Positions 1 to 64,000 of a stretch of 64,000 nt of DNA are shown in pieces. Position numbers and translations under genes: made by a program. The stretch is from a virus. Taxonomy: Duplodnaviria; Caudoviricetes. The notes under the pieces are model-generated. The model made no database searches. It was not told where the DNA came from and worked only from the letters and a program-made list of their open reading frames with translations. The stretch covers positions 1-64,000 of the IMG/VR virus record IMGVR_UViG_2785511464_000001, one strand, 5' to 3'. Each line of letters starts with the position of its first letter. Positions within the stretch are counted from its first letter, which is position 1.

Positions 1-1908
1 TCACTTTAATTCGCTCAACCGTTCTTGATAATATGCCGACCAGTTCTGCTGCTGTAACCAAGGTTTCAGCACCACCAGATCACCGCAATTCACACGTTCC
101 TTGGCGGCCAGAAGAATGGGCGTTATCGCATCAAGTGCGGGGGACGCTGCCTGCTCGAAATGCTGTAAATCTCGCGTCGTTAGGCGATGCTTCATGCCAT
201 AGCGGGCGGGGATGTCCGACTTCGGTGAGTGTCCCATCAGGCGCTTTCGCGTGACGTCCTTGATTTTGGTGTTATCGATCAGATCAGCAAACCAGTGCCT
301 CGTGGAATAGAGTGTTACTTCCTTGCGGGCGATGCCTGTTTTCTTCTTCAGATACTGCCAGCTCTTTGTGATCGGCTGGCCCCAGCGCATTTCGCCATTT
401 GGCTTGGGATAGGGCTCCCATTCCGGGAAGAGATAGGGGCAGCCAAGCTGCTTCAACTCGTCCACCCGCTCAAGGAGACCCAGATCAAGGATCAGTGGGT
501 GAAGGGGGACGACGCGCTGCGACGACGGGGTCTTGAAACGCTTCACATCTTTCTTGGCCACGCGGCCTTTGGAGGGGTCAAAACCTCTGAGGTAGAGGTA
601 GTGAATTCCGTCTCGCTCCGCGATGTCGTTCAGTTCCAGCTGTCCCAGCTCGCCTGGCCGCAGGCCTGTCAAAAGCAACAGAAGGTAGGCCCAGTAAAGG
701 TGCGACTGGATGAAGTATTTTCCTGGTTGCCAGATCCGTTTGTCGCTCTGGCATCCCGTGAAGAGCGGTTGCGAAAAGATTTTCGCGATTTCGCTGTCAT
801 CGAACGAGTCCCGGGGCAGGGAGGTGAGATTGTTTTCACTGACATGGCTGAACACGGGCTTGGGGTGAGGGTAGTGTCCCCGTTCAATCAGCCAGTCAAA
901 GAATTTCGACAGGGCGTTATGATAGCCGTTGCGCAGCCGTGTTTCGGTCAACCGATCAAGGCGCGACCATCCATGCTTCTTTGCATAGAGGTACCTCTCT
1001 GCCAGTGTTTGTGCATGCTCTTTGGGAACGTTGCGCCTGTTTGGAATGTCGGGGAGCATCTGATCGAGCTCGAGCACCTTGCGCTTGTCAAACCTGGCGA
1101 CGACCGGATCATCCATGATGTCGATCAGGAACTGTACGACCAGTTGGATAGCTGAGCGGGCATCCGCGTTGCCGCCATTCGTCACATCCTCTTCAACGTA
1201 TTCCTGCAGCGCCTGAGAGAAGGTGAGCGGATCGGCCTCTGGCGCAGGGGGATGTGCAAAAGGCTCCTCGAGAACGTCGATGGGGACTTCCGGCTCGCTC
1301 GCTGACGGAGTGATGCGGGCTTCACGGGCCATTGGATCATGCCATGCGGCGATTGTATCAGGCTGAGAGGGAATGGCGGGAGAATGATGTGCAGATGCCT
1401 GAAAGCTGGCGGGTACTGCGCCCATTTGGATGGCTGCCTGCATGTCGGCCCTGCCGCGTTCATAAGCTTGAACCCTGTCGCGCTGACGCAGGAACGTCTC
1501 GGCATCCAGATTCTGGTTCACGAAACGGTTCAGCAGGGCGGTGAAGTCAGGCTCGATCATGTCGGGATCGCACTGGGCGGCCAGCGCCCGACGCTTCAGG
1601 TTCTTCAGCATCTCCTCGTAGTTGCGCCGTGCCTGAAGCCGTTCTTCAGAAAGAGGCCATGGATCCAGCAGATATTTTCGCAGTTCGCCCACGTTCTTCT
1701 GAAAGAGCGATACGTAGTTCGCGCTGTCGTTCATTCTGTGAATCCAGCCCAGGTGCTCTGAAAGTCGAATACGCGCCTGACGATAGTCGCTGGTTCTTAA
1801 CGAGACTCTATAGAGCTGCTTGCCCAGGAGGAGGGATGTGACGGGATTCAACCGAACCTGAAGGTAATAGCGTCCTTCACGGCGAGAAAGGTAGGAAGCG
1901 CAAGCCAT
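1..1908 (-). CDS. int: Tyrosine recombinase/integrase with DUF6538-like N-terminal domain
   Basis: Catalytic set TGLRPGE (R), FKT (K), YSTRH, LMGH, terminal Y (ARYG); N-terminus RREGRYYLQVR...SLRTSD. Confidence 0.92.
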   Translation of the reverse strand: MACASYLSRREGRYYLQVRLNPVTSLLLGKQLYRVSLRTSDYRQARIRLSEHLGWIHRMNDSANYVSLFQKNVGELRKYLLDPWPLSEERLQARRNYEEMLKNLKRRALAAQCDPDMIEPDFTALLNRFVNQNLDAETFLRQRDRVQAYERGRADMQAAIQMGAVPASFQASAHHSPAIPSQPDTIAAWHDPMAREARITPSASEPEVPIDVLEEPFAHPPAPEADPLTFSQALQEYVEEDVTNGGNADARSAIQLVVQFLIDIMDDPVVARFDKRKVLELDQMLPDIPNRRNVPKEHAQTLAERYLYAKKHGWSRLDRLTETRLRNGYHNALSKFFDWLIERGHYPHPKPVFSHVSENNLTSLPRDSFDDSEIAKIFSQPLFTGCQSDKRIWQPGKYFIQSHLYWAYLLLLLTGLRPGELGQLELNDIAERDGIHYLYLRGFDPSKGRVAKKDVKRFKTPSSQRVVPLHPLILDLGLLERVDELKQLGCPYLFPEWEPYPKPNGEMRWGQPITKSWQYLKKKTGIARKEVTLYSTRHWFADLIDNTKIKDVTRKRLMGHSPKSDIPARYGMKHRLTTRDLQHFEQAASPALDAITPILLAAKERVNCGDLVVLKPWLQQQNWSAYYQERLSELK

Positions 1909-1998
1909 GGCATCTCCGCGTACATTTGTGCGAGATGTCTCACAGTTTCTGGAATCTCTGTTCCTTGTAACTGGTTGATATTGCTTGCGTAATCAAAA

Positions 1999-2011
1999 TG
2001 GTAGCGGAGGA
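1999..2011 (-). other. Possible att core resembling a tRNA 3' end (TCCTCCGCTACCA)
   Basis: Minus strand reads tcctccgctacca, ending in CCA about 90 bp upstream of int and in the same orientation; no T-arm upstream, so not a full tRNA. Confidence 0.45.
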
Positions 2012-2420
2012 CCGATGCATCTTCAAAGCACAGTGAACGGGTGGGGAACAAATATGGGGGGATCGGCTGCAACGGGTGTGTGCTTCCATCAATGCGCACC
2101 AGCCTGGGTGGTCCCGCTTGAGTTCAAGGCCGTGGCTTAGATGGTGTTTCGGCTTGGACTTCCTCGGTGGATATTAACCTTTGAGAAGTGCAAGTAATTG
2201 CACACTCACGGCAACACGGTAAGGTAAGTTAACAACCAGTTCACTAAACCAAGGAGGGTGCATTGAACGACGTCACGGAGGGGGCATCGGGGCGGAAGTT
2301 TCCGTCCGGCTTGGCCTGGAGATTTAGACGATCACCTGCAGCTGTACCGCAGGGGCCAGACCGTACCGCCGGGCTGTCTTTTGGCTCGGCTGTCGTCTTG
2401 CAATTAATTGCACAACTGGA

Positions 2421-2951
2421 TTGACAGCGATGCACATGTCCCTGTTCACTGACGCGTCCCACTGCCCAAGTACTGGTGCAGCTGGCTGGGGCGCTTGGGC
2501 CAAATGCAATCTGTGGTCGTCCGGCGCATTATTTGGTGGCGGTTTTAAGTCTTTATTGAGCGCCAGTCATGAGGCTGAGTTGTGTGCCATTGCGAACGCG
2601 ATGCACGTGCTTGGTGCAGGAGGGCATCTGTCAGGGGTGACCGTCCTAATGATCCAGTCAGACAATCTGCGTGCCCTCGGATTGGTGAAAGCCAGAGTCC
2701 CAAGAGCTGCCATTCGAAACCACGCAGATGGCGCAAAAGTGCCGGACCTGACACGGGTCGTTCTATCCGAGGCGGAGCAGAAGGGGCTTGGCATCATTGA
2801 GAGTGAGTCCACAAAGGGAGGGTTCTCGATCCACTTGCGCCATGTGCGCGGGCACAGGAGGGGACCGTCCCGGCAGTGGGTTAACAGGCAATGCGACCGG
2901 ATCGCGAAACAGCATATGTACGAGCGCCGTGGGCGCATCGGGAAGGAGTAG
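2421..2951 (+). CDS. RNase H-like protein (copy 1)
   Basis: FTDAS, AELCAI, IQSDN, HVRGH, NRQCD match the RNase HI D-E-D-H-D set; start may be the ATG at 2430 or 2436. Confidence 0.8.
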   Translation: MTAMHMSLFTDASHCPSTGAAGWGAWAKCNLWSSGALFGGGFKSLLSASHEAELCAIANAMHVLGAGGHLSGVTVLMIQSDNLRALGLVKARVPRAAIRNHADGAKVPDLTRVVLSEAEQKGLGIIESESTKGGFSIHLRHVRGHRRGPSRQWVNRQCDRIAKQHMYERRGRIGKE

Positions 2952-2957
2952 GTACTG

Positions 2958-3406
2958 ATGGACAGAGGTAATTGCGTTCGGTTCGACCGCATCGCACAGC
3001 CGGGGGAGGTGTCGCTGCTGCTTGGGGTTTTCAGGTCAAACGGGGAGACGGCTTCAGCGTCGAGTACCTGATGTTTGCGCACACGATCCCGGAGGACGGC
3101 GTATTCATTGCCGAAGGGATGACCCACGAGCTGACGCTGCATATTCTTGCACCGACGGTGCCGATTGATTTTGAAAGAGACCTGTTTCAGCAGCCGGCGC
3201 TGGCTCCGGTTGTGCCTGCCATCTACGGTTTCCAGTGGGACGCCAACGCGTGCGACTGGCTCGACACGGGGTCTGGGGGGGTGACCGAACTGCTTCGGAC
3301 AGCCGGGGCCTCGTTCGAACTGGAGACACTGGACGAGTACACGGACAAGGTGGTTGCGGGGAAGGCCCCGCTCTACCGTGAGGAAGAACTGCTGGCGGCT
3401 GAGTAG
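2958..3406 (+). pseudogene. Hypothetical protein, apparently frameshifted near 3040
   Basis: The ATG at 2958 follows an SD but its frame stops early; one extra G in the GGGG run at 3042-3045 joins it to ORF 2972-3406. Confidence 0.45.
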
Positions 3407-3562
3407 CTGCTGCAGAGGGGAACAACCCACGGCATAGAACCGTGGGTGATCCCGCCTCGCCTTATGCAATTAATTGCACTATTATGGGCACGTTCTCCTT
3501 GAGCCCGGAGTCGAGCTATGCAATTAATTGCATTGTTGTTTTGCGTCGGCCAAGGAGGGACG

Positions 3563-3988
3563 ATGAGCATCCAGATCGGATACAGCCGAAGGGCTGCGAG
3601 CACCCAAGCTTTCGCGATGATCGCCGAAGGCTGGAACGACCTCGTGCAGGAAGGCTTCACGCCTGATCTCGTGGGTACGTGTCCCGTCAACGCCAATTCC
3701 GAGGTCATCTACGCGGTGAGCTCTGACGGTGACGTCGTGGGTGTTCTGACCTGGGAGTACCGGGACGATAAGGATGCTTACGAAGTCACCCTCGGCTACG
3801 TCGAACCATCGAGCAGGCAGCAGCGTGCATTCACGGAGATGTTCAAAACCTTGCATGACAGGGCGCAGAGCAAGGGCGTCTCGACCGTGTATGTACCGGT
3901 CCACCCCAATAACGAGGTGGCCCGGCTGGTGTTGGCGAAACTCAAAGCCAGCGCCGTCTCCGTGGTGTACGAACATGCTGTCGCCTAA
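3563..3988 (+). CDS. GNAT family acetyltransferase
   Basis: YVEPSSRQQR (motif A-like) and VHPNNEVA (motif B); CCAAGGAGGG SD before ATG 3563. Confidence 0.75.
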   Translation: MSIQIGYSRRAASTQAFAMIAEGWNDLVQEGFTPDLVGTCPVNANSEVIYAVSSDGDVVGVLTWEYRDDKDAYEVTLGYVEPSSRQQRAFTEMFKTLHDRAQSKGVSTVYVPVHPNNEVARLVLAKLKASAVSVVYEHAVA

Positions 3989-4005
3989 CATGTGCGAGGC
4001 GGTAG

Positions 4006-4308
4006 ATGGATGGGAATTTCTGGGGGGCGCTGATCCGGGCGCTCCGAGAGGAACAAGGCATCTCGCAGAGGACGCTCGCTGCGGCGACGGGCGTCAATCG
4101 GTCAACCTTACGGAAGATCGAGAGCGGCGAGACGTCCGGCGATATTCGCGTGATGGAGACCCTGCTGAGCCATCTAGGCTACGAGCTGGAAGCCATCCAA
4201 CAGAAACTCAAGGCCGAAGGGTTTCGCTTCGACAGCCGGGACGCGTTCTCAGCGGATCGCCGTTCGAGGCTTGCTGCCGCACGGGTGTTGACAATCAGCC
4301 TGGGCTGA
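4006..4308 (+). CDS. XRE-family helix-turn-helix regulator
   Basis: IRALREEQGISQRTLAAATGVNRSTLRKIESG. Confidence 0.9.
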   Translation: MDGNFWGALIRALREEQGISQRTLAAATGVNRSTLRKIESGETSGDIRVMETLLSHLGYELEAIQQKLKAEGFRFDSRDAFSADRRSRLAAARVLTISLG

Positions 4309-4309
4309 C

Positions 4310-4337
4310 TTGATAGCCGCCGATCCTGTGCTAGAGT
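4310..4337 (+). promoter_or_regulatory. Sigma70-like promoter with a palindrome just downstream
   Basis: TTGATA-N16-TAGAGT; palindrome variant at 4341-4354. Confidence 0.55.
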
Positions 4338-4372
4338 GAATGAAATTAATTGCACAAGCCAAGGAGGGCAGT

Positions 4373-4888
4373 GTGGTCGTCATCGAACCGGATTTCCAAG
4401 AATTGCTGCACGTGGCCGGGTTGGCCGCCGCATACCTCGAACACGCTGAGACACATGACGGGTTCGACGATCCGACCGAATGGGAGATCGACGCCATCCA
4501 GAAGGTCCGGGATTGGGTGGACGCGCTTCAGCACCTTGGCCCCGAGGGTGAGATCAAGCTGGCGACCATTGCGCTTCAGACGCACGGCTTCGACGTGACG
4601 AACCAAGTCTTCCACGCCGAGACCCAGAAGATACTGGCGGTCAGCACGGCGCACGTGACCGAGGAGACAGCCCAGCGGCTCGACGCAGACGACATTGAGG
4701 GCGTGACGGTCTTCCCGAAGGCCGGTTTCGGTTGGTGGGTCCACACGACCCCGCACCCGGACGCCAGCGCCGGGATACCGCAGGAGCTGCGGGACGCAAT
4801 GAACTTCGCGGTAGGTGCCGGGTGTGACTGGCTCATGCTCGACCGCGACGCAACCATCATCGAAGAACTGCCACATTGGGAATGGTGA
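4373..4888 (+). CDS. Hypothetical protein with DUF5983-like C-terminus
   Basis: STAHVT...GWWV...IPQEL...CDWLMLDRDA...LPHWEW; GTG start after CCAAGGAGGG. Confidence 0.6.
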   Translation: MVVIEPDFQELLHVAGLAAAYLEHAETHDGFDDPTEWEIDAIQKVRDWVDALQHLGPEGEIKLATIALQTHGFDVTNQVFHAETQKILAVSTAHVTEETAQRLDADDIEGVTVFPKAGFGWWVHTTPHPDASAGIPQELRDAMNFAVGAGCDWLMLDRDATIIEELPHWEW

Positions 4889-4892
4889 CATC

Positions 4893-5240
4893 ATGCAGGT
4901 GAAGTTAGTCTCGTTCGGGTTCAAGTACGGCCCGCCATACGACGTCAAGAAGATCGTCGATTGCCGCCCCATGAAGAACCCCCACAACGTCACCGAGCTG
5001 CGCCGGCTCACCGGGCTTGATGGTCGCGTGCAGAAATACGTTGAGACCGACGACAGGTTTGGCCGCACCCTGCAGGAGGCGCTGCTGGGCCTGAACGATG
5101 GAGACACCGTTGCCTTCGGGTGCTACGGCGGCAGGCACCGGTCAGTGGCCATGGTCGAGATGTCTGCGTATCGTCTGAGGGCGTCGGGGTTCGATGTCGA
5201 GGTGCACCACCGGGAACTCGACATTCGGAGGACGGCATGA
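4893..5240 (+). CDS. Stand-alone RapZ (YhbJ) C-terminal domain
   Basis: SFGFKYG, DCR.MKNPH, LTGLD, AFGCYGGRHRSVA, HREL. Confidence 0.8.
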   Translation: MQVKLVSFGFKYGPPYDVKKIVDCRPMKNPHNVTELRRLTGLDGRVQKYVETDDRFGRTLQEALLGLNDGDTVAFGCYGGRHRSVAMVEMSAYRLRASGFDVEVHHRELDIRRTA

Positions 5241-5686
5241 TCCTTACGGGCAACACCATCCGGCAGCTCTGCATTTTCACACCGTTTTCGGAACGGACCA
5301 GACACAAGGGCCTCACCTATGGTGTCGGCCCGGCTGGCTACGACGTACGCATCGATCAGGAGGTCAGACTGATGCCCGGCGGCTTCAGCCTGGCTTCGAC
5401 CGTCGAGCACTTCAACATGCCGCAGAATGTCCTCGGCATCGTGCACGACAAGAGCACCTGGGCTCGTGTCGGCCTCGCGGCACAGAACACCGTGATCGAG
5501 CCCGGCTGGCGTGGATACCTGACGCTTGAGCTGACGAACCACGGTGACGAGGCGATCCTGATCGAGGAGGGGATGGCCATCGCCCAGATCATCATCCATC
5601 AGCTCGATGATCATGCCAGCGTCGCGTATGACGGGAAGTATCAGGACCAGCAGCGCGGGCCTCAGCCGGCAATCTTCGAAAAATAG
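5237..5686 (+). CDS. dcd: dCTP deaminase
   Basis: PAGYDVR, DKSTWARVGL, TVIEPGWRGYLTLEL, YDGKYQDQ. Confidence 0.9.
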   Translation: MILTGNTIRQLCIFTPFSERTRHKGLTYGVGPAGYDVRIDQEVRLMPGGFSLASTVEHFNMPQNVLGIVHDKSTWARVGLAAQNTVIEPGWRGYLTLELTNHGDEAILIEEGMAIAQIIIHQLDDHASVAYDGKYQDQQRGPQPAIFEK

Positions 5687-5754
5687 AGCGATTTCTGTGT
5701 GTTACCCCGCGTCCCGTCGGTAGACTAGGGCAACCACAGAAATAGGAGACGACA

Positions 5755-6255
5755 TTGGAAGTCTGGACAATCGGTCACTCAAACCACAGCTTCGAGGATT
5801 TCCTTGGCCTGCTGAAGCAAAACCAGATCACAATGCTGATTGACGTGCGATCTAAGCCGGTATCCCGGTTCCCGCACTTCCAGCGTGACAATCTCATCCG
5901 TGGTGTGCGGTCGAACGGGGTCGATTACCGGTACGGCGGGAAAGTCCTCGGTGGGCTCGGCGACGTGCAGGTGACGGCCCCGCTGTTCATCGCCAAGATG
6001 GACGCGATCCTCCAGTTCACTGAAGAAGGCCACCGCGTCGCGATGATGTGCTCCGAGGGTAAGCCCTGCGAGTGTCACCGGGCCGGCAAACTGACAGCTT
6101 GGCTCCATCGTGAACGACCCGATGTGAAGACCACGCACATCATGCGAAACGGGGCTTTGGTGGACGCCCGCAGCTACGAGCCAAAGGTGATCGCGGAAGT
6201 CACGTGGCCCGACTTTGCATCCACCATGAAGGATCAGGGCGACTTCGGTATTTGA
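5755..6255 (+). CDS. DUF488 family protein
   Basis: TIGHSNHS, LIDVRSKPVSRFPHF, LGG, MMCSE...CHR. Confidence 0.85.
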   Translation: MEVWTIGHSNHSFEDFLGLLKQNQITMLIDVRSKPVSRFPHFQRDNLIRGVRSNGVDYRYGGKVLGGLGDVQVTAPLFIAKMDAILQFTEEGHRVAMMCSEGKPCECHRAGKLTAWLHRERPDVKTTHIMRNGALVDARSYEPKVIAEVTWPDFASTMKDQGDFGI

Positions 6256-6269
6256 TCAAGGACGAACCT

Positions 6270-7190
6270 GTGGCAAAACAATCGAGCAATGCGGGTGCCG
6301 GTGCGGTCCGGCCTTCTCCTTCCCGGAGAGGAAGCCTCATCGAAGAGAGCCGCCCGCTCCAAACCTACCTGACCAGTCTTGATGCTATGCGACCAGCGCT
6401 GGTGCCCTCCGGGGCACCTGCGTTCGCATTCTCGCCGCTGAACGTGATGCCTAAGATCGCTCTGGGCAAGCTCGATGTCGAGCAGGCATCCGGGGGGCTG
6501 GTGCTCTCCGATGGTGGCGGGGTCCGTGTCGCGCCGACCGCCAGCCCGAGCGAATACTATCAGACGCTCCTCGAACTGCTGGAAGATGGTCGCCCCCTCC
6601 ACCTCGTCCCAGAGCCCATTGCCGCCCACTTCAAGCTTGGCGGCTACACCGTCAGCAAGCAGCACGACGAGTATGTGATGCGCACCGAGGACGTTCAGAC
6701 GTTCCCCGGCAAGCGCAACCGGCAGATGCGCGGCAACGTCAACAAGGCGCGGCGTCTCTGCGAAGTCGAGGTGTTCGACGGTGGCGACCCTGCGGAGTAC
6801 AAGGCGCTGGTCAAAACCTGGTATCGCCAGAACGCGGACCTGAAGTTCCGCACCTACGACAAGACCAGCATCGACTGGCTCCTCGAAAACTGGAGCGAGC
6901 TGGTTTCGCATGTGCCCGACCTCCTGTGCCTTGGTCTGCGCCATGATGCGCAATTAATTTCACTGAACATGGGTTGCCGGCTGACCGACCAGCACTGGAC
7001 CGCGTACACGCAGCGGTTCGACCGGCACGCTCCGGTGAAACACGCGAACATGCTCGGCTACCAGACGCTCGCGCACTCCTTCGCGGACTGCGCCCTGGAG
7101 AATGACGGGACCGCCGACACCAAGACGATCCGAGAATGGAAGGACCGGCTGGTGTCTCATAAAATCAGTTTCTACACGGTGAGGAAATGA
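6270..7190 (+). CDS. DUF2156 / MprF-C-like (Fem/GNAT fold) aminoacyl-transferase-like protein, no membrane domain
   Basis: EYVM...FPGKRNRQMRGNVNK resembles the DUF2156 'DY.Y...L.GK....KR...NK' pattern; ends with ND-G...IREWK. Confidence 0.5.
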   Translation: MAKQSSNAGAGAVRPSPSRRGSLIEESRPLQTYLTSLDAMRPALVPSGAPAFAFSPLNVMPKIALGKLDVEQASGGLVLSDGGGVRVAPTASPSEYYQTLLELLEDGRPLHLVPEPIAAHFKLGGYTVSKQHDEYVMRTEDVQTFPGKRNRQMRGNVNKARRLCEVEVFDGGDPAEYKALVKTWYRQNADLKFRTYDKTSIDWLLENWSELVSHVPDLLCLGLRHDAQLISLNMGCRLTDQHWTAYTQRFDRHAPVKHANMLGYQTLAHSFADCALENDGTADTKTIREWKDRLVSHKISFYTVRK

Positions 7191-8239
7191 ACAGCTTTGA
7201 TGTCATATCGAAGGGGCTTCTGCCCTTTCTCGGAGGGATGAGGCGCTTCATCCCTTTTCTGTTTGATGCAGCTCAGTCGGTGGTGCCGATGTCCGAGTGG
7301 CACAAGTGGAGCTACCACGACATGACCTGCGGCAGCTGCGCAGGCTCCGCAGCCTTCGGCTTCTACGGCATGTCCGTCTCGGCAAACGATCTGGCGCTCC
7401 GATCCTATGTGTCTGCTCAGGCAATCTTCGGCGACGTCCGGTCGCGCCGCTGGGTGCTTGAGGGCCTGCTGCGTCTTGCACAGGAGAAGGCACCCGAGGA
7501 ACTAGTCCCCGACGGAAAGACCCCGGCAGGCGAGCTGATCCCCGACCACCTGCACCCCATTGCGGCGGCGGTCTTTGATGCCCTGTATTATGCATCGGAG
7601 CGCGGTGATCTCGTGCGCGAGCAGGCGGCGTATTACCGCTTCATGGCTGTGCGTTGGGTGCTGCTGAACAAGAACTACATGTACTTCCTGAAGCTCCCGA
7701 CCCAAGACCTTCAGCAGCTGTCGTTGCAGGGGAAGCAGTGGGAGAACGTGGCGAAAATACTCCTGGAGCCTCTGCCGGCCCTTCTCAAGGTGGCCAAGGA
7801 CGTCGATCATCTCGTCCACGCCCTGCAGTCCGCGAAGATGGAACGAGCACCCAAGGTGATGGTTGGCGACTGCCGGGAGAACATCAAGCAGATCGACTTC
7901 GACCGACCAAGCTTCGTTGGCCTGAACCCGCCGACCGCCGGCAACGCGACGTTCATGCAGTCGAACCGCGTCCTCGACACCCTTCTGTTCAATGAGCCGC
8001 AGGCGCTCGACGAAGGCGACATGCCGGGCGACCTGTGGCGCTCCCTAATCCTCGACACCGTGGCGCATATCCCGAGCGGGCATTACGTCTTCAGCTTTGT
8101 CGGGGACGGAGCCGTGAGCTGGGAGGAAGGCAAGGAGGAGGTGTTCGCCAAGGTCGGCCCGACGGTCAAGGAGTGGTCGTTCCCGTGGCACGGGTCGGAC
8201 ACGCGCAATGCGGGCCTCATCCTGCTCAGGAGGGACTGA
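7187..8239 (+). CDS. SAM-dependent DNA amino-methyltransferase-like protein with atypical NPPT motif
   Basis: PFLGGMRRF (Dam/D12 N-terminus), DMTCGSCAGS (motif I), SANDL, GLNPPT at the motif IV position. Confidence 0.65.
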   Translation: MNSFDVISKGLLPFLGGMRRFIPFLFDAAQSVVPMSEWHKWSYHDMTCGSCAGSAAFGFYGMSVSANDLALRSYVSAQAIFGDVRSRRWVLEGLLRLAQEKAPEELVPDGKTPAGELIPDHLHPIAAAVFDALYYASERGDLVREQAAYYRFMAVRWVLLNKNYMYFLKLPTQDLQQLSLQGKQWENVAKILLEPLPALLKVAKDVDHLVHALQSAKMERAPKVMVGDCRENIKQIDFDRPSFVGLNPPTAGNATFMQSNRVLDTLLFNEPQALDEGDMPGDLWRSLILDTVAHIPSGHYVFSFVGDGAVSWEEGKEEVFAKVGPTVKEWSFPWHGSDTRNAGLILLRRD

Positions 8240-9072
8240 TGCCGGCACCGATTGACAAGATCAAGACGCAGAACAAGTGGGTCCGCCGTCTCTGTGACGT
8301 CGAGGAGCAGGCGCTGCGCATGTGTGTCCCGGTCAACCTGGAGACCTGCGACCCCGAGGTGATCGTGGTGGACAAGGGGCTTGCCCGTGATCTCTTCGAT
8401 TACTGGCGCGTGGTGCTGTCCTCGGAGCCTCAGTCTCCGCACTTTGCCGGGGCAGGGCGCTCGCTTGCTCTCCTCGTTCGTGACCGGGTGTCCGGGGGCT
8501 TCCTCGGCGTGGTGGGGCTGTCTGACCCACCCAACCACTGGACCCAGCTGATCGACCACCTCGGGTGGCACAAGGAGCACGAGCATCTTCGCCTGGCGAA
8601 CCAGCATCGGATCGTGATGATGCGTCGGTGCCTGCCCGTGTTCGAGTTCGGACAGATGACCGGAGGCAAGCTTCTCGCCCTTGCGGCGACCAGCCGGGAC
8701 GTCATCCGTCTCCTGGAGTTGCGGTACAGCTACCAGTACCTCTTCTTCGGCATCAGAACGCTTCACGGCAAGGGCAGCCAATACAACCGGCTGAACCAGC
8801 GAGGCGTCAAGCTGATTGATGTTGATGAAACCGACCACGGCTTCTATGGTATGGAGCTGCGGAAGAAAGCGGTCTCATTCCTCCGGGGTGAGGCCGACGC
8901 ATACGGTAAGACTGCCACGTACACGCTCAGCGACCAGATCGACTACTGGCGCGAACGTTGGCTCCAAGCCCGAATGACGTCGCTTTCTGTTGGACCCACG
9001 ATACAGATCGATCCCGAACGTTACCGGCTGTCCGATCAGCTGGACGCCAAGCGGATGACCTCAGAACAGTAG
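8239..9072 (+). CDS. DruA/DUF4338-like (Mom-related GNAT fold) protein
   Basis: GRSLALLVRD...FLGVVGLSDP, GGKLLALAATS, TLHGKGSQYNRL. Confidence 0.7.
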   Translation: MPAPIDKIKTQNKWVRRLCDVEEQALRMCVPVNLETCDPEVIVVDKGLARDLFDYWRVVLSSEPQSPHFAGAGRSLALLVRDRVSGGFLGVVGLSDPPNHWTQLIDHLGWHKEHEHLRLANQHRIVMMRRCLPVFEFGQMTGGKLLALAATSRDVIRLLELRYSYQYLFFGIRTLHGKGSQYNRLNQRGVKLIDVDETDHGFYGMELRKKAVSFLRGEADAYGKTATYTLSDQIDYWRERWLQARMTSLSVGPTIQIDPERYRLSDQLDAKRMTSEQ

Positions 9073-9092
9073 CGCACCATGGAGGGCGAAGA

Positions 9093-9992
9093 ATGGCACT
9101 GAACCTCAAGAAGAAGAAACCGCAGTCTGCGGCCAAAGATGCGAAATTAATTGCACAGCCCGACGGCGCAGACGAGACCATCGACTTCCGCATCGTTCCC
9201 ATCGACGACATCGAGCCGAACGAGTACAACCCGAACGACATGGAGGCCGAGTTCTTCGAGGCCATCGTGCAGCAGGTGAAAGAGGAAGGCATGAACCAGC
9301 CGATCCTCTGTCGGGCCAATCCCGAGAAGGAAGGCAAGTTCCTGATCGTGGATGGCGAGCATCGCTGGCGCGCGTCCAAGGTGGCCGGCAAGAAGGTGAT
9401 CCCGATCATCGTCGTGCCGTTCGACGCGAAGCAGGCCAAGGTGCGCACGCTGTCGATGAACAACCTTCGCGGCCAGAATATCCCGATCAAGTTGGCCCGG
9501 CTTCTGGTGGACCTCCACAAGGAGTACAGCGCCAACGAAATCCGGGCGATGACCGGTATCGGCGAGGATGAGCAGACCTCCGTCCTCAGCCTCCTGAAGG
9601 TTCCCGACTTCAACCCCTCCGACGGCATCAAGATGACGGCTCAGGACGTCGAACGTCCGATCTCGGTCAGCCTTCTGCTGCTCCCGGACGAGCACACGGC
9701 CTACACCACCGCCATGAAGAAGGCGATGAAGGTCGCTGGCGATGACGTGACGGCGCTGATCGGTCACGAGGTTGCCAGCTACGACAACGCCATGAAGGCG
9801 GCTATGGGGCTGGCCGGCGCGAAGCTCAGGAACGTTGCCCTGGCACTGATCTGCGAGACGTTCAATCAGATGCCCAAGGATCAGCAGGCCGAGATCGCCA
9901 AGGCCGCCCACGCGAAGATTTACGACAAGCTCGCCAATGACGCAGAGGCGAAGGAGACCAAGAAGCAGGCGGCGGCGAAGAAAAGCGGATGA
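9093..9992 (+). CDS. ParB/Srx-like domain protein
   Basis: IEPNEYNPN, QPIL, IVDGEHRWRA, NNLRG. Confidence 0.88.
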   Translation: MALNLKKKKPQSAAKDAKLIAQPDGADETIDFRIVPIDDIEPNEYNPNDMEAEFFEAIVQQVKEEGMNQPILCRANPEKEGKFLIVDGEHRWRASKVAGKKVIPIIVVPFDAKQAKVRTLSMNNLRGQNIPIKLARLLVDLHKEYSANEIRAMTGIGEDEQTSVLSLLKVPDFNPSDGIKMTAQDVERPISVSLLLLPDEHTAYTTAMKKAMKVAGDDVTALIGHEVASYDNAMKAAMGLAGAKLRNVALALICETFNQMPKDQQAEIAKAAHAKIYDKLANDAEAKETKKQAAAKKSG

Positions 9993-10624
9993 CGAAGATC
10001 AAGATCAGGAAGAAGCGCGTCGGTCTCAAGAAGGTCAAGCAACGCCTTCCCGTGGAGGAGCGCGCCACCCTTCCTGATTGGGTCGATGTCCCGGAAGCCC
10101 CCACCTACGACCGTCGGAGTGGCGAAGCCCAAGAGTATGATGAGCAGCAGGTTGCTCGGGTCGAGCTCATGATGATGAAGGGTGTGCGCAGCAAGCGTCA
10201 GCTGATGGCTATGCTCGACATCACCGACGGTCGTGCGATGGATCGCTACATACGGCGCATCCACGCACGCTGGGAAATGGTGGGCACGACCCAGGAGTTT
10301 GCCCGACACCGGGGGGAGGGCTTAGCGCGCCTCGACCTGATCGAAAGCGAACTCTGGTCTCGCCTGTCGCAGCTGGAGCAGAAGGCAACACCGCAGGCAC
10401 CCTTGGGTTACCTGAGCGCCATCATGCGGGTCCACGAGCTTCGCTCGGAGCTGCTTGGTCTCACGCCGAAGGTGATCGCGCACATCGGGACGTCCGACGA
10501 CGGCGGATCGGACTTCGCTCGCCGGCTTGCTCAGCACGACCGCCTCACACAACTCGCTGCCCGCATGTCCGCGATGGTGGAAGAACGAATGAAGGTCATC
10601 GATCATGGCGGGGAAACCACGTAA
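9989..10624 (+). CDS. terS: Probable terminase small subunit
   Basis: HTH-like N-terminus, helical body ending R..LLGL; overlaps the start of terL. Confidence 0.6.
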   Translation: MTKIKIRKKRVGLKKVKQRLPVEERATLPDWVDVPEAPTYDRRSGEAQEYDEQQVARVELMMMKGVRSKRQLMAMLDITDGRAMDRYIRRIHARWEMVGTTQEFARHRGEGLARLDLIESELWSRLSQLEQKATPQAPLGYLSAIMRVHELRSELLGLTPKVIAHIGTSDDGGSDFARRLAQHDRLTQLAARMSAMVEERMKVIDHGGETT

Positions 10625-12485
10625 CGTTCCGCAGCGCGTGCTCGATGAGGTCGCGCAGGAGCTGCTGGCCGAGGTGGCGAACGACTATCCCGAAGACCTA
10701 GAGGTCGTGATGTCGTTCCTGTCAGAGGCCGCGCGCAGCCCTGATGCATTCAAGCGCTTGGTTCGGTTCAAGCACGAGCCGGTCGGTCCACGCGAGTTTG
10801 TCGAGGGCAAGGAGTTCATGGGAAAACCGACGGCCCTGTGGCCGTTGGTCATGCGTGAGTTCGAAGAACTCAACAGCGGCAGGTACACCGAAAGCGTGCT
10901 CACGGGCGGTATTGGCGTCGGGAAGACGCACCTGGCCTTGTACACGCAGGCTTATCAGCTCTACCTCCTGTCCTGCATGCGTGACCCTCACGCGGAGTTC
11001 GATCTGGACCCCACGTCCGAGATCGTGATCATCTTCCAGTCGCTCAACAAGCAGCTGGCCGAAGGCGTCGATTACACGCGATTCCGCGCGATGATCGAGA
11101 GCGCCCCTTATTTCAAGAAGCACTTCGCATTCGACACCGACATCACCAGCGAGATGCGCTTTCCGAAACGGATCATCGTCAAGGCGATCACGGGTCAGGA
11201 TACAGGCGCGATTGGTCAGAACGTGATCGGCGGCCTGATTGACGAAGTGAACTTCATGGCCGTGACCGAGAAGTCGAAGCTGTCGAAGGACGGCGAGGTC
11301 CACGATCAGGCCGTCAAGAATTACAACTCGATTGCACGACGCCGCGAGAGCCGCTTCATGCAGCTCGGCGCACTGCCGGGCATGCTTTGCCTTGTCTCCT
11401 CCAGAAACTATCCGGGCCAGTTCACCGACAAGAAGGAGGAAGAGGCCCGGACGAACCCGCGCATCTTCATCTACGACAAGAGGACTTGGGAGGTCCGACC
11501 CGAGAAGTTCACGAGCGAAAGGTTCCGGGTCTTTGTCGGGGACGCAACCCGGAAGCCGTATATCCTCACCGACGACACAGACGTCGCGATGCAGGATGAG
11601 CACTTGGTGGTGGACGTCCCCACGGAGTACCGGCACCAGTTCGAGACCGATCTGCTGGCCGCGCTGCGGGACGTGGCCGGCGTGGCTACCCTGGCGCTGC
11701 ATCCGTTCATGCACAACACCGAAGCCGTGACCTCTTGCTTCGGCACCGTTGAGTCCATCGGGTCGCGGGAAGACGTGGACTTCGTGGCCACCAAGCTGAA
11801 GCTATACCCCAAGAGGATCGCGAACCCGCAGGAGCCCCGACTGGCGCACGTCGATCTGGCGTACTCGAAGGACAGTGCCGGCGTCAGCATCGGCCATGTC
11901 GTAGGCTTCAAGGAGTGTAGCCGGGGCGATTACGTCGAGACCCTGCCGATCATCCGCTTCGACCTCGTGCTTGAGGTGAAGGTGCCTCGGGGCGGGGAGA
12001 TCGAGCTGTCGAACATCAGAAAGCTGCTTTACACGCTGCGGGACAAGATGGGGCTCCCAATCAAGTGGGTCAGCTTCGACGGGTTCCAGAGCCGAGACAG
12101 CATGCAAATCCTCTACCAGCAGGGTTTCGTGGTGCATTACCAGTCGATGGACAAGGACACCGACGCGTACGACTTCACCAAGCTTGCGTTCATGGACGGG
12201 CGCGTGCAGGCTCCGGCCCACCCGAAGGCCATGCGTGAAATGATCACCCTGGAGATCAACACCAAGGATCGCGTCATCGACCACCCGCCGCACGGCTCCA
12301 AGGACGTGGCCGACAGTATGGCCGGCGTCGTCTACGGTCTCACGATCCTCCGGGAAATCTGGCTCCGCTACAACATTCCCATGCAGAAGGTGCCGCGTCT
12401 GGTTCAGAACAGTAACGAACCCAAGTCCGCCACGAAGATCAAGAAGGGGGCCGGGGTCGATTTCGACGGGATGATCGATGAATAG
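10605..12485 (+). CDS. terL: Terminase large subunit
   Basis: Walker A GGIGVGKT, Walker B GLIDE, nuclease motifs HVDLA, FDGFQS, DHPPHGSKDVAD. Confidence 0.88.
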   Translation: MAGKPRNVPQRVLDEVAQELLAEVANDYPEDLEVVMSFLSEAARSPDAFKRLVRFKHEPVGPREFVEGKEFMGKPTALWPLVMREFEELNSGRYTESVLTGGIGVGKTHLALYTQAYQLYLLSCMRDPHAEFDLDPTSEIVIIFQSLNKQLAEGVDYTRFRAMIESAPYFKKHFAFDTDITSEMRFPKRIIVKAITGQDTGAIGQNVIGGLIDEVNFMAVTEKSKLSKDGEVHDQAVKNYNSIARRRESRFMQLGALPGMLCLVSSRNYPGQFTDKKEEEARTNPRIFIYDKRTWEVRPEKFTSERFRVFVGDATRKPYILTDDTDVAMQDEHLVVDVPTEYRHQFETDLLAALRDVAGVATLALHPFMHNTEAVTSCFGTVESIGSREDVDFVATKLKLYPKRIANPQEPRLAHVDLAYSKDSAGVSIGHVVGFKECSRGDYVETLPIIRFDLVLEVKVPRGGEIELSNIRKLLYTLRDKMGLPIKWVSFDGFQSRDSMQILYQQGFVVHYQSMDKDTDAYDFTKLAFMDGRVQAPAHPKAMREMITLEINTKDRVIDHPPHGSKDVADSMAGVVYGLTILREIWLRYNIPMQKVPRLVQNSNEPKSATKIKKGAGVDFDGMIDE

Positions 12486-12640
12486 CTACAGATCGTGGAG
12501 TGACACTGCCCTCCGGGGCTTTGAAGACGAATTGGATCGCCGAGGCATACGCTTCATCACCAAGAAGTTCACGGTGACCACCGAACAGAATGTAGACGCC
12601 CTCGCCGCCGAGTGGGGCCTAACGAGGAAAGACCATAAGA

Positions 12641-13147
12641 ATGACCGCCGCAGGAATAGAAGAGCTTAGGGAACGCGACCAGCTGGTTGTCGAGGCCGCG
12701 CTGCCCGCCCACATGATGTACCTCATGGTCGAGGAGTGCCAGAAAATTGGGGTGGAGCTTCGCGCCGACGTGCAGGAGAAACTGAACCTTGCCGCCGTGG
12801 CTCCTCTCACACGACTGGACGAACTCTCGGTGTCCCGGACGGCCAAAAGGATCGACGAGCTGGCCCGGACACTTCTTCACGACCTGTCCCCGGACGACCC
12901 CCGCGACGGGCTCTATTCGTGCGCGATGTTCTGTCTGACCCTCGTGGACGAAGGGTTCCTGCATGACCGCACCAATCAGGCGGTGCTGGTCTCCCTGCTG
13001 CTGATGTCCGACCTGGAGGACGACCGGAAGGACGAGGCGGGGGAGGAGGCTGTGTGGCGCATGACGCAGGCTCGATGGAAGAGCGCCGCCGGGAAACTGC
13101 ATGTTCGGGCAGCCCTGCAGGGGGTCTACAATATCCGGCGACATTAG
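12641..13147 (+). CDS. Hypothetical protein
   Basis: Co-directional ORF with phage-like codon use. Confidence 0.6.
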   Translation: MTAAGIEELRERDQLVVEAALPAHMMYLMVEECQKIGVELRADVQEKLNLAAVAPLTRLDELSVSRTAKRIDELARTLLHDLSPDDPRDGLYSCAMFCLTLVDEGFLHDRTNQAVLVSLLLMSDLEDDRKDEAGEEAVWRMTQARWKSAAGKLHVRAALQGVYNIRRH

Positions 13148-13148
13148 G

Positions 13149-13198
13149 TGCAATTAATTGCACATTTTCCTTGATCGGGAGCGGCCAAATGCTAGGAT
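13149..13198 (+). promoter_or_regulatory. Palindrome plus promoter for the PPDK operon
   Basis: Palindrome 13149-13162, 8 bp, TTGATC-N16-TAGGAT. Confidence 0.65.
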
Positions 13199-13230
13199 GA
13201 ATTGAGCCACACCGAACCAAGGAGGGTTGC

Positions 13231-15222
13231 GTGGATAAGCGAATTTTCAGGTTCTCCCAGAACCATTGCGATTGGGCCGGCGACGATGCGGATGCCAAGA
13301 AAATCCTTGGCGGCAAAGGTGCCGGCCTCGTGCAGATGTGTCGTGCAGACATGCCTGTCCCGCCGGGCTTCACGATCACCACGGAAGTCTGCAACGTCTT
13401 TCTGGCCATCGACCCGGAGCAGGGCAGCATCGGCACGAAGGACGAGTTCCTTGACCACCTCATGCAGGGCGTTGCGGAGCATGACCAGTGGCTGAGCACC
13501 GAGTTCGGGTTCACGCCCCTCGTGTCCGTGCGCTCAGGCGCACCGATCTCGATGCCCGGTATGATGGATACGATCCTGAATGTCGGCCTGACGGACGAGA
13601 CGCTTCCCGAATGGGAGGATCGCATCGGACAGCGCGCCGCGCTCGACAGCTATCGCCGCCTCATCCAGATGCTCGGAGCCACGGCCTATGGCGTCCCCAT
13701 GCCGCTGTTTGACGAGCACCTTGAGGACATCAAAGAGACCGCCGGGGTCTCCGACGACAAGGAGCTGACCGTTACGGACCTCCAAGAGCTCATCGAGTGC
13801 TACAAGATGGTGTTTCAGGCGGTCGTGCAGCATGCGTTTCCGCAGAGTCGCACAGAGCAGCTGCGCGCCGCCGTGCGGGCCGTGTTCGATAGTTGGATGA
13901 ATGAGCGCGCCATCGAATACCGGAAGCTCAATCAGATCGACGGGGCGATGGGCACCGCCGTGAATATTCAGGCGATGGTCTTCGGCAACATGGGTGACGA
14001 TAGCGGGTCAGGCGTGGCGTTCACCCGAGACCCTTCGACGGGCGAGAACCACACGATGGGCGAGTACCTGCACAACGCGCAGGGTGAGGACGTGGTGGCG
14101 GGTATCCGAACACCGTACTCGCTGGACGAACTCTTTGAGACGAAGAGCCCGCCGTGGGCCACGGAGTTCTGTACGCTGTGCTCCGATCTGGAAGATATGT
14201 ACGACGACATGGTTGACTTGGAGTTCACCGTTCAGCAGGGCAAGCTGTGGTTGCTCCAGAGCCGAGTTGGGAAGCGCTCCGCGCGCGCCGCCTTCAAGAT
14301 CGCCGCCGATCTGGTGGAGGAAGGTGTGATCGACAGGGGTGTGGCCCGGTCCCGGCTGACGGCACAGCAGTTCAAGACGGTGCGCAGGCCGACGATTGAC
14401 CCGTCGTTTGACGTGCCCCCGGCGCTCGTTGGACTGCCTGCGTGCCCCGGCGTCGTGACAGGCGTGCCCGTTCTCTCGTCGAAGGATGCAATTAATTGCA
14501 ATGAACCGTGCATCCTGATCACCAACGAGACGACGCCAGACGACATCGGAGGCATGAACGCCGCCGTGGGCGTGCTGACGAAGACTGGTGGTGCCACCAG
14601 CCACGCGGCAGTCGTTGCTCGGGCGATGGACAAGGCTTGTGTGGTTGGTTGCACCGGGCTCGATATTCTTGGCGACTGGACGGACGTGACGAAGGTCACA
14701 ATCGACGGGGCGACCGGCAGAGTCTGGTTCAATGTCGATGTTCCCGTGATCGACAGTTCCGATGCAAAGGAAGTCGCCACCGTGATGGGGTGGTGTATGG
14801 AGGTTCTGGGCTGCTGTGAGGCGGCAGTGGTCGATCTTGGCGCAGACAAGCCGCACACGATCATGGCCGCACACTGGTGGGGCAACGAAGATGTTCTGAA
14901 CGCAGTCCTTGACGGAATTGCCGAGCTGCCGAGCAGGCAGCACGTCACGCTCGACACGCGGTCGCCGAACGATCTGGCACCGTTCTGTGACTACATGCTG
15001 GCGGACTGCTTCGGCGAAACTGCGCCCGATCATGAGTTCAAGGAGGTCATAATCAGTGTTCTGAAGCAGAGGAGCAAAGAGCTGAAGGGACTGTCCCTCG
15101 CACCGTGGGAGGATATGCCGGAGCTCTACTCTGAAGGGTTCACGCCCGCTGGCGCAGGGTCGCAACACGTACCATTGGCCGTGCCCGCTGACTATGCCGC
15201 CTTCTCCGTTCTGGGTCGGTGA
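13231..15222 (+). CDS. PPDK-like dikinase with ATP-grasp and phospho-His domains but no pyruvate-binding barrel
   Basis: LGGKG, VSVRSGA..SMPGMMDT, QAMVFGN, GEDVVAG, DLEFT, LQSR, GGATSHAAVVAR; 663 aa, with only about 160 aa after the His domain. Confidence 0.9.
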   Translation: MDKRIFRFSQNHCDWAGDDADAKKILGGKGAGLVQMCRADMPVPPGFTITTEVCNVFLAIDPEQGSIGTKDEFLDHLMQGVAEHDQWLSTEFGFTPLVSVRSGAPISMPGMMDTILNVGLTDETLPEWEDRIGQRAALDSYRRLIQMLGATAYGVPMPLFDEHLEDIKETAGVSDDKELTVTDLQELIECYKMVFQAVVQHAFPQSRTEQLRAAVRAVFDSWMNERAIEYRKLNQIDGAMGTAVNIQAMVFGNMGDDSGSGVAFTRDPSTGENHTMGEYLHNAQGEDVVAGIRTPYSLDELFETKSPPWATEFCTLCSDLEDMYDDMVDLEFTVQQGKLWLLQSRVGKRSARAAFKIAADLVEEGVIDRGVARSRLTAQQFKTVRRPTIDPSFDVPPALVGLPACPGVVTGVPVLSSKDAINCNEPCILITNETTPDDIGGMNAAVGVLTKTGGATSHAAVVARAMDKACVVGCTGLDILGDWTDVTKVTIDGATGRVWFNVDVPVIDSSDAKEVATVMGWCMEVLGCCEAAVVDLGADKPHTIMAAHWWGNEDVLNAVLDGIAELPSRQHVTLDTRSPNDLAPFCDYMLADCFGETAPDHEFKEVIISVLKQRSKELKGLSLAPWEDMPELYSEGFTPAGAGSQHVPLAVPADYAAFSVLGR

Positions 15223-15253
15223 AGTAGACTCAGGCAAAACAGGAGAAGAACCC

Positions 15254-15559
15254 ATGCCCCTTGTGTTGAGCCTTCGCGAAGGCGACGATTTTTACGTTTC
15301 CGAGCAGCAGTTCTCGGTGGACCGCATCTACGACGAGACCAGCTTCGATCTGGTTCGGGGTGACGCCGCCGGGGAGGTGTCCGAGCCGATTGCGGTGACC
15401 GAGCTGCAGGCCGTGGAGATCATGCCCGACGTGTTCGTGTCGGCGGGAAATCTGTTCCAGAAGGGGATCATTCGGGCGGTTATCGACGCGCCGCGAGACA
15501 TGCTGATCTTGCGCGGCGACAAGTACAGATCGCAGGAGACCAGCGGTGACCATTCGTAA
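15254..15559 (+). CDS. CsrA-like protein
   Basis: MPLVLSLREGD...IRAVIDAPRDMLILRGD mirrors CsrA MLILTRRVGE...VRIGVNAPKEVSVHREE, with an insertion. Confidence 0.5.
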   Translation: MPLVLSLREGDDFYVSEQQFSVDRIYDETSFDLVRGDAAGEVSEPIAVTELQAVEIMPDVFVSAGNLFQKGIIRAVIDAPRDMLILRGDKYRSQETSGDHS

Positions 15560-15758
15560 CTATGAAGTGAGCGCCCACGCCATCGAGCGGGGCCGAGGGC
15601 ATGGGCTCTGGGGCGACACGGAGAAGAGACTTCGCCGGATGGCGCGGCGCGCGGCCCCCGTGACATCGGAGCACGGAAACCGGCGGTTCAATGATTGGAT
15701 CATGCTTGTGAAGGACGGCACGATCCAGAGCGTAACCCGGCTCTTCGAGAGTCGGTGA
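15546..15758 (+). CDS. Small hypothetical protein (S.HA.ER motif, DUF4258-like)
   Basis: VSAHAIER; overlaps the upstream stop. Confidence 0.45.
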   Translation: MTIRNYEVSAHAIERGRGHGLWGDTEKRLRRMARRAAPVTSEHGNRRFNDWIMLVKDGTIQSVTRLFESR

Positions 15759-15786
15759 CACCAAACCTAATGGCAAGGAGGCCAGC

Positions 15787-16290
15787 ATGATCAATCGTCT
15801 CAAACCGAACGGCAAGCTCCCCATCCAGCTCGGGTGGAAGCACGCCAAGCTGAAACTCGACATCACCGGGGGGCCGTTCGACGCATACCCCACGTTCAGT
15901 TCTTACGACACCTTCGGTGTTTGCGTCCGTGCCGAGCAGGTGCCGGCGTCCCTCGTTGACGTAAATCTGGCCATTTCGGACTTCTCCGTGCCTCGGGACG
16001 CGATCCGCACGGGGAAAGCCATCCGGGATACCATGCAGGCGGCGCTGGACGGCAAGAGGGTCTATATCGGCTGCATGGGCGGCTGGGGCCGTACGGGTCT
16101 GTTCATGGCTCTGATCGCCAAGGCCGCAGGGATCAAGAACCCGGTCGAGTTCGTCCGCGAGACCTACACGCCCAAAGCCGTCGAGACGCGGGAGCAGCAG
16201 CTGTACGTGGACACCTTCGACGTCGAAGAAATTCAGAAATGGCTGGTCGTAGCGGCCTGGCGGGCGCGGTTCCGGCGGCTGTTTAGCTGA
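15787..16290 (+). CDS. PTP / dual-specificity phosphatase (CX5R), copy 1
   Basis: ISDFSVP acid loop, GCMGGWGRTG, AVETREQ. Confidence 0.85.
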   Translation: MINRLKPNGKLPIQLGWKHAKLKLDITGGPFDAYPTFSSYDTFGVCVRAEQVPASLVDVNLAISDFSVPRDAIRTGKAIRDTMQAALDGKRVYIGCMGGWGRTGLFMALIAKAAGIKNPVEFVRETYTPKAVETREQQLYVDTFDVEEIQKWLVVAAWRARFRRLFS

Positions 16291-16300
16291 TCCGATTTCG

Positions 16301-16350
16301 TGCAATTAATTGCAAAATCTGGTTGCTCCCATGTGGCAATAAGGTAGGAT
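16301..16350 (+). promoter_or_regulatory. Palindrome plus promoter
   Basis: Palindrome 16301-16314, 8 bp, TTGCTC-N16-TAGGAT. Confidence 0.65.
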
Positions 16351-16380
16351 CATGGGAGTAGCCAATACGCACCAAGGAGG

Positions 16381-17460
16381 GTGATCGTGGCCCTGACAGA
16401 CCCGGAAGACACTCTTGCATATCATCAGAGCCGTGTTCTGACCGCGCACCGTGACATGAGCAGCGTTCCTCTGCCCACTGTGGCGGATCGGATCGAAAAA
16501 TACCTTGTGGCTTCTGCGGAGCCAAAGGCCGTGCCGGAGACCGAGGCGCTGTGGTTCTATGGAATGAACCATGCCGTGGCCACGATACAGTCCCGGCGCG
16601 CGCCGCTGGAACCTCTCGACGAATGGGAGCTGTCTTTCGTCCGGGGGTATCACGAGTTGATGGGGGAGAAGGCCGTTCGGGCATTCTACTACCTGATGCT
16701 GATCTGCACCCGTGAGAGCCGGCATAACAAGTCGCTGATAGGCGATCTCCCCTACATCAAGCAGAAGTTCGGAGCCCCGGTCGCATCGTTCCTGCAGTCG
16801 GTGAACGGCGGCGAGTCCGGCATCCACAAAGCGCTGGTGACGACCCCGCCGCAGACGACACTCGGAAACTACGTCGAGTGCCTCCGGTGGCAGTTCTATA
16901 ATAGCAAGTGGCATTCCGGTTACGGCGGGAAGGCGTGGGGGCAGGTGACCGATTGCCTCGCCCGGTTCGTGAGCGGCGAGTTCACCGCAGAAATGATGCT
17001 CGATACGGTGTGGACGCTGAGCCACAATAACGGGCCGATCTTTAACAAGGGGCTGTGCTACCAACACTATCACGCACCGTCGCTGATCCGCATCCTCGAC
17101 ATACAGCGTTCGGGCCAGATACCCGAGGCCATTCTGCACGACCCCGTGGCCGCAAAGTACAGCACGCCGATCATGCGGCAGCGGATGGACGCACTGGCCG
17201 AGAGGGTGCCCGAGATCGGGTCGTTTGTTGATTGGGTCGTCGTCGAAGCCCTCGGCTCGGTGCAGAGTTACGCGGCGGACATCAAGAAGCAGACGCAGAC
17301 GCACGGCATCTCGGAGGCGGGGAAGCACCTGAACTCGTTGAAGGCGGCAAAAATCCTAGCCGAGATCGAGAAGGCCGCGCAGGAGGACGCCGAGTTTAGC
17401 AAGAAGTGGCTGACGATCATGCCCGACGTCCACGTCGAGAAAATTCAGAGAGCAGCCTGA
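16381..17460 (+). CDS. Enzyme-like hypothetical protein
   Basis: Motif-rich (ICTRESRH, GYGGKAW, DTVWTLSHNNGPIFNKG); strong SD; start may be GTG 16387. Confidence 0.7.
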   Translation: MIVALTDPEDTLAYHQSRVLTAHRDMSSVPLPTVADRIEKYLVASAEPKAVPETEALWFYGMNHAVATIQSRRAPLEPLDEWELSFVRGYHELMGEKAVRAFYYLMLICTRESRHNKSLIGDLPYIKQKFGAPVASFLQSVNGGESGIHKALVTTPPQTTLGNYVECLRWQFYNSKWHSGYGGKAWGQVTDCLARFVSGEFTAEMMLDTVWTLSHNNGPIFNKGLCYQHYHAPSLIRILDIQRSGQIPEAILHDPVAAKYSTPIMRQRMDALAERVPEIGSFVDWVVVEALGSVQSYAADIKKQTQTHGISEAGKHLNSLKAAKILAEIEKAAQEDAEFSKKWLTIMPDVHVEKIQRAA

Positions 17461-17475
17461 GCCAAGGAGGGCGGT

Positions 17476-18149
17476 ATGTCCAAAGTAAAGAACATCGACG
17501 ATTACCTGTATGGGGACCGTCACAGCGCGCGGAAGATCAAGGCGGGGAACCACACTGTCTATGACGCCTCCGGGGGCACAGCGGCTACGGAAAGCGCTGC
17601 TACCATAGCCACCCACCCCTGAAGCTTCCGGGGAGCGACTTGGTGATTTACGGGGGCAGCTGCCTGAACCCGGCGGTCACGGATGCCGACATCTACATCG
17701 GGTTTGACTCCGGCATGAGCTTCACGCCACGGCAGTTCCCGTGGACCGAAGGCCACGAGTTGTTGTTCAAGATACAGGACATGGGCACTCCGAATAACGT
17801 CGATCAGTTCCGCCAGCTTATCGACTGGACGTACCAGCAGCTGCAGGAGGGGAAGAAAGTCCACTGTGGTTGCATTGGCGGGCACGGGCGGACAGGGACG
17901 TTTCTCGCTGCCCTGGTGTCTCTTTGTGGCGAGAAGGACGCCGTGTCCTATGTCCGGGAGAACTACTGCCACAAGGCAGTCGAGAGCCGCCCCCAGATCG
18001 AGTTCCTGTCCAAGCACTTCGGGATCAAACCTGCCAAGGGATCGAAGTCCACGGGCGGCTCCGCGTACGGCAGTAAAGTCTCGACGGCCCTGAAAGAAAG
18101 GACGTTTCCGCCCATCAGGAACAACGGCTGCATCTGGGACGAACTGTGA
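17476..18149 (+). CDS. PTP / dual-specificity phosphatase (CX5R), copy 2; apparent frameshift at the G5 run 17572-17576
   Basis: IQDMGTP, HCGCIGGHGRTG, KAVES..Q; the SD-led ATG at 17476 is in a different frame from the catalytic ORF. Confidence 0.8.
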
Positions 18150-18196
18150 AATTAATTGCACTTTTCCCTTGCTTGGGAGCCCCCGGAAGGTAGAAT
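18147..18196 (+). promoter_or_regulatory. Palindrome plus promoter
   Basis: Variant 18147-18160, 8 bp, TTGCTT-N16-TAGAAT. Confidence 0.65.
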
Positions 18197-18232
18197 GATG
18201 GCAAGGATACAGAGGACAACAAGGAGGTTGCG

Positions 18233-19021
18233 GTGTCCGTGAAGATCAAGAGCTCCGTGAACGCTATGAAGGCCATCAAGAAGATCGGCATTCCGCAGTC
18301 GTTGTACGACTGGCTGGAGAGTAGCGCTGTTGACGTGAAGCTCACCTCCAAAGAGTTCAAATTCTCCGTGCCGATCAAGGGCGGAACGCATGAGCTCAGC
18401 GTACCGGTAAGCCTCGACGATCTGCATAAGATGGTCACTGGAACCCTGCCCACCGTCACCAAGATCAGCCTCGGGAAGTCACTCGCCGAGACCATCACCA
18501 CGATTGCCGCGCTTTGCGAGGATGCCGGGGAGCCCGAAGCCGACAAGCCGGCAGCCTCGAAGAAGTCCGGCGGGACGCTCGGTTCACTCCCCCCGATCAA
18601 GCCGAAGACGAAGGCAGCAACGCCAGAGCCGTATGCGGGGTGGGGCACCTTCGATCTGTCCCAGATGAAGACCGCGAAGCCTGTCCCGTTGAGCTTGGCC
18701 GACCGCATGTATCAGCCGGTGTCCGGGACGTCCGGCAACAGCCGATACTACGTCGTTGCAGGCAATCAGGATATTCGCGTGGCCGCGCGCTACAAGGACG
18801 GTATTCTGTCTGTACGTGTCGAGGGGCCGAAGCTGGAGAAGCACATGAGCGCTATCTGCAGCAGCGGCTTCGACCAGAAATCAGGCAAGAACTACGCATC
18901 CGTGCATCTCAGCGTGGTCAATGATCAGCTGGCTGCAAAGTCGCTCGGTGCGCTTCTTCTTGGGATGGGGGTGCAGCTGGATACCGCCTACCCGAACCTC
19001 AATCTGATCAAGGGGGCCTAG
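18233..19021 (+). CDS. Hypothetical protein
   Basis: SD AAGGAGG, GTG start, 262 aa. Confidence 0.65.
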   Translation: MSVKIKSSVNAMKAIKKIGIPQSLYDWLESSAVDVKLTSKEFKFSVPIKGGTHELSVPVSLDDLHKMVTGTLPTVTKISLGKSLAETITTIAALCEDAGEPEADKPAASKKSGGTLGSLPPIKPKTKAATPEPYAGWGTFDLSQMKTAKPVPLSLADRMYQPVSGTSGNSRYYVVAGNQDIRVAARYKDGILSVRVEGPKLEKHMSAICSSGFDQKSGKNYASVHLSVVNDQLAAKSLGALLLGMGVQLDTAYPNLNLIKGA

Positions 19022-19234
19022 ATGCTGACGCGCGAACAGTTCGACAGTCTGGACGTCGGGGATCACGTGGAGACTTTCTCGATATTCCCGAGGATGACCG
19101 AAGAACCGGTTGTCCTTCAGACGACGCAGGTGGGTCTCGACCGCCGCGAGTTCACCGCCACGTTCTGCGGGGTGACGCTCGGTGTGTGGACCTGCTCGGT
19201 AGATAAGCAAGGGGGGCTGAAATGGGCTCTGTAA
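19022..19234 (+). CDS. Hypothetical protein
   Basis: Abuts the upstream stop codon. Confidence 0.5.
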   Translation: MLTREQFDSLDVGDHVETFSIFPRMTEEPVVLQTTQVGLDRREFTATFCGVTLGVWTCSVDKQGGLKWAL

Positions 19235-19629
19235 GCCAGATGGCGATGTACGAGGTCGCGGACACCCTCGGCTTCGAGGTTTCCTACTCCAGCGCCACCG
19301 GGCGGGTGCAGGGGGCCGGGCAAAACGTCCTGGCGTTCGGCAACCTGCCCATCACCTTCAACAGCAGGATCGTAAGTTCTGCCCTCTTGAAGCAGTCGAT
19401 CCTGCTGATGGTCCGGGTCAAAGGGAACCTCGCCTTGCTGGTCGAGGTCACCGGGGACAGGAACCCGAAGACCAAGGTGCATCTCCTGAACAGGGCGCAC
19501 ATGGACCCTATCGACAATTGGCTCGAAGAGAAGAAACCCAAGACACCCGCCGCGTGCCTGAAGCTTCTCGGAAAGGCCGTGGTGAAGAGCTTTCAAAAGA
19601 CCCCGGTGAAGGGTTGGACCGAACTGTGA
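19222..19629 (+). CDS. Hypothetical protein
   Basis: Overlaps the upstream gene; co-directional. Confidence 0.55.
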   Translation: MGSVSQMAMYEVADTLGFEVSYSSATGRVQGAGQNVLAFGNLPITFNSRIVSSALLKQSILLMVRVKGNLALLVEVTGDRNPKTKVHLLNRAHMDPIDNWLEEKKPKTPAACLKLLGKAVVKSFQKTPVKGWTEL

Positions 19630-19644
19630 AGAGGCTGCTGACGA

Positions 19645-22044
19645 ATGAAATTGACGATCTGGACGTCCGCCGAAAGCGACATCGTAAAGCGGACATTCGC
19701 GAGCGTGCTTCGCTCATTCCGACCTGACGTCCCAGAGCACGAGTTCCTGAGCTGGAGAGACCCCGAAGAAGAGCCCCCGGCCCCAGCGGCAGGGGGCATT
19801 GTCTTGGTGTGCGGCAAGCGCGCGCTGGACACGCTGCAGAGACACAAGATCGCGCCAAAGAACCGCACTGTGAACTCGATGCGGGAGAAGCCGATCCCGC
19901 ACGGAGGCGGGCACTACCTCGTGACGCACGACCCGAACGTCGTGAACTCAGAGGCGGACAAGCTTGACGTCATCGAGTGGGACGTCCGTCTGGCAGTGCG
20001 TCTCATCAGGACGGGGCAATTGCTTCCGCCCCTCGGAGCGTATCGGTGGGTCAACGACTACCAGCCCATGATCGACTGGATCGAGAAGCGCTTCAAGGCG
20101 ACCGGCGGGAAGGCCGTTGATGTCACGAGCGACACCGAGACCATGGGGTTCTTCCCGTGGTATGCCGACAAGGACATCGTGTCGATCAGCTTCACCGCGA
20201 AGCCCGAGACCGCCGAGGTGCTGTATCTGGGGCCGCAGAAACCGCCGATCCCGCTCGATCCAAGCGTCAACCTGTTCGATCAGATCAAATGGCTCCTTAC
20301 CTCCCCGAAGGTGAAGATGCGCTTCGCCAATGGCAAATACGATCTGGTCTGGATCGCGGAGAAGTGGGGCATTGAGTGCACGAACTTCAAGTTCGACACG
20401 ATGCTCGTCGGATCGCTGCTCAATGAGAACCGGTCGAACTCCCTGAACCTCCATGCCAAGGTGATGACGCCCATCGGCGGATACGATGATCCGTTTAACA
20501 GCAAGTTCGACAAGAGCAGCATGGAGAAGATACCTGCGGACGATAATTTCCTGATTTATGCCGGCGGGGATACGGACGCCGCCCATCGCGTTGCGAACAC
20601 TCTTCGGGACGAGCTGATGGATGATCCGCAGCTTGCCAACTTCTACATCACGGTCCTGCACCCCGCTGCCCGGTCCTTCGAGAAGATCGAGCGGCGCGGC
20701 GTGTTGGTGGATCAGGAGAAGTATGCCGTGCTGCGGCAGGACTTGCGCAAGTCGATTGACGAGGCCCACAAGGTCACGCTCGACCTGCTGCCGAACAAGA
20801 TGCGGATCAAATACCGGGACCGCATCGAGAACCAGTTGCAGCAGGGCAAGAGCCCCATGTTGCCGTCGATCCTGAAGGAGTTCTTCTTCTCGCCGCACGG
20901 TTTGAACCTGAAGCCGAAGGAGGTCACCGCCAAGACCCACGAGCCGTCAATGGCGAAGTCCCACCTGCGGCAGTTCGCGAACGTTCCTGAAGCGTCGGCG
21001 ATGGTTGCGGCCCTCACTGAGGCCGACAGTGCGATGAAGACCCTATCGACCTTCGTGGACGGTTTCCTGAAGCACTTGAGGCCGGACGGGCGCTTCCACA
21101 CGACATACTTCCTGGCGAAAGGGGAGTACGAGGGTTACGACGATGACGAGACCGGGACGAACACGGGGCGGTTGTCGGCGAAGAACCCTCCGTTTCAGGT
21201 GACGCCGAAGAAGACCAAGTGGGCGAAGCGCATTCGCGAATGCTTCCCGGCCCCGAAGGGCAAGCTGGTCCTTTCCTGCGATTATAGTCAGGGTGAGCTG
21301 AAGGTGGTGGCCTGCGTCGCCCCCGAGAACACCATGCTGCAGGCGTACGAAGACGGGCTCGACCTGCATGCTGTGACGGGGGCCAAGCTGGCGCATGTGG
21401 ACCTGACGGAGTTCCTGAGTTGGCAGGGTCACGCGGACGAGGAGCTGGCCGCGCTGTACGAGAAGAACCGGGGCAACGCGAAGCCGGCCAATTTCGGATT
21501 GCTCTACGGAATGCAGGTCGAGGGCTTCAGGGCCTACGCTTGGGCGAACTACGGCATCAAGCTCTCCTACGCGGAGGCCGAGGCCATGCGCAACGCCTTC
21601 TTCGAGCTGTATCCGGGGTTGCTGACCTACCACAGCAAGCAGAAGGATTTGGTCAAGTTCGCTCAGATGGTCCGCAGCCCTCTGGGGCGTGTGCGGCACC
21701 TCCCAATGATCTCCGCTTGGGATCGTGAAATCCGGTCGAAGGCCGAGCGGCAGGCCATCAACTCACCGATCCAGTCGTGCCTGTCCGACATGATGCTCTG
21801 GGCCATCGCCCTGATCGACGACGCGTACCCGAACGGGGAGATCGAGGTGGTCGGAATGATCCACGATGCCTTGATCGCGTATATCCCGGAACAAGACGCA
21901 GACCTGTGGGCTGGACGGTGTGTCGAGATCATGTCTAACCTCCCATTCCACGAGGTTGGTTGGAAGCCGCAGCTGAAGTTCACCGCAGACGCCGAGGCAG
22001 GAACGAACCTCGCCAACATCAAGAAGCTGAAGCTCGACGTTTGA
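19645..22044 (+). CDS. polA: Family A DNA polymerase with 3'-5' exonuclease and a UDG-like N-terminal remnant
   Basis: Exo DTET and DTML; TGRLS; motif A DYSQGELKV; motif B RGNAKPANFGLLYG; motif C HDAL. Confidence 0.95.
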   Translation: MKLTIWTSAESDIVKRTFASVLRSFRPDVPEHEFLSWRDPEEEPPAPAAGGIVLVCGKRALDTLQRHKIAPKNRTVNSMREKPIPHGGGHYLVTHDPNVVNSEADKLDVIEWDVRLAVRLIRTGQLLPPLGAYRWVNDYQPMIDWIEKRFKATGGKAVDVTSDTETMGFFPWYADKDIVSISFTAKPETAEVLYLGPQKPPIPLDPSVNLFDQIKWLLTSPKVKMRFANGKYDLVWIAEKWGIECTNFKFDTMLVGSLLNENRSNSLNLHAKVMTPIGGYDDPFNSKFDKSSMEKIPADDNFLIYAGGDTDAAHRVANTLRDELMDDPQLANFYITVLHPAARSFEKIERRGVLVDQEKYAVLRQDLRKSIDEAHKVTLDLLPNKMRIKYRDRIENQLQQGKSPMLPSILKEFFFSPHGLNLKPKEVTAKTHEPSMAKSHLRQFANVPEASAMVAALTEADSAMKTLSTFVDGFLKHLRPDGRFHTTYFLAKGEYEGYDDDETGTNTGRLSAKNPPFQVTPKKTKWAKRIRECFPAPKGKLVLSCDYSQGELKVVACVAPENTMLQAYEDGLDLHAVTGAKLAHVDLTEFLSWQGHADEELAALYEKNRGNAKPANFGLLYGMQVEGFRAYAWANYGIKLSYAEAEAMRNAFFELYPGLLTYHSKQKDLVKFAQMVRSPLGRVRHLPMISAWDREIRSKAERQAINSPIQSCLSDMMLWAIALIDDAYPNGEIEVVGMIHDALIAYIPEQDADLWAGRCVEIMSNLPFHEVGWKPQLKFTADAEAGTNLANIKKLKLDV

Positions 22045-22106
22045 CCACGATGTGCAAATAATTGCACAAGAGGGTGACATGAGCAGAGGCTGCGCGAGAG
22101 GACAGA

Positions 22107-23987
22107 ATGAGCGAAGAGAACAACGGGCAGGGAAAGCCCCAGACGCAGGTGTTGCGTCTGGTATCTGTCGATAACAAGATCGCGAAGGCGGACGCCGACA
22201 GCAAGAACGTCGTCCACTCGAACGCCCTCGACCCCGAGGACGAGTACAAGAACTGGTATGTCGGTGGATCGAATGATGCCGGCGTGCTGGAACCCCCGTA
22301 TCCTCTTCGGCATCTGGACCGACTGTCCCAGGAGAACAACGCCCTGTCTCCGTGCATTGAGGCGATGGTCACCAACGTGGACGGCACCGGGTACGACTTC
22401 GAGCGCACAGGGGAAGACGCCGAGACCAGCAAGGACGACGCCAAGATCAAAGAGCTGCGGGAGTTCTTTGACGAGCCGTGGCCGGGTCAGTCCTTCACGA
22501 GCATCCGAAAGCTCCTGCGGCGAGACCTGGAGCGAACCGGAAACGCGTATCTGGAAATCCTTCGCAACGCGCAGGACGAGATCGTGTTCATGCGTCACGT
22601 GGACAGCAAGATGATGCGCCTTGTCAATTTGGACAGCGGCGTCCCGGTGGACCGCAAGGTCAGGCGCAAGGGCCGCGAGGTCACCATCACCATCAAGCAG
22701 CGCGAGCGTAAGTTCGTCCAGCTGCTCAACGGCACCACGCTGGTCTACTTCCGCGAGTTCGGCAGCTCCCGAGACCTCAACAAGAGGACCGCCGCTTGGT
22801 CCGAGAAAGGCCAGCGGCTGCCGGCCAAGGACCGCGCCACCGAGATCATTCACTTTACTGCGCTGCCCGACGCCCACACGCCTTACGGCGTCCCGCGTTG
22901 GATCAGCCAGCTGCCGTCTGTGTTGGGCTCCCGCAAGGCCGAGGAGTACAATCTGGACTTCTTCGACAACGGCGGCATCCCGCCCGTCCTGATCTTGCTT
23001 CAGGGCGGCACGCTCCAGCCTGAAACGAAGGGCGCGCTTGATCTGAAGATGGGCCGGGGAACCGCGTCCAAGAAGAACCGGGTTCAGGTTCTGGAGGTCA
23101 TGCCCTCCGGCGGCACCTTCAACTCCCCCAACCAAGCACGCGTCACCGTCGAGCGGTTCGGAGCCGAGCGGCAGGACGACAGCATGTTCGAGGGATACGA
23201 CGAGAAGTGCGAGACGCGTGTCCGACGGGCCTTCCGCCTTCCACCGATCTTCGTCGGCGCTGCCGAGGACTACTCGTTCGCATCGGCCACGGCCTCTTAC
23301 GCGGTGGCCGAGGCTCAGGTGTTCAAGCCGGAACGGGACGAGTTCGACGAGATCATCAATGTGAAGCTGGTCGATGCCATGGGCTACGACGGTTACCGTC
23401 TGGTCTCCAAGCCGCTGGTCATCGAAGACGCGACCATCAAGCTGCAGGGCATTCAGATGGCGATCTCCACCAACGCCGTTGAGAAGGAAGACGTGCTGTA
23501 CGAGATCAACGAGGCGTCCGGCACCGACATTCGGTACAAGGAGCCCGAGAAGCCCAAGCCTGGCTTCGACGAGGACGGGAACCCGCTGCCTGGCTTCGTG
23601 CCTCCTCAGCCGGATGCTGCCGGCGCTGGAGCGGTGGACGACGAGGGCAACGTCGTTCAGCTCAAGACGAAGACCAATACGGTCTCCACCGACAAGCCGA
23701 CCAGCGAGCCCAACGGGAAGGGGTATACCGGGGCGATCTCCAAGGAGGCTACCACGGCTCTCCGCCTGATGACGTCGCTTCGCAAGCGTGACGTCGAAGG
23801 GGTGATCGCTTTCGCGAAGGTCGCCAACGAGATGACCGGGACGCAGGCCGAGGAGTTCGGTCGCGCGCTGGCCACGGCACGTTTCCCGAATGCCGAACGG
23901 TACGGTCTGGATGACCTGGGTGCCCTCTCTGCGGCCACGATCAATGTGATGGCCGGCCACGGCTGCGGGTGCTCCCATGCCGGTTAA
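22107..23987 (+). CDS. Portal protein (PBSX-like)
   Basis: TGNAYLE, EIIHF, YGVPRW, FFDNGGIP, FRLPPIFVG. Confidence 0.9.
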   Translation: MSEENNGQGKPQTQVLRLVSVDNKIAKADADSKNVVHSNALDPEDEYKNWYVGGSNDAGVLEPPYPLRHLDRLSQENNALSPCIEAMVTNVDGTGYDFERTGEDAETSKDDAKIKELREFFDEPWPGQSFTSIRKLLRRDLERTGNAYLEILRNAQDEIVFMRHVDSKMMRLVNLDSGVPVDRKVRRKGREVTITIKQRERKFVQLLNGTTLVYFREFGSSRDLNKRTAAWSEKGQRLPAKDRATEIIHFTALPDAHTPYGVPRWISQLPSVLGSRKAEEYNLDFFDNGGIPPVLILLQGGTLQPETKGALDLKMGRGTASKKNRVQVLEVMPSGGTFNSPNQARVTVERFGAERQDDSMFEGYDEKCETRVRRAFRLPPIFVGAAEDYSFASATASYAVAEAQVFKPERDEFDEIINVKLVDAMGYDGYRLVSKPLVIEDATIKLQGIQMAISTNAVEKEDVLYEINEASGTDIRYKEPEKPKPGFDEDGNPLPGFVPPQPDAAGAGAVDDEGNVVQLKTKTNTVSTDKPTSEPNGKGYTGAISKEATTALRLMTSLRKRDVEGVIAFAKVANEMTGTQAEEFGRALATARFPNAERYGLDDLGALSAATINVMAGHGCGCSHAG

Positions 23988-25893
23988 GGATGAGGTGTTC
24001 ATCGCCATCGAAGAGGCCGTCGGCGCTGCATTGTCCGGCGGCTGGGCGGACGGGCTCTCCGGCATCGTCGGTCAGCTTTACGACCTGATGGGTCAGCGTC
24101 GCTGGTACGCGGCCCATGAGCTGATCGACACGCTCGATCTGGACGCCGTGGTCCCGCAGTCTCGGGAACAGCTGGAGGAACTGGCGGTTTCCGCCGTTCT
24201 CTTCGGGGCCTCACACGCGGCGGGCGGTCTTGATAAAACATCATACCTGACCGACGGAAAAGCGCTCCCACAGGCCCTCTCGCAGGCTCTCGACCAGCTG
24301 GACGTTGCCTTCAAACACAACATCGCCGAAGAGGTGCGTTGGGAGCTGCACCGCGTCGTCACCGAAATGGAGGAGGAGCAGAAGTATGCCCTCCTACACA
24401 AGGACGACATGTCCCACGCCGATCTCGTTGAGGCCGGCCTGGCGACCCCCGACGAGGGGTTGGGCACCCAGACGCTCTACGTCCACCGCCCCCTCATCAA
24501 TAGCGCGGAGCTGATTGCCTGGGCTCGGGAGCAGGGCTTCGAGAAAACCCTGGAGGCCGCTGACTTCCACGTGACAGTCTGCTTCAGCCGGCAGAAGCTC
24601 GACTGGACGGACACTCCCCCGCTGACCGACGAAGTGTACGCGGTGGGTGGTGTGCGGAAGATCGAACGGTTCGGAAAAGCCATTGTGCTCACGTTCGAGA
24701 GCGCTGAGATCGAGGACCGGCACGAAGAGTTCAAAGCCGCCGGGGCCTCTCACGACTTCCCCGAGTACAACCCGCACGTGACGATCAGCTACGCAGGGGG
24801 TGACTTTGACATCTCGAAGATCGAACCGTTCGAGGAAGAGCTGGTGTTCGGTGCCGAGGAGTTCGCCCCGGTCAAGGAGAACTGGTCGAGCGGGATCAAC
24901 GAACGCTTCGTCACCAAGGCCGAGACGAAGAGCCTGGCGCAGAGGCTCAACGACGCGGTTCTGTCCGGTCGGTCACTGGTCGATGTGAACGCCAACCTGA
25001 CCACCTCCAGACTGATCTCTCTCGGGTTCCTGTCCGAGGCCGTCGAAAAGAACGTGACCACGTATCAGGTGAATGAGGTTCTTGACGACGTGACCTGTGC
25101 CGTCTGCCGCGAGATGCACGGCAAGAGCTTCACCGTCGTCTCGGAGTACAGCAAGATCATGACGGCGCTTTCCACGAGCGACCCCCAGGAGCTTCGGAAC
25201 ATCGCGCCGTGGCCTAAGAACACCAAGGCCGGGCTCGCCGCTCTGCGGGAAATGAACCCGGAGGAGATGCAGCTGGCCGGCTACGGCTCCCCGCCGTATC
25301 ACCCCGGTTGTCGCGGGTTCCTCGTGCAGGATGGCACCGTGACCGTGAGCGTGCCGATGCAGCCGAAACCCGCATTCGTGGATGACGGAAGCTTCGACGG
25401 CCCCAACGGCTTTGACCTGAGTGACGAGGTAGATAACGAAATCCTTCTGAGCAATTCGCTGAAATCCGCGATGAGCGCAGCAGAGGAGGAAGCTTTCCGC
25501 GAGTACACCGAAAATGCCTACCACAGCCTCAACAAGGCTCTGCGCAACGGCGATCCTGTGGACGCCAAGATGGTGTCTTTGCTGGATGGTGTGTTCTCCC
25601 GCGTCTCACTCGACGCCCCGATGGTTGTCTACCGGCAGGTTGACGCAGACACGTACAAACGCGCTATGGCGTCGGAGGTTTTCGAAGACCTCGCCTATGT
25701 GAGCACGACAGCCGACAAGGCCAATCTGAAGGGGAGCAACATCGTGCGAGTGGAGGTTCCGCAGGGATCACGGGCCGTTCCGGTCGGGGCGATCTCCGAG
25801 TACGGGGCCGAGGAAGCCGAATTGTTGCTTGCGCGAGGGTCGAGGTTCCACGTCCGCATGGAGGACGGGGAGATGGTCTGGCGGCTCCTGTAG
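23977..25893 (+). CDS. MuF-like minor head protein with an inserted Acb1-like 2H phosphodiesterase and a C-terminal ADP-ribosyltransferase
   Basis: MuF: CAVCREMHGK, PPYHPGCRG. 2H: FHVTVCFS, YNPHVTISY. ART: YT..Y..LNKALR, VYR, YVSTT, EAELLL.RG. Confidence 0.85.
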   Translation: MPVKDEVFIAIEEAVGAALSGGWADGLSGIVGQLYDLMGQRRWYAAHELIDTLDLDAVVPQSREQLEELAVSAVLFGASHAAGGLDKTSYLTDGKALPQALSQALDQLDVAFKHNIAEEVRWELHRVVTEMEEEQKYALLHKDDMSHADLVEAGLATPDEGLGTQTLYVHRPLINSAELIAWAREQGFEKTLEAADFHVTVCFSRQKLDWTDTPPLTDEVYAVGGVRKIERFGKAIVLTFESAEIEDRHEEFKAAGASHDFPEYNPHVTISYAGGDFDISKIEPFEEELVFGAEEFAPVKENWSSGINERFVTKAETKSLAQRLNDAVLSGRSLVDVNANLTTSRLISLGFLSEAVEKNVTTYQVNEVLDDVTCAVCREMHGKSFTVVSEYSKIMTALSTSDPQELRNIAPWPKNTKAGLAALREMNPEEMQLAGYGSPPYHPGCRGFLVQDGTVTVSVPMQPKPAFVDDGSFDGPNGFDLSDEVDNEILLSNSLKSAMSAAEEEAFREYTENAYHSLNKALRNGDPVDAKMVSLLDGVFSRVSLDAPMVVYRQVDADTYKRAMASEVFEDLAYVSTTADKANLKGSNIVRVEVPQGSRAVPVGAISEYGAEEAELLLARGSRFHVRMEDGEMVWRLL

Positions 25894-25988
25894 CTTTCCT
25901 GTTTCTGGTCTAGCGCAGCATCCATCGGATTTGCAATTAATTGCACAAACGCGCGTACGAAACTAAGGTCCAGCCATGTCAGTGAAAC

Positions 25989-26687
25989 ATGGATTGGACG
26001 TCAGACGTGTTCCAGGAAAGCCGCAACAGCGCGTGGGGTAACGACGGGTCAGCCGCGACCACTCCGCGCGTTGGTGCGCCCGCCAAGAACACTCCCACCG
26101 TCCAATTCAAAAAAGCCGACGAGGAACAGCAGCTCGTCTACGGCGAAGTGTATGCGCCGACGGTCCCCGACAGCCAGGGTGACTTCATGACCCGTGAGGC
26201 GATCCAAGAGATGGCCCACGGGTTCATGCGTCGCGGTCTGGTGACGAAGATCGACGTCCAGCACACGCGGGAAGAGAGCGGCTGTTACGTGGTCGAGAGT
26301 TTCATTGCCAGGGACGATGATCCGACCTTCATCCCAGGCAGCTGGGTGCTCGGCGTCAAAATCCCCGATCCATCCGTGTGGAACCTCGTGAAGAGTGGTG
26401 AGCTGAACGGCTTCTCGCTCGATGGGCTTGGCGTGCGGGTGGACACGGTTCTGGAAATCAATGTCCCCGAGACCATCACGGGGCAAACAGAAGAAAGCGA
26501 CGGGCACAGGCACACGTTCTTCGTGAAGTACGACGATCAGGGCGCGTTCCTTGGGGGTTGGACCGACGAAGGCCCGGACGGCTTCCGCCACGAAATCAGG
26601 CGCGGAACGCTGACCGAGACTGCCAACGGGCATGCCCACCGCTTCTCATTCGTCGAAGGAGTGCTCGATGCCCGAATTGCGAGTTAA
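25989..26687 (+). CDS. XkdF-like prohead serine protease
   Basis: QLVYGEVYAP..PDSQGD, IDVQH, VVESFI, GSW, VKSGELNGFS. Confidence 0.88.
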   Translation: MDWTSDVFQESRNSAWGNDGSAATTPRVGAPAKNTPTVQFKKADEEQQLVYGEVYAPTVPDSQGDFMTREAIQEMAHGFMRRGLVTKIDVQHTREESGCYVVESFIARDDDPTFIPGSWVLGVKIPDPSVWNLVKSGELNGFSLDGLGVRVDTVLEINVPETITGQTEESDGHRHTFFVKYDDQGAFLGGWTDEGPDGFRHEIRRGTLTETANGHAHRFSFVEGVLDARIAS

Positions 26688-27813
26688 GGCCACCGAGCTC
26701 GTCGGCACCAACGTCGATTTTGTCTCGCTCGTTAAGCGGGGAGCGAACCGCATCCCCTTCCGAATTGTCAAACAAGAGGATGAACCAATGCTTGACCTTG
26801 CCAAAGCCGGTCGCAAGCTTTTCCAGAAGGCGGAGACCACCCCCGAGGTCGTGGCTGCTGTAGTCCCGGCGGGTGTGGATGTGGTGAAGATGGCCGAAGT
26901 CTTCAAGGAAGCCGGCCTCGACCCGAACTTGTTCGTGAAGACGGAAGTGGATGGCGTCGTCACGCTGGCCAAGGCCGACGCCGACAAGGCCGACGGCACC
27001 GTTATCATCAAGACCGGTGACCAGGTGGGTCTCGTCATTTCCGGCCTGAAGAAGGCTTTCGACAGCTACAACGCATCCGGTTCGGACTTCGCCGAGGCAG
27101 TGAAGGCGCAGGGGTTTTATCCCTCCTTCTGCACAGCTCAGGACGTTCTTGGCAGTTGCGTCAGCGTGGCTCTGCACAAGTCCAACACACCTAGTGAGGC
27201 AGCCGAGCGCGTCGCCAAGACCGTCGATGACTTCAGGTCTTACGTCAGCGGACTGGCATCGGCTCTTCCTGCGTCGGCGTTCTACGTTGACCGCTACTAT
27301 TCCGACATCGCGAAGGGCGAAGAAACTGCCCCGGAGCCCGCCGCCAAAGAAGAAGAAGCCGACAAGCTGAAGGCCGAGGCCGACAAGGCAAAGGCTGAAG
27401 AGGCCAAGAAGGCCGAGGATGAAAAGACCACCAAGGCTGACGCCGATGCGGACGCCCCCGTGGAAGAGCCGGTTGCCAAGACCGGAGAGAACGACGCTGG
27501 GTCCGAACCCAACGCCGAGATTGCTGCTCTCAAGAAGTCTCAGGACGAGATCATGGGTGTCCTGAAGGAGCTGCAAAAGTCCGTCTCCACCTCGATCAGC
27601 GGCCTTCAGGCCGAAGTGAAGAAGGAGCTTTCGGGCATCAATACCCGCGTCGAACAGGTGGCCTCGCAGGCCCAGAAAACCGACGCGGCTCTGAACGGCA
27701 CCGTGTTCGCGGAGCCTGATGGTGACAAGCCGGCCCCGCTGGAGAAGCAGGACGGCCATCGCGGAGCGCCCCCGCTCCTCGACACCGCCTATGACCGCCG
27801 CGAAGTCGCTTAA
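26668..27813 (+). CDS. Scaffold-like protein
   Basis: VSLVKRGAN N-terminus, Ala/Glu/Lys-rich coiled coil, between protease and capsid; possible internal start at 26788. Confidence 0.7.
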   Translation: MPELRVKATELVGTNVDFVSLVKRGANRIPFRIVKQEDEPMLDLAKAGRKLFQKAETTPEVVAAVVPAGVDVVKMAEVFKEAGLDPNLFVKTEVDGVVTLAKADADKADGTVIIKTGDQVGLVISGLKKAFDSYNASGSDFAEAVKAQGFYPSFCTAQDVLGSCVSVALHKSNTPSEAAERVAKTVDDFRSYVSGLASALPASAFYVDRYYSDIAKGEETAPEPAAKEEEADKLKAEADKAKAEEAKKAEDEKTTKADADADAPVEEPVAKTGENDAGSEPNAEIAALKKSQDEIMGVLKELQKSVSTSISGLQAEVKKELSGINTRVEQVASQAQKTDAALNGTVFAEPDGDKPAPLEKQDGHRGAPPLLDTAYDRREVA

Positions 27814-27856
27814 TCGCGCGCAACAGCCACACCGAAACCCTTACGAGGAACCTGAA

Positions 27857-28837
27857 ATGTCCAGCAATAGCACCCTCCTTCGCAAGGCCGATCTCGCGAT
27901 TGAAGACCTTCGCGCCGACGGCGGCGAACTGAACCCCGAACAGGGCGCATCGTTCATCCGCAAGCTGATCAAGCAGCCTACGCTCATCCGGCGCTGCCGC
28001 GTTGTCGAGATGCTTGCCTCCAAGCGCAAGATCAACAAGATCGGCTTCGGTCGCCGCATCCTGCGCAAGGCAACGTCCGGCGTCGCCCTCACGCCGGCTC
28101 AGCGTTCCAAGCCCTCGACCGAACAGATCGAGCTCAACTCCAAGGAGCAGATCGCCGAGGTCCGGCTGCCCTACGACGTCCTGGAGGACAACATCGAGCG
28201 TGCGTCTGCCGCGAACAACGAAGGGTCGAACACCGGTCCCGGCGGTCTCCGCCAGACCATCATCGATCTGATCGCGGAGCGCGCGGCACTCGACACCGAA
28301 GAGCTCGGGCTTCTGTCCGACACCGACTACACCAACCCCGGCGACCCGGACGATGAAGAGTTCCTGGCGCAGGGTGACGGTTGGCTGAAGATCGGCAAGA
28401 CCGTTGGCAACGTCTATGACGTGAACAACCAGACGGTATCCAAGACGGTCTTCAAGAACGGCCTGAAGACGATGCCGGTGCAGTTCCAGCGCAACAAGCC
28501 GGCCATCAACCACTTCGTGTCGGTCAACCAGGAGACCGAGTATCGCGACACCCTCGCGGATCGCGGCACCGGCCTGGGCGACAACATGGTGCAGGGTACG
28601 GCTCCGGTCTTCGCCTACGGCTCCCCGGTCAGCGCGGTGTCCCTGATGCCGGAAGACACGGGCATCTACACGGACCCGATGAACCTGATCTTCGGTATCC
28701 AGCGCCAGGTGTCCATGGAGTTCGACAAGGACATCTCCGCACGAGTGTACATCATCGTGCTGACCATGCGTATCGACTTCCAGATCGAAGAAGCCGAGGC
28801 CGCCGTGGTCTACGAGAACATCGCTGACATGCCGTAA
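27857..28837 (+). CDS. Major capsid protein (HK97 fold, XkdG-like)
   Basis: GGELNPEQ..FI, LEDNIE, DGWLK, PMNLIFGIQR; position after the scaffold. Confidence 0.9.
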   Translation: MSSNSTLLRKADLAIEDLRADGGELNPEQGASFIRKLIKQPTLIRRCRVVEMLASKRKINKIGFGRRILRKATSGVALTPAQRSKPSTEQIELNSKEQIAEVRLPYDVLEDNIERASAANNEGSNTGPGGLRQTIIDLIAERAALDTEELGLLSDTDYTNPGDPDDEEFLAQGDGWLKIGKTVGNVYDVNNQTVSKTVFKNGLKTMPVQFQRNKPAINHFVSVNQETEYRDTLADRGTGLGDNMVQGTAPVFAYGSPVSAVSLMPEDTGIYTDPMNLIFGIQRQVSMEFDKDISARVYIIVLTMRIDFQIEEAEAAVVYENIADMP

Positions 28838-28860
28838 GGCGTTAGTGAAATTAATTGCAC

Positions 28861-28899
28861 GCGGGGCTGGTCTATCGTAGGCTGGCCCCGCTTGTTTTT
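28861..28899 (+). terminator. Intrinsic terminator after the capsid gene
   Basis: GCGGGGCTGGTCTA-tcg-TAGGCTGGCCCCGC followed by TTGTTTTT. Confidence 0.7.
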
Positions 28900-28920
28900 G
28901 TGGCAGCTAAGGAGAGCGAA

Positions 28921-29496
28921 ATGCCAACTGCAAAACTGCTTGAGCCGGCCCGGCTTAATTACCTCGGACGTCTCTGGGAGAAGGGTGTCGAGGAGCCCAT
29001 CGACAACGAGACCGCCGCGATCCTCGACGAGAACCCGCGCTTCAAGGTTCGGGGCTTCGCGGGCAGCACCGCCAACTTCGACGACGATGACGTGATCACC
29101 CGCCCCACGACGAAAGACGCCCTGGGGGAGGCCATCCGCGAAGTCGTGGACGCTCTCGATGTGGACGAAGAGACCAACTTCACGGCATCAGGCGCACCGC
29201 ACCCGTTCGCGGTTGCTTCCGCCCTGGGCTACGCCGTGTCGGCGGCGGACATCAAGGCCGCCATGGGCAAGGGCGGTACGAAGGACGCCACGGCGAACGA
29301 TCTCGTGGACGGTGACAAGGGCAAGGCCCGTTCCGGCGTCAAGATCAAGCGTGTGCCCCGCACCGACGCGGCCAAGCACGTCGCACAGGCCGCCCAGAAG
29401 GAGAAGGCTTCCGCAGCCAAGGCCCCGGCCAAGCAGCCCGAGGCCGACCCTGCTGGCGCGAATGACCCGACCACCGAAGGCGCTGTGGAGGTTTAA
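28921..29496 (+). CDS. Hypothetical virion protein
   Basis: SD AAGGAG; follows the capsid gene. Confidence 0.6.
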   Translation: MPTAKLLEPARLNYLGRLWEKGVEEPIDNETAAILDENPRFKVRGFAGSTANFDDDDVITRPTTKDALGEAIREVVDALDVDEETNFTASGAPHPFAVASALGYAVSAADIKAAMGKGGTKDATANDLVDGDKGKARSGVKIKRVPRTDAAKHVAQAAQKEKASAAKAPAKQPEADPAGANDPTTEGAVEV

Positions 29497-29500
29497 CAAC

Positions 29501-30082
29501 ATGCTCCTGACTTCTGCCGCTGCCGTTCGAGAAGAGCTCGGCTTCGACGACATGACCGACATCAACGATGCGGTCGCCATGGCGTTGAACGCCGCCGAGC
29601 CTCAGCTGGCTTCCGCGCTCAACACCTCGTTCGGCAGGGCGGAGGTCACGGATACCTTCTGGGTGCCAGAGCCCACCGTGGTTGACGGCCCCCACCGCAA
29701 GACAGAGTTCTGGCTGTCACGGGGATTTGTCTTCGGCGACCTGACGGTGGCCGGCTTTGATGTTCCGCCGGACGCCATAAAGCTGAACCGGGAACGGGGT
29801 GTCGCCCGTGATTGGGAGACCTTCTATGTCCGGGCGCACGTGGCGCTGACCTACACCGCAGGCTTCGAGGCGGACGAAACCAACCCCAAGCAGTACAAGC
29901 TTGACCAGGTGCCTTCGTGGCTCCAGGAGGCGGCTCGCCTTCAGGCCCTCGTGCACCTGTCCAGCGCAGCACCGATTACCGAAGCAGGCATCTCCATTGA
30001 TGTCGAGACCTGCAGGACGCAGCTCGCGTCCCTGATGACGGACCACAGCCGATACGCGCCTATGGCGATCCACCCCCTGTGA
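29501..30082 (+). CDS. Head-tail adaptor
   Basis: LTYTAGF...VPSWLQEAA; position. Confidence 0.65.
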   Translation: MLLTSAAAVREELGFDDMTDINDAVAMALNAAEPQLASALNTSFGRAEVTDTFWVPEPTVVDGPHRKTEFWLSRGFVFGDLTVAGFDVPPDAIKLNRERGVARDWETFYVRAHVALTYTAGFEADETNPKQYKLDQVPSWLQEAARLQALVHLSSAAPITEAGISIDVETCRTQLASLMTDHSRYAPMAIHPL

Positions 30083-30088
30083 GGGCGC

Positions 30089-30736
30089 ATGGCGAACGAC
30101 CTCACACTTGAGTTCCAGTTCCGAAACCGGCGGTTCAAGGACGCCGAAAAGGGCCTCCGAACCTTCCACCGGGTGCTCAAGAAGGATTGGGACGGTTCTG
30201 CCAAGGTGCTCAGCGCCGAGTTGCGGGGTTTTCTGGACGCTGTGGCTCAGGCTCTCGTTGAGCGGCACTCCGGGGCTTGGCCCGGCGGCACCACCACGAA
30301 CACCCTGTCCCGACGCTCCGGCGGCATGCTTGAGAGCATCGTGAACAGCGTCGATGTGCGCGGGCAGACGTTCACTACGATTGAGGGGGTCATCGGCGGC
30401 TCCTTCATTGCCGGGGTGCAAGAGTTCGGGGCGACGATCAAACCCAAGTCCGCCAAGTATCTGACCGTCCCGCTCCCAGCCGCCCTGAACTCGGATGGCA
30501 CGCCCATCAAGAAGTCCGCGCGGGAGTGGCCGAACACCTTTGTCGCCCGCAGCAAGGCCGGCAACCTCATCATTTTCCAGAGGCGGGGCGCGCAGATCAT
30601 CCCGCTGTATGTCCTGAAGACCAGCGTCACGATCCCCCCGAGGCTTGGCATGCAGGCCACGCTTTCGGCAGGGCTCCCGTATTTCGTGGACCGGGCCATG
30701 GACGAGATTGTTCGAGCCGTGGTCGCGGCGAAGTGA
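30089..30736 (+). CDS. Neck / tail-completion protein (HK97 gp10-like)
   Basis: RSGGMLESI, QEFGATIKPKSAKYL, VTIPPR. Confidence 0.7.
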   Translation: MANDLTLEFQFRNRRFKDAEKGLRTFHRVLKKDWDGSAKVLSAELRGFLDAVAQALVERHSGAWPGGTTTNTLSRRSGGMLESIVNSVDVRGQTFTTIEGVIGGSFIAGVQEFGATIKPKSAKYLTVPLPAALNSDGTPIKKSAREWPNTFVARSKAGNLIIFQRRGAQIIPLYVLKTSVTIPPRLGMQATLSAGLPYFVDRAMDEIVRAVVAAK

Positions 30737-30742
30737 GGCATC

Positions 30743-31234
30743 ATGACCGAGAGCGTTCGCAAGCTCATCCTGAGAAACATTGAGGCGGCCTACAAGTCGG
30801 TGCAGCCGCCGGCCCCAGGCGACCCCGTGACCGATGACGACTGGCCGTTTGCCTTCTCGTCAGTGGAGATCGGGCCTCTGGCCGACGAGGATCACCGCAG
30901 GCGCTTCTCCATCGGTATTGTGGCCGGACCCGAGAAAGAGCGGTTCACCATCCCGTTCATCGAGTGCAACTGGACCGTGGGGGTGGAGTTCCGCGCTACG
31001 ATCAACAGGGGTGACCCGAGACCTGCTCTGGTGGCTGAGGACGTCCTGACCGTGGTGAAGCGCGTGGTGGACATCGACCGCACCTGGGGCGGTCTTGCCG
31101 TGGACACGAAGCGCAAAGGCAACGAACTCGACCTAACGACCTACGGGGACAAGACCGTGGTCGGCGTGATGTTCATGGAGATCATGTTCCGGCATTCGCA
31201 TATCGACACGCGTGATCGACACCCGGACCCGTAG
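30743..31234 (+). CDS. Tail terminator-like protein
   Basis: Size, position and TWGGLAVD. Confidence 0.55.
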   Translation: MTESVRKLILRNIEAAYKSVQPPAPGDPVTDDDWPFAFSSVEIGPLADEDHRRRFSIGIVAGPEKERFTIPFIECNWTVGVEFRATINRGDPRPALVAEDVLTVVKRVVDIDRTWGGLAVDTKRKGNELDLTTYGDKTVVGVMFMEIMFRHSHIDTRDRHPDP

Positions 31235-31317
31235 GCGTACCGCGCAGGGGCACCGCCGTTGACCGTTGGCAGGAGTATGCAATTAATTGCACTCTCAACG
31301 AAGACGAGGTTCGTGCC

Positions 31318-31524
31318 GTGAGCAGCAAACTCAAGATCAGCAAGACCAAGACCCCGGTGGATGACTACGCCGAGGATGAAGTCGAGACGGTGGTCGAAGA
31401 CCCCGTGGCCGAGCCTGTTGCCGAAGCTCCCGCCGAACCAGCAACCGAAACTCCCAAACCCGAAGACTACGGCAAGGGCGGTGTCTACCGCTCGGTTGGG
31501 GGAGGCAAACGGGTCCGCGTCTAA
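31318..31524 (+). CDS. Small hypothetical protein
   Basis: Acidic/Pro-rich, GKGGVY...GGKRVR tail. Confidence 0.5.
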   Translation: MSSKLKISKTKTPVDDYAEDEVETVVEDPVAEPVAEAPAEPATETPKPEDYGKGGVYRSVGGGKRVRV

Positions 31525-31560
31525 CCCGCCCTCCGCACTCAGAAAAGGAAAAGGTGCCCC

Positions 31561-31929
31561 ATGCCTATCGAACCCCTGAAGAAGAAGGCGTTCTCCGGTA
31601 CGTCCAACATTTTCAACGGCTTCCTCGAAAAGAAGCTCAACGAGATCATTACGGCTGTGAATGGCGGTGGCGGCGGTGGTGGCCCCGCATCCGTGGCTTG
31701 GGGTGACGTCACGGATAAGCCGGTGGTGATCGCTGCCGGTGCTGACGCTGCTGCCGCTCGCCTGGCCATTGAGGCCGGCACCTCCGACCTTACGGCTGCG
31801 GACGCTGTTGCCGCTGTGGCCGCCAAGACGGAGGTCGCAGCTCTCGCACCCATTGCCGATCCCGGAACGGCCACGGCCACCGAAGTGGCGACGGCATACA
31901 ACGCGCTCGTCGCGGCCCTCAAAGCCTAA
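31561..31929 (+). CDS. Head-fibre / decoration-like protein
   Basis: WGDVTDKP and ATAYNALVAALKA fibre motifs. Confidence 0.55.
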   Translation: MPIEPLKKKAFSGTSNIFNGFLEKKLNEIITAVNGGGGGGGPASVAWGDVTDKPVVIAAGADAAAARLAIEAGTSDLTAADAVAAVAAKTEVAALAPIADPGTATATEVATAYNALVAALKA

Positions 31930-31970
31930 GCGCCAACGGACAGGCGAACTCCAACAGAAGGACATAAGCT

Positions 31971-33218
31971 ATGACCGTTGCAGCTCCTCTCCTCACGCGG
32001 CGTGCTGTCTTGCAGGCCGCGATTGAGGCGACCTACCGCGATGAGGCTGTGGTCGGGGTCAACGACGCGCTCTACGTGCAGGAGCCCGATTACTCCGTGG
32101 ACGTCAACCTGCTCGAACGAGACTTCGCGCGGGACGACCTTTCTCCTCTGCCGAACATCGTGGGTCGCCGTCTCGCGTCCATGACCTTCACGACAGAGCT
32201 GAAGGGGTCCGGGTTCCAGCACAGTGGCGACATCAACGACGCCCCGCTCATCTCGCGCCTGTTCCGGGCCTGCGGCTATTCGCTCACCGCGAATGCTGCG
32301 CCGGACAGCACCGTGATGTATCCGCTCGGCACCCACAATGTGGAAGTGGCCTGGGCCGTCGATGTCTCGGCGGCAGCGCACACCGAGCTGATCAATTACA
32401 CCGTGGAAGTCGTCACGGGCGGCGCGTCTGGTGTGGCCGAGGTCATCGTCCATTCCGACACCGCTGGTGAGGACGCGGCGGCAGCCATCGTCACGGACGG
32501 GCAGCCAATCACTCTGGGCACGTCCGGCGTCACCGTGACGCCTACCTGGTCGGGTGATCTTCAGGTGGGCAAGCGCTGGACAATCTGGGCCATGCCCACG
32601 GGTCTGCGCCTCGACCCGATCTCGGACAACTTCGAGAGCCTGACGCTCGTCCTGAACATGGACGGTGTGCAGCACAAGATGCTGGGCTCGCTGGGCACCT
32701 TCTCGGTCACTGCCGAGGCCGGCGATTACGCTCGCATCGAATGGGAGTTTCAGGGCACGTTCCTTGATCCCGAAGATGTGCCGATGCCGATCTGCAATTA
32801 CGAGAAGTCCCTGCCGTCCCAGGTGGAGCTTGCTCGTCTGCGGGTGGATCGCGATTACACGATTGTCAACGCCTTCAATTACACGCAGGGCAACGACATT
32901 CAGATCAGGCCGGACGTCAGCTCCAAGGAAGGCTATGTGGGCACCCGCATCGTCTCCCGTGCGCCGGAAGGGGGTATCGACCCCGAAGCCGAGCTGGTCG
33001 CCAACCACGACTTCTGGGGCAAGATGGGCCGGGCCGACCGTCTCACCTTCCAGATGCGCGTGGGCAAGGAGCCCGGCAACACCGTCTGGTTCCTCGCGCC
33101 GAGCGTCCAGTACACGGGTCTGACCTATCAGGATCGGAACGGCATCAGAACCTACGACGCCCAGCTTCGCTTCTCGCGGGTTCTGGGCAACGACGAGCTG
33201 TGCATCGTCTTGATCTGA
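31971..33218 (+). CDS. Major tail tube protein
   Basis: AIEATY.., FTTELKGSG, APSVQY, DEL.I; followed by a terminator and chaperones. Confidence 0.8.
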   Translation: MTVAAPLLTRRAVLQAAIEATYRDEAVVGVNDALYVQEPDYSVDVNLLERDFARDDLSPLPNIVGRRLASMTFTTELKGSGFQHSGDINDAPLISRLFRACGYSLTANAAPDSTVMYPLGTHNVEVAWAVDVSAAAHTELINYTVEVVTGGASGVAEVIVHSDTAGEDAAAAIVTDGQPITLGTSGVTVTPTWSGDLQVGKRWTIWAMPTGLRLDPISDNFESLTLVLNMDGVQHKMLGSLGTFSVTAEAGDYARIEWEFQGTFLDPEDVPMPICNYEKSLPSQVELARLRVDRDYTIVNAFNYTQGNDIQIRPDVSSKEGYVGTRIVSRAPEGGIDPEAELVANHDFWGKMGRADRLTFQMRVGKEPGNTVWFLAPSVQYTGLTYQDRNGIRTYDAQLRFSRVLGNDELCIVLI

Positions 33219-33246
33219 CGTGTGCAATTAATTGCAATTTGGTCTC

Positions 33247-33280
33247 AGGGGGAGGGTGGTTTCACTCTCCCCCTTTGCAT
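33247..33280 (+). terminator. Terminator-like hairpin after the tail tube gene
   Basis: AGGGGGAGGGTG-gttt-CACTCTCCCCCT then TTGCAT. Confidence 0.55.
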
Positions 33281-33292
33281 TTGGAGGATCAG

Positions 33293-33490
33293 ATGGCCGG
33301 GTATTCCGTCCGGGTTTACGTGGTGCAGCTCGCTGATGCGCAGGGGAACCTGACCGGCCCCGTGGTGGCTGCAAAGCTCACGTACAAAGCAGCGCACGAG
33401 ATCGCCAAAGAATATGCGCCGGCAAAGGTGACTCCGATGATTGCCGACAAGTCCAGTGTGCCGAATAATCCAGACTTTCATTCGACTTAG
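33293..33490 (+). CDS. Small hypothetical protein (moron)
   Basis: SD GGAGG, 65 aa. Confidence 0.5.
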   Translation: MAGYSVRVYVVQLADAQGNLTGPVVAAKLTYKAAHEIAKEYAPAKVTPMIADKSSVPNNPDFHST

Positions 33491-33556
33491 ACATCGGGTT
33501 TTCAGATTATCTTTACGCCCGCAGGGTATTCTTCTTGAAAGAAGGAGGATCACCCC

Positions 33557-33940
33557 ATGGCAAAGAAGCAAAAAACCCACGAGTGGAAGCCCAAGCGGAT
33601 CGTGTCTGTCCTTGGTGTAGCCGCAGCCATTTTCGGGGTCACTCAGTATTTCGGGTATCGCGAAGCCGAGGCGTTCAAACGCGGCGAGTCTTTCTACGAC
33701 GGCACCCAATGCCTGTCCTCCTGGGACGGCAGCCCAAGGAACCTGGTGTTCGCCGTCGAGGACAAGCTGAAAGACCCCGACAGCTTCCAGCACATCGAGA
33801 CCCGATACAACAACGCTGACCCGAAAAAGATCGTCGTGCGGATGGAGTACCGGGCACGAAACAGCTTCGGCGGCTACGTCGTTGAGACGGCTTACGGCGA
33901 GCTCGACAAGAACAACTGCAAAGTCCTCCGCGCCTGGTGA
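33557..33940 (+). CDS. Membrane-anchored exported protein (moron)
   Basis: N-terminal TM segment; LKDPDS...YRARNSFGGYV; SD AAGGAGG. Confidence 0.7.
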   Translation: MAKKQKTHEWKPKRIVSVLGVAAAIFGVTQYFGYREAEAFKRGESFYDGTQCLSSWDGSPRNLVFAVEDKLKDPDSFQHIETRYNNADPKKIVVRMEYRARNSFGGYVVETAYGELDKNNCKVLRAW

Positions 33941-34059
33941 CTCCGGCGCGGTTTTTGGTCCAGCGAGTTTGCAATTAATTGCACGGGCCTGATGCCTCTA
34001 GTAGGTTGCCGGGACTGCTCATAAGGGCAGCCACCGCCACGCAGCCAGGAGGCAGATTG

Positions 34060-34548
34060 ATGGCACTGATCGCGATGACCGTCTCGGATACGGTCGAACA
34101 CGTTTCCGTCAAAGACCCCGCACGCACCGTCACGAAGGTTCCCGTCGATGAGAACGACCCTTCCAAGGGTATGCGCGACCAGGTGAACATCGCCGATGGT
34201 GCGACCAAGTTCTTCCTGAAGCCGCTCGACGTGTTCCTGATGGGCTACATCTACGACAACGCGTCCTCGCTCTCCGGCAAGGAAGGCAGCGACGAGATCG
34301 GCATTAAGACCCGCGTCAACCAGACCAACATCGACGCGGTGCGGCACGGCCTGGCCGGCTTCCAGAACTTCCTCGACGCCAAGGGCACCCACATCAAGTT
34401 CAGCACGGTCAAGATCGCCGTGAACGGTCGCGAATACGAAGTGGCCGACGACGAGACCATGAAGAAGCTGGGCATCCGCCTGATCCAGGAGCTTGCTGCC
34501 CGGATCAAGGAGATCAGTGAGGTCTCGGCGGAAGAGGAAAAAAACTAA
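34060..34548 (+). CDS. Tail assembly chaperone (gpG-like)
   Basis: Ends EEKN* on the slippery site A AAA AAC; upstream of the tape measure gene. Confidence 0.85.
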   Translation: MALIAMTVSDTVEHVSVKDPARTVTKVPVDENDPSKGMRDQVNIADGATKFFLKPLDVFLMGYIYDNASSLSGKEGSDEIGIKTRVNQTNIDAVRHGLAGFQNFLDAKGTHIKFSTVKIAVNGREYEVADDETMKKLGIRLIQELAARIKEISEVSAEEEKN

Positions 34549-34973
34549 GAAGGGGCGTCACCGTTGTCCGGTTGATGCCTGAGCGCGAATGCGTGGGGTG
34601 CTCAAAGCAGAAGGAGTGGGGCTGTACGGCTAAGCGGTGGAAGGACCATCTTCCACACGAGCCTGACGTCCCCGGCAACTGGATCAGGCCGGCCAAAGTG
34701 CCGGTCACGATCCTCGGGGATACGCTCTACTCCTGCCCCCGGCAGAACCTGCACCAGAACCCGCAATACTGGAGCTGGTTGCTGAAGTTCTACGGCTTCT
34801 ACAAGAAGGGCTTCCTACCCGGCCCCGGAGGCATACTGGACCAGTCCAACAAGGCTATCGAGGTGTTTCGCATCCTCGACGATGCCAACGACCAGTGTGA
34901 TCGCGTCGAAGACGAGAAGCGTAAAAAGAGGGGAGCCAAAGGGTCACCTCCAGTACAGCGTCCTTCGCGTTGA
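34539..34973 (+). CDS. Tail assembly chaperone -1 frameshift extension (gpGT-like)
   Basis: The -1 frame is open from the slippery site (KLRRGVTVVRLMPEREC...) to 34973. Confidence 0.8.
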   Translation, partial: KKLRRGVTVVRLMPERECVGCSKQKEWGCTAKRWKDHLPHEPDVPGNWIRPAKVPVTILGDTLYSCPRQNLHQNPQYWSWLLKFYGFYKKGFLPGPGGILDQSNKAIEVFRILDDANDQCDRVEDEKRKKRGAKGSPPVQRPSR

Positions 34974-35001
34974 TGAAATTAATTGCACACGGTGATGCCC
35001 C

Positions 35002-38000
35002 ATGAACGGCGAAGAGCTAGAATTCATCCTTCGTATGCGCGACGAAGCCACCGCCATCCTTGACAAGGTGGGCGGTGGTCTCGGCAAGGCCGGCAAGGGG
35101 GCCAAAGGCTTCTCCGACGAGAACAAGAAGGTCAGCCGGAGCCTGGGTGATGTCGTCAAGCAGGCCAAGGCGGCTACGGCGGCCCTCGGCGGCATGTACG
35201 GCTCCATGCGCATGCTTCGGAGCGCCACCAACGCCTGGAGCGATTACCAGCTCGGCCTCGTGGGTGTGGTGAAGACCACGGGTATGGCCGGTCGCGAGCT
35301 CGATGTCTTCCGGGGCAAGTTCGATCAGCTCGACCGGACGATGAAGGGCATCTCGACCCAGCAAATCCACGCACTCTCCGAGACCGTGGGCCAGCTGGGT
35401 GTGACGGGCTCCGACAACATCGTCGCCATGACCGAAGTGCTGGCCAAGCTCGGCGTGACCACGGACATCGTGGGGCAGGAGGGGGCATCCTCCGTGGCCC
35501 GTATTCTTACGCTCACGGGTGAGGGGGCCAAAGGCGTCCGCGAGTTCGGTGACGCGCTGAACTACCTCGGCAACAACTCGGCAGCGTCCGAGAGTGAAAT
35601 CCTACGCATGGCCACGGTGCTTGCTCAGTCCACGGCTGAGTTCGGTATCTCCGGCAAGAACATTCTGGCCCTGTCTGCCGGCGCTCGGCAGCTGGGGGTG
35701 AGCTTCGAGCTCTTCGGCACTTCGTCTGGTCGGGTGCTGCGCAACCTGCGCGACGGCATGATGGCCAATACGACCGGCTTCAGGACATTCCTTTCCGTGG
35801 CCGGCATGACGCGCGAAGAGTTCCAGAAGCTGCTGGCCGAGAAGCCCGAGCAGGTCATTGTGCGTTTTGCCCAGGCATACGCCCAGATGACGGGTAGCGG
35901 TGGTTCCGCTGGCTTCCTCCAGGCGCTGGGTCTGAACACCGACGAGATCAAACGCGTCTTCGGTGCCATCGGCGTGCAGGTCGAGGCCATGCAGGAGAAG
36001 CTGAACCTCGTACAGAGCGACGAGATGTACGGGGCGCTGGATCGTGAAGCCGAGCAGTTCTTTGCTGCTCAGGCGAACCAGCTCGACGGTATGGCTAAGG
36101 CGTGGAAGTCGTTCAACGCGTCTGTCGGCGAGGCCCTTGCACCCCTGACAGGGCCGGTTATCGAAGGTGTGACGCAAGCCCTCTACGGGCTTTCCGACGC
36201 CATCAGCGGTTTGCCCGCCGGCATCAAGCAGGTTGCTGCAGCCGGGATCGTGCTCGCACCCGCCATTGGTGGTATCGCCGCAGCGTTCAAGGTGCTGAAG
36301 CCTCTCCTCGTGTCCGTCGGTATGTGGAAGACCGCCAGCGGTGGTGTGGGCATCCTCGCCAAGGCCGTCGGCGGGCTCAAGGGGGCTGTCTCTCTGGCGG
36401 GACGGGTCATCAGCCGCACATGGCCGGTTCTTGTCGGTCTGCTGGCTGGTGAGGCCGCGCGCGCAGGCGGCGACTGGATCGCCGAATGGGCGGAGCGCAA
36501 TCTGGGAGAAACCACCCTCAGCAAGCTCGCCGCGTTCCGCAAGGAGTACGAAGGCTTCTTCGACTTCATGGCTCAAGATTTGGTGACCGGGGTTATCCAG
36601 TCCGGCCCGAACGCGGGCATCAATTACCGCACAGGCCAGCGTGAGTATGAGCAGAATGACAAGGGTGAGTGGGTAAAGTACACGCCCAAGGTAGAGCTGC
36701 AGCCCGATTGGGGCGACGGGATCGGCAGCACGCTGCGCGACCGGGTTCAGGACGAGGTTGATGCCGCCGGCCCGGTGCGCATCCCTGTGACCGAAGAGGA
36801 TTACGACGCCCTCAAGGCGCTCAACTCCCAGATCGGCCTGCTCGAAGACATCAGGGCGCAGGAAGAGGCGCTGAACCGTATCCGCGAGAGCGGTATGGAC
36901 ATGCTGCGCAATCACAACGACGCGTTGTCCGAGCAGGACGTTGAGCGCGCCCAGCGGCTCCTCGACCTCAAGAAGGAGGCCGCTGCCGATCCAGTTGGCT
37001 GGTCTCTGCGTGATCTGGACAGCGAAATTGATGCGGCGCGCGCCGTAACCAGCGAGCAGAAGCACCAGCTGGCGATCCGCGAGAAGGTGCGTGAGATCGT
37101 TGAGCAGACCGGCGAGTCCGAAGAGCGTGTGCTTGGGCGCGTCACCGCCAAGATGAATGAGCTCCGGGACGCTCAGTCGAAGATGAACTTCAACGACATG
37201 ATCCGGGACTACAACTCGGACATCGAGGCGGCACGCGCAGTCACGGTTGAGGCTCGTATGGAGCTGGAAGTTCGCGAAGCCATCCGCGACCTGCAGGAAG
37301 AGGGCAAGAAGCTCGACGAAGAACAGGTTGCCGCCATTCGTGGCAAGGTGCAGGAGCTTTACAAGGTCCAGCAGGCCAACGCCTTCGAAGACCAGATGCG
37401 CGCCGCTCGCAGCAGCCTGGACATTGCCCGCGCAACCACGGAGGCCGAGCGTGAGCGGCTGCAGATCAAGCAGCAGATCGACGCGTTCGAGCGCCAGCAC
37501 GGCAAGCTCGCCCCCGAGGACCGCCAGCAGCTCGCCGCAGCACTGGCCGCCAAGAACCAGGCGGAGGCGTTCGGTCAGCTCCGGTCCACTCTGGACCCGG
37601 TGGGCGAGGCCACGCGTCAGTACGAGCAGAACGTCCAGACGCTGAACCAGGCGCTCGCCGACGGCAGCATCACGGCACAGCAGTATCAGGACATGCTGAA
37701 CCGCCTCAACGTCACCACGCAGGACGCCCGTGACCCGTTCGGGGCGCAAATCCGATCCATGCAGGAGGCCCTGCAGGTTGCCCGCATGACGGGCGACTAT
37801 CGCGATGCCGACGTGAAGACCCTCCAGACGATCAATCGTCTTCAGGAGCAGGGCGTCACGCTCTCGCAGACCCAGAAGGATCAGATCGCGGCCATGAACC
37901 GCGAGCTTCAGGACATCGAGAAGGCGCGCGGCAGCGGTCTTCAGGGCTGGGCGAGCGGCATCGGCTCCCTGAAGGACAACCTGATGGACCTGACCAAGGA

Positions 38001-39804
38001 CTTCGCCTCCGGGCTGTCCGATGCGCTGGTCGGCGTCTTTACGGGGCAGAAGGGGGCCATCACTGGTCTTCTGCGCAACCTGGCGACCGGCATGGTCCGC
38101 CTGGGCGTGAACCAGATCATGAAGAACATGGTGCAGAGCTTTCAGGGCGGCGGTGGTGCGTCCGGGATGGGCAAAGGCGGCATCGGCGGGTTCTTCTCCC
38201 GCCTGTTCGGTCGGGGCGATCAGGAGCAATCCCCGGCCAAGGACGCAGCCAGCACCGTGCAGGATGCCGTGCAGCAGATGACGGCGGCCAATATGACGGT
38301 AACCGCCGGCACCGTGATGATCAACGGGTCTCCGGTAGGCATGCCCGGCGTTGGCGGCCCTACGACCGGTTCGATCTCCCAGCGTGGCGGAATGATCTTT
38401 GATGAGCTCATGCCGTCCGGTGGCGCGGCCAACAGCAACCTCGCCGGCCTTGGGTCGCAGATCAACTCGGCTGTGGCTCAGTCGGCGTCCTCTGCCGTGG
38501 ACAACGCCACGAAGTTCCTCGGCATGAGCGAGCATACGAACGCCAGTCAGCTGAACTCGTTTATGAAGTCGCAGGGCGTGGACATCGACGCGGCCAAGAC
38601 CGCTTGGTGCGCGGCCTTCGTCAACACGAACCTGGAGGCGGTCGGTGTGGATGGCACGGGCTCGCTGGTAGCCAACTCGTTCCTGAAGTGGGGCGACGGG
38701 GTGAACCCGCAGGACGTGCTCAAGGGCGACGTTCTCGTGCAGCACCGTAACAAAGGCTACGGAAACACGGGCGGGCACGTGGGCTTCGCCACGGGCAACA
38801 CCAAGATGTCGGAGCAGGGGCTTCTCCTGGAGATGCTGTCCGGCAACGAGAAGGATCGCGTCCAGAAGTCGTGGAAGCTCGCCGACCAGGTAGCCGTGCG
38901 CCGCGCCAGTGCCGAGATGGGCAACGCCCCGCTGGATGCCATGTCCACGGCCTCCGTTCCCGAGGTGTCCCAGCTGACCAACCAGTGGCAGCAGCAGATG
39001 GCGACGGCAAACGCGAATATCGCCCAGCAGATGCCCCAGGCGTTTCAGGCCCCGATGCAGAACGTCGGCCAGCAGTTCGACCAGGTGTTCGCTCAGGGCG
39101 GCAGCGCCTTCCAGCAGGTGGCCCCGCAGATGCAGAACATCGCCCAGCAGGCGCAGTCCGTGGTGCCACAGCTTGGCGGTGTGGGGCAGGGCCTGACGAG
39201 CCTCATGGGTCCGCTCGGGCAGATGGTGCCGGGTCTGAACGACTTCCAGAACGGTCTTCAGGACGCCCTCAAGTCGATCCTCGGCTCCGGCGGTGGCGGC
39301 GGTGGGGGTGGTGGCATCCAGTCCATCATGAACCAGCTGATGGGCTCCCTCGGCGGCGGTGGCGGCGGTGGCATGTTCGGCGGCATCTTCAGCATCTTCA
39401 AGCTTCTGCTCGGCGGCCTGTTCCACAAGGGTGGCGTGGTCGGCGACGGTATGCCCGCCTCGGGTATGCGCGCTCTCCCGGCCAGCGCCTGGAACAACGC
39501 TCCGCGCTTCCACAAGGGTCTGAAGAGCAACGAGTACACCGCCATCCTGGAGCGCGGAGAGCGCGTCCTGACGGCCAACGACGACCGGCGGAACATCAAT
39601 CTGATCGAAGGTCTCTCCGAGCGTCTGGATGCCCAGAGCCGGCAGCGCGCCCAGAACGATCGATCCCGGTTCGGGAACGGGTCTCAGTACAACCAGAACA
39701 TCACTGTTTACGCCGAGGACGCGAACAGTTTCCGCCGCAGCGAAGGTCAGCTCATGGCCGACAGCTCGGTGCAGCTGCGCAGGCTCGGTGGACGAAACAG
39801 CTAA
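35002..39804 (+). CDS. Tape measure protein with a TIGR02594/CHAP-like peptidoglycan hydrolase domain
   Basis: 1600 aa, helical; LGNNSAASESEI; WCAAFVN...GHVGF...SGN; FHKGGVVG. Confidence 0.93.
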   Translation: MNGEELEFILRMRDEATAILDKVGGGLGKAGKGAKGFSDENKKVSRSLGDVVKQAKAATAALGGMYGSMRMLRSATNAWSDYQLGLVGVVKTTGMAGRELDVFRGKFDQLDRTMKGISTQQIHALSETVGQLGVTGSDNIVAMTEVLAKLGVTTDIVGQEGASSVARILTLTGEGAKGVREFGDALNYLGNNSAASESEILRMATVLAQSTAEFGISGKNILALSAGARQLGVSFELFGTSSGRVLRNLRDGMMANTTGFRTFLSVAGMTREEFQKLLAEKPEQVIVRFAQAYAQMTGSGGSAGFLQALGLNTDEIKRVFGAIGVQVEAMQEKLNLVQSDEMYGALDREAEQFFAAQANQLDGMAKAWKSFNASVGEALAPLTGPVIEGVTQALYGLSDAISGLPAGIKQVAAAGIVLAPAIGGIAAAFKVLKPLLVSVGMWKTASGGVGILAKAVGGLKGAVSLAGRVISRTWPVLVGLLAGEAARAGGDWIAEWAERNLGETTLSKLAAFRKEYEGFFDFMAQDLVTGVIQSGPNAGINYRTGQREYEQNDKGEWVKYTPKVELQPDWGDGIGSTLRDRVQDEVDAAGPVRIPVTEEDYDALKALNSQIGLLEDIRAQEEALNRIRESGMDMLRNHNDALSEQDVERAQRLLDLKKEAAADPVGWSLRDLDSEIDAARAVTSEQKHQLAIREKVREIVEQTGESEERVLGRVTAKMNELRDAQSKMNFNDMIRDYNSDIEAARAVTVEARMELEVREAIRDLQEEGKKLDEEQVAAIRGKVQELYKVQQANAFEDQMRAARSSLDIARATTEAERERLQIKQQIDAFERQHGKLAPEDRQQLAAALAAKNQAEAFGQLRSTLDPVGEATRQYEQNVQTLNQALADGSITAQQYQDMLNRLNVTTQDARDPFGAQIRSMQEALQVARMTGDYRDADVKTLQTINRLQEQGVTLSQTQKDQIAAMNRELQDIEKARGSGLQGWASGIGSLKDNLMDLTKDFASGLSDALVGVFTGQKGAITGLLRNLATGMVRLGVNQIMKNMVQSFQGGGGASGMGKGGIGGFFSRLFGRGDQEQSPAKDAASTVQDAVQQMTAANMTVTAGTVMINGSPVGMPGVGGPTTGSISQRGGMIFDELMPSGGAANSNLAGLGSQINSAVAQSASSAVDNATKFLGMSEHTNASQLNSFMKSQGVDIDAAKTAWCAAFVNTNLEAVGVDGTGSLVANSFLKWGDGVNPQDVLKGDVLVQHRNKGYGNTGGHVGFATGNTKMSEQGLLLEMLSGNEKDRVQKSWKLADQVAVRRASAEMGNAPLDAMSTASVPEVSQLTNQWQQQMATANANIAQQMPQAFQAPMQNVGQQFDQVFAQGGSAFQQVAPQMQNIAQQAQSVVPQLGGVGQGLTSLMGPLGQMVPGLNDFQNGLQDALKSILGSGGGGGGGGGIQSIMNQLMGSLGGGGGGGMFGGIFSIFKLLLGGLFHKGGVVGDGMPASGMRALPASAWNNAPRFHKGLKSNEYTAILERGERVLTANDDRRNINLIEGLSERLDAQSRQRAQNDRSRFGNGSQYNQNITVYAEDANSFRRSEGQLMADSSVQLRRLGGRNS

Positions 39805-39830
39805 GCAATTAATTGCAATCGGAGAGAGAC

Positions 39831-40934
39831 ATGAGCCTGCTTTGGATGGACGGTTTCGACACCTACGGGGCGCACCACGGCGCGCTTACGGACAACGAAG
39901 ACCAGGAGAAGGTACTTGCCAGCTCCGGCTACACCGCCGTCAGTCAGGCGACCTTCCATGACGCGACACGGACGGGGCGCGGGCTCGCCGTTCGTCTGTC
40001 CCGAGGGGCTGCCGTTTACCAGACCGGACGCCTTCGCAGGGCGTTCGAGACGCGTGACGAGGTGATCATGGGCGCTGCCGTGCGGGTCGGTAGCTCGGAT
40101 TTCGACCGGTTCTTCACGATCATGTACGACAACCAGCTGGGTGATCTGCATTCGCAAATCTCCATTGCCCGTAATGCGCAGGGCGGGATTTCCGTGGTCG
40201 GCTACACGACCGGGCCATCGGGGAGTGTAAGCACCCATCTTGTGGCCGCCTCCCGACCCAACGTGATGTTCCCGGACGTCTGGCACTACGTCGAAGTGAA
40301 GTACAAGCCCGGCTCTCACGTCGTCGTACGACTGGATGGGGCTGTCGTGCTGAATGGAAGCGGCTGGACGAACCCCAAAGCCCCGAAGAGGGTCAATCTC
40401 TGCACGTTTATCTGCAGCCCAGCTGATTGGTCTACCGCGCATTCTAACACGCACACCTACTTCGACGACCTGTACCTCTGCGACACGCACGGGACGCAGT
40501 TCAACACCTTCTGTGGCGACGTGGTTGTTCACGGCCTGATGCCGCTGCAGGACGCCGGCCCGAATGACATGTCGGCTTACGGTGGCGGCCTTGCGAATTA
40601 TACGGCAGTGGATGATGTCCCGCCTGACGACAACCTCTCGTACATCTACTCGAACACGCTCGGGCACGTGGACATGTTCGATCTCGATGACCTCCCGGCG
40701 AACATCATAGACGTGCTCGCCGTGAGCGTTCACGCGCGCTGCCGCAAGGACGCCGCAGGCACCTCGAACATCAAGCTCAAGGCGCGCTACGACGGGCTCA
40801 CGGCGGACAGCCCGCCCATGACCCTGCCGACCGTATTCGTCGGGAAGCACCACATCTTCGAGACGGCCCCGGACGGCGGCGGGTGGAACAAGGTCAAGGC
40901 GAACAATCTGAACATTGGCGTGGAGATCGCCTGA
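39831..40934 (+). CDS. Virion structural protein, lectin/LamG-like (paralog A)
   Basis: MDGFDTY, WHYVEVK, FDDLYLCD. Confidence 0.7.
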   Translation: MSLLWMDGFDTYGAHHGALTDNEDQEKVLASSGYTAVSQATFHDATRTGRGLAVRLSRGAAVYQTGRLRRAFETRDEVIMGAAVRVGSSDFDRFFTIMYDNQLGDLHSQISIARNAQGGISVVGYTTGPSGSVSTHLVAASRPNVMFPDVWHYVEVKYKPGSHVVVRLDGAVVLNGSGWTNPKAPKRVNLCTFICSPADWSTAHSNTHTYFDDLYLCDTHGTQFNTFCGDVVVHGLMPLQDAGPNDMSAYGGGLANYTAVDDVPPDDNLSYIYSNTLGHVDMFDLDDLPANIIDVLAVSVHARCRKDAAGTSNIKLKARYDGLTADSPPMTLPTVFVGKHHIFETAPDGGGWNKVKANNLNIGVEIA

Positions 40935-42148
40935 TGTCCGGCAGGATCACCGCTTCATGGTCTGGGATGATGGTTGTCGGGGAGGACAGCATCCACGTCA
41001 CCCAGAACACCGCGAACTTCCTCGGGCGCTCCAGCGGCCACCGCCGAAGGATCACCCAGGTGTATGCGCAGATCATGGGTGAGTACCCGCTGAACACGGG
41101 TGAGCCAGAAGCTGACGGCTCGAACCGGTTCACCCAGCTTCATGCAAACGTGATGGTGCCCTTCACGCCCAATTTCGAGTGGATCGACATGGTTATCGAC
41201 GAAGTTTTCCCGTTCGACATCAGCTACAATTCCATCGGTGCGACCCGCTTCCATACGGACGTCGTGCGGGTGGACAGCGGTCACGACCAACGCAGCAGCC
41301 GGTGGTCGCAGCCGCTCATGGAATACGACATCGCCTACGGGGTGCGCACCATGGAGCACCTGCAGGGCCTGATCGCATTCTTCCGCAGCATGGCGGGCCG
41401 CCGGAACGCATTCCTCTACCACGACCATGTGGACTACACCTCCACTCTGGCAGTCGATGAAGAAGCTCGCCGCGCGCCGGACATCTCTCCGCGCGACCAG
41501 GAGTTCGGGGTCGGCGACCATCAGCGCTACCGCTTCCAGCTCGTCAAGCACTACCCGACGCCAAGCGGCCAGTCCGCGCAGACCCGACCCATCTATCGCC
41601 CGAAGCCGGGTAGCGTGCAGGTCGCGGTCGGCGGTCTTCTGGTGGACAACTACGTCGTTGACCACGAGCGTGGCATTGTGGAGTTCATACCGAATTGGGC
41701 AAAGTATGACCTTCAGTCGATGCGCATTGAGCCCGATCTGGACGGGAACAACCAGCCGAATGGGCGCTGGATCATCAGCGGCGACCCCGGCATGTTCACG
41801 GGGCTCTTCGACGGTGACAAGATCATCACGCGTGGCTGGCTCAATCCGGCAAACAACAGCAGCGAGACGATCTCGCTGATCCTGACCAGTGTCGCAGGCG
41901 ACGGCTCCAGCGTGACGTTCACCGCGCCAGAGAATTACGGGGAACTGGAGACGAACCGAAACGGCGTCACCGTCGTCCGGCATCCGGCCCCGCAAGCGAA
42001 CCTTCTTTTGACCGCCGGCTTCGAGTTCTATGTGCCCGTCCGGTTCGACACCGACCGGCTCCCCATCTCTCTGGAAGAGTACGGCGTGGGCGGCGCGGCT
42101 GACGTGAAGCTGATCGAGGTTCGCCCAGCGGAGATGTTTGACGAATGA
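40934..42148 (+). CDS. Distal tail protein (DUF2460 / GTA g12-like)
   Basis: SGHDQRSSRW, FQLVKHY, TAGFEFYVPVRFDTD. Confidence 0.85.
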   Translation: MSGRITASWSGMMVVGEDSIHVTQNTANFLGRSSGHRRRITQVYAQIMGEYPLNTGEPEADGSNRFTQLHANVMVPFTPNFEWIDMVIDEVFPFDISYNSIGATRFHTDVVRVDSGHDQRSSRWSQPLMEYDIAYGVRTMEHLQGLIAFFRSMAGRRNAFLYHDHVDYTSTLAVDEEARRAPDISPRDQEFGVGDHQRYRFQLVKHYPTPSGQSAQTRPIYRPKPGSVQVAVGGLLVDNYVVDHERGIVEFIPNWAKYDLQSMRIEPDLDGNNQPNGRWIISGDPGMFTGLFDGDKIITRGWLNPANNSSETISLILTSVAGDGSSVTFTAPENYGELETNRNGVTVVRHPAPQANLLLTAGFEFYVPVRFDTDRLPISLEEYGVGGAADVKLIEVRPAEMFDE

Positions 42149-43644
42149 AACGGATCAATCCAACGCTCTTCGACCAGCTGAAGGAGCGCACGACGCACAT
42201 CGTTCTGGGGTGGCTTCTGGAGCGAACGGATGGGCTCAAGCTGGGCTTCACCTCCGGGGATATTCCCTTCGAGATCGACGGTCTCCGGTACGAGCCCTCG
42301 AATGCTTTCAGCGGCATGGCTGTGTCCTCGAAGACAAACCTGTCCGTGGACAACACGAGCGCCAAGGCTCTGGTCTCCGATAAGATCACAGATTGGGATT
42401 TGCAGGCCGGCCTGTGGGACAACGCCTTCATCCGCATGTTCTGGGTCAACCCCATGGACCCGCAGGGTGTCGTGCCTATCCGGGGCGGTCGCCTGGGTGA
42501 GGTGAAGATCCGCAACGGCGAGTTCGAGTGTGAGGTGCGGTCGCCGTTTCAGAAGCTGCAGCAGCCGTTCGGGGAATTCTACACCCTGGAGTGCTCCGCT
42601 ACGCTGGGAGACCACCGCTGCCTTGTGTGGCTGGAAGCCGAGGAGTGGAGGCCGAACGAACGCTATATCGCCAAGGCGGGTGCAGACGCGGGCATCGGCT
42701 CCTACGTCAAGCCGGCTGTGCAGACGGGCTTCTGGTATCAGTGCGTGGCTGCGCAAGGGGAGCAGGCCGCCGTCACCTCGAACCCAAACGCCAACCTGGC
42801 GACGGGGGATTGGGCGCAGTCTGACACGATGCTGTCATTCTTGAATGCATCCGGCCCCGCCGGCCTCTTCAAGATGCTCTTCGAGATGATGCGGATCAAG
42901 AGCGGGGACGTGCTCGTTGACGAGAACAGCGATCCCGCCGTCAGGATGATGGCCTCGGTGATGGATCGGCAGCAGGGCGTCACCACGGAGGGTGAGGAGG
43001 TCTTCGGCAGCAGCTATTACCAGCCGGACCTCACACAGAGCGGGCAGCTTGTGAACTCTCAGGCGTACCTGACCCCGACGAAGGAGGGTAAGGTTCCGCT
43101 GTCCGCCCCGGCGGGCGTGCAACCTCTCACGATCACCAACGGCTCGGCCTCCGTACGCTACGCGCTGGGGTGGTCTGGCAGCGTAGAACCCCATTGGCCC
43201 CAGCAGCCGGGTGCCGAGGTCGTGGACAGCCAGCTTGTCTGGAAGTGCATTCGCGCGCGCCGGCTGGTCGGCCAGGTCACCGCCGTGTTCAGTCGATCCC
43301 ATTTCACCGACCGCGACCGGATCGAACCGATGGACTATTGGCGCTATGGGGTGGTCGAGTGGCTGACGGGGGCCAACAAGGGGATCAAGGTCGAGGTCCG
43401 GGACTACGGTCAGACGAACGGCGGGGGCTTCGCTCTGCTTGAGCAGATGCCTGGCGAGATCAGGCCGGGTGACCAGTACGAGGTCGTGGTCGGGTGCGCC
43501 AAGACCCGCACCGCTTGCCGGGCCTTCGACAACATCCACAATTTTCGGGGCTTCCCGGACATGCCGACGGAAGAGAAGGCGCTGGCCACGGCGAATATCA
43601 CTTCCAAGGGCGGGCAGAAGAAACAGGATAGCGGAGGCAGCTGA
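42145..43644 (+). CDS. Baseplate hub (DUF2163 / GTA g13-like)
   Basis: RTDGLKLGFT, CSATLGDHRC, GCAKT..C..FDN..NFRGFP. Confidence 0.88.
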   Translation: MKRINPTLFDQLKERTTHIVLGWLLERTDGLKLGFTSGDIPFEIDGLRYEPSNAFSGMAVSSKTNLSVDNTSAKALVSDKITDWDLQAGLWDNAFIRMFWVNPMDPQGVVPIRGGRLGEVKIRNGEFECEVRSPFQKLQQPFGEFYTLECSATLGDHRCLVWLEAEEWRPNERYIAKAGADAGIGSYVKPAVQTGFWYQCVAAQGEQAAVTSNPNANLATGDWAQSDTMLSFLNASGPAGLFKMLFEMMRIKSGDVLVDENSDPAVRMMASVMDRQQGVTTEGEEVFGSSYYQPDLTQSGQLVNSQAYLTPTKEGKVPLSAPAGVQPLTITNGSASVRYALGWSGSVEPHWPQQPGAEVVDSQLVWKCIRARRLVGQVTAVFSRSHFTDRDRIEPMDYWRYGVVEWLTGANKGIKVEVRDYGQTNGGGFALLEQMPGEIRPGDQYEVVVGCAKTRTACRAFDNIHNFRGFPDMPTEEKALATANITSKGGQKKQDSGGS

Positions 43645-44096
43645 TGCTTGAGCGCAAGAGGATCGTGGACATGGCGCGGGGTTGGCTGGGCGTCCGGTAT
43701 CGGCATCAGGGGCGGTCCAAGGAGCGTGGTGTCGATTGCGTCGGCCTCATACTCGGGGTAGGTGCTGAGCTCGATTTGCAATTAATTGCACCGCAGTTCT
43801 ATGCCGAAAGCCCAAGCTCCAATCTGGTCCTGCGCTACGCCGATCAGCAGCTGAACCCCATCGAAAGCCGGGAGTTGGCTCTGGGGCGGGTAGCGATCCT
43901 CTGGGGCTTCGACCGTAACGAGGCGCAGCACCTCGCAATCGTCGGCGAGCACGCGGGCCGGCTGACCATGATCCACTCCTTCAGCAAGGCGGGGAAGGTT
44001 CTGGAGCACAGCTGGGACAGTTTCTGGATGAAGCGTCTGGTGCGGGTCTACGAGTTCCCCGGCACCGCGCCGTTGGAGGAGAAGACCTATGGGTAA
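43644..44096 (+). CDS. NlpC/P60 tail peptidase
   Basis: WLGVRYRHQGR...GVDCVGL, HLAI, IHS. Confidence 0.9.
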   Translation: MLERKRIVDMARGWLGVRYRHQGRSKERGVDCVGLILGVGAELDLQLIAPQFYAESPSSNLVLRYADQQLNPIESRELALGRVAILWGFDRNEAQHLAIVGEHAGRLTMIHSFSKAGKVLEHSWDSFWMKRLVRVYEFPGTAPLEEKTYG

Positions 44097-46701
44097 GGTA
44101 GCCCTATCGCTCGCCATCGGTGTTGGTGGTGCGCTCCTGTCGGCGGCTCTCGCGCCGAAGCCGAAGGACCAGTACGGCCCGCGCCTGTCCGACATCAACG
44201 TCGCGTCGGTCAGCCCCGGCAACCCGATCATCAGGCATTGGGGCACGATGAAGGTGCCCGGTCAGATGCTGTGGACCTCCAAGCTGATCGAGACCGAGCA
44301 CGTCGAGGAGGTCGGCGGCGGCAAGAAAGGTGGCGGCGGCAAGCACAGCCAGAAGGTCTACACCTACACCTACTCGGTGGATTGCGCCGTGGCCGCCTGC
44401 CAGGGACCGATCAAGCGGATCAATCGCATCTGGGCGAACCAGAAGCTGCTCTGGATGCACGAGGACATTCAGATGCGGGCGAGCGACGACTTCGACGCGG
44501 CCTACTACGCTGAGCTCGACCGGCTGGTGAACCAGGAGGGTGTCACGCGGATCGTGGAAGCCTATTGCGGCGCGTTCTTCTTCGCCTTCAACAATTACAG
44601 ACCCGACGAGTACACCTACGGCACACAGGCCGAGGCCGTCGATTACATCATGGCTCATCCGGGGACGAACCTGACCCCGCCGATCCCCGCACCACAGCGC
44701 TCTGAAGTGGACGCGCTTATGGGGCAGATGCTGGACGGTCTCGGCAGGGATCAGGAGTACGCGAAGAACAAGCTCCGCTTCGACGCGATGAACATCTACC
44801 TCGGCAGCGACACGCAAATCCCGAACGCCAAGATGGAGGAGTATCTGGGCCTCGGGAACGTGCCGGCATACCGGGGCGTCGCCTATTTCGTCCTGCACAA
44901 CCTGCAGCTGGAAGACTTCGGCAACGGCATCCCGCAGTTCACGGTCGAGGTGCAGCGGGGCGACGGTGAGGTGTTTCTGCACGAGATCGTCACCGACGTA
45001 TGCCGGGAGAGTGGTCTTGAGGACGCCGAGTTTGACGGGATCGGATACCTCCCGACCGACCGCAAGGTGACGGGCTTCGCCGTTACGCAGTCGATGTCCG
45101 GGCGCGCTGTCCTGAACATGCTTCAGTCGGTGTTCCCGTTCGACGCCGCAGAGAGCGATTACCGGATCATCTTCAACTGGATCAACCAGCGCCCGGTCGC
45201 GATCCTTCGGCGGGAGGACTTTGGTGCCTATGCCGAGGGCAGTGACCCGCCCCCGTCCGTCGAAGTCACCCGAGCACAGGACGCGGACCTGCCCCGGCGT
45301 CTCCAGATCAAGTTCCAGGAGCCGGCCCGGTCCTTCTCCCCGAATATGGTCTATGCAACGCGCAGCGTCACCGAGAGTGACAGCGTGGACGAGGTGGACG
45401 TCACCATGGCGCTCACACGCCAGCTGGCCAAGACGCAGGCCGAGGAGATGCTTGCCCTCAAGTTCACGGCCCGCAAGACGCACAAGGTGGTGGTCCCGCG
45501 CAAGTATGTGATCATCGAGCCCGGTGATGTCGTGCTCGTGCCCGACCCCGCCGACCCTGCGGGCGACCAGTATCTGTCTTGGCGCTGCGTCGGCGTGGAC
45601 ATCGGTGCGAACGCGGTTCTCGAACACACGTTCACGGATCACAACCAGTTCGGCCACAGCCAGGCGATCACGGAAGACGACCTGGACATAGACGATAACG
45701 AGCCGGAGACGATCCCGCGCGCCTCCCCGACGACGCCCTACATGCTCGACACGCCGCTCTTGTCGGACGCTGCGACTGACAATGTGGGCTTCTACACCGT
45801 GCTCGCCGGGAACCGGAACAGCTGGTCCGGTGGCGTCCTCCTGCTGGACATCACGTCCGGGGGCACCATTGAGGTCTTCGGGGTCGAGGAGCCCAACGAG
45901 GCCGCCGGGTCGAAATGGTACGCCATTGCCCAGAACACGGTGGCTGTCGCGCATGGTTACGCCATGACTGCGCTGCCTGACGCTGTTCCGGGTCTCTGGG
46001 ATGAGACGATGGCCATCCGGGTGTTCCTGATGAACAACGACATCGCGCTGGCCTCCGCAGACCCCGACGACGTGCTCGGGCAGCCTCTGAACATGGCCGT
46101 CATCGGCAACGAGATCGTGCAGTTCTGCAATGTCCGGGAAGTAGGCAACGGTGTCTGGGAGCTGTCCAAGTTCCTCCGGGGCCTGCGAGGGACGGAGCAC
46201 GAGATCGGTAAGCATCGCCCCGGCGAGAGGTTCGTGCGCCTGAAGCAGTCTGCCATCAACCGGGTGACGCACGATGTCAGCGGGCTGGATCGCCCAGCGG
46301 AGTTTCGGGCTGTGACTTTCGGGGATGACCCCGACAGCGCGCCGAGCTTCCAGTTCATCAACACGGGCAACAGCCTGCGTCCGTTCACGCCCGCCATCCA
46401 CGAGCTGGTGCGGCGCTCGAACGACGACATCTACGTGCGGTGGAGCCCACGTCGCCGGCAGAATGGCGGTCTCATCAACGGACAGACGCTGGAGATCGAC
46501 CAGCCTTTCGAGCGCTACGAAATAGATGTGCTGGACGGCGCAGCAGTTCTGCGCACCGAGGTGGTCGAGGACCGGGAGTGGACCTATACGGCGACCATGC
46601 ACCAGTCGGACTTCGGTGAGATCAGGGACATCGTTCGCGTGAGGTTGTATCAGATAGGGCAGACAATTGGGCGTGGATTTGCCCAGGAACTGGAGGTTTA
46701 G
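44089..46701 (+). CDS. Central tail / megatron-like protein (GTA g15-like)
   Basis: GPRLSD, YTYSVD, VPAYRGVAY, DFGNGIP, LRGLRGTE. Confidence 0.88.
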   Translation: MGKVALSLAIGVGGALLSAALAPKPKDQYGPRLSDINVASVSPGNPIIRHWGTMKVPGQMLWTSKLIETEHVEEVGGGKKGGGGKHSQKVYTYTYSVDCAVAACQGPIKRINRIWANQKLLWMHEDIQMRASDDFDAAYYAELDRLVNQEGVTRIVEAYCGAFFFAFNNYRPDEYTYGTQAEAVDYIMAHPGTNLTPPIPAPQRSEVDALMGQMLDGLGRDQEYAKNKLRFDAMNIYLGSDTQIPNAKMEEYLGLGNVPAYRGVAYFVLHNLQLEDFGNGIPQFTVEVQRGDGEVFLHEIVTDVCRESGLEDAEFDGIGYLPTDRKVTGFAVTQSMSGRAVLNMLQSVFPFDAAESDYRIIFNWINQRPVAILRREDFGAYAEGSDPPPSVEVTRAQDADLPRRLQIKFQEPARSFSPNMVYATRSVTESDSVDEVDVTMALTRQLAKTQAEEMLALKFTARKTHKVVVPRKYVIIEPGDVVLVPDPADPAGDQYLSWRCVGVDIGANAVLEHTFTDHNQFGHSQAITEDDLDIDDNEPETIPRASPTTPYMLDTPLLSDAATDNVGFYTVLAGNRNSWSGGVLLLDITSGGTIEVFGVEEPNEAAGSKWYAIAQNTVAVAHGYAMTALPDAVPGLWDETMAIRVFLMNNDIALASADPDDVLGQPLNMAVIGNEIVQFCNVREVGNGVWELSKFLRGLRGTEHEIGKHRPGERFVRLKQSAINRVTHDVSGLDRPAEFRAVTFGDDPDSAPSFQFINTGNSLRPFTPAIHELVRRSNDDIYVRWSPRRRQNGGLINGQTLEIDQPFERYEIDVLDGAAVLRTEVVEDREWTYTATMHQSDFGEIRDIVRVRLYQIGQTIGRGFAQELEV

Positions 46702-46704
46702 GGC

Positions 46705-49700
46705 ATGGCACAGACCCCTCGACTTGGCGTCCGTCTGATGGCGTCGAATGACATTCAGAAAGAGGTGGTGTTCAACGAGGCTGCCGTGGTCTTTGACGCC
46801 ATGGTTTCGCGCTCTGCCGCAGCCATTCTGGCAAACCCTCCAGCCAGCCCTGCGGCGGGTGACACCTACATCATCGGCACCCCCGCATCCGGCGTGTGGG
46901 GTGGTCGTGAGAACTACGTGGCGGTCTACTTCAACGGCTGGCGCTTGTTCTCGCCGATCCAGAAGATGAAGTTCTTCAACGAGGACACCTCGTCCTTCTG
47001 GACCTACAGCGGCTCCGGCTGGACTGAAGACCCCGCAGGCACACCGTCCACTCTGGATGATCTCACGAATGTGGGCGTCGCTGCTCCGAACGACGGTGAC
47101 GTGTTGACTTACAGTCTCGCGGACAACCGATGGGTCGCGGGCTCGGTGTCGGTCGTCACCGCCTTCACCAATCTGACCGACGTCGCGCTGGCCGGGCTCG
47201 CTGACGGCCAGATGCTCGCCTGGGATGCGACCAACGGTGTCTGGGTGAACGTGAACCCGCCTTCGGGGGGCGGCGCAACAAATCTGGACGAGCTGTCTGA
47301 CGTGTCTGTCGGAACACCCGCCAATGGTCATCTGCTGACCTGGCACGATGGGCAGGCAGTCTTTCAGGAGTACGCATTCCCTGCTGCCGAGCTGGGGCAC
47401 CTCACCGATGTGGTGACCGCAGGCGCTGAGCCGAATGACGTTCTGGCGTTCAACGGGTCCGCCTGGGGGCCGAGCCCCGCCGTCATCACTTACTCGTTCC
47501 TCGGCATGGTCGATGGTCCCCAGACGATGGAGACCTTCGCTAACCACTTCCTCGTGGTCGATCCGACCGAGAGCTTCCTGGAGTTCCGGTCGCTGGCCGA
47601 GCTGATCGCCGAGCTGGAAGACTTCAACCTCCGAGACCTCTCGGATGTCACGGCTCCGAGCGACCCTGCAGTCGGCATGTTCCTGCGCCTGAACAAGGTC
47701 GGCGGCGAGTATGTCTACGACTACGCGAGCCAGACGGACTACTCGATTGCGGCCAGCGACAGTGGCAACCCACTGACCAGCAAGATCGAGAGCCTGAACT
47801 TCAGCGGGTTCGACGTGTCGATGCCGGCGGAGGGGCACCTGATCCTGACCGCCCAGAACGCGCTCGACTTCCTCGGTGAGGGCTTGCCCGTCGAAGGCGA
47901 TCCCGTCGATGCAATTAATTTCATTGGTGCGGGCGTCAACGTCACGAACATCGATGGCACCCTGACCGTGGACATCGGTGATCAGGAGCTGGTGGCCCGT
48001 CTCGGCGATCTCGAAAACGTCGATCTCACCACCCCACCCGTGGATGGCAATGTCCTGAAATATGACGGCCTCACGCAGTCCTGGGTTGCCGGCGTCGGGG
48101 GCGGGGGTGGCGGCGCACCTATCGGTGACAGCGAGTATGTCCCTGCGACCTATGAATACGGCCCGTTTGCGCCTCCCGTGGCAGCGATGTTCCCCGGTCG
48201 ACACAACGCCCCCTCGGCCAATTTGACCGAAGTCGCGGCGCGGGGCCTCGTGGTGCAGGGTGGGGCGCAGAGCAGCGGCGCAAAGCACGCTCTGGTCTAC
48301 CGAGACCTCGCCGTCCGGGAGGAGCCCTGGGTGGTGACCGCCCGCGTCGTGCCGGCGTCGTTCCAGGTGCCTGGGCATATGGGCGGCGTCGCCATCCAGC
48401 GCGCCTTCAACGATGCCTTCGTGTTCCTCGCCCTCGGCAACTCCAGCACCGATGCTCAATCCCAGCTGCGCCTTGGTTGGGTCAGCCCCTCGGGTGTCGA
48501 GACGATCTTGACCACCGAGCCCAACCTGTACAACTGGCTCCGGCTCGGGTTCGACGGGGATTTCATCCGTGCATGGGTCTCCTCGGACGGTCTTGTCTGG
48601 CAGAACTTCGGCAGCCCGGTGGACCCGGCGGCCACGCTGCAGGGCGTACCGGATCGCGTCGGCATCACCAACCGGTCGAATGCGGCGCATGACGGCACCG
48701 TGGGAACCCTCGTCACGTTCTGGGAAGACCCGGACTTCCCGGCGGGCACGCGCACACAGCAGGGTGTCGTGGCTCTGGGGTTGGGTGGCCTTCAGGACGT
48801 GGACCTGACGGTTCCGCCGCAGGATGGCGAAACCGTCGTCTGGAACGCTGTCCAGCAGGCGTGGGTGCCTGGTGCCGCCTCGGGTGGCGTGGACGTGGGG
48901 GCGTCCGACGAAGGCGATGTCCTCCAGTTCGTCAACGGAGATTGGGCATCTACGACGGTCGTAGATGCCTTGAACCACCCTCGGCAGGTGCCGCCCGTCG
49001 CGCCACAGATCGTCCAGCACAAGCTCAGCCCACCTGTAGAAAGCGGTAATTACTCGGTGACGCTGGACTTCGCTCCGACGGAGGGTAACTGGCTCATCTG
49101 CATCCTGACCTATCAGTCTACAGTCCCGGTGGCGGAGGCTGGCTGGACGGCAGTCCCGGTCTCTACCACGGGCGCGCGTATCAACACCGTTGTCTATTAC
49201 CGGAAGGCCACCGCCGGATTGGGACCTGTCCTTCCCGTAGCTGATGCTGGCGCTGCGGAGTACGGCTACGCGGTAGTCTATGAGGTCGCGAGCCAGACCC
49301 CGGATTGGGCCTCGCTTGCGGAGGTTGTTCAGGGTGCGTCCGACGACCAACTGGCCGCACCTTATGATGGGACACCGTATGTAGCGTCCGGCCCGGCACG
49401 CACGGTGCTGCTTGCCTACAGCAACCGCACTACATCCACCTCCGACAATCAGGGGCTAGGGGCCGGGTGGACTGAGGACCAGAACTTCGACGGTCAGTCC
49501 GTCGGCGAAAATCGCGACTTTGTGTGTGGGCACGCCTTTCCCGCAGACCAGGAGACGCTGACGCCTTCTCTGGTCAATCTCACAGGGGAGAGCCATGTCG
49601 GTTATGCGATGGTGGTCCTCGCACCCGTCACGGAGCCTCCACGTGGAGTGCGCCTCGCTGATCTGTACGATGTGGAGGCGGAGACCGTAGAGGAGGGGCA

Positions 49701-50208
49701 GGCCCTTGTCTGGGATGGAGTTCAGAACAAATGGCTCCCGAACACGCCGTCTTCAACGCTCGATGCGCTGACCGACGTCACCTTCCCGTCGTCGCCCGTC
49801 GCCGGCAATTCCCTCGTCTACGACGGCGATCTCGGCAAATGGGTCGCGGGTGCCGGCTTCGGCAATGTGGCGACCGAGTTCGACATCTCGGTGTTCGTAA
49901 CGGGGACGCCCGATGTCGAGGTTTCCGCGTTCAGCTACATTGCGGCCAGAGAGTACGTCCTGCCGACCGGGCTCATCGGTAGTTTCGCCCACGCGGATCA
50001 GGCCCCGGACGCGCAGGTGACATTCTCGATCCAGAAGAACGGTGTCGAAATAGGTCTGCTGGTGTTCGCTTACGGCGAAAATCAGGGGAGCTTCACCTTC
50101 CTCGCCGATGTCACCTTTGCGCCTGGCGACCGACTGACACTGGTTGCACCCATCACCGTGCAGAACATCGCCGACATCACCATCACGTTTGCAGGGAGCC
50201 GGGTATGA
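46705..50208 (+). CDS. Tail fibre with DUF2793 N-terminus and L.DL.DV repeats
   Basis: TPRLG...QKEVVFNEA...PPASPAAGDTYI; multiple 'LxDLxDV...GxxLxW' units. Confidence 0.8.
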   Translation: MAQTPRLGVRLMASNDIQKEVVFNEAAVVFDAMVSRSAAAILANPPASPAAGDTYIIGTPASGVWGGRENYVAVYFNGWRLFSPIQKMKFFNEDTSSFWTYSGSGWTEDPAGTPSTLDDLTNVGVAAPNDGDVLTYSLADNRWVAGSVSVVTAFTNLTDVALAGLADGQMLAWDATNGVWVNVNPPSGGGATNLDELSDVSVGTPANGHLLTWHDGQAVFQEYAFPAAELGHLTDVVTAGAEPNDVLAFNGSAWGPSPAVITYSFLGMVDGPQTMETFANHFLVVDPTESFLEFRSLAELIAELEDFNLRDLSDVTAPSDPAVGMFLRLNKVGGEYVYDYASQTDYSIAASDSGNPLTSKIESLNFSGFDVSMPAEGHLILTAQNALDFLGEGLPVEGDPVDAINFIGAGVNVTNIDGTLTVDIGDQELVARLGDLENVDLTTPPVDGNVLKYDGLTQSWVAGVGGGGGGAPIGDSEYVPATYEYGPFAPPVAAMFPGRHNAPSANLTEVAARGLVVQGGAQSSGAKHALVYRDLAVREEPWVVTARVVPASFQVPGHMGGVAIQRAFNDAFVFLALGNSSTDAQSQLRLGWVSPSGVETILTTEPNLYNWLRLGFDGDFIRAWVSSDGLVWQNFGSPVDPAATLQGVPDRVGITNRSNAAHDGTVGTLVTFWEDPDFPAGTRTQQGVVALGLGGLQDVDLTVPPQDGETVVWNAVQQAWVPGAASGGVDVGASDEGDVLQFVNGDWASTTVVDALNHPRQVPPVAPQIVQHKLSPPVESGNYSVTLDFAPTEGNWLICILTYQSTVPVAEAGWTAVPVSTTGARINTVVYYRKATAGLGPVLPVADAGAAEYGYAVVYEVASQTPDWASLAEVVQGASDDQLAAPYDGTPYVASGPARTVLLAYSNRTTSTSDNQGLGAGWTEDQNFDGQSVGENRDFVCGHAFPADQETLTPSLVNLTGESHVGYAMVVLAPVTEPPRGVRLADLYDVEAETVEEGQALVWDGVQNKWLPNTPSSTLDALTDVTFPSSPVAGNSLVYDGDLGKWVAGAGFGNVATEFDISVFVTGTPDVEVSAFSYIAAREYVLPTGLIGSFAHADQAPDAQVTFSIQKNGVEIGLLVFAYGENQGSFTFLADVTFAPGDRLTLVAPITVQNIADITITFAGSRV

Positions 50209-51260
50209 GTATCCTCCACATTGAAGGTTTTGATCAGTACGCGACACAGGCGGACATCGCGTCAGCCTACGCCGTGCCTAATCCGGGTTCGTTCGAAACA
50301 CGCACGGACACCCCCCTCGGGCGTGGCCGGTCTGTGCGGCATAACCGTACGAGCGGGGCTCATGCGGGTTTGACGAAGGCCATCCCCTCCGTTGCACAAG
50401 GCGCATACGTTGGTTCGTCCTTCTGGCTCAAAGTCGAGTCCTATCCGTATGGTCACGGCTACTGCAACATCATTCAGTTCCGCGAGGGCTCAACTTCGCA
50501 TATTTGTCTCGACCTGGACGACAAAGGCTTCCTTCAATTTGTTCGTGGCGGCTCGTCTAGCGTAAGCCCGATATTCAACAGGCCGCTCGATCTGAACGTC
50601 TGGTATCACGTCGAGGTTCGGGTGCTCGTATCCGACGCTACCGGGGAGGTTGAAGTTCGCATTAACGGCGAAACATGGGGGGCGGCGTCGGGGCTCGACA
50701 CACAGTATGGCGGAACCGGCGTATTGGATAACGTTGCTCTGTTCTGTTCGGTTTCGTCGAGTTCTTCTCGCCAGGGTGTCTATGTTGGAGACAGCTGGGT
50801 GGTCTGGGACACTCAGGGAACGACAAATAACGACTGGCTGGGGGACGTCGAAGTGCTCACGTCTCTCCCGTCTGGGGATGACACACCCGGCACGTGGGTT
50901 GCCAATACTGGTGCGCTCTGGGAGGCCATCGACGAGGCGGACCCGGACGGCGACACGACATACATCTCGTCCTCCACGTTGGACGACGCTGCCACCTTCA
51001 CAATGGGGGCTCTCCCCGTGACGCCCGAACGGGTGCTTGCAGTTTCGTCCCAGGTGCTGGCGCGTAAGGATGATAGCGGCCCCCGATCCATCGCGCACGG
51101 GGTCGTCAGTGGTGCCGTCGAGGCACTGTCTGAGGACCAGTCGCTTGGTCTCACCTACGGCCTGACAACCGTGGTGTTTGAGCAAGACCCCGCGACGGCG
51201 GCTCCGTGGACCGGGGCTGCTGCACAGGCTGTGAAAACAAAGGTTAAGGTGTCGGTATGA
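50205..51260 (+). CDS. Virion structural protein, lectin/LamG-like (paralog B)
   Basis: Colinear with 39831-40934 (IEGFDQY, WYHVEVR, VLAVS..ARKD). Confidence 0.75.
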   Translation: MSILHIEGFDQYATQADIASAYAVPNPGSFETRTDTPLGRGRSVRHNRTSGAHAGLTKAIPSVAQGAYVGSSFWLKVESYPYGHGYCNIIQFREGSTSHICLDLDDKGFLQFVRGGSSSVSPIFNRPLDLNVWYHVEVRVLVSDATGEVEVRINGETWGAASGLDTQYGGTGVLDNVALFCSVSSSSSRQGVYVGDSWVVWDTQGTTNNDWLGDVEVLTSLPSGDDTPGTWVANTGALWEAIDEADPDGDTTYISSSTLDDAATFTMGALPVTPERVLAVSSQVLARKDDSGPRSIAHGVVSGAVEALSEDQSLGLTYGLTTVVFEQDPATAAPWTGAAAQAVKTKVKVSV

Positions 51261-54200
51261 CCGAAGCCCGCGTAACCCAGGCGGGTACGAGCCTGGTTTC
51301 AAATCAGACCCCCGATGCTCGGGCTACGCAGGTGTCTGCCGCCGTCGTCGGCACAGGCAACCCGGAAGCGCGCCTCACTCAGGCAGCAATCATGGTGTTG
51401 CACCGCGCCAAGAAGCCCCGGAGCCCGACCAAACAGGTTCCGGTGGTTACCACGATGACATCCTCGCGTGGCATCGCTGGCGACCTGTACTACCGGAGCG
51501 TCGCGTTCCTGATGTCGTCCCGCACGGGTGCGCGTGACGCTAGCAAGTACAGGCGAACCATATCGGGGGACAAAAGGTTCGGCCCCCGCGTAATCGAAGA
51601 CCCGACGCTGTTCGGGACGGCGTTCCATATGGGTGACCCCGACTACTTTTCCAATATGGTTAGTCGGACGGATTTGGGGGCACGAGCGGCACCTGACCCG
51701 GACGCCTTCTATTTCGGGCGCGGCGGTTTCACCGTTGAGGCTTGGGTCCGACCCTCCAAAGATACATGTGGCGTGCTCAGTTGCTACGACACCGATAGCA
51801 GTGAGCGGGGTTGGGCTCTTCTCCTCCGCAACGGTCGAAGGCTGACGTTTTACGGTTCTGAGAGCAACATTGAAGCAGACGTGAACATCGAAGGGCCGGT
51901 GATCCCACTCAATACGTGGACACACGTCTGCGTTGACCGGGATGCGTCTGGGAAGTTCCGCATGTATGTCAACGGGGTTATGGTCGCCTCCCTGGTGTCA
52001 GGTATCGAGATCAGGAAGAGCGCTGCGCACCTCAACGTGCTTGGGTATAGCACAGCCGCAGACCTTGGGTTCGCCGGTCGTGCCGATGATCTTCGTTTGA
52101 CTGTCGGTGTGGCCCGCTACGCGTCGGACACAGGGTTCGATGTTCCGACCAGACGCGTGGCAACACCGCAGCTTGACCCGCTGGATCACGAAAACGACCC
52201 CTATTGGGATTTGGTGAGCCTCTGCTTCGACGCAGAGACACCCACGCCCGTAGACCGGTCGAAGCGATCCACGCCCCTGACCCCGGTGACTGAAAAAACG
52301 ACTTACCTCACCATGCTGTATGGCGACACCAGTCGCTTCAGCTGGAACAGCGCTACCCCAATAGTTGCGGAGAACGTTGACGGCCAGTTCGACCTATCGG
52401 GCGGGCTGTTCACGATTGAACTCGTCGCTGGATATAACACTTCGGCGGCCTCAGCAGCTACTGTTCTCGCAGTGCCGGACCAGTGGCGCGTTAATGTAAA
52501 CAGGAACGCTTGGTTGTTCCAGGTGTGGGACGGCAGTGCGTGGGTTACTGTGGTCTCTGAAGGCGGGCTCATCGAAAGGTACGGGAAGGTCGATCACGTC
52601 GCCGTGGTGCGAGACCGCACGGGCGTCTACTCCCTGTACCTGAATGGTGGGCTCGCGGCGCAGAGCGGGGGACCGGGCCTGCCGCCTGTCGCGAACCCGA
52701 ACCTGACGATCTATACCGGGGGCAACGTCCTCCTTACCGAGGTTCGTATCACAAAGGGCGTAGCGCGCTGGGATGATGCGTTTGGCTTGCCGGCTCACGA
52801 GGTCAACGACCCCCTTCCTCTGCAGGGGCCTGCTTACGTTCCGACACCCACACCGCCTGCCGTATATCCACGCGAGCTTGTTGTCGTGAACCCCGAGACA
52901 CGGGACGAGCCGGGTTCCGAGTGGAAGGCCGTCGCGGGCAATACGCCGGGGCGGTACAACAAATACACCCACGTAGGCCCTGTTGACGAAGCCCCGAACA
53001 AGTTTTGGTTCATGCACTTCAACAACACGACCCGGACGTTCGTCACCCAGACCCTTACGATCCCGCGCGGGTATGCCGAAGACATCAATCAGGGGCTTGT
53101 CGATGTGGTCTGCGGGTCTCTCATGGCCCTGGCGCAGGCGGTCGATGGGTCTTGCGCGAGCTTCCACGTCAGACCGGTAACCGCCTCCGGTGCTCGTGTT
53201 GGTTGGGTGGCTGGCCCCCGGTTGAGCTCTGGGGGTTGGCATGAGGTTGAGGTTCGTACACCTCTCCCTCCGGACACTGTGGCCGTCGAGATCGCGTTCG
53301 GGGTGTACAACAAACCGAGCTCCGTAGAAGTGATGGCAACCAGCCTCAGCGCACGCCTTGAGCGAAGGGCGGAGCCCGTGACTTACATGCCCGGACCAAC
53401 ATACCCCATGGTCGCCTCCGAGTGGGTAGCTTCGCAGGGCTCCCTTGATTTACGTTCGACGGACTACGGCCTATCGGTCCTTGGTCAGAAGGCGATGACT
53501 GCGGAGTACCATTTCCCGGCAGCGCTTCCTGCGGATATGCACTCCCAGATCGACACAGGGGAGTGCGCGTTGACCCTGACCTGGGCCGGCGTCCGGGACG
53601 TAGACTCCTCCGATGGCGGGCATGTCTGGATCGAGTTCTTTGATGGGGTGGACACCCAGCTGGGGGAACGCATCCGAGACAGGTACAGCAATCTCATCCA
53701 CGACGAAGCCGGTGCCAGCTTCTCGCTGCTGGCTGCTGTGCCGGCGGGGGCGCGCAGTGTACGCCTGGGTGTGACGGCCATCCGAAGCCACAACGAGAGC
53801 TCGACCGAATACGCCGACTTCTACCCGACGGGCTTCAGCTGGTGTTTGACCACGCCGCAGGAGCTACCCGCTCCGCGTCCGCCGGGGCCTGTACTCACCC
53901 ACGACCCGCATTGGGGCAAGGTCCGCTACCTCCTCTCTTCGCGAAATGGCGTCATCGAGAACCTGGCGCGGTCTGTTGAGGTGAAGCACGACGTACATGG
54001 GACTGTGGCGGTCGCCGCTGGGGAGGGGCCATTCGGTGATGGGAACAGCCTCGGGATCAACGTGGCCGGAGCGTCAAGCGCGGCGAGTTACATCGACGTG
54101 GACCTGATAGGCGATACGATTGCCGGCGCGTTCACGGTCGAGTTGTGGCTTCGGAAGACTGGCCCGGACCCGCGATCATACAGCGGCTTGATGACCGGTT

Positions 54201-55183
54201 GGGGTGGCATGGGGGATTACTATAGCCAACCCCTGCACATGCGTCGTAATACGATCCATGCCGACGGACCTCTGACGATTGGTGAGTGGTATCACGTCGC
54301 GCTGTGCCGGGATGATCTCGGTGCGCTAAGCATGTTCGTGAATGGTGAGCGGCAGCGTATGGGGGGTGCCGAGACCACGGCGTTCCCCGCAGCGTTCAAT
54401 GTCGGTCGCTCGGGAACATCCTCAAGCTATGCCTCGTGGCCGGGATACATCGACGAGTTCCGCCTGACCGAAGGGGTCATTCGATATACGGAGGACTTCG
54501 TGCCGCCGGCCTCCCGGTTCCCCGCGCAGGGCCTTCCCGGAGCACCAGGGTCGCTGAACCCAGAGGTCTACGCCCAGTATGGGGCGGGAGCCAATCTGGA
54601 GAGTTACGGCTGGGGTCTGCGCACCGGGGCGGACGACAAGACTGTTCTGATCGCCATCCTTACAGGGTGCGGCCCCACACAGAGCGCGGAGCCCACAGCA
54701 GTCACCGTAAACGGGGCACCGGCCACCCTCGTTCACGCATCCGACCCGTTTGAGGCTTACTCTGGAGTGGACGCTACTCTCCAGCTCTGGAAGTTCCCTA
54801 TGCCCGTGGCCGGCAGGGCGGACATTCTTGTGAGCTGGCCTTCCAGCCAGTATCGGTTTGCGGGGGCCGCGTGGGTCGTGGATGGCGACATTGAAGTGAT
54901 CGGGACAGCTGTCGGCGACAACCTGTCTTCGAGTAGTGTGGCTGTGCCTGTGGAGGCTGGTGGCCACGTGTTTGCCGTGGGTGGGCACAGCTTCAACAGC
55001 TCGAATTACCAGATGGTGCTTGGCGACAAGGCCATCGGGGCCGATGACCCTGCCCACGTAATCTCCCTCGATGACACGGGCTACACCGGGGTCGATGCGG
55101 GGTTGATGGTGCTCGCCGAGCTCCACAACAACGCCACGACGCTGCACCGCTTCATGGCCGTCAGCGTTCGCAAGAAACCGTAG
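51257..55183 (+). CDS. Receptor-binding tail fibre with several LamG domains
   Basis: FTVEAW...WTHV...MYVNG...DDLRLT.GVARY pattern repeated three times. Confidence 0.8.
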   Translation: MTEARVTQAGTSLVSNQTPDARATQVSAAVVGTGNPEARLTQAAIMVLHRAKKPRSPTKQVPVVTTMTSSRGIAGDLYYRSVAFLMSSRTGARDASKYRRTISGDKRFGPRVIEDPTLFGTAFHMGDPDYFSNMVSRTDLGARAAPDPDAFYFGRGGFTVEAWVRPSKDTCGVLSCYDTDSSERGWALLLRNGRRLTFYGSESNIEADVNIEGPVIPLNTWTHVCVDRDASGKFRMYVNGVMVASLVSGIEIRKSAAHLNVLGYSTAADLGFAGRADDLRLTVGVARYASDTGFDVPTRRVATPQLDPLDHENDPYWDLVSLCFDAETPTPVDRSKRSTPLTPVTEKTTYLTMLYGDTSRFSWNSATPIVAENVDGQFDLSGGLFTIELVAGYNTSAASAATVLAVPDQWRVNVNRNAWLFQVWDGSAWVTVVSEGGLIERYGKVDHVAVVRDRTGVYSLYLNGGLAAQSGGPGLPPVANPNLTIYTGGNVLLTEVRITKGVARWDDAFGLPAHEVNDPLPLQGPAYVPTPTPPAVYPRELVVVNPETRDEPGSEWKAVAGNTPGRYNKYTHVGPVDEAPNKFWFMHFNNTTRTFVTQTLTIPRGYAEDINQGLVDVVCGSLMALAQAVDGSCASFHVRPVTASGARVGWVAGPRLSSGGWHEVEVRTPLPPDTVAVEIAFGVYNKPSSVEVMATSLSARLERRAEPVTYMPGPTYPMVASEWVASQGSLDLRSTDYGLSVLGQKAMTAEYHFPAALPADMHSQIDTGECALTLTWAGVRDVDSSDGGHVWIEFFDGVDTQLGERIRDRYSNLIHDEAGASFSLLAAVPAGARSVRLGVTAIRSHNESSTEYADFYPTGFSWCLTTPQELPAPRPPGPVLTHDPHWGKVRYLLSSRNGVIENLARSVEVKHDVHGTVAVAAGEGPFGDGNSLGINVAGASSAASYIDVDLIGDTIAGAFTVELWLRKTGPDPRSYSGLMTGWGGMGDYYSQPLHMRRNTIHADGPLTIGEWYHVALCRDDLGALSMFVNGERQRMGGAETTAFPAAFNVGRSGTSSSYASWPGYIDEFRLTEGVIRYTEDFVPPASRFPAQGLPGAPGSLNPEVYAQYGAGANLESYGWGLRTGADDKTVLIAILTGCGPTQSAEPTAVTVNGAPATLVHASDPFEAYSGVDATLQLWKFPMPVAGRADILVSWPSSQYRFAGAAWVVDGDIEVIGTAVGDNLSSSSVAVPVEAGGHVFAVGGHSFNSSNYQMVLGDKAIGADDPAHVISLDDTGYTGVDAGLMVLAELHNNATTLHRFMAVSVRKKP

Positions 55184-55201
55184 ATTTGCAATTAATTGCA
55201 T

Positions 55202-55234
55202 TCCCCGGAGCAGGAGGCGCTCTGCTCCGGGGGA
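55202..55234. terminator. Strong hairpin after the tail operon
   Basis: TCCCCGGAGCAG...CTGCTCCGGGGG, between two perfect palindromes. Confidence 0.5.
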
Positions 55235-55340
55235 TAAACCGCGTACCGGTTTGTCGAGGTTCCCGCGACACATGGCAGGGGGACTGCTATACAGGCGGAA
55301 ATGCAATTAATTGCACAAGCCCGCAGGTGTCGAGGTTCCC

Positions 55341-56474
55341 ATGGTTACGAAGAGCGAACTCCGCAAGTTTCTGCCTAACGCCAAGTCCGCGCTTGTCGAT
55401 GCCGTCGTGCGCAACTGGCATGCTGCCGAGCGCGCTCGCATCGTCACACCGGCCCGCAAGCGCCAGTTCTTCGCGAACATCGCCACAGAGACCGGTGGCC
55501 TGACGAAGCTGGTTGAGAGCATGACCTATTCGAGCGCCAGCCGCATTCGTCAGACGTGGCCCTCCCGGTTTGCCAGTGATGCAGAGGCCCGCCCCTATGT
55601 GCGCCAGGCAAAGAAGCTCGCCATCAAGGTGTATGGCGGTCGTATGGGCAACGCCGCGTACCCCAGCGACGATGGCTGGCGCTTCCGTGGCGGCGGCATG
55701 ATGATGACCTCTGGCCGCGCCGGCTATCGGAGCATGGGCTTTGAAGACAACCCGTCGGTCCTGCAGCGGGACGCAGACCGGGCCTTCCTCGCGGCTGTAC
55801 GTGAGTGGCAGAACCGGGGCTGTAACGGTCTTGCCGACCGAGGGGATACGAAAGGCGTCCGCCGCGCCATCAATGGCGGTCTGATCGGCCTCAATCACGT
55901 CGAGCACTATCTGGTGCAGGCGCTTGCCGTCTGGCCTGACGTAGCTGCTACGCATGGCATCACTGACAAGGGGACGGTCCAGCACGTCCAGCGGAAGCTG
56001 AAGGCGTTGGGGTACACCGAAGTCGGTGCAGATGACGGCATCATCGGCAGGTTCACCCGGACAGCCATTCTCGCGTTCCGGTCGGACAATGGCCTGCCCC
56101 TGGCGACGATCATCGATCACGATCTGCTGGGTGCTCTGCGGGTAGCCCGCCCACGCGCCGTTGATCCGGGTCGGTCGAAGGCTCCGGTCAGCGACGTGGC
56201 GAAGAGGGTGCCCGAGGTCAAGGCCAATTGGTGGTCCAAGGTGCTCTCGGCCTTTACGGCTCTGGGTAGCGGCACAGCCGCCCTCGTCACGGGCACAGCC
56301 GATCACCTGGGTGCAGCCAAAGCGTATGTCGAACCGGTCAAGGAATACGCCTCAAGCATCCCGACACCTCTGTGGCTGGTTGTGATCGCCGGCATAGCTC
56401 TGGCGATCTTTATCATCAGCCGCAATGGCGAGCGGAAGGGGGTCGAGGCGTTCCATACCGGGGAACGCCGATGA
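55341..56474 (+). CDS. Endolysin: GH19-like domain, PG-binding domain and C-terminal TM segments
   Basis: ATETGGL..LVE, DGWRFRG.G, INGG..GL; QRKLKALGY...DGIIG..T..AI.AF. Confidence 0.85.
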   Translation: MVTKSELRKFLPNAKSALVDAVVRNWHAAERARIVTPARKRQFFANIATETGGLTKLVESMTYSSASRIRQTWPSRFASDAEARPYVRQAKKLAIKVYGGRMGNAAYPSDDGWRFRGGGMMMTSGRAGYRSMGFEDNPSVLQRDADRAFLAAVREWQNRGCNGLADRGDTKGVRRAINGGLIGLNHVEHYLVQALAVWPDVAATHGITDKGTVQHVQRKLKALGYTEVGADDGIIGRFTRTAILAFRSDNGLPLATIIDHDLLGALRVARPRAVDPGRSKAPVSDVAKRVPEVKANWWSKVLSAFTALGSGTAALVTGTADHLGAAKAYVEPVKEYASSIPTPLWLVVIAGIALAIFIISRNGERKGVEAFHTGERR

Positions 56475-56713
56475 CTGCTCCGAAACTGATAATCCACGGT
56501 CTGTTGGCGCTTGCCCTGCTGGGCGGCGTCAGCTGGACGGTCCACAAGCTCCTGGAGGGAGCCCGGCAGGAGGCCATCCAAGATGTCGAAGAAGCAAATC
56601 AGGCGAGTGAAGGCAGGGCTGCTCAGGGGCAGGACGCGGTGGACGAATGCTACCGCTCTGGGGGCACTTGGGATCGCGCTGGCGGCGTGTGTAACCACCC
56701 AGCCGGTGAATAA
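56471..56713 (+). CDS. i-spanin-like protein
   Basis: N-terminal TM segment, short coiled coil, C-terminal Cys residues. Confidence 0.6.
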   Translation: MTAPKLIIHGLLALALLGGVSWTVHKLLEGARQEAIQDVEEANQASEGRAAQGQDAVDECYRSGGTWDRAGGVCNHPAGE

Positions 56714-56852
56714 GCCCTGCGGCGTCATCATTGACCCGTTGGGTGACGTGCAGGCCACCACGCAGGAAGGAAACAGGAGGATCGACGCGCATTTCGAGCG
56801 CGGGGTCCGGGCTGGGTGCTGGGAACGATCCTCGGCGCTCAGCGTTCTGTGA
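56583..56852 (+). CDS. o-spanin-like lipoprotein overlapping the i-spanin
   Basis: Lipobox LAAC; start is ATG 56583 or GTG 56607. Confidence 0.6.
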   Translation: MSKKQIRRVKAGLLRGRTRWTNATALGALGIALAACVTTQPVNKPCGVIIDPLGDVQATTQEGNRRIDAHFERGVRAGCWERSSALSVL

Positions 56853-56868
56853 CAGAAGGATACGCCCC

Positions 56869-57177
56869 GTGCAGTTCTTTGGACACGACCTATCCTTCTG
56901 GGCAGCCGTCTTCGGGGCGGCGCTTTTCAAATTGGCCACGTCGCCGCGTTTGACGTGGCTTCGTAGTCTCATCTCGGTGTTCGCTGCGTTGTTCGCCGCC
57001 TGGGTGTTCACGCGCCCGGTGCTGGCCTTCCTGAACCTCGACGGGGACACCTACACAATCGCGGTCGCGGTGCTCGCCGGTCTGACCGGGGAAGGGTTGA
57101 TGAAATGGTCGATCTTCGCAGCAAACAATCCGAAAGAAGCCATCGAGTTTCTAAAGGTTTGGAGACACCCCCGGTGA
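56869..57177 (+). CDS. Holin-like protein
   Basis: About three TM segments, basic C-terminus, in the lysis cassette. Confidence 0.65.
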   Translation: MQFFGHDLSFWAAVFGAALFKLATSPRLTWLRSLISVFAALFAAWVFTRPVLAFLNLDGDTYTIAVAVLAGLTGEGLMKWSIFAANNPKEAIEFLKVWRHPR

Positions 57178-57384
57178 CCAGCGAAGAACGTGACCCTTGG
57201 CCGGCGATCCTCGTGATCGGTTGGCTCTTTCTTCTGCTGCTCGCCCTGCCGGGCACCGCGCGCACAGCGACGCCAGCCGAGATCGACCATCCACAGGCAA
57301 AATGCGGCGAGTGCAATTAACTGCACTTGCCTCGCCCAGACAATCTGGCATAGTTGAGGGGTAAGCCAAGGAGGGCGAATACCT

Positions 57385-58596
57385 ATGCTGAAGCTCGCGG
57401 TTCAAGCGCAGCTGCCGATGATTGCAGTCACCACACGAGATACCCTGAACCTGCCCGACGTGCTCCAAGAGATCACGGGGAGGGCTCCGGTCAGATACCT
57501 GCCGAACAAGAGCGTCGAGCAGGACACGCTCTACATCTTCACGATTGAAGACCCGACCAAGCTCCCACTGCTGGAGCTGTACAAGAACCTGCTGGCGAGG
57601 GAGAGCACGCTGATCCTCGTCAACCCGAAGAAGGTGGTCGAGCCTCTGTTCGACGCGGGGGAGGTGCCGACCCCGAAGAAGATGATGCTGAAGTTCGTGA
57701 ACTCGGTCGTCGATAACCTTCCCAAATCTGCAGCACTGTCTCGGGGCCTTGGCGGCTGTACGCTGAAGGAGGCTTCAGATTACATGCGCCTGACCATGGC
57801 GCGGGACAACAGCCTCACAGTGCAGGGCATCGGCGAGACGCGGCGGAGCAGCTTTCAGGGCTCCAGCGGCCTGACCCAAGTCGATCTTCGGCAGGATTTC
57901 TATGACCCGCCGGAATACCTCTCGACCTTCGCGCACGCCGAGAAGGGGTTCTTCCTCGAAGGCAAGGACCACAGGCTGATCCCGCGTGGTCTGCTGTTCG
58001 ACGGCCCACCCGGCACAGGCAAGACAGCTGGTGCCCGCTATCTGGCCGAACAGTGGGGCATTCCGCTTTACCGCGTGGACATCGCCGGCACCAAGAACAA
58101 GTATGTCGGGCAATCCGAAGCGAACATGCTCACCAATCTGGCCCGGCTCGACCATGAGGAGCCTTGTGTGGCTCTGCTGGACGAGGTGGAGAAGGTCTTC
58201 TCGACGTCGCAGGGCGACTCGTCCGGGACGACCTCAAGCATGCTCTCCCAGCTCCTCTGGTGGCTCGCCGAGCGGCGGTCGAAGGTCTTTGTGGTGATGA
58301 CCACCAACAACGCACAGGCGCTGCCGAAGGAGCTCTATCGCGAGGGTCGTATCGACGCCAGCATGTGGTTCGGGGGCCTGACGGGCGAGGAGGCGCTGCC
58401 CTTCGTGCAGGCGATCCTGAAGACGTTCAGCGTCGGCAAGAAGGCAAAGCTCACCCAGCTCGCCGATATGATCCAGAAGACCCCTGCCATCGCAGGCACC
58501 CAGCCCATGCGGTACAGCCAAGCCGCGCTCACGAAGGCCACCTACGCTTTCGTGAAGGGGCTGACGAAACAGGCTTTGTCCGAGCAGGACGCCTGA
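57385..58596 (+). CDS. AAA+ ATPase (Ycf46-like)
   Basis: GPPGTGKT, LLDEVEK, TTN, LPKELYREGRID. Confidence 0.88.
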   Translation: MLKLAVQAQLPMIAVTTRDTLNLPDVLQEITGRAPVRYLPNKSVEQDTLYIFTIEDPTKLPLLELYKNLLARESTLILVNPKKVVEPLFDAGEVPTPKKMMLKFVNSVVDNLPKSAALSRGLGGCTLKEASDYMRLTMARDNSLTVQGIGETRRSSFQGSSGLTQVDLRQDFYDPPEYLSTFAHAEKGFFLEGKDHRLIPRGLLFDGPPGTGKTAGARYLAEQWGIPLYRVDIAGTKNKYVGQSEANMLTNLARLDHEEPCVALLDEVEKVFSTSQGDSSGTTSSMLSQLLWWLAERRSKVFVVMTTNNAQALPKELYREGRIDASMWFGGLTGEEALPFVQAILKTFSVGKKAKLTQLADMIQKTPAIAGTQPMRYSQAALTKATYAFVKGLTKQALSEQDA

Positions 58597-58637
58597 TAGA
58601 ATTGAAATTAATTGCATCAAATCAAAGGAGTGACCTG

Positions 58638-59330
58638 ATGCAGGAGAACCAAATCCCTGAAAAGTTCCCCCTGATGCCTGGCTCGTCCTCGGGTATGACG
58701 TATCTGCTTCTTGGTCGGCGTGGAAACATGGTGATCGGCATCAAGCCGACCGTGGTCATGCGTGGCGAGGCGTTCGGCAGCCCTGGCAATACGTGGTTCG
58801 GATCGAAGCTGCGCGTCGCCCCCGGCGGCGATCTCATCGAGCAGGACGATGGTCCCGTCGTGTCCCTCGCCAACGCCCAGAAATTCAGCAGGCCGAGCGA
58901 AGCGCTGCCTGACGTCTCGTGGGACAATAACGGCAGTCAGAGGGCGTCAACCACCATCGGCGTCATGCTCGAAGGTGCGCCCGACGGCACTGACGAAGAG
59001 CTGAAGGAGTTCCTGAAAAACCTCGAAGACGGCTCTTTGTCTGCGAAGATGACGGCCTATGTCGTCAATCTGGTCGGAGAGGAGAACCTGAAGACCTCCA
59101 AGGAGCTGATCACCGAGTGGTTCGATTATCACTACGGCGAGATCAAGCAGGCGCTCCTGAAACAGAACGAGAAGCGCAAGGCACTCAAGGAAGCGATCAA
59201 GGAGACGGTCGGCGTCGTGGGTGTGCAGGCGGACGTCCTGAAGAAGGTCTACGCCAAGGTGGAGAAGGTGCACGAGAATGCCGACCCGAGCACCGACATC
59301 GTGGAAGACGAATACCATCCCCCGGCATAG
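58638..59330 (+). CDS. Hypothetical protein
   Basis: SD AAGGAG before ATG 58638. Confidence 0.65.
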   Translation: MQENQIPEKFPLMPGSSSGMTYLLLGRRGNMVIGIKPTVVMRGEAFGSPGNTWFGSKLRVAPGGDLIEQDDGPVVSLANAQKFSRPSEALPDVSWDNNGSQRASTTIGVMLEGAPDGTDEELKEFLKNLEDGSLSAKMTAYVVNLVGEENLKTSKELITEWFDYHYGEIKQALLKQNEKRKALKEAIKETVGVVGVQADVLKKVYAKVEKVHENADPSTDIVEDEYHPPA

Positions 59331-59350
59331 GGCGCGCAATTAATTGCAAG

Positions 59351-59381
59351 CGCTGGGGGCTTCAGTCCCCGGCGGTTCTTT
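59351..59381 (+). terminator. Terminator-like hairpin
   Basis: CGCTGGGGGC-ttca-GTCCCCGGCG then GTTCTTT. Confidence 0.55.
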
Positions 59382-59406
59382 GGGTACTGGCGAGACAGGG
59401 GGAGCC

Positions 59407-59628
59407 ATGAACCAGACCAAACCCGATTACGAGGCGCATCCGCGCCTGTACAAGCGCTGCCGGCAGCTCGTGGGCGACGAGGAGGCGGCGCGCGTTCTTT
59501 GCACGATGGTGGTCAAGACGGCCCCGAACAACGGGCACGGCGGGATCATTCTCGAAGGAGAGATGTTCTGGCTTCCCTCGCACATACGGAAGCTGGAGCT
59601 CCACAAACTGATGGGGGCGATGCACTGA
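59407..59628 (+). CDS. Small hypothetical protein
   Basis: SD GGAG; TGATG coupling to the next gene. Confidence 0.5.
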   Translation: MNQTKPDYEAHPRLYKRCRQLVGDEEAARVLCTMVVKTAPNNGHGGIILEGEMFWLPSHIRKLELHKLMGAMH

Positions 59629-60566
59629 TGTCGAACATGCTTGCACGAGCACACAAGGCTGCCGGGGACATGGTGTCTGCCGTGGTCTTCCTCCGCATAG
59701 CCTTTCGATACCATCAGGCGGTGAGGGCCGGGCGGGAGTGGACCGCGCAGTCCTACGACGACCTCATGGGCGAGACAGGCTGCTCTCAGAAGCAGATCAA
59801 ACGGGCTCTCGCGAAGCTTCGGGAGGCCGACCTGATCGTCTCGAAGCAGGGTCTTTTCGGCAACCGGAACGTCAATCATTTCCAGTTGACGGGGAAGGGG
59901 CTGAAGGCCCTTGAGGGACCGCCCAAGCAGACCCTGGAGGGACCACCCAAGCAGGCCCTACAGGGACCGCTCTATATACAGGGAGAGACAACAGGGAGTG
60001 ACAACATGGAGTTTAGCGGGAAGCCTCCCGCCAAGGCGGCACGGAAGGGTTCGGGAAAGCTCGGGAAAGGGATGACCGTATCCGAAGTCCTGGCGTCTCA
60101 GGCGGCGAAGAAGCATCACCACAAGCCCGATACGGTGAAGCAGCTGGAGTTCGTCTGGAAGGAGACGTTCGCCGAAGTCTACGATCAGGGGATGGTCCAC
60201 CTGACGAAGAAGCAGGCCGGGTTGCTGAAGCACTTCCTCGCGAAGTGTCCGCAGGGCTCTGCCGCCGAGGTGCTTGAGTGGGCAATCCGAAACTGGATCG
60301 AGTTCGTGAAGGATGTCGAGACCAAGGCCGGCACGAAATGGACACCCAGCCACCCCGATCTCGAATTTCTCTTGAAACACGCATGGATCGCTGTAGACTC
60401 GGCCCTCTCTCAGAAATCGCCGGAGCCGGTGAAGCAGGAGGCTACTGCCGAGACTTCGACGAAAGAGAGTGTGCAATTAATTTCACAAGACGATGACGAC
60501 GATCAGCCCAAGACCTTCGAGGAGCTGATGGCCATCCTCGGCTCGGGAGACAAATCGAAGCTATGA
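59628..60566 (+). CDS. Replication initiator (winged HTH, lambda O-like organisation)
   Basis: SYDDLMGETGCSQKQIKRALAKLREADLI; internal repeats; upstream of loader and DnaB. Confidence 0.7.
   Translation: MSNMLARAHKAAGDMVSAVVFLRIAFRYHQAVRAGREWTAQSYDDLMGETGCSQKQIKRALAKLREADLIVSKQGLFGNRNVNHFQLTGKGLKALEGPPKQTLEGPPKQALQGPLYIQGETTGSDNMEFSGKPPAKAARKGSGKLGKGMTVSEVLASQAAKKHHHKPDTVKQLEFVWKETFAEVYDQGMVHLTKKQAGLLKHFLAKCPQGSAAEVLEWAIRNWIEFVKDVETKAGTKWTPSHPDLEFLLKHAWIAVDSALSQKSPEPVKQEATAETSTKESVQLISQDDDDDQPKTFEELMAILGSGDKSKL
59906..59977 (+). repeat. Three 24-bp tandem repeats (putative iterons / origin)
   Basis: ggcccttgagggaccgcccaagca / gaccctggagggaccacccaagca / ggccctacagggaccgctctatat, each with an inverted core CCCTnnAGGG. 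Confidence 0.7.
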
Positions 60567-61132
60567 CCCTGCTTGCCGATCCTTACGCATCCGGCGTCTT
60601 GAAGAAGGAGCACCACGAGCGGCTTGTCGCCGATCTCGAAAGCTTCGCGCGGGACGCCGGCATTCAGCCGCACTGGATTTGGTCGCAGCTGCCTGAAGAC
60701 ATGACGGGCAGCCAGCTGGCCTATCTGAGGCAGTTCCGAAAGCACGCTTCCGAGGGCACGTCGGGACTGATCATCCTCGGCAAGAACGACAAGGGGTTCG
60801 TGGAGGCGCACATGTCGGCCATGGCCGGGGCTCTGGTGCGAAACTTCATCCGGGCTCGGGTGATGACCCTCGGGACGGTCATCGACCTTCTGGCGAAGCA
60901 GGAGATGCCCGACCTGACCTGCCTCCTCATTCCGAACTTCTTCCTTACTGCCAGCGAGACCGGGACCATCGCGCCTTGGCAGGTGAACTCCCTGTTCGAT
61001 TACCTGACCTATCGGCAGGTGGCCGGCCTGCAGACGATCCTCTACGCGACCGATCTGGGGCTGCTGGGCAAGGAGTACGGGCTGGCGTTCAAGCGCCATA
61101 TCGAAGTCCATTACATGCAAGCAAAGTTTTAG
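60563..61132 (+). CDS. Degenerate DnaC-like helicase loader
   Basis: Between initiator and DnaB; AAA-like layout without an intact Walker A. Confidence 0.5.
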   Translation: MTLLADPYASGVLKKEHHERLVADLESFARDAGIQPHWIWSQLPEDMTGSQLAYLRQFRKHASEGTSGLIILGKNDKGFVEAHMSAMAGALVRNFIRARVMTLGTVIDLLAKQEMPDLTCLLIPNFFLTASETGTIAPWQVNSLFDYLTYRQVAGLQTILYATDLGLLGKEYGLAFKRHIEVHYMQAKF

Positions 61133-61144
61133 GGGGGCGGACCT

Positions 61145-62419
61145 ATGTCCATGGGCAAGATGTTCCTGTCAGCGGTGCTGGCAGAGGGGTCCGTTGGGGC
61201 TCTGCTCGAATACGGGCGGATCGAACACCTCTTCAAGGCCAATGAGATCGATGCGTATGAGTTCGTCCGGGAGTTTGTGAAGGAGTACCAGTCCCTGCCG
61301 TCCGAGGAGACGATTGAGGCGCACACGGGCACCACGCTGATGCCCCATGTCGAGCCGGCGGCTTATTACCACGACCTGATGGAGCTTCGGCACACGGAGC
61401 TCAGCCTGAAGAAGGCGATGAAGCAGGCGGGCGAGCTCTTCCTTCCCGAGAACAAGGATATTCCGAGCGCGTTGCAACTGATGACCAACGCGGTCATGGA
61501 GCTCGCCTCGCAGAAGGTCCAGAAGCAGGTGGTGGACTTCCGCCACGCTTACGAGATCGTGGTGAATGACTACGCCTCGAAATGGAACCTCGGAGAAACG
61601 AAGGGCCTCCACTTCGGGTGGCCTTACATCGATGCGATGACCGGCGGGCTCGGAAGAGGGGACGTCGCCAGCTTCGTTGGCCGGCCTGCGGCGGGCAAGA
61701 CCTGGCAGCTTCTATACGCGGCGCACAGCGGTTGGAACAAGGCGGGCAAACACCACGACCCGGAGGCCGACCAGTCCCGCCTGTTCGTCTCGATGGAGAT
61801 CGGCCTGCTGCCGATCCAGCAACGCCTTGCCGCCATGCAGACGCACGTGCCGGCGCTCAAGCTCAAGAACGCCTCGCTCGGCTCCGGGCTCATCAAGAAC
61901 CTCAAGTCGGGGCTGGCCGAAATTCAGGACTACGGGGCTCCCTTCTGGGTCGTTGACGGCAATCTGGCCGCGACGGTCGAGGACATTTGGGCGCTGGCCC
62001 GCCAGCTGAAGCCTGGGGCGATCTTTATCGACGGGGCCTATTTGGTGAAGCACCCGACCGAGAGGGACCGCTTCCGGCGCGTGGCCGAGAACGCCGAGCT
62101 GATCAAGCAGGAGCTGGCCCCCATCGCTCCGACCGTGTGCAGCTGGCAGTTCGCCAAGTCGGCCAGCAAGAAGAACGCCAAGAAGGGCGAGAAGGTCACA
62201 ATGGACGACATCGGCTACACCGACGCCATCGCGCAGGTGTCGTCCCTCGTCCTCGGTCTGTTTCAGGAGGACAGCGTGGAGACAATCAAGCAGCGCAAGG
62301 TGGAAGTGCTGAAGGGGCGTAACGGTGAGACCGGATCGTTCTCCACCGCATGGGACTTCGAGACGATGGATTTCACCGAGATCGTTCAGGAAGACGTCGA
62401 AGACTTGCAGTTCCTCTAG
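61145..62419 (+). CDS. dnaB: DnaB-like replicative helicase
   Basis: GRPAAGKT, FVSMEI, FIDGAYL, LKGRNGE. Confidence 0.9.
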   Translation: MSMGKMFLSAVLAEGSVGALLEYGRIEHLFKANEIDAYEFVREFVKEYQSLPSEETIEAHTGTTLMPHVEPAAYYHDLMELRHTELSLKKAMKQAGELFLPENKDIPSALQLMTNAVMELASQKVQKQVVDFRHAYEIVVNDYASKWNLGETKGLHFGWPYIDAMTGGLGRGDVASFVGRPAAGKTWQLLYAAHSGWNKAGKHHDPEADQSRLFVSMEIGLLPIQQRLAAMQTHVPALKLKNASLGSGLIKNLKSGLAEIQDYGAPFWVVDGNLAATVEDIWALARQLKPGAIFIDGAYLVKHPTERDRFRRVAENAELIKQELAPIAPTVCSWQFAKSASKKNAKKGEKVTMDDIGYTDAIAQVSSLVLGLFQEDSVETIKQRKVEVLKGRNGETGSFSTAWDFETMDFTEIVQEDVEDLQFL

Positions 62420-62421
62420 TG

Positions 62422-62471
62422 TGCAATTAATTTCTCAAATCTCTTGTCCGGCACCGGCAATCCGGTAGGAT
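62422..62471 (+). promoter_or_regulatory. Palindrome plus promoter
   Basis: Variant 62422-62435, 8 bp, TTGTCC-N16-TAGGAT. Confidence 0.6.
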
Positions 62472-62505
62472 CAAATCAACACGATAACCATGGAGGGTTG
62501 CTGTA

Positions 62506-62994
62506 ATGGCGATTGTTCTGACCAAGAAGAAGCGGGTTGCAACGCCCCCGACGGCACCGGACCTCTCGGGCCTCGCGATGCTGTCCCCGGAGCTCGCCGA
62601 GATCGCCGAGTTGATCGACAAGGTGGGTGATCTGCAGGAAGAAGCCGCACCGATCATGGAGCGGATCAAGAAGGACACCGAGAAGCTGAAGCCCTACAAG
62701 GCAGCCATGAAGGAGCTGCAGACAAAGGTGGACGCGCTCGAAAACGATCCCGACGACACCGTTGAGCAGGACGCCGCCAAGTTCCGCATGGAAGCCGGGA
62801 CCAAGGGCACAAGCCGGTCGATCAAGAGCATCGAGAAGGCGAAGAAGCATCTGGGCGTCAAGACGTTCATGCAGCTGGCCACCATCAAGCTGACGGACCT
62901 CGACAAGTACCTGACCCCGCCGCAGCTGGAGGAGGTTCTGGCCTCCGAACGCTCCTCGCGGACCATCAAGCTGTTCCGCAGGGAGGAGGCATGA
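62506..62994 (+). CDS. Hypothetical protein
   Basis: SD GGAGGG; coiled-coil character. Confidence 0.6.
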   Translation: MAIVLTKKKRVATPPTAPDLSGLAMLSPELAEIAELIDKVGDLQEEAAPIMERIKKDTEKLKPYKAAMKELQTKVDALENDPDDTVEQDAAKFRMEAGTKGTSRSIKSIEKAKKHLGVKTFMQLATIKLTDLDKYLTPPQLEEVLASERSSRTIKLFRREEA

Positions 62995-63617
62995 CCTACC
63001 AGCTCCTGCTCCAGTTTGGCGCGGAGAACGCCGAGGGCGGTGAGCAGGTGCGTGATGCGATCCTCGAATTTCTCAACGGCAGCGGGGTGGAGGTGCTTCA
63101 TGCAAGCCCCCTGCAGGAGGCACCCTCTCAGATCGTGATCCATACCGATGGCGGCTGCGACCGGAACAAGGGTGGCCTGGGAGCGTGGGCGTATACCGCG
63201 CACCTCCCGACCGGTGAGTACAAGGAAGAGGCCGGCCACGAGTTCGACACCACCAACAACCGGATGGAGTTGACCGCAGCAATCCGGGCTCTGGAGAGCG
63301 TGGAGATCGGCGTCCCCATCGAGCTGTTCTCTGACAGCGAGTATCTGGTCAAGGGGGTCACCGTGTGGAGCCGCAATTGGGTCCGCAACGGGTGGAAGAC
63401 CGCAGCAGGCAAGGCCGTGATCAATCAAGACCTCTGGGAAGAGCTGCTGAAGCTCTATCAGGTTCACGAGGTGACGTTCCACTGGTTGAAGGGGCACGCC
63501 GGCAACGAGTTCAACGAGCGCTGCGACACACTTTGTACTGAGGCCATGAACGCGGCTCACAAGGAGTCTCTGCTGACCGCGCCGCCCATCGCACCGGAAG
63601 CGGTTGGCCCTCTGTGA
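62991..63617 (+). CDS. rnhA: Ribonuclease HI (copy 2)
   Basis: HTDGGC, TTNNRMEL, SDSEY, NGWKT, WLKGHAG, NERCD. Confidence 0.92.
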   Translation: MTYQLLLQFGAENAEGGEQVRDAILEFLNGSGVEVLHASPLQEAPSQIVIHTDGGCDRNKGGLGAWAYTAHLPTGEYKEEAGHEFDTTNNRMELTAAIRALESVEIGVPIELFSDSEYLVKGVTVWSRNWVRNGWKTAAGKAVINQDLWEELLKLYQVHEVTFHWLKGHAGNEFNERCDTLCTEAMNAAHKESLLTAPPIAPEAVGPL

Positions 63618-64000
63618 AGACGGATCGTCTCGTCAAGCTCCTGAAGATGCTGAACGCAAAGGTGCCGATTGCCCAGCAGAGGGCCGGCTGGTTCGTGTCC
63701 TCGTGCCCTCTAGCCCCATGGACGCACGACGGCGGCACCGACAAGAACCCGGCCTTCGCAGTGAAGAAGGAAGGGGGAGACGCCTTCTGCAACTGCTTCG
63801 CCTGCGGCTTCCACGGCAAACTGTCCGCCCTGGTGCTGGAGGTGCGGCACCGCAACGCGACCCAGCAGGAGCTGACCGTCAATTGGGGTGACGCCCTGAC
63901 CATCATCGAAGACGCGGAGGCCGAGGATTATCTGAACCTCGACAGCCCCACCATTGAGGACATGCTGTTCGGCGAGAAGGCGACCCTGCACGAGTTCCCG
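63614..64000 (+). CDS. DNA primase N-terminus (CHC2 zinc finger), truncated by the window end
   Basis: GTG 63614 overlaps the rnhA stop; translates to ...SCPLAPWTHDGGTDKNPAF...NCFACGFHG. Confidence 0.8.
   Translation, partial: MKTDRLVKLLKMLNAKVPIAQQRAGWFVSSCPLAPWTHDGGTDKNPAFAVKKEGGDAFCNCFACGFHGKLSALVLEVRHRNATQQELTVNWGDALTIIEDAEAEDYLNLDSPTIEDMLFGEKATLHEFP

Follow-up and report, generated by a model that had tools for sequence, protein, structure and literature searches.

Within a 95.8-kb provirus of a temperate, siphovirus-type phage, the head genes include one for a protein of 638 amino acids, and the question raised by this locus is whether a minor head protein could bring enzymes into the host together with the phage DNA. 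The window analysed was the stretch of 64,000 nucleotides at positions 1 to 64,000 of the record. A preliminary description had proposed a MuF head protein carrying an Acb1-like phosphodiesterase and an ADP-ribosyltransferase (ART), and every computationally checkable detail of this domain make-up was confirmed. We regard it as probable that the protein is a MuF-family carrier for two enzymes, an Acb1-type phosphodiesterase and an ART, and that it represents a small 'polyvalent' virion protein.

Table 1. Positions of the 638-aa protein gene, its predicted domains and motifs, and the adjoining head genes in the window.
Feature	Position (nt)	Strand	Evidence
Portal protein gene, immediately upstream of the 638-aa gene	22107..23987	+	Pfam Phage_portal E=4.4e-14
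Minor head protein gene, 638 aa (P0001): N-domain / Acb1 / MuF / ART	23977..25893	+
N-terminal all-helical domain, aa 1-142	23977..24402	+	alignment; helices pLDDT >90
Inserted Acb1-family 2H phosphodiesterase domain (predicted), aa 165-305	24469..24891	+	PF23474, Foldseek
First catalytic HxT (predicted), H198-V-T200 (= T4 Acb1 H44/T46)	24568..24576	+	alignment
Second catalytic HxT (predicted), H267-V-T269 (= T4 Acb1 H113/T115)	24775..24783	+	alignment
MuF / SPP1 gp7-type core, aa 314-455	24916..25341	+	PF04233, TIGR01641, PHROG
Disordered linker from MuF core to ART cassette, aa 462-499	25360..25473	+	pLDDT <50
C3/VIP2/Alt-type mono-ADP-ribosyltransferase cassette (predicted), aa 478-638	25408..25890	+	PF03496, fold
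Prohead protease gene, XkdF / S78 type (Peptidase_S78_2)	25989..26687	+	PF14550 E=8.3e-28; phrog_15223 E=8e-75
Major capsid-like structural protein	27719..28837	+	phrog_1623 E=5e-92

A minor head protein next to the portal

The open reading frame was found exactly where it had been placed. Its ATG overlaps the stop of the portal gene (23987) by 11 nt, and the alignment gave the same start position in the homologues. The genes are ordered polA, portal, 638-aa MuF gene, protease, scaffold and capsid, and this order is identical in the nearest provirus (L012). The gene thus lies directly downstream of the portal gene within the head module, the position of MuF / SPP1 gp7-type genes, and the protease that had been described as the next gene is of the XkdF type (Table 1). 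An integrase is encoded at 1-1908 and the record is a provirus, indicating a temperate element. Among the provirus genes none was identified as a CD-NTase, a point against the carrier explanation given above. The AF2 model of the protein had a mean pLDDT of 86.4, and the matches that confirm the described features are far beyond chance.

The helical N-terminal domain is common to all family members in the alignment, with or without Acb1. It matched no known family, nor did tblastn against cultured phages give a match, and it is a candidate for the part that targets the protein to the capsid or portal. The MuF Cys/His motifs that had been noted after the inserted domain were identified as C374-x-x-C377, H381 and H442-P-G-C445-R446, and these Cys, His and Arg residues (CxxC...HPGC) are invariant in 79 of 79 homologues. 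The profile scores of the protein itself over aa 318-446 were below the curated cut-offs, with 17.7 bits (E=0.0064) against 29.6 for PF04233 and 21 bits (E=3.3e-4) against 39.65 for TIGR01641, and in hhalign with Mu gpF the core motif alone aligned. Across the family, PF04233 (Phage_Mu_F) matched 48 of the 81 homologues at E<=0.001 (best 2.3e-7), and the one homologue checked against the curated cut-off, P0084, was just above it with 29.7 bits. The PHROG matches of the protein were to minor head and head morphogenesis families. Homology of the core at the family level therefore supports its predicted membership of the MuF / SPP1 gp7 family of minor head proteins. In SPP1, each capsid contains one to two copies of gp7, which is a portal-binding protein (PMC5576092). 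Such very low copy numbers of gp7-type proteins are a counterpoint to cargo loading.

The two predicted enzymes

An Acb1-like inserted domain with two HxT motifs had been predicted at about 24465-24885, and the Acb1 profile (PF23474) matched at nearly the same positions (Table 1) with E=1.4e-40 and 138.8 bits against a cut-off of 27, covering model positions 1-143 of 144; on DNA the score was 142.1 bits. FBB1 Acb1 (7t26 and 7t27) ranked first and second in Foldseek (TM 0.78 and 0.72, E 5e-7), phage BCSR5 phosphodiesterase was the other top structural neighbour, and the C-terminal domain of the Pam3 portal also matched (E=7.5e-17). The whole protein contains exactly two H-x-[ST] motifs, both within this domain, and the tetrad H198/T200 and H267/T269 aligns with the catalytic His and Thr residues of FBB1 and T4-type Acb1. 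Among the Acb1-bearing homologues, the His and the Thr of the first motif are each present in 46 of 48, and those of the second in 47 and 48 of 50, respectively. The nucleobase-stacking residues of T4-type Acb1 are Y12, W74, F107 and W147 (PMC9117128), with which Y168, F232, F261 and W303 align in sequence; these aromatic positions are conserved, like the catalytic tetrad, in about 45 homologues.

The adenine-contacting E141 of T4 Acb1 corresponds to Ala297, in a column that varies between A, Q, E, S and K across the family, so a substrate range including cGAMP and cA3 should not be assumed. In addition, the Trp-bearing 'lid' is internal and followed by the MuF core instead of forming a free C-terminus. 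Both features bear on substrate specificity and not on membership of the fold. The residues ahead of the domain (aa ~143-163, pLDDT 55-59) form a flexible linker. In the paralogues P0045, P0049, P0056 and P0060 the N-domain is followed by the MuF core with precisely the 2H block missing, and we therefore consider the domain to be a true insertion. Taken together, alignment and model support the prediction that the domain is a 2H phosphodiesterase of the Acb1 type whose catalytic tetrad is intact.

Homology to the nearest relatives stops after aa ~456, where the alignment breaks, and a C-terminal cassette follows a disordered linker. Here an ART domain with R-STT-ExE motifs had been reported at about 25470-25890, in agreement with the match to PF03496 (ADPrib_exo_Tox) at aa 494-627 (nt 25456-25857), which had an E-value of 4.2e-19 and 69.1 bits against a cut-off of 23.4. 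The motifs are R523 (LNKALR), R553 (VVYR), S576-T-T and E613-A-E615; in an alignment of 21-22 ART sequences R553, S576 and E615 were invariant and R523 and E613 nearly so. In mono-ADP-ribosyltransferases the ExE motif implies arginine specificity. The domain model had a pLDDT of 88.9, and its best structure matches were 8za7_B, CPILE-a and VIP2, with VIA Z 18.7/18.6/18.1 and rmsd 2.3-2.4 over 156 residues. The wider set of matches (8za7_B, 5gtt, 1qs1, 1r45, 4fxq, 1ojz and 2j3v) had Z 18.7-16.4 and rmsd 2.3-2.6 over 154-159 residues, and C3bot2 was also among the matches with Z 18-19 over 156 residues. The BFVD neighbours of the model were minor capsid, head-morphogenesis, portal and Alt proteins. 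These data support a predicted complete ART fold with intact R-S-ExE motifs. The nearest counterparts of the cassette are carried by an unrelated MuF protein (P0149, 52% identity) and by a Mu-type portal (P0180, 45% identity).

Proposed virion cargo and other explanations

Judged by their alignments, the homologues are a modular family: some have the Acb1 insert and others do not, and their C-termini are exchanged. The order Acb1-MuF-ART recurs in about seven further protein clusters, and Acb1 and ART occur together in at least ten different proteins (P0001, P0008, P0016, P0018, P0082, P0084, P0087, P0089, P0101 and P0161, the ART call being sub-threshold in P0089), with ART cassettes that were independently acquired. 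Acb1 domains are also found on the portal C-termini of the cultured phages Pam3 (8hds) and phiPSA1 and of Rhizobium phages, and in portal-Acb1-MuF (P0200) and portal-Acb1-Zeta (P0197) fusions. Attachment to portals and MuF proteins is thus widespread in the Acb1 family, and one of these portals has a solved structure. Portals are not ejected, and as a counterpoint the portal-Acb1 fusions argue for location in the capsid but, taken alone, not for delivery. With two effector domains on one polypeptide encoded in a head module, the 638-aa protein fits the description of a polyvalent virion effector by Iyer et al., 2017.

In the cargo explanation the protein would be made late and enter the procapsid via its portal-associated MuF part. 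The neighbouring prohead protease may cut it at the linkers, and when the virion next infects a cell the protein would be ejected together with the DNA. In the infected cell the phosphodiesterase could linearise cyclic di- or trinucleotide immune signals, of the CBASS type and perhaps of other types, through acid-base catalysis by the HxT/HxT tetrad without a metal, and the ART may modify host proteins at arginines with host NAD+ as substrate, as T4 Alt does. T4 Alt is described as head-packaged and injected in the passages of PMC5512222 that deal with it. From the precedents of SPP1 gp7 and T4 Alt and from the portal and MuF fusions we infer that both enzymes would be delivered with the DNA before phage gene expression.

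An alternative that we consider rather unlikely is that the phosphodiesterase acts mainly late, in the producing cell, and that its fusion to a head protein mainly ensures co-production with the structural proteins that trigger CBASS-type sensors. The sensor triggers would then be capsid, protease and terminase, and packaging would be incidental or serve the ART alone; such late action is compatible with the cargo explanation. The gene lies within the late head operon and adjoins the prohead protease, many Acb1 fusions are on portals, which remain in the capsid, and CBASS is activated by virion-assembly proteins and phage proteases according to the relevant parts of 10.1101/2023.05.21.541620 and PMC12991175. 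However, a separate late gene would be enough for co-expression, the flexible linker ahead of the Acb1 domain speaks against this explanation, and cargo loading better fits both the recurrent joining of Acb1 to capsid-interior proteins of two kinds and its co-occurrence with injected Alt-type ARTs.

It is unlikely, in our estimation, that the two enzymes form a coupled, pre-formed counter-defence pair that is injected together. In such a pair, and ahead of all phage gene expression, the phosphodiesterase would remove cyclic-nucleotide alarm signals while the ART would ADP-ribosylate some component of an NAD+/nucleotide-based defence, either the same one or one acting in parallel. The co-occurrence of Acb1 with independent ART cassettes is compatible with selection for the pair, but the rank of ART as the commonest domain of polyvalent proteins accounts for it just as well.

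We give little credence to the protein being a MuF polymorphic toxin, as described by Jamet et al., 2017 and exemplified by Bxa, in which the ART would not be a host-takeover enzyme but a toxin against bacteria or the host that, once released or delivered, harms cells without immunity. The variable C-terminus on a temperate phage and the evident swapping of C-terminal cassettes agree with this, as do the documented MuF-ART toxins EFV and Bxa (PMC5576092, PMC11699363) and, among the top structure matches, 8za7_B and 6drh_B, which are ART toxins solved with their immunity proteins. However, the small immunity ORF expected immediately downstream is lacking: in line with the preliminary description, the 95-nt gap before the protease encodes no such candidate in its ORF list. 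Neither an ADP-ribosylhydrolase (ARH) nor a Macro domain gene was found anywhere in the 95.8-kb provirus, and a lethal injected toxin would be at odds with lysogeny.

Equally doubtful is a 2H domain not directed at signalling, such as a Usb1-like RNase, an RNA-repair CPDase or an enzyme for ADP-ribose-derived cyclic phosphates, with RNA ends, 2',3'-cyclic phosphates or cyclic phosphates linked to ART chemistry as substrates: the PHROG label of the family ('RNA ligase'), the unconserved E141 equivalent, the RNase role first proposed for 2H-MuF fusions in the relevant passages of Iyer et al., 2017 and sub-threshold matches to 2_5_RNA_ligase2, LigT_PEase and 2H-SAK point to it, but these matches reach at most 19 bits against 138.8 for Acb1, in structure the domain is closest to Acb1 and the BCSR5 phosphodiesterase, conservation extends to the four stacking aromatic positions and the lid Trp, and the annotated parts of the window showed no RNA ligase partner.

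Comparison with known systems

The idea of head-packaged 2H and ART effectors is already in print. In the passages concerned, Iyer et al., 2017 (PMC5512222) and 2022 (PMC9503650) describe 2H-MuF, 2H-portal and MuF-ART (Alt/VIP2-type) fusions, which they predict to be packaged in the head and injected, with 2H acting against nucleotide-based immune signalling. Like the 638-aa protein, their polyvalent proteins have several effector domains on one polypeptide encoded among head genes. The exact order of N-domain, Acb1 insert, MuF and ExE-ART is absent from those passages, where 2H is a terminal add-on, whereas here it is inserted inside the carrier. Our literature search found no experimental test of such fusion proteins, and for pre-loading of an Acb1-type enzyme into the capsid it found computational predictions and no experiment. 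The protein is compact, both active sites appear intact in the alignments and it belongs to an apparently complete temperate phage, which makes it a convenient model for virion-cargo delivery of anti-signalling enzymes, and also for release of enzymes by a prohead protease and for the role of an injected ART in an alphaproteobacterial-type host.

Known work on Acb1 all concerns free enzymes made after the onset of infection. As a counterpoint to early delivery, structural proteins often trigger CBASS at a late stage, when a newly made enzyme would be equally useful. The Acb1 proteins of T4 and FBB1 (Hobbs et al., 2022, PMC9117128; 7t26, 7t27) share with the insert the 2H fold, the HxT/HxT tetrad, the four aromatic stacking positions and the lid Trp. 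They are free-standing and of about 150 aa, whereas the insert is embedded in a head protein and has Ala in place of E141. In the T4-like phage SP18 the acb1 gene is beside gp57A and not among head genes, and Hobbs et al. mention neither Acb1 fusions nor virion association.

The closest 2H relatives in sequence, with 37-47% identity, are the portal-Acb1 fusions (Pam3 gp3 8hds, phiPSA1 gp44 and Rhizobium RHEph/RHph), in which 2H is likewise attached to a capsid-interior protein. Their carrier is a portal, present in 12 copies, not ejected and without an ART, whereas that of the 638-aa protein is MuF; the Acb1 domain is unremarked in the Pam3 structure paper. T4 Alt and the MuF-ARTs (E. faecalis EFV toxin, Microbacterium phage Percival and Bxa; PMC5576092) resemble the ART cassette as R-S-ExE mono-ARTs of C3/VIP2 fold that are borne on head proteins or packaged in the head. 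With ARTs of solved structure or from cultured phages the cassette shares only about 15-25% sequence identity, its nearest relatives, those of P0149 and P0180, lying in uncultured MuF and Mu-portal fusions, and Bxa and most MuF toxins have an immunity gene, unlike the 638-aa gene. Finally, the T7-like ejectosome protein Gp15 inhibits CBASS (bioRxiv 10.1101/2025.07.23.666291). Gp15 is unrelated to the 638-aa protein in sequence and fold and blocks the CapV effector stoichiometrically, without degrading the signal, but it provides a precedent for a virion-borne, ejected anti-CBASS protein.

The minor head gene and its provirus

Based on domain searches, structure modelling and comparison with homologues, we established the identity and integrity of both enzyme domains, the 2H phosphodiesterase (Acb1) and the ADP-ribosyltransferase (ART), and of the MuF carrier in the minor head protein P0001. 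The ORF is real, and the preliminary description had placed its domains correctly to within a few codons. A pseudogene, a frameshift or a chimeric ORF was ruled out by a single open frame and a confident model, and the homologue P0008, which is collinear with P0001 over 98% of its length, also supports an intact ORF.

Features of the provirus, of P0001 and of related portals
Feature	Position	Strand	Evidence or remark
Integrase gene	1-1908	-	left end of provirus
Portal gene	22107-23987		upstream of P0001 gene; Phage_portal, E=4.4e-14
P0001 minor head gene	23977-25893	+	intact ORF, 638 aa; ATG inside portal gene end
XkdF/S78-type prohead protease gene	25989-26687		95 nt past P0001 gene; E=8.3e-28
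Scaffold-like ORF	26632-27813		after prohead protease
Major-capsid-like protein	27719-28837		phrog_1623, E=5e-92
N-domain, all-helical	aa 1-142		AlphaFold2 model
Low-confidence linker	between N-domain and alpha/beta domain		AlphaFold2 model
Alpha/beta domain (Acb1 region)	aa 164-311		AlphaFold2 model
Acb1 domain (PF23474)	aa 165-305		Pfam E=1.4e-40, entire model covered, well above cut-off
Second region, mainly helical (MuF core)	aa 320-455		AlphaFold2 model
Disordered stretch	aa 462-499		pLDDT <50
C-terminal alpha/beta domain (ART)	after disordered stretch		AlphaFold2 model
ADPrib_exo_Tox domain (PF03496)	aa 494-627		Pfam E=4.2e-19, well above cut-off
Pam3 portal, Acb1-like 2H domain	PDB 8hds_A, residues ~451-619		profile E=9.7e-33
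phiPSA1 portal	L011 (related locus):3819-5621		ends in Acb1-like 2H domain
Rhizobium phage RHph_I72 portal	L001 (related locus):2627-4465		ends in Acb1-like 2H domain

The provirus measures 95.8 kb and is rated 97% complete in IMG/VR, the window covering its first 64 kb, and the P0001 protein cluster was found on a 3.98-Mb contig. Besides the integrase it encodes ParB, DNA polymerase A, a tape measure, tail proteins, an endolysin and a DnaB-type helicase, and is therefore a temperate siphovirus-type element. Since the named relatives of P0001 are from Brucella, Aquamicrobium and Sinorhizobium, a host within the Hyphomicrobiales is suggested. No CD-NTase (SMODS) was found in a search confined to the provirus, and a PADLOC run gave no match.

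As listed, the scaffold-like and capsid ORFs overlap by 95 nt. The real capsid start probably lies further downstream than 27719, because the PHROG match of this protein begins only at residue 47. Upstream of the head genes, at a spot where the large terminase might lie, there is a 626-aa ORF (10605-12485, +) with no match in PHROG or NCBIfam. For a 663-aa protein (13231-15222, +), the match to models of pyruvate phosphate dikinase is confined to the first ~550 model positions (TIGR01828, with E=8e-167 and below cut-off).

Domains of P0001

The AlphaFold2 model of P0001 was built on 81 homologues and had a mean pLDDT of 86.4. An Acb1-like domain with two HxT motifs ahead of the MuF Cys/His motifs, and a C-terminal R-STT-ExE ART, had been noticed earlier from the sequence, and Pfam identified both. 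Foldseek, which had been named as a check, agreed, as the P0001 model retrieved FBB1 Acb1 as the top match in the PDB (7t26, TM 0.78), with ARTs of the C3, VIP2 and iota types ranking next. The N-domain gave no tblastn match in cultured phages.

The only two H-x-[ST] motifs of P0001, H198-V-T200 and H267-V-T269, are both within the Acb1 domain. In an alignment to the T4-type Acb1 SP18 gp57B, with key residues taken from Hobbs et al. (PMC9117128), H198/T200/H267/T269 correspond to the catalytic tetrad, and Y168, F232, F261 and W303 to the stacking aromatics Y12, W74, F107 and W147. Tetrad and aromatic positions are nearly invariant among the ~47 Acb1-bearing homologues. In contrast, the adenine-contacting Glu of Acb1 (E141) is Ala297 in P0001, at a position variable across the family, and the Trp-bearing lid, C-terminal in T4-type Acb1, is internal. 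We accept Acb1-family membership and the catalytic mechanism for P0001, but because of these two differences no particular substrate list.

P0001 itself scored below cut-off against Phage_Mu_F (17.7 bits) and TIGR01641 SPP1 gp7 (21 bits), over the same stretch. Phage_Mu_F was matched by 48 of the 81 homologues (best E=2.3e-7), and MuF membership rests on these matches, since hhalign of the family profile with Mu gpF was negligible (probability 0.3%, only the core hallmark motif aligned). The PHROG matches of P0001 were to minor-head and head-morphogenesis families, and its gene occupies the usual muf position. No solved MuF structure was among the results of the sequence searches or of the fold search with the full-length model. 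The MuF core (aa 314-455) is the best-conserved part of the family, with the motifs C374-x-x-C377 and H442-P-G-C445; C374, C377, H442, C445 and R446 are present in 79 of 79 sequences. The invariance of the four Cys/His residues suggests that the MuF core of this lineage is a variant that binds zinc. The core (at 24916-25341 in P0001) has C-x-x-C and H-P-x-C in this lineage, at sites that read R-P-x-H in Mu gpF.

The ART motifs are R523 (LNKALR), R553 (VVYR, first strand), S576-T-T and E613-A-E615. Folded by itself, the cassette (aa 478-638) reached a pLDDT of 88.9 and matched 8za7_B, CPILE-a, VIP2, C3bot2, Certhrax, C3stau2 and C2-I in structure. As the alignments span 154-159 residues at Z 16-19 (rmsd 2.3-2.6), the modelled ART fold is entire and no remnant.

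Exchange of the Acb1 and ART modules

In a 16-sequence alignment of the P0001 family, the N-domain was found in every member and the MuF core was invariant. The Acb1 block was present in some members and cleanly missing from P0045, P0049, P0056 and P0060, and the C-terminus was missing or short (P0002, P0003, P0005), consisted of an ART, or carried a different unrelated domain. The nearest provirus (L012) has 67% identity and the same synteny, without the ART. Neighbourhoods of relatives were taken from IMG/VR and GTDB loci; in the related-locus search of genome contigs P0001 alone retrieved none, and the alignment query retrieved 7 loci, with no triple fusion of Acb1, MuF and ART among them. 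An exhaustive search over 1.84 billion representatives yielded 3865 relatives of P0001. Other Acb1-MuF-ART proteins are P0008, P0016, P0018, P0082, P0084 and the 2281-aa P0087 (ART-PolyVal, Acb1, MuF, two ARTs). This order is uncommon, with ~7 clusters at 50% identity, and not unique to P0001. In P0075 (748 aa) a MuF/ART part is joined to MFS/sugar-transporter Pfam domains, probably a fusion produced by gene calling or assembly and no real architecture.

The P0001 ART is only 18-29% identical to those of the five single-carrier triple fusions, whereas it has 52% identity to the ART of P0149, a different and clearly MuF-positive carrier without Acb1, and 45% to the ART that P0180 carries on a Mu-type portal. 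These identities indicate that the ART cassette was gained independently and, as judged from sequence, circulates among capsid-interior carriers. When only the ART region was used in a word-indexed search, nothing but the query came back, and P0149 and P0180 needed the exhaustive search. The Acb1 domain behaves in a similar way. Acb1-like 2H domains are found at portal C-termini of cultured phages (Pam3, phiPSA1, Rhizobium and Synechococcus phages), and other carriers combine portal-Acb1-MuF (P0200), portal-Acb1-Zeta toxin (P0197), Acb1-DUF2213 (P0143), Acb1-topoisomerase IB (P0168), ART-PolyVal x2-Acb1 (P0161) and Acb1 with three ARTs (P0101).

Proposed delivery and known systems

The MuF part would bring P0001 into the procapsid, from which it would come out with the DNA, and the adjoining prohead protease may cut both flexible linkers. 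In work by Vinga et al. in 2006, SPP1 gp7 is said to exit the capsid together with the DNA. The phosphodiesterase would then cut cyclic di- or tri-nucleotide signals and the ART would modify arginines on host proteins, the ExE motif of ARTs being associated with arginine specificity. We infer delivery from three precedents: capsids contain 1-2 copies of the portal-binding protein SPP1 gp7 (PMC5576092), T4 Alt is packaged in the head and injected (PMC5512222), and CBASS can be inhibited by a virion ejection protein (bioRxiv 10.1101/2025.07.23.666291). A serious rival, although a partial one, is that the phosphodiesterase acts late, inside the producing cell, as structural proteins trigger CBASS; the portal-Acb1 fusions, not ejectable unless cleaved, leave room for this.

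For the ART, a role as classic polymorphic toxin is disfavoured. The earlier observation that the protease comes next, with no immunity-like ORF in between, was confirmed among the ORFs listed for the gap, and no ADP-ribosylhydrolase or Macro domain was detected across the provirus, which argues for an Alt-like role.

Neither fusions nor virions are mentioned in Hobbs et al. 2022 (PMC9117128) or in a preprint of 2025 that deals with viral 2H phosphodiesterases, and no experiment on a packaged Acb1 turned up in our literature search. Iyer et al. 2017 (PMC5512222) describe 2H domains joined to MuF or portal domains. Iyer et al. 2022 (PMC9503650) again take such fusions as a sign that the proteins are packaged in the head and injected to act against signalling by SMODS, cyclic mononucleotides and CRISPR, and report many Alt/VIP2 ARTs joined to MuF; MuF-ART toxins were described by Jamet et al. 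2017 (PMC5576092). P0001 belongs to a kind already described computationally, and is of use mainly as a compact experimental model.
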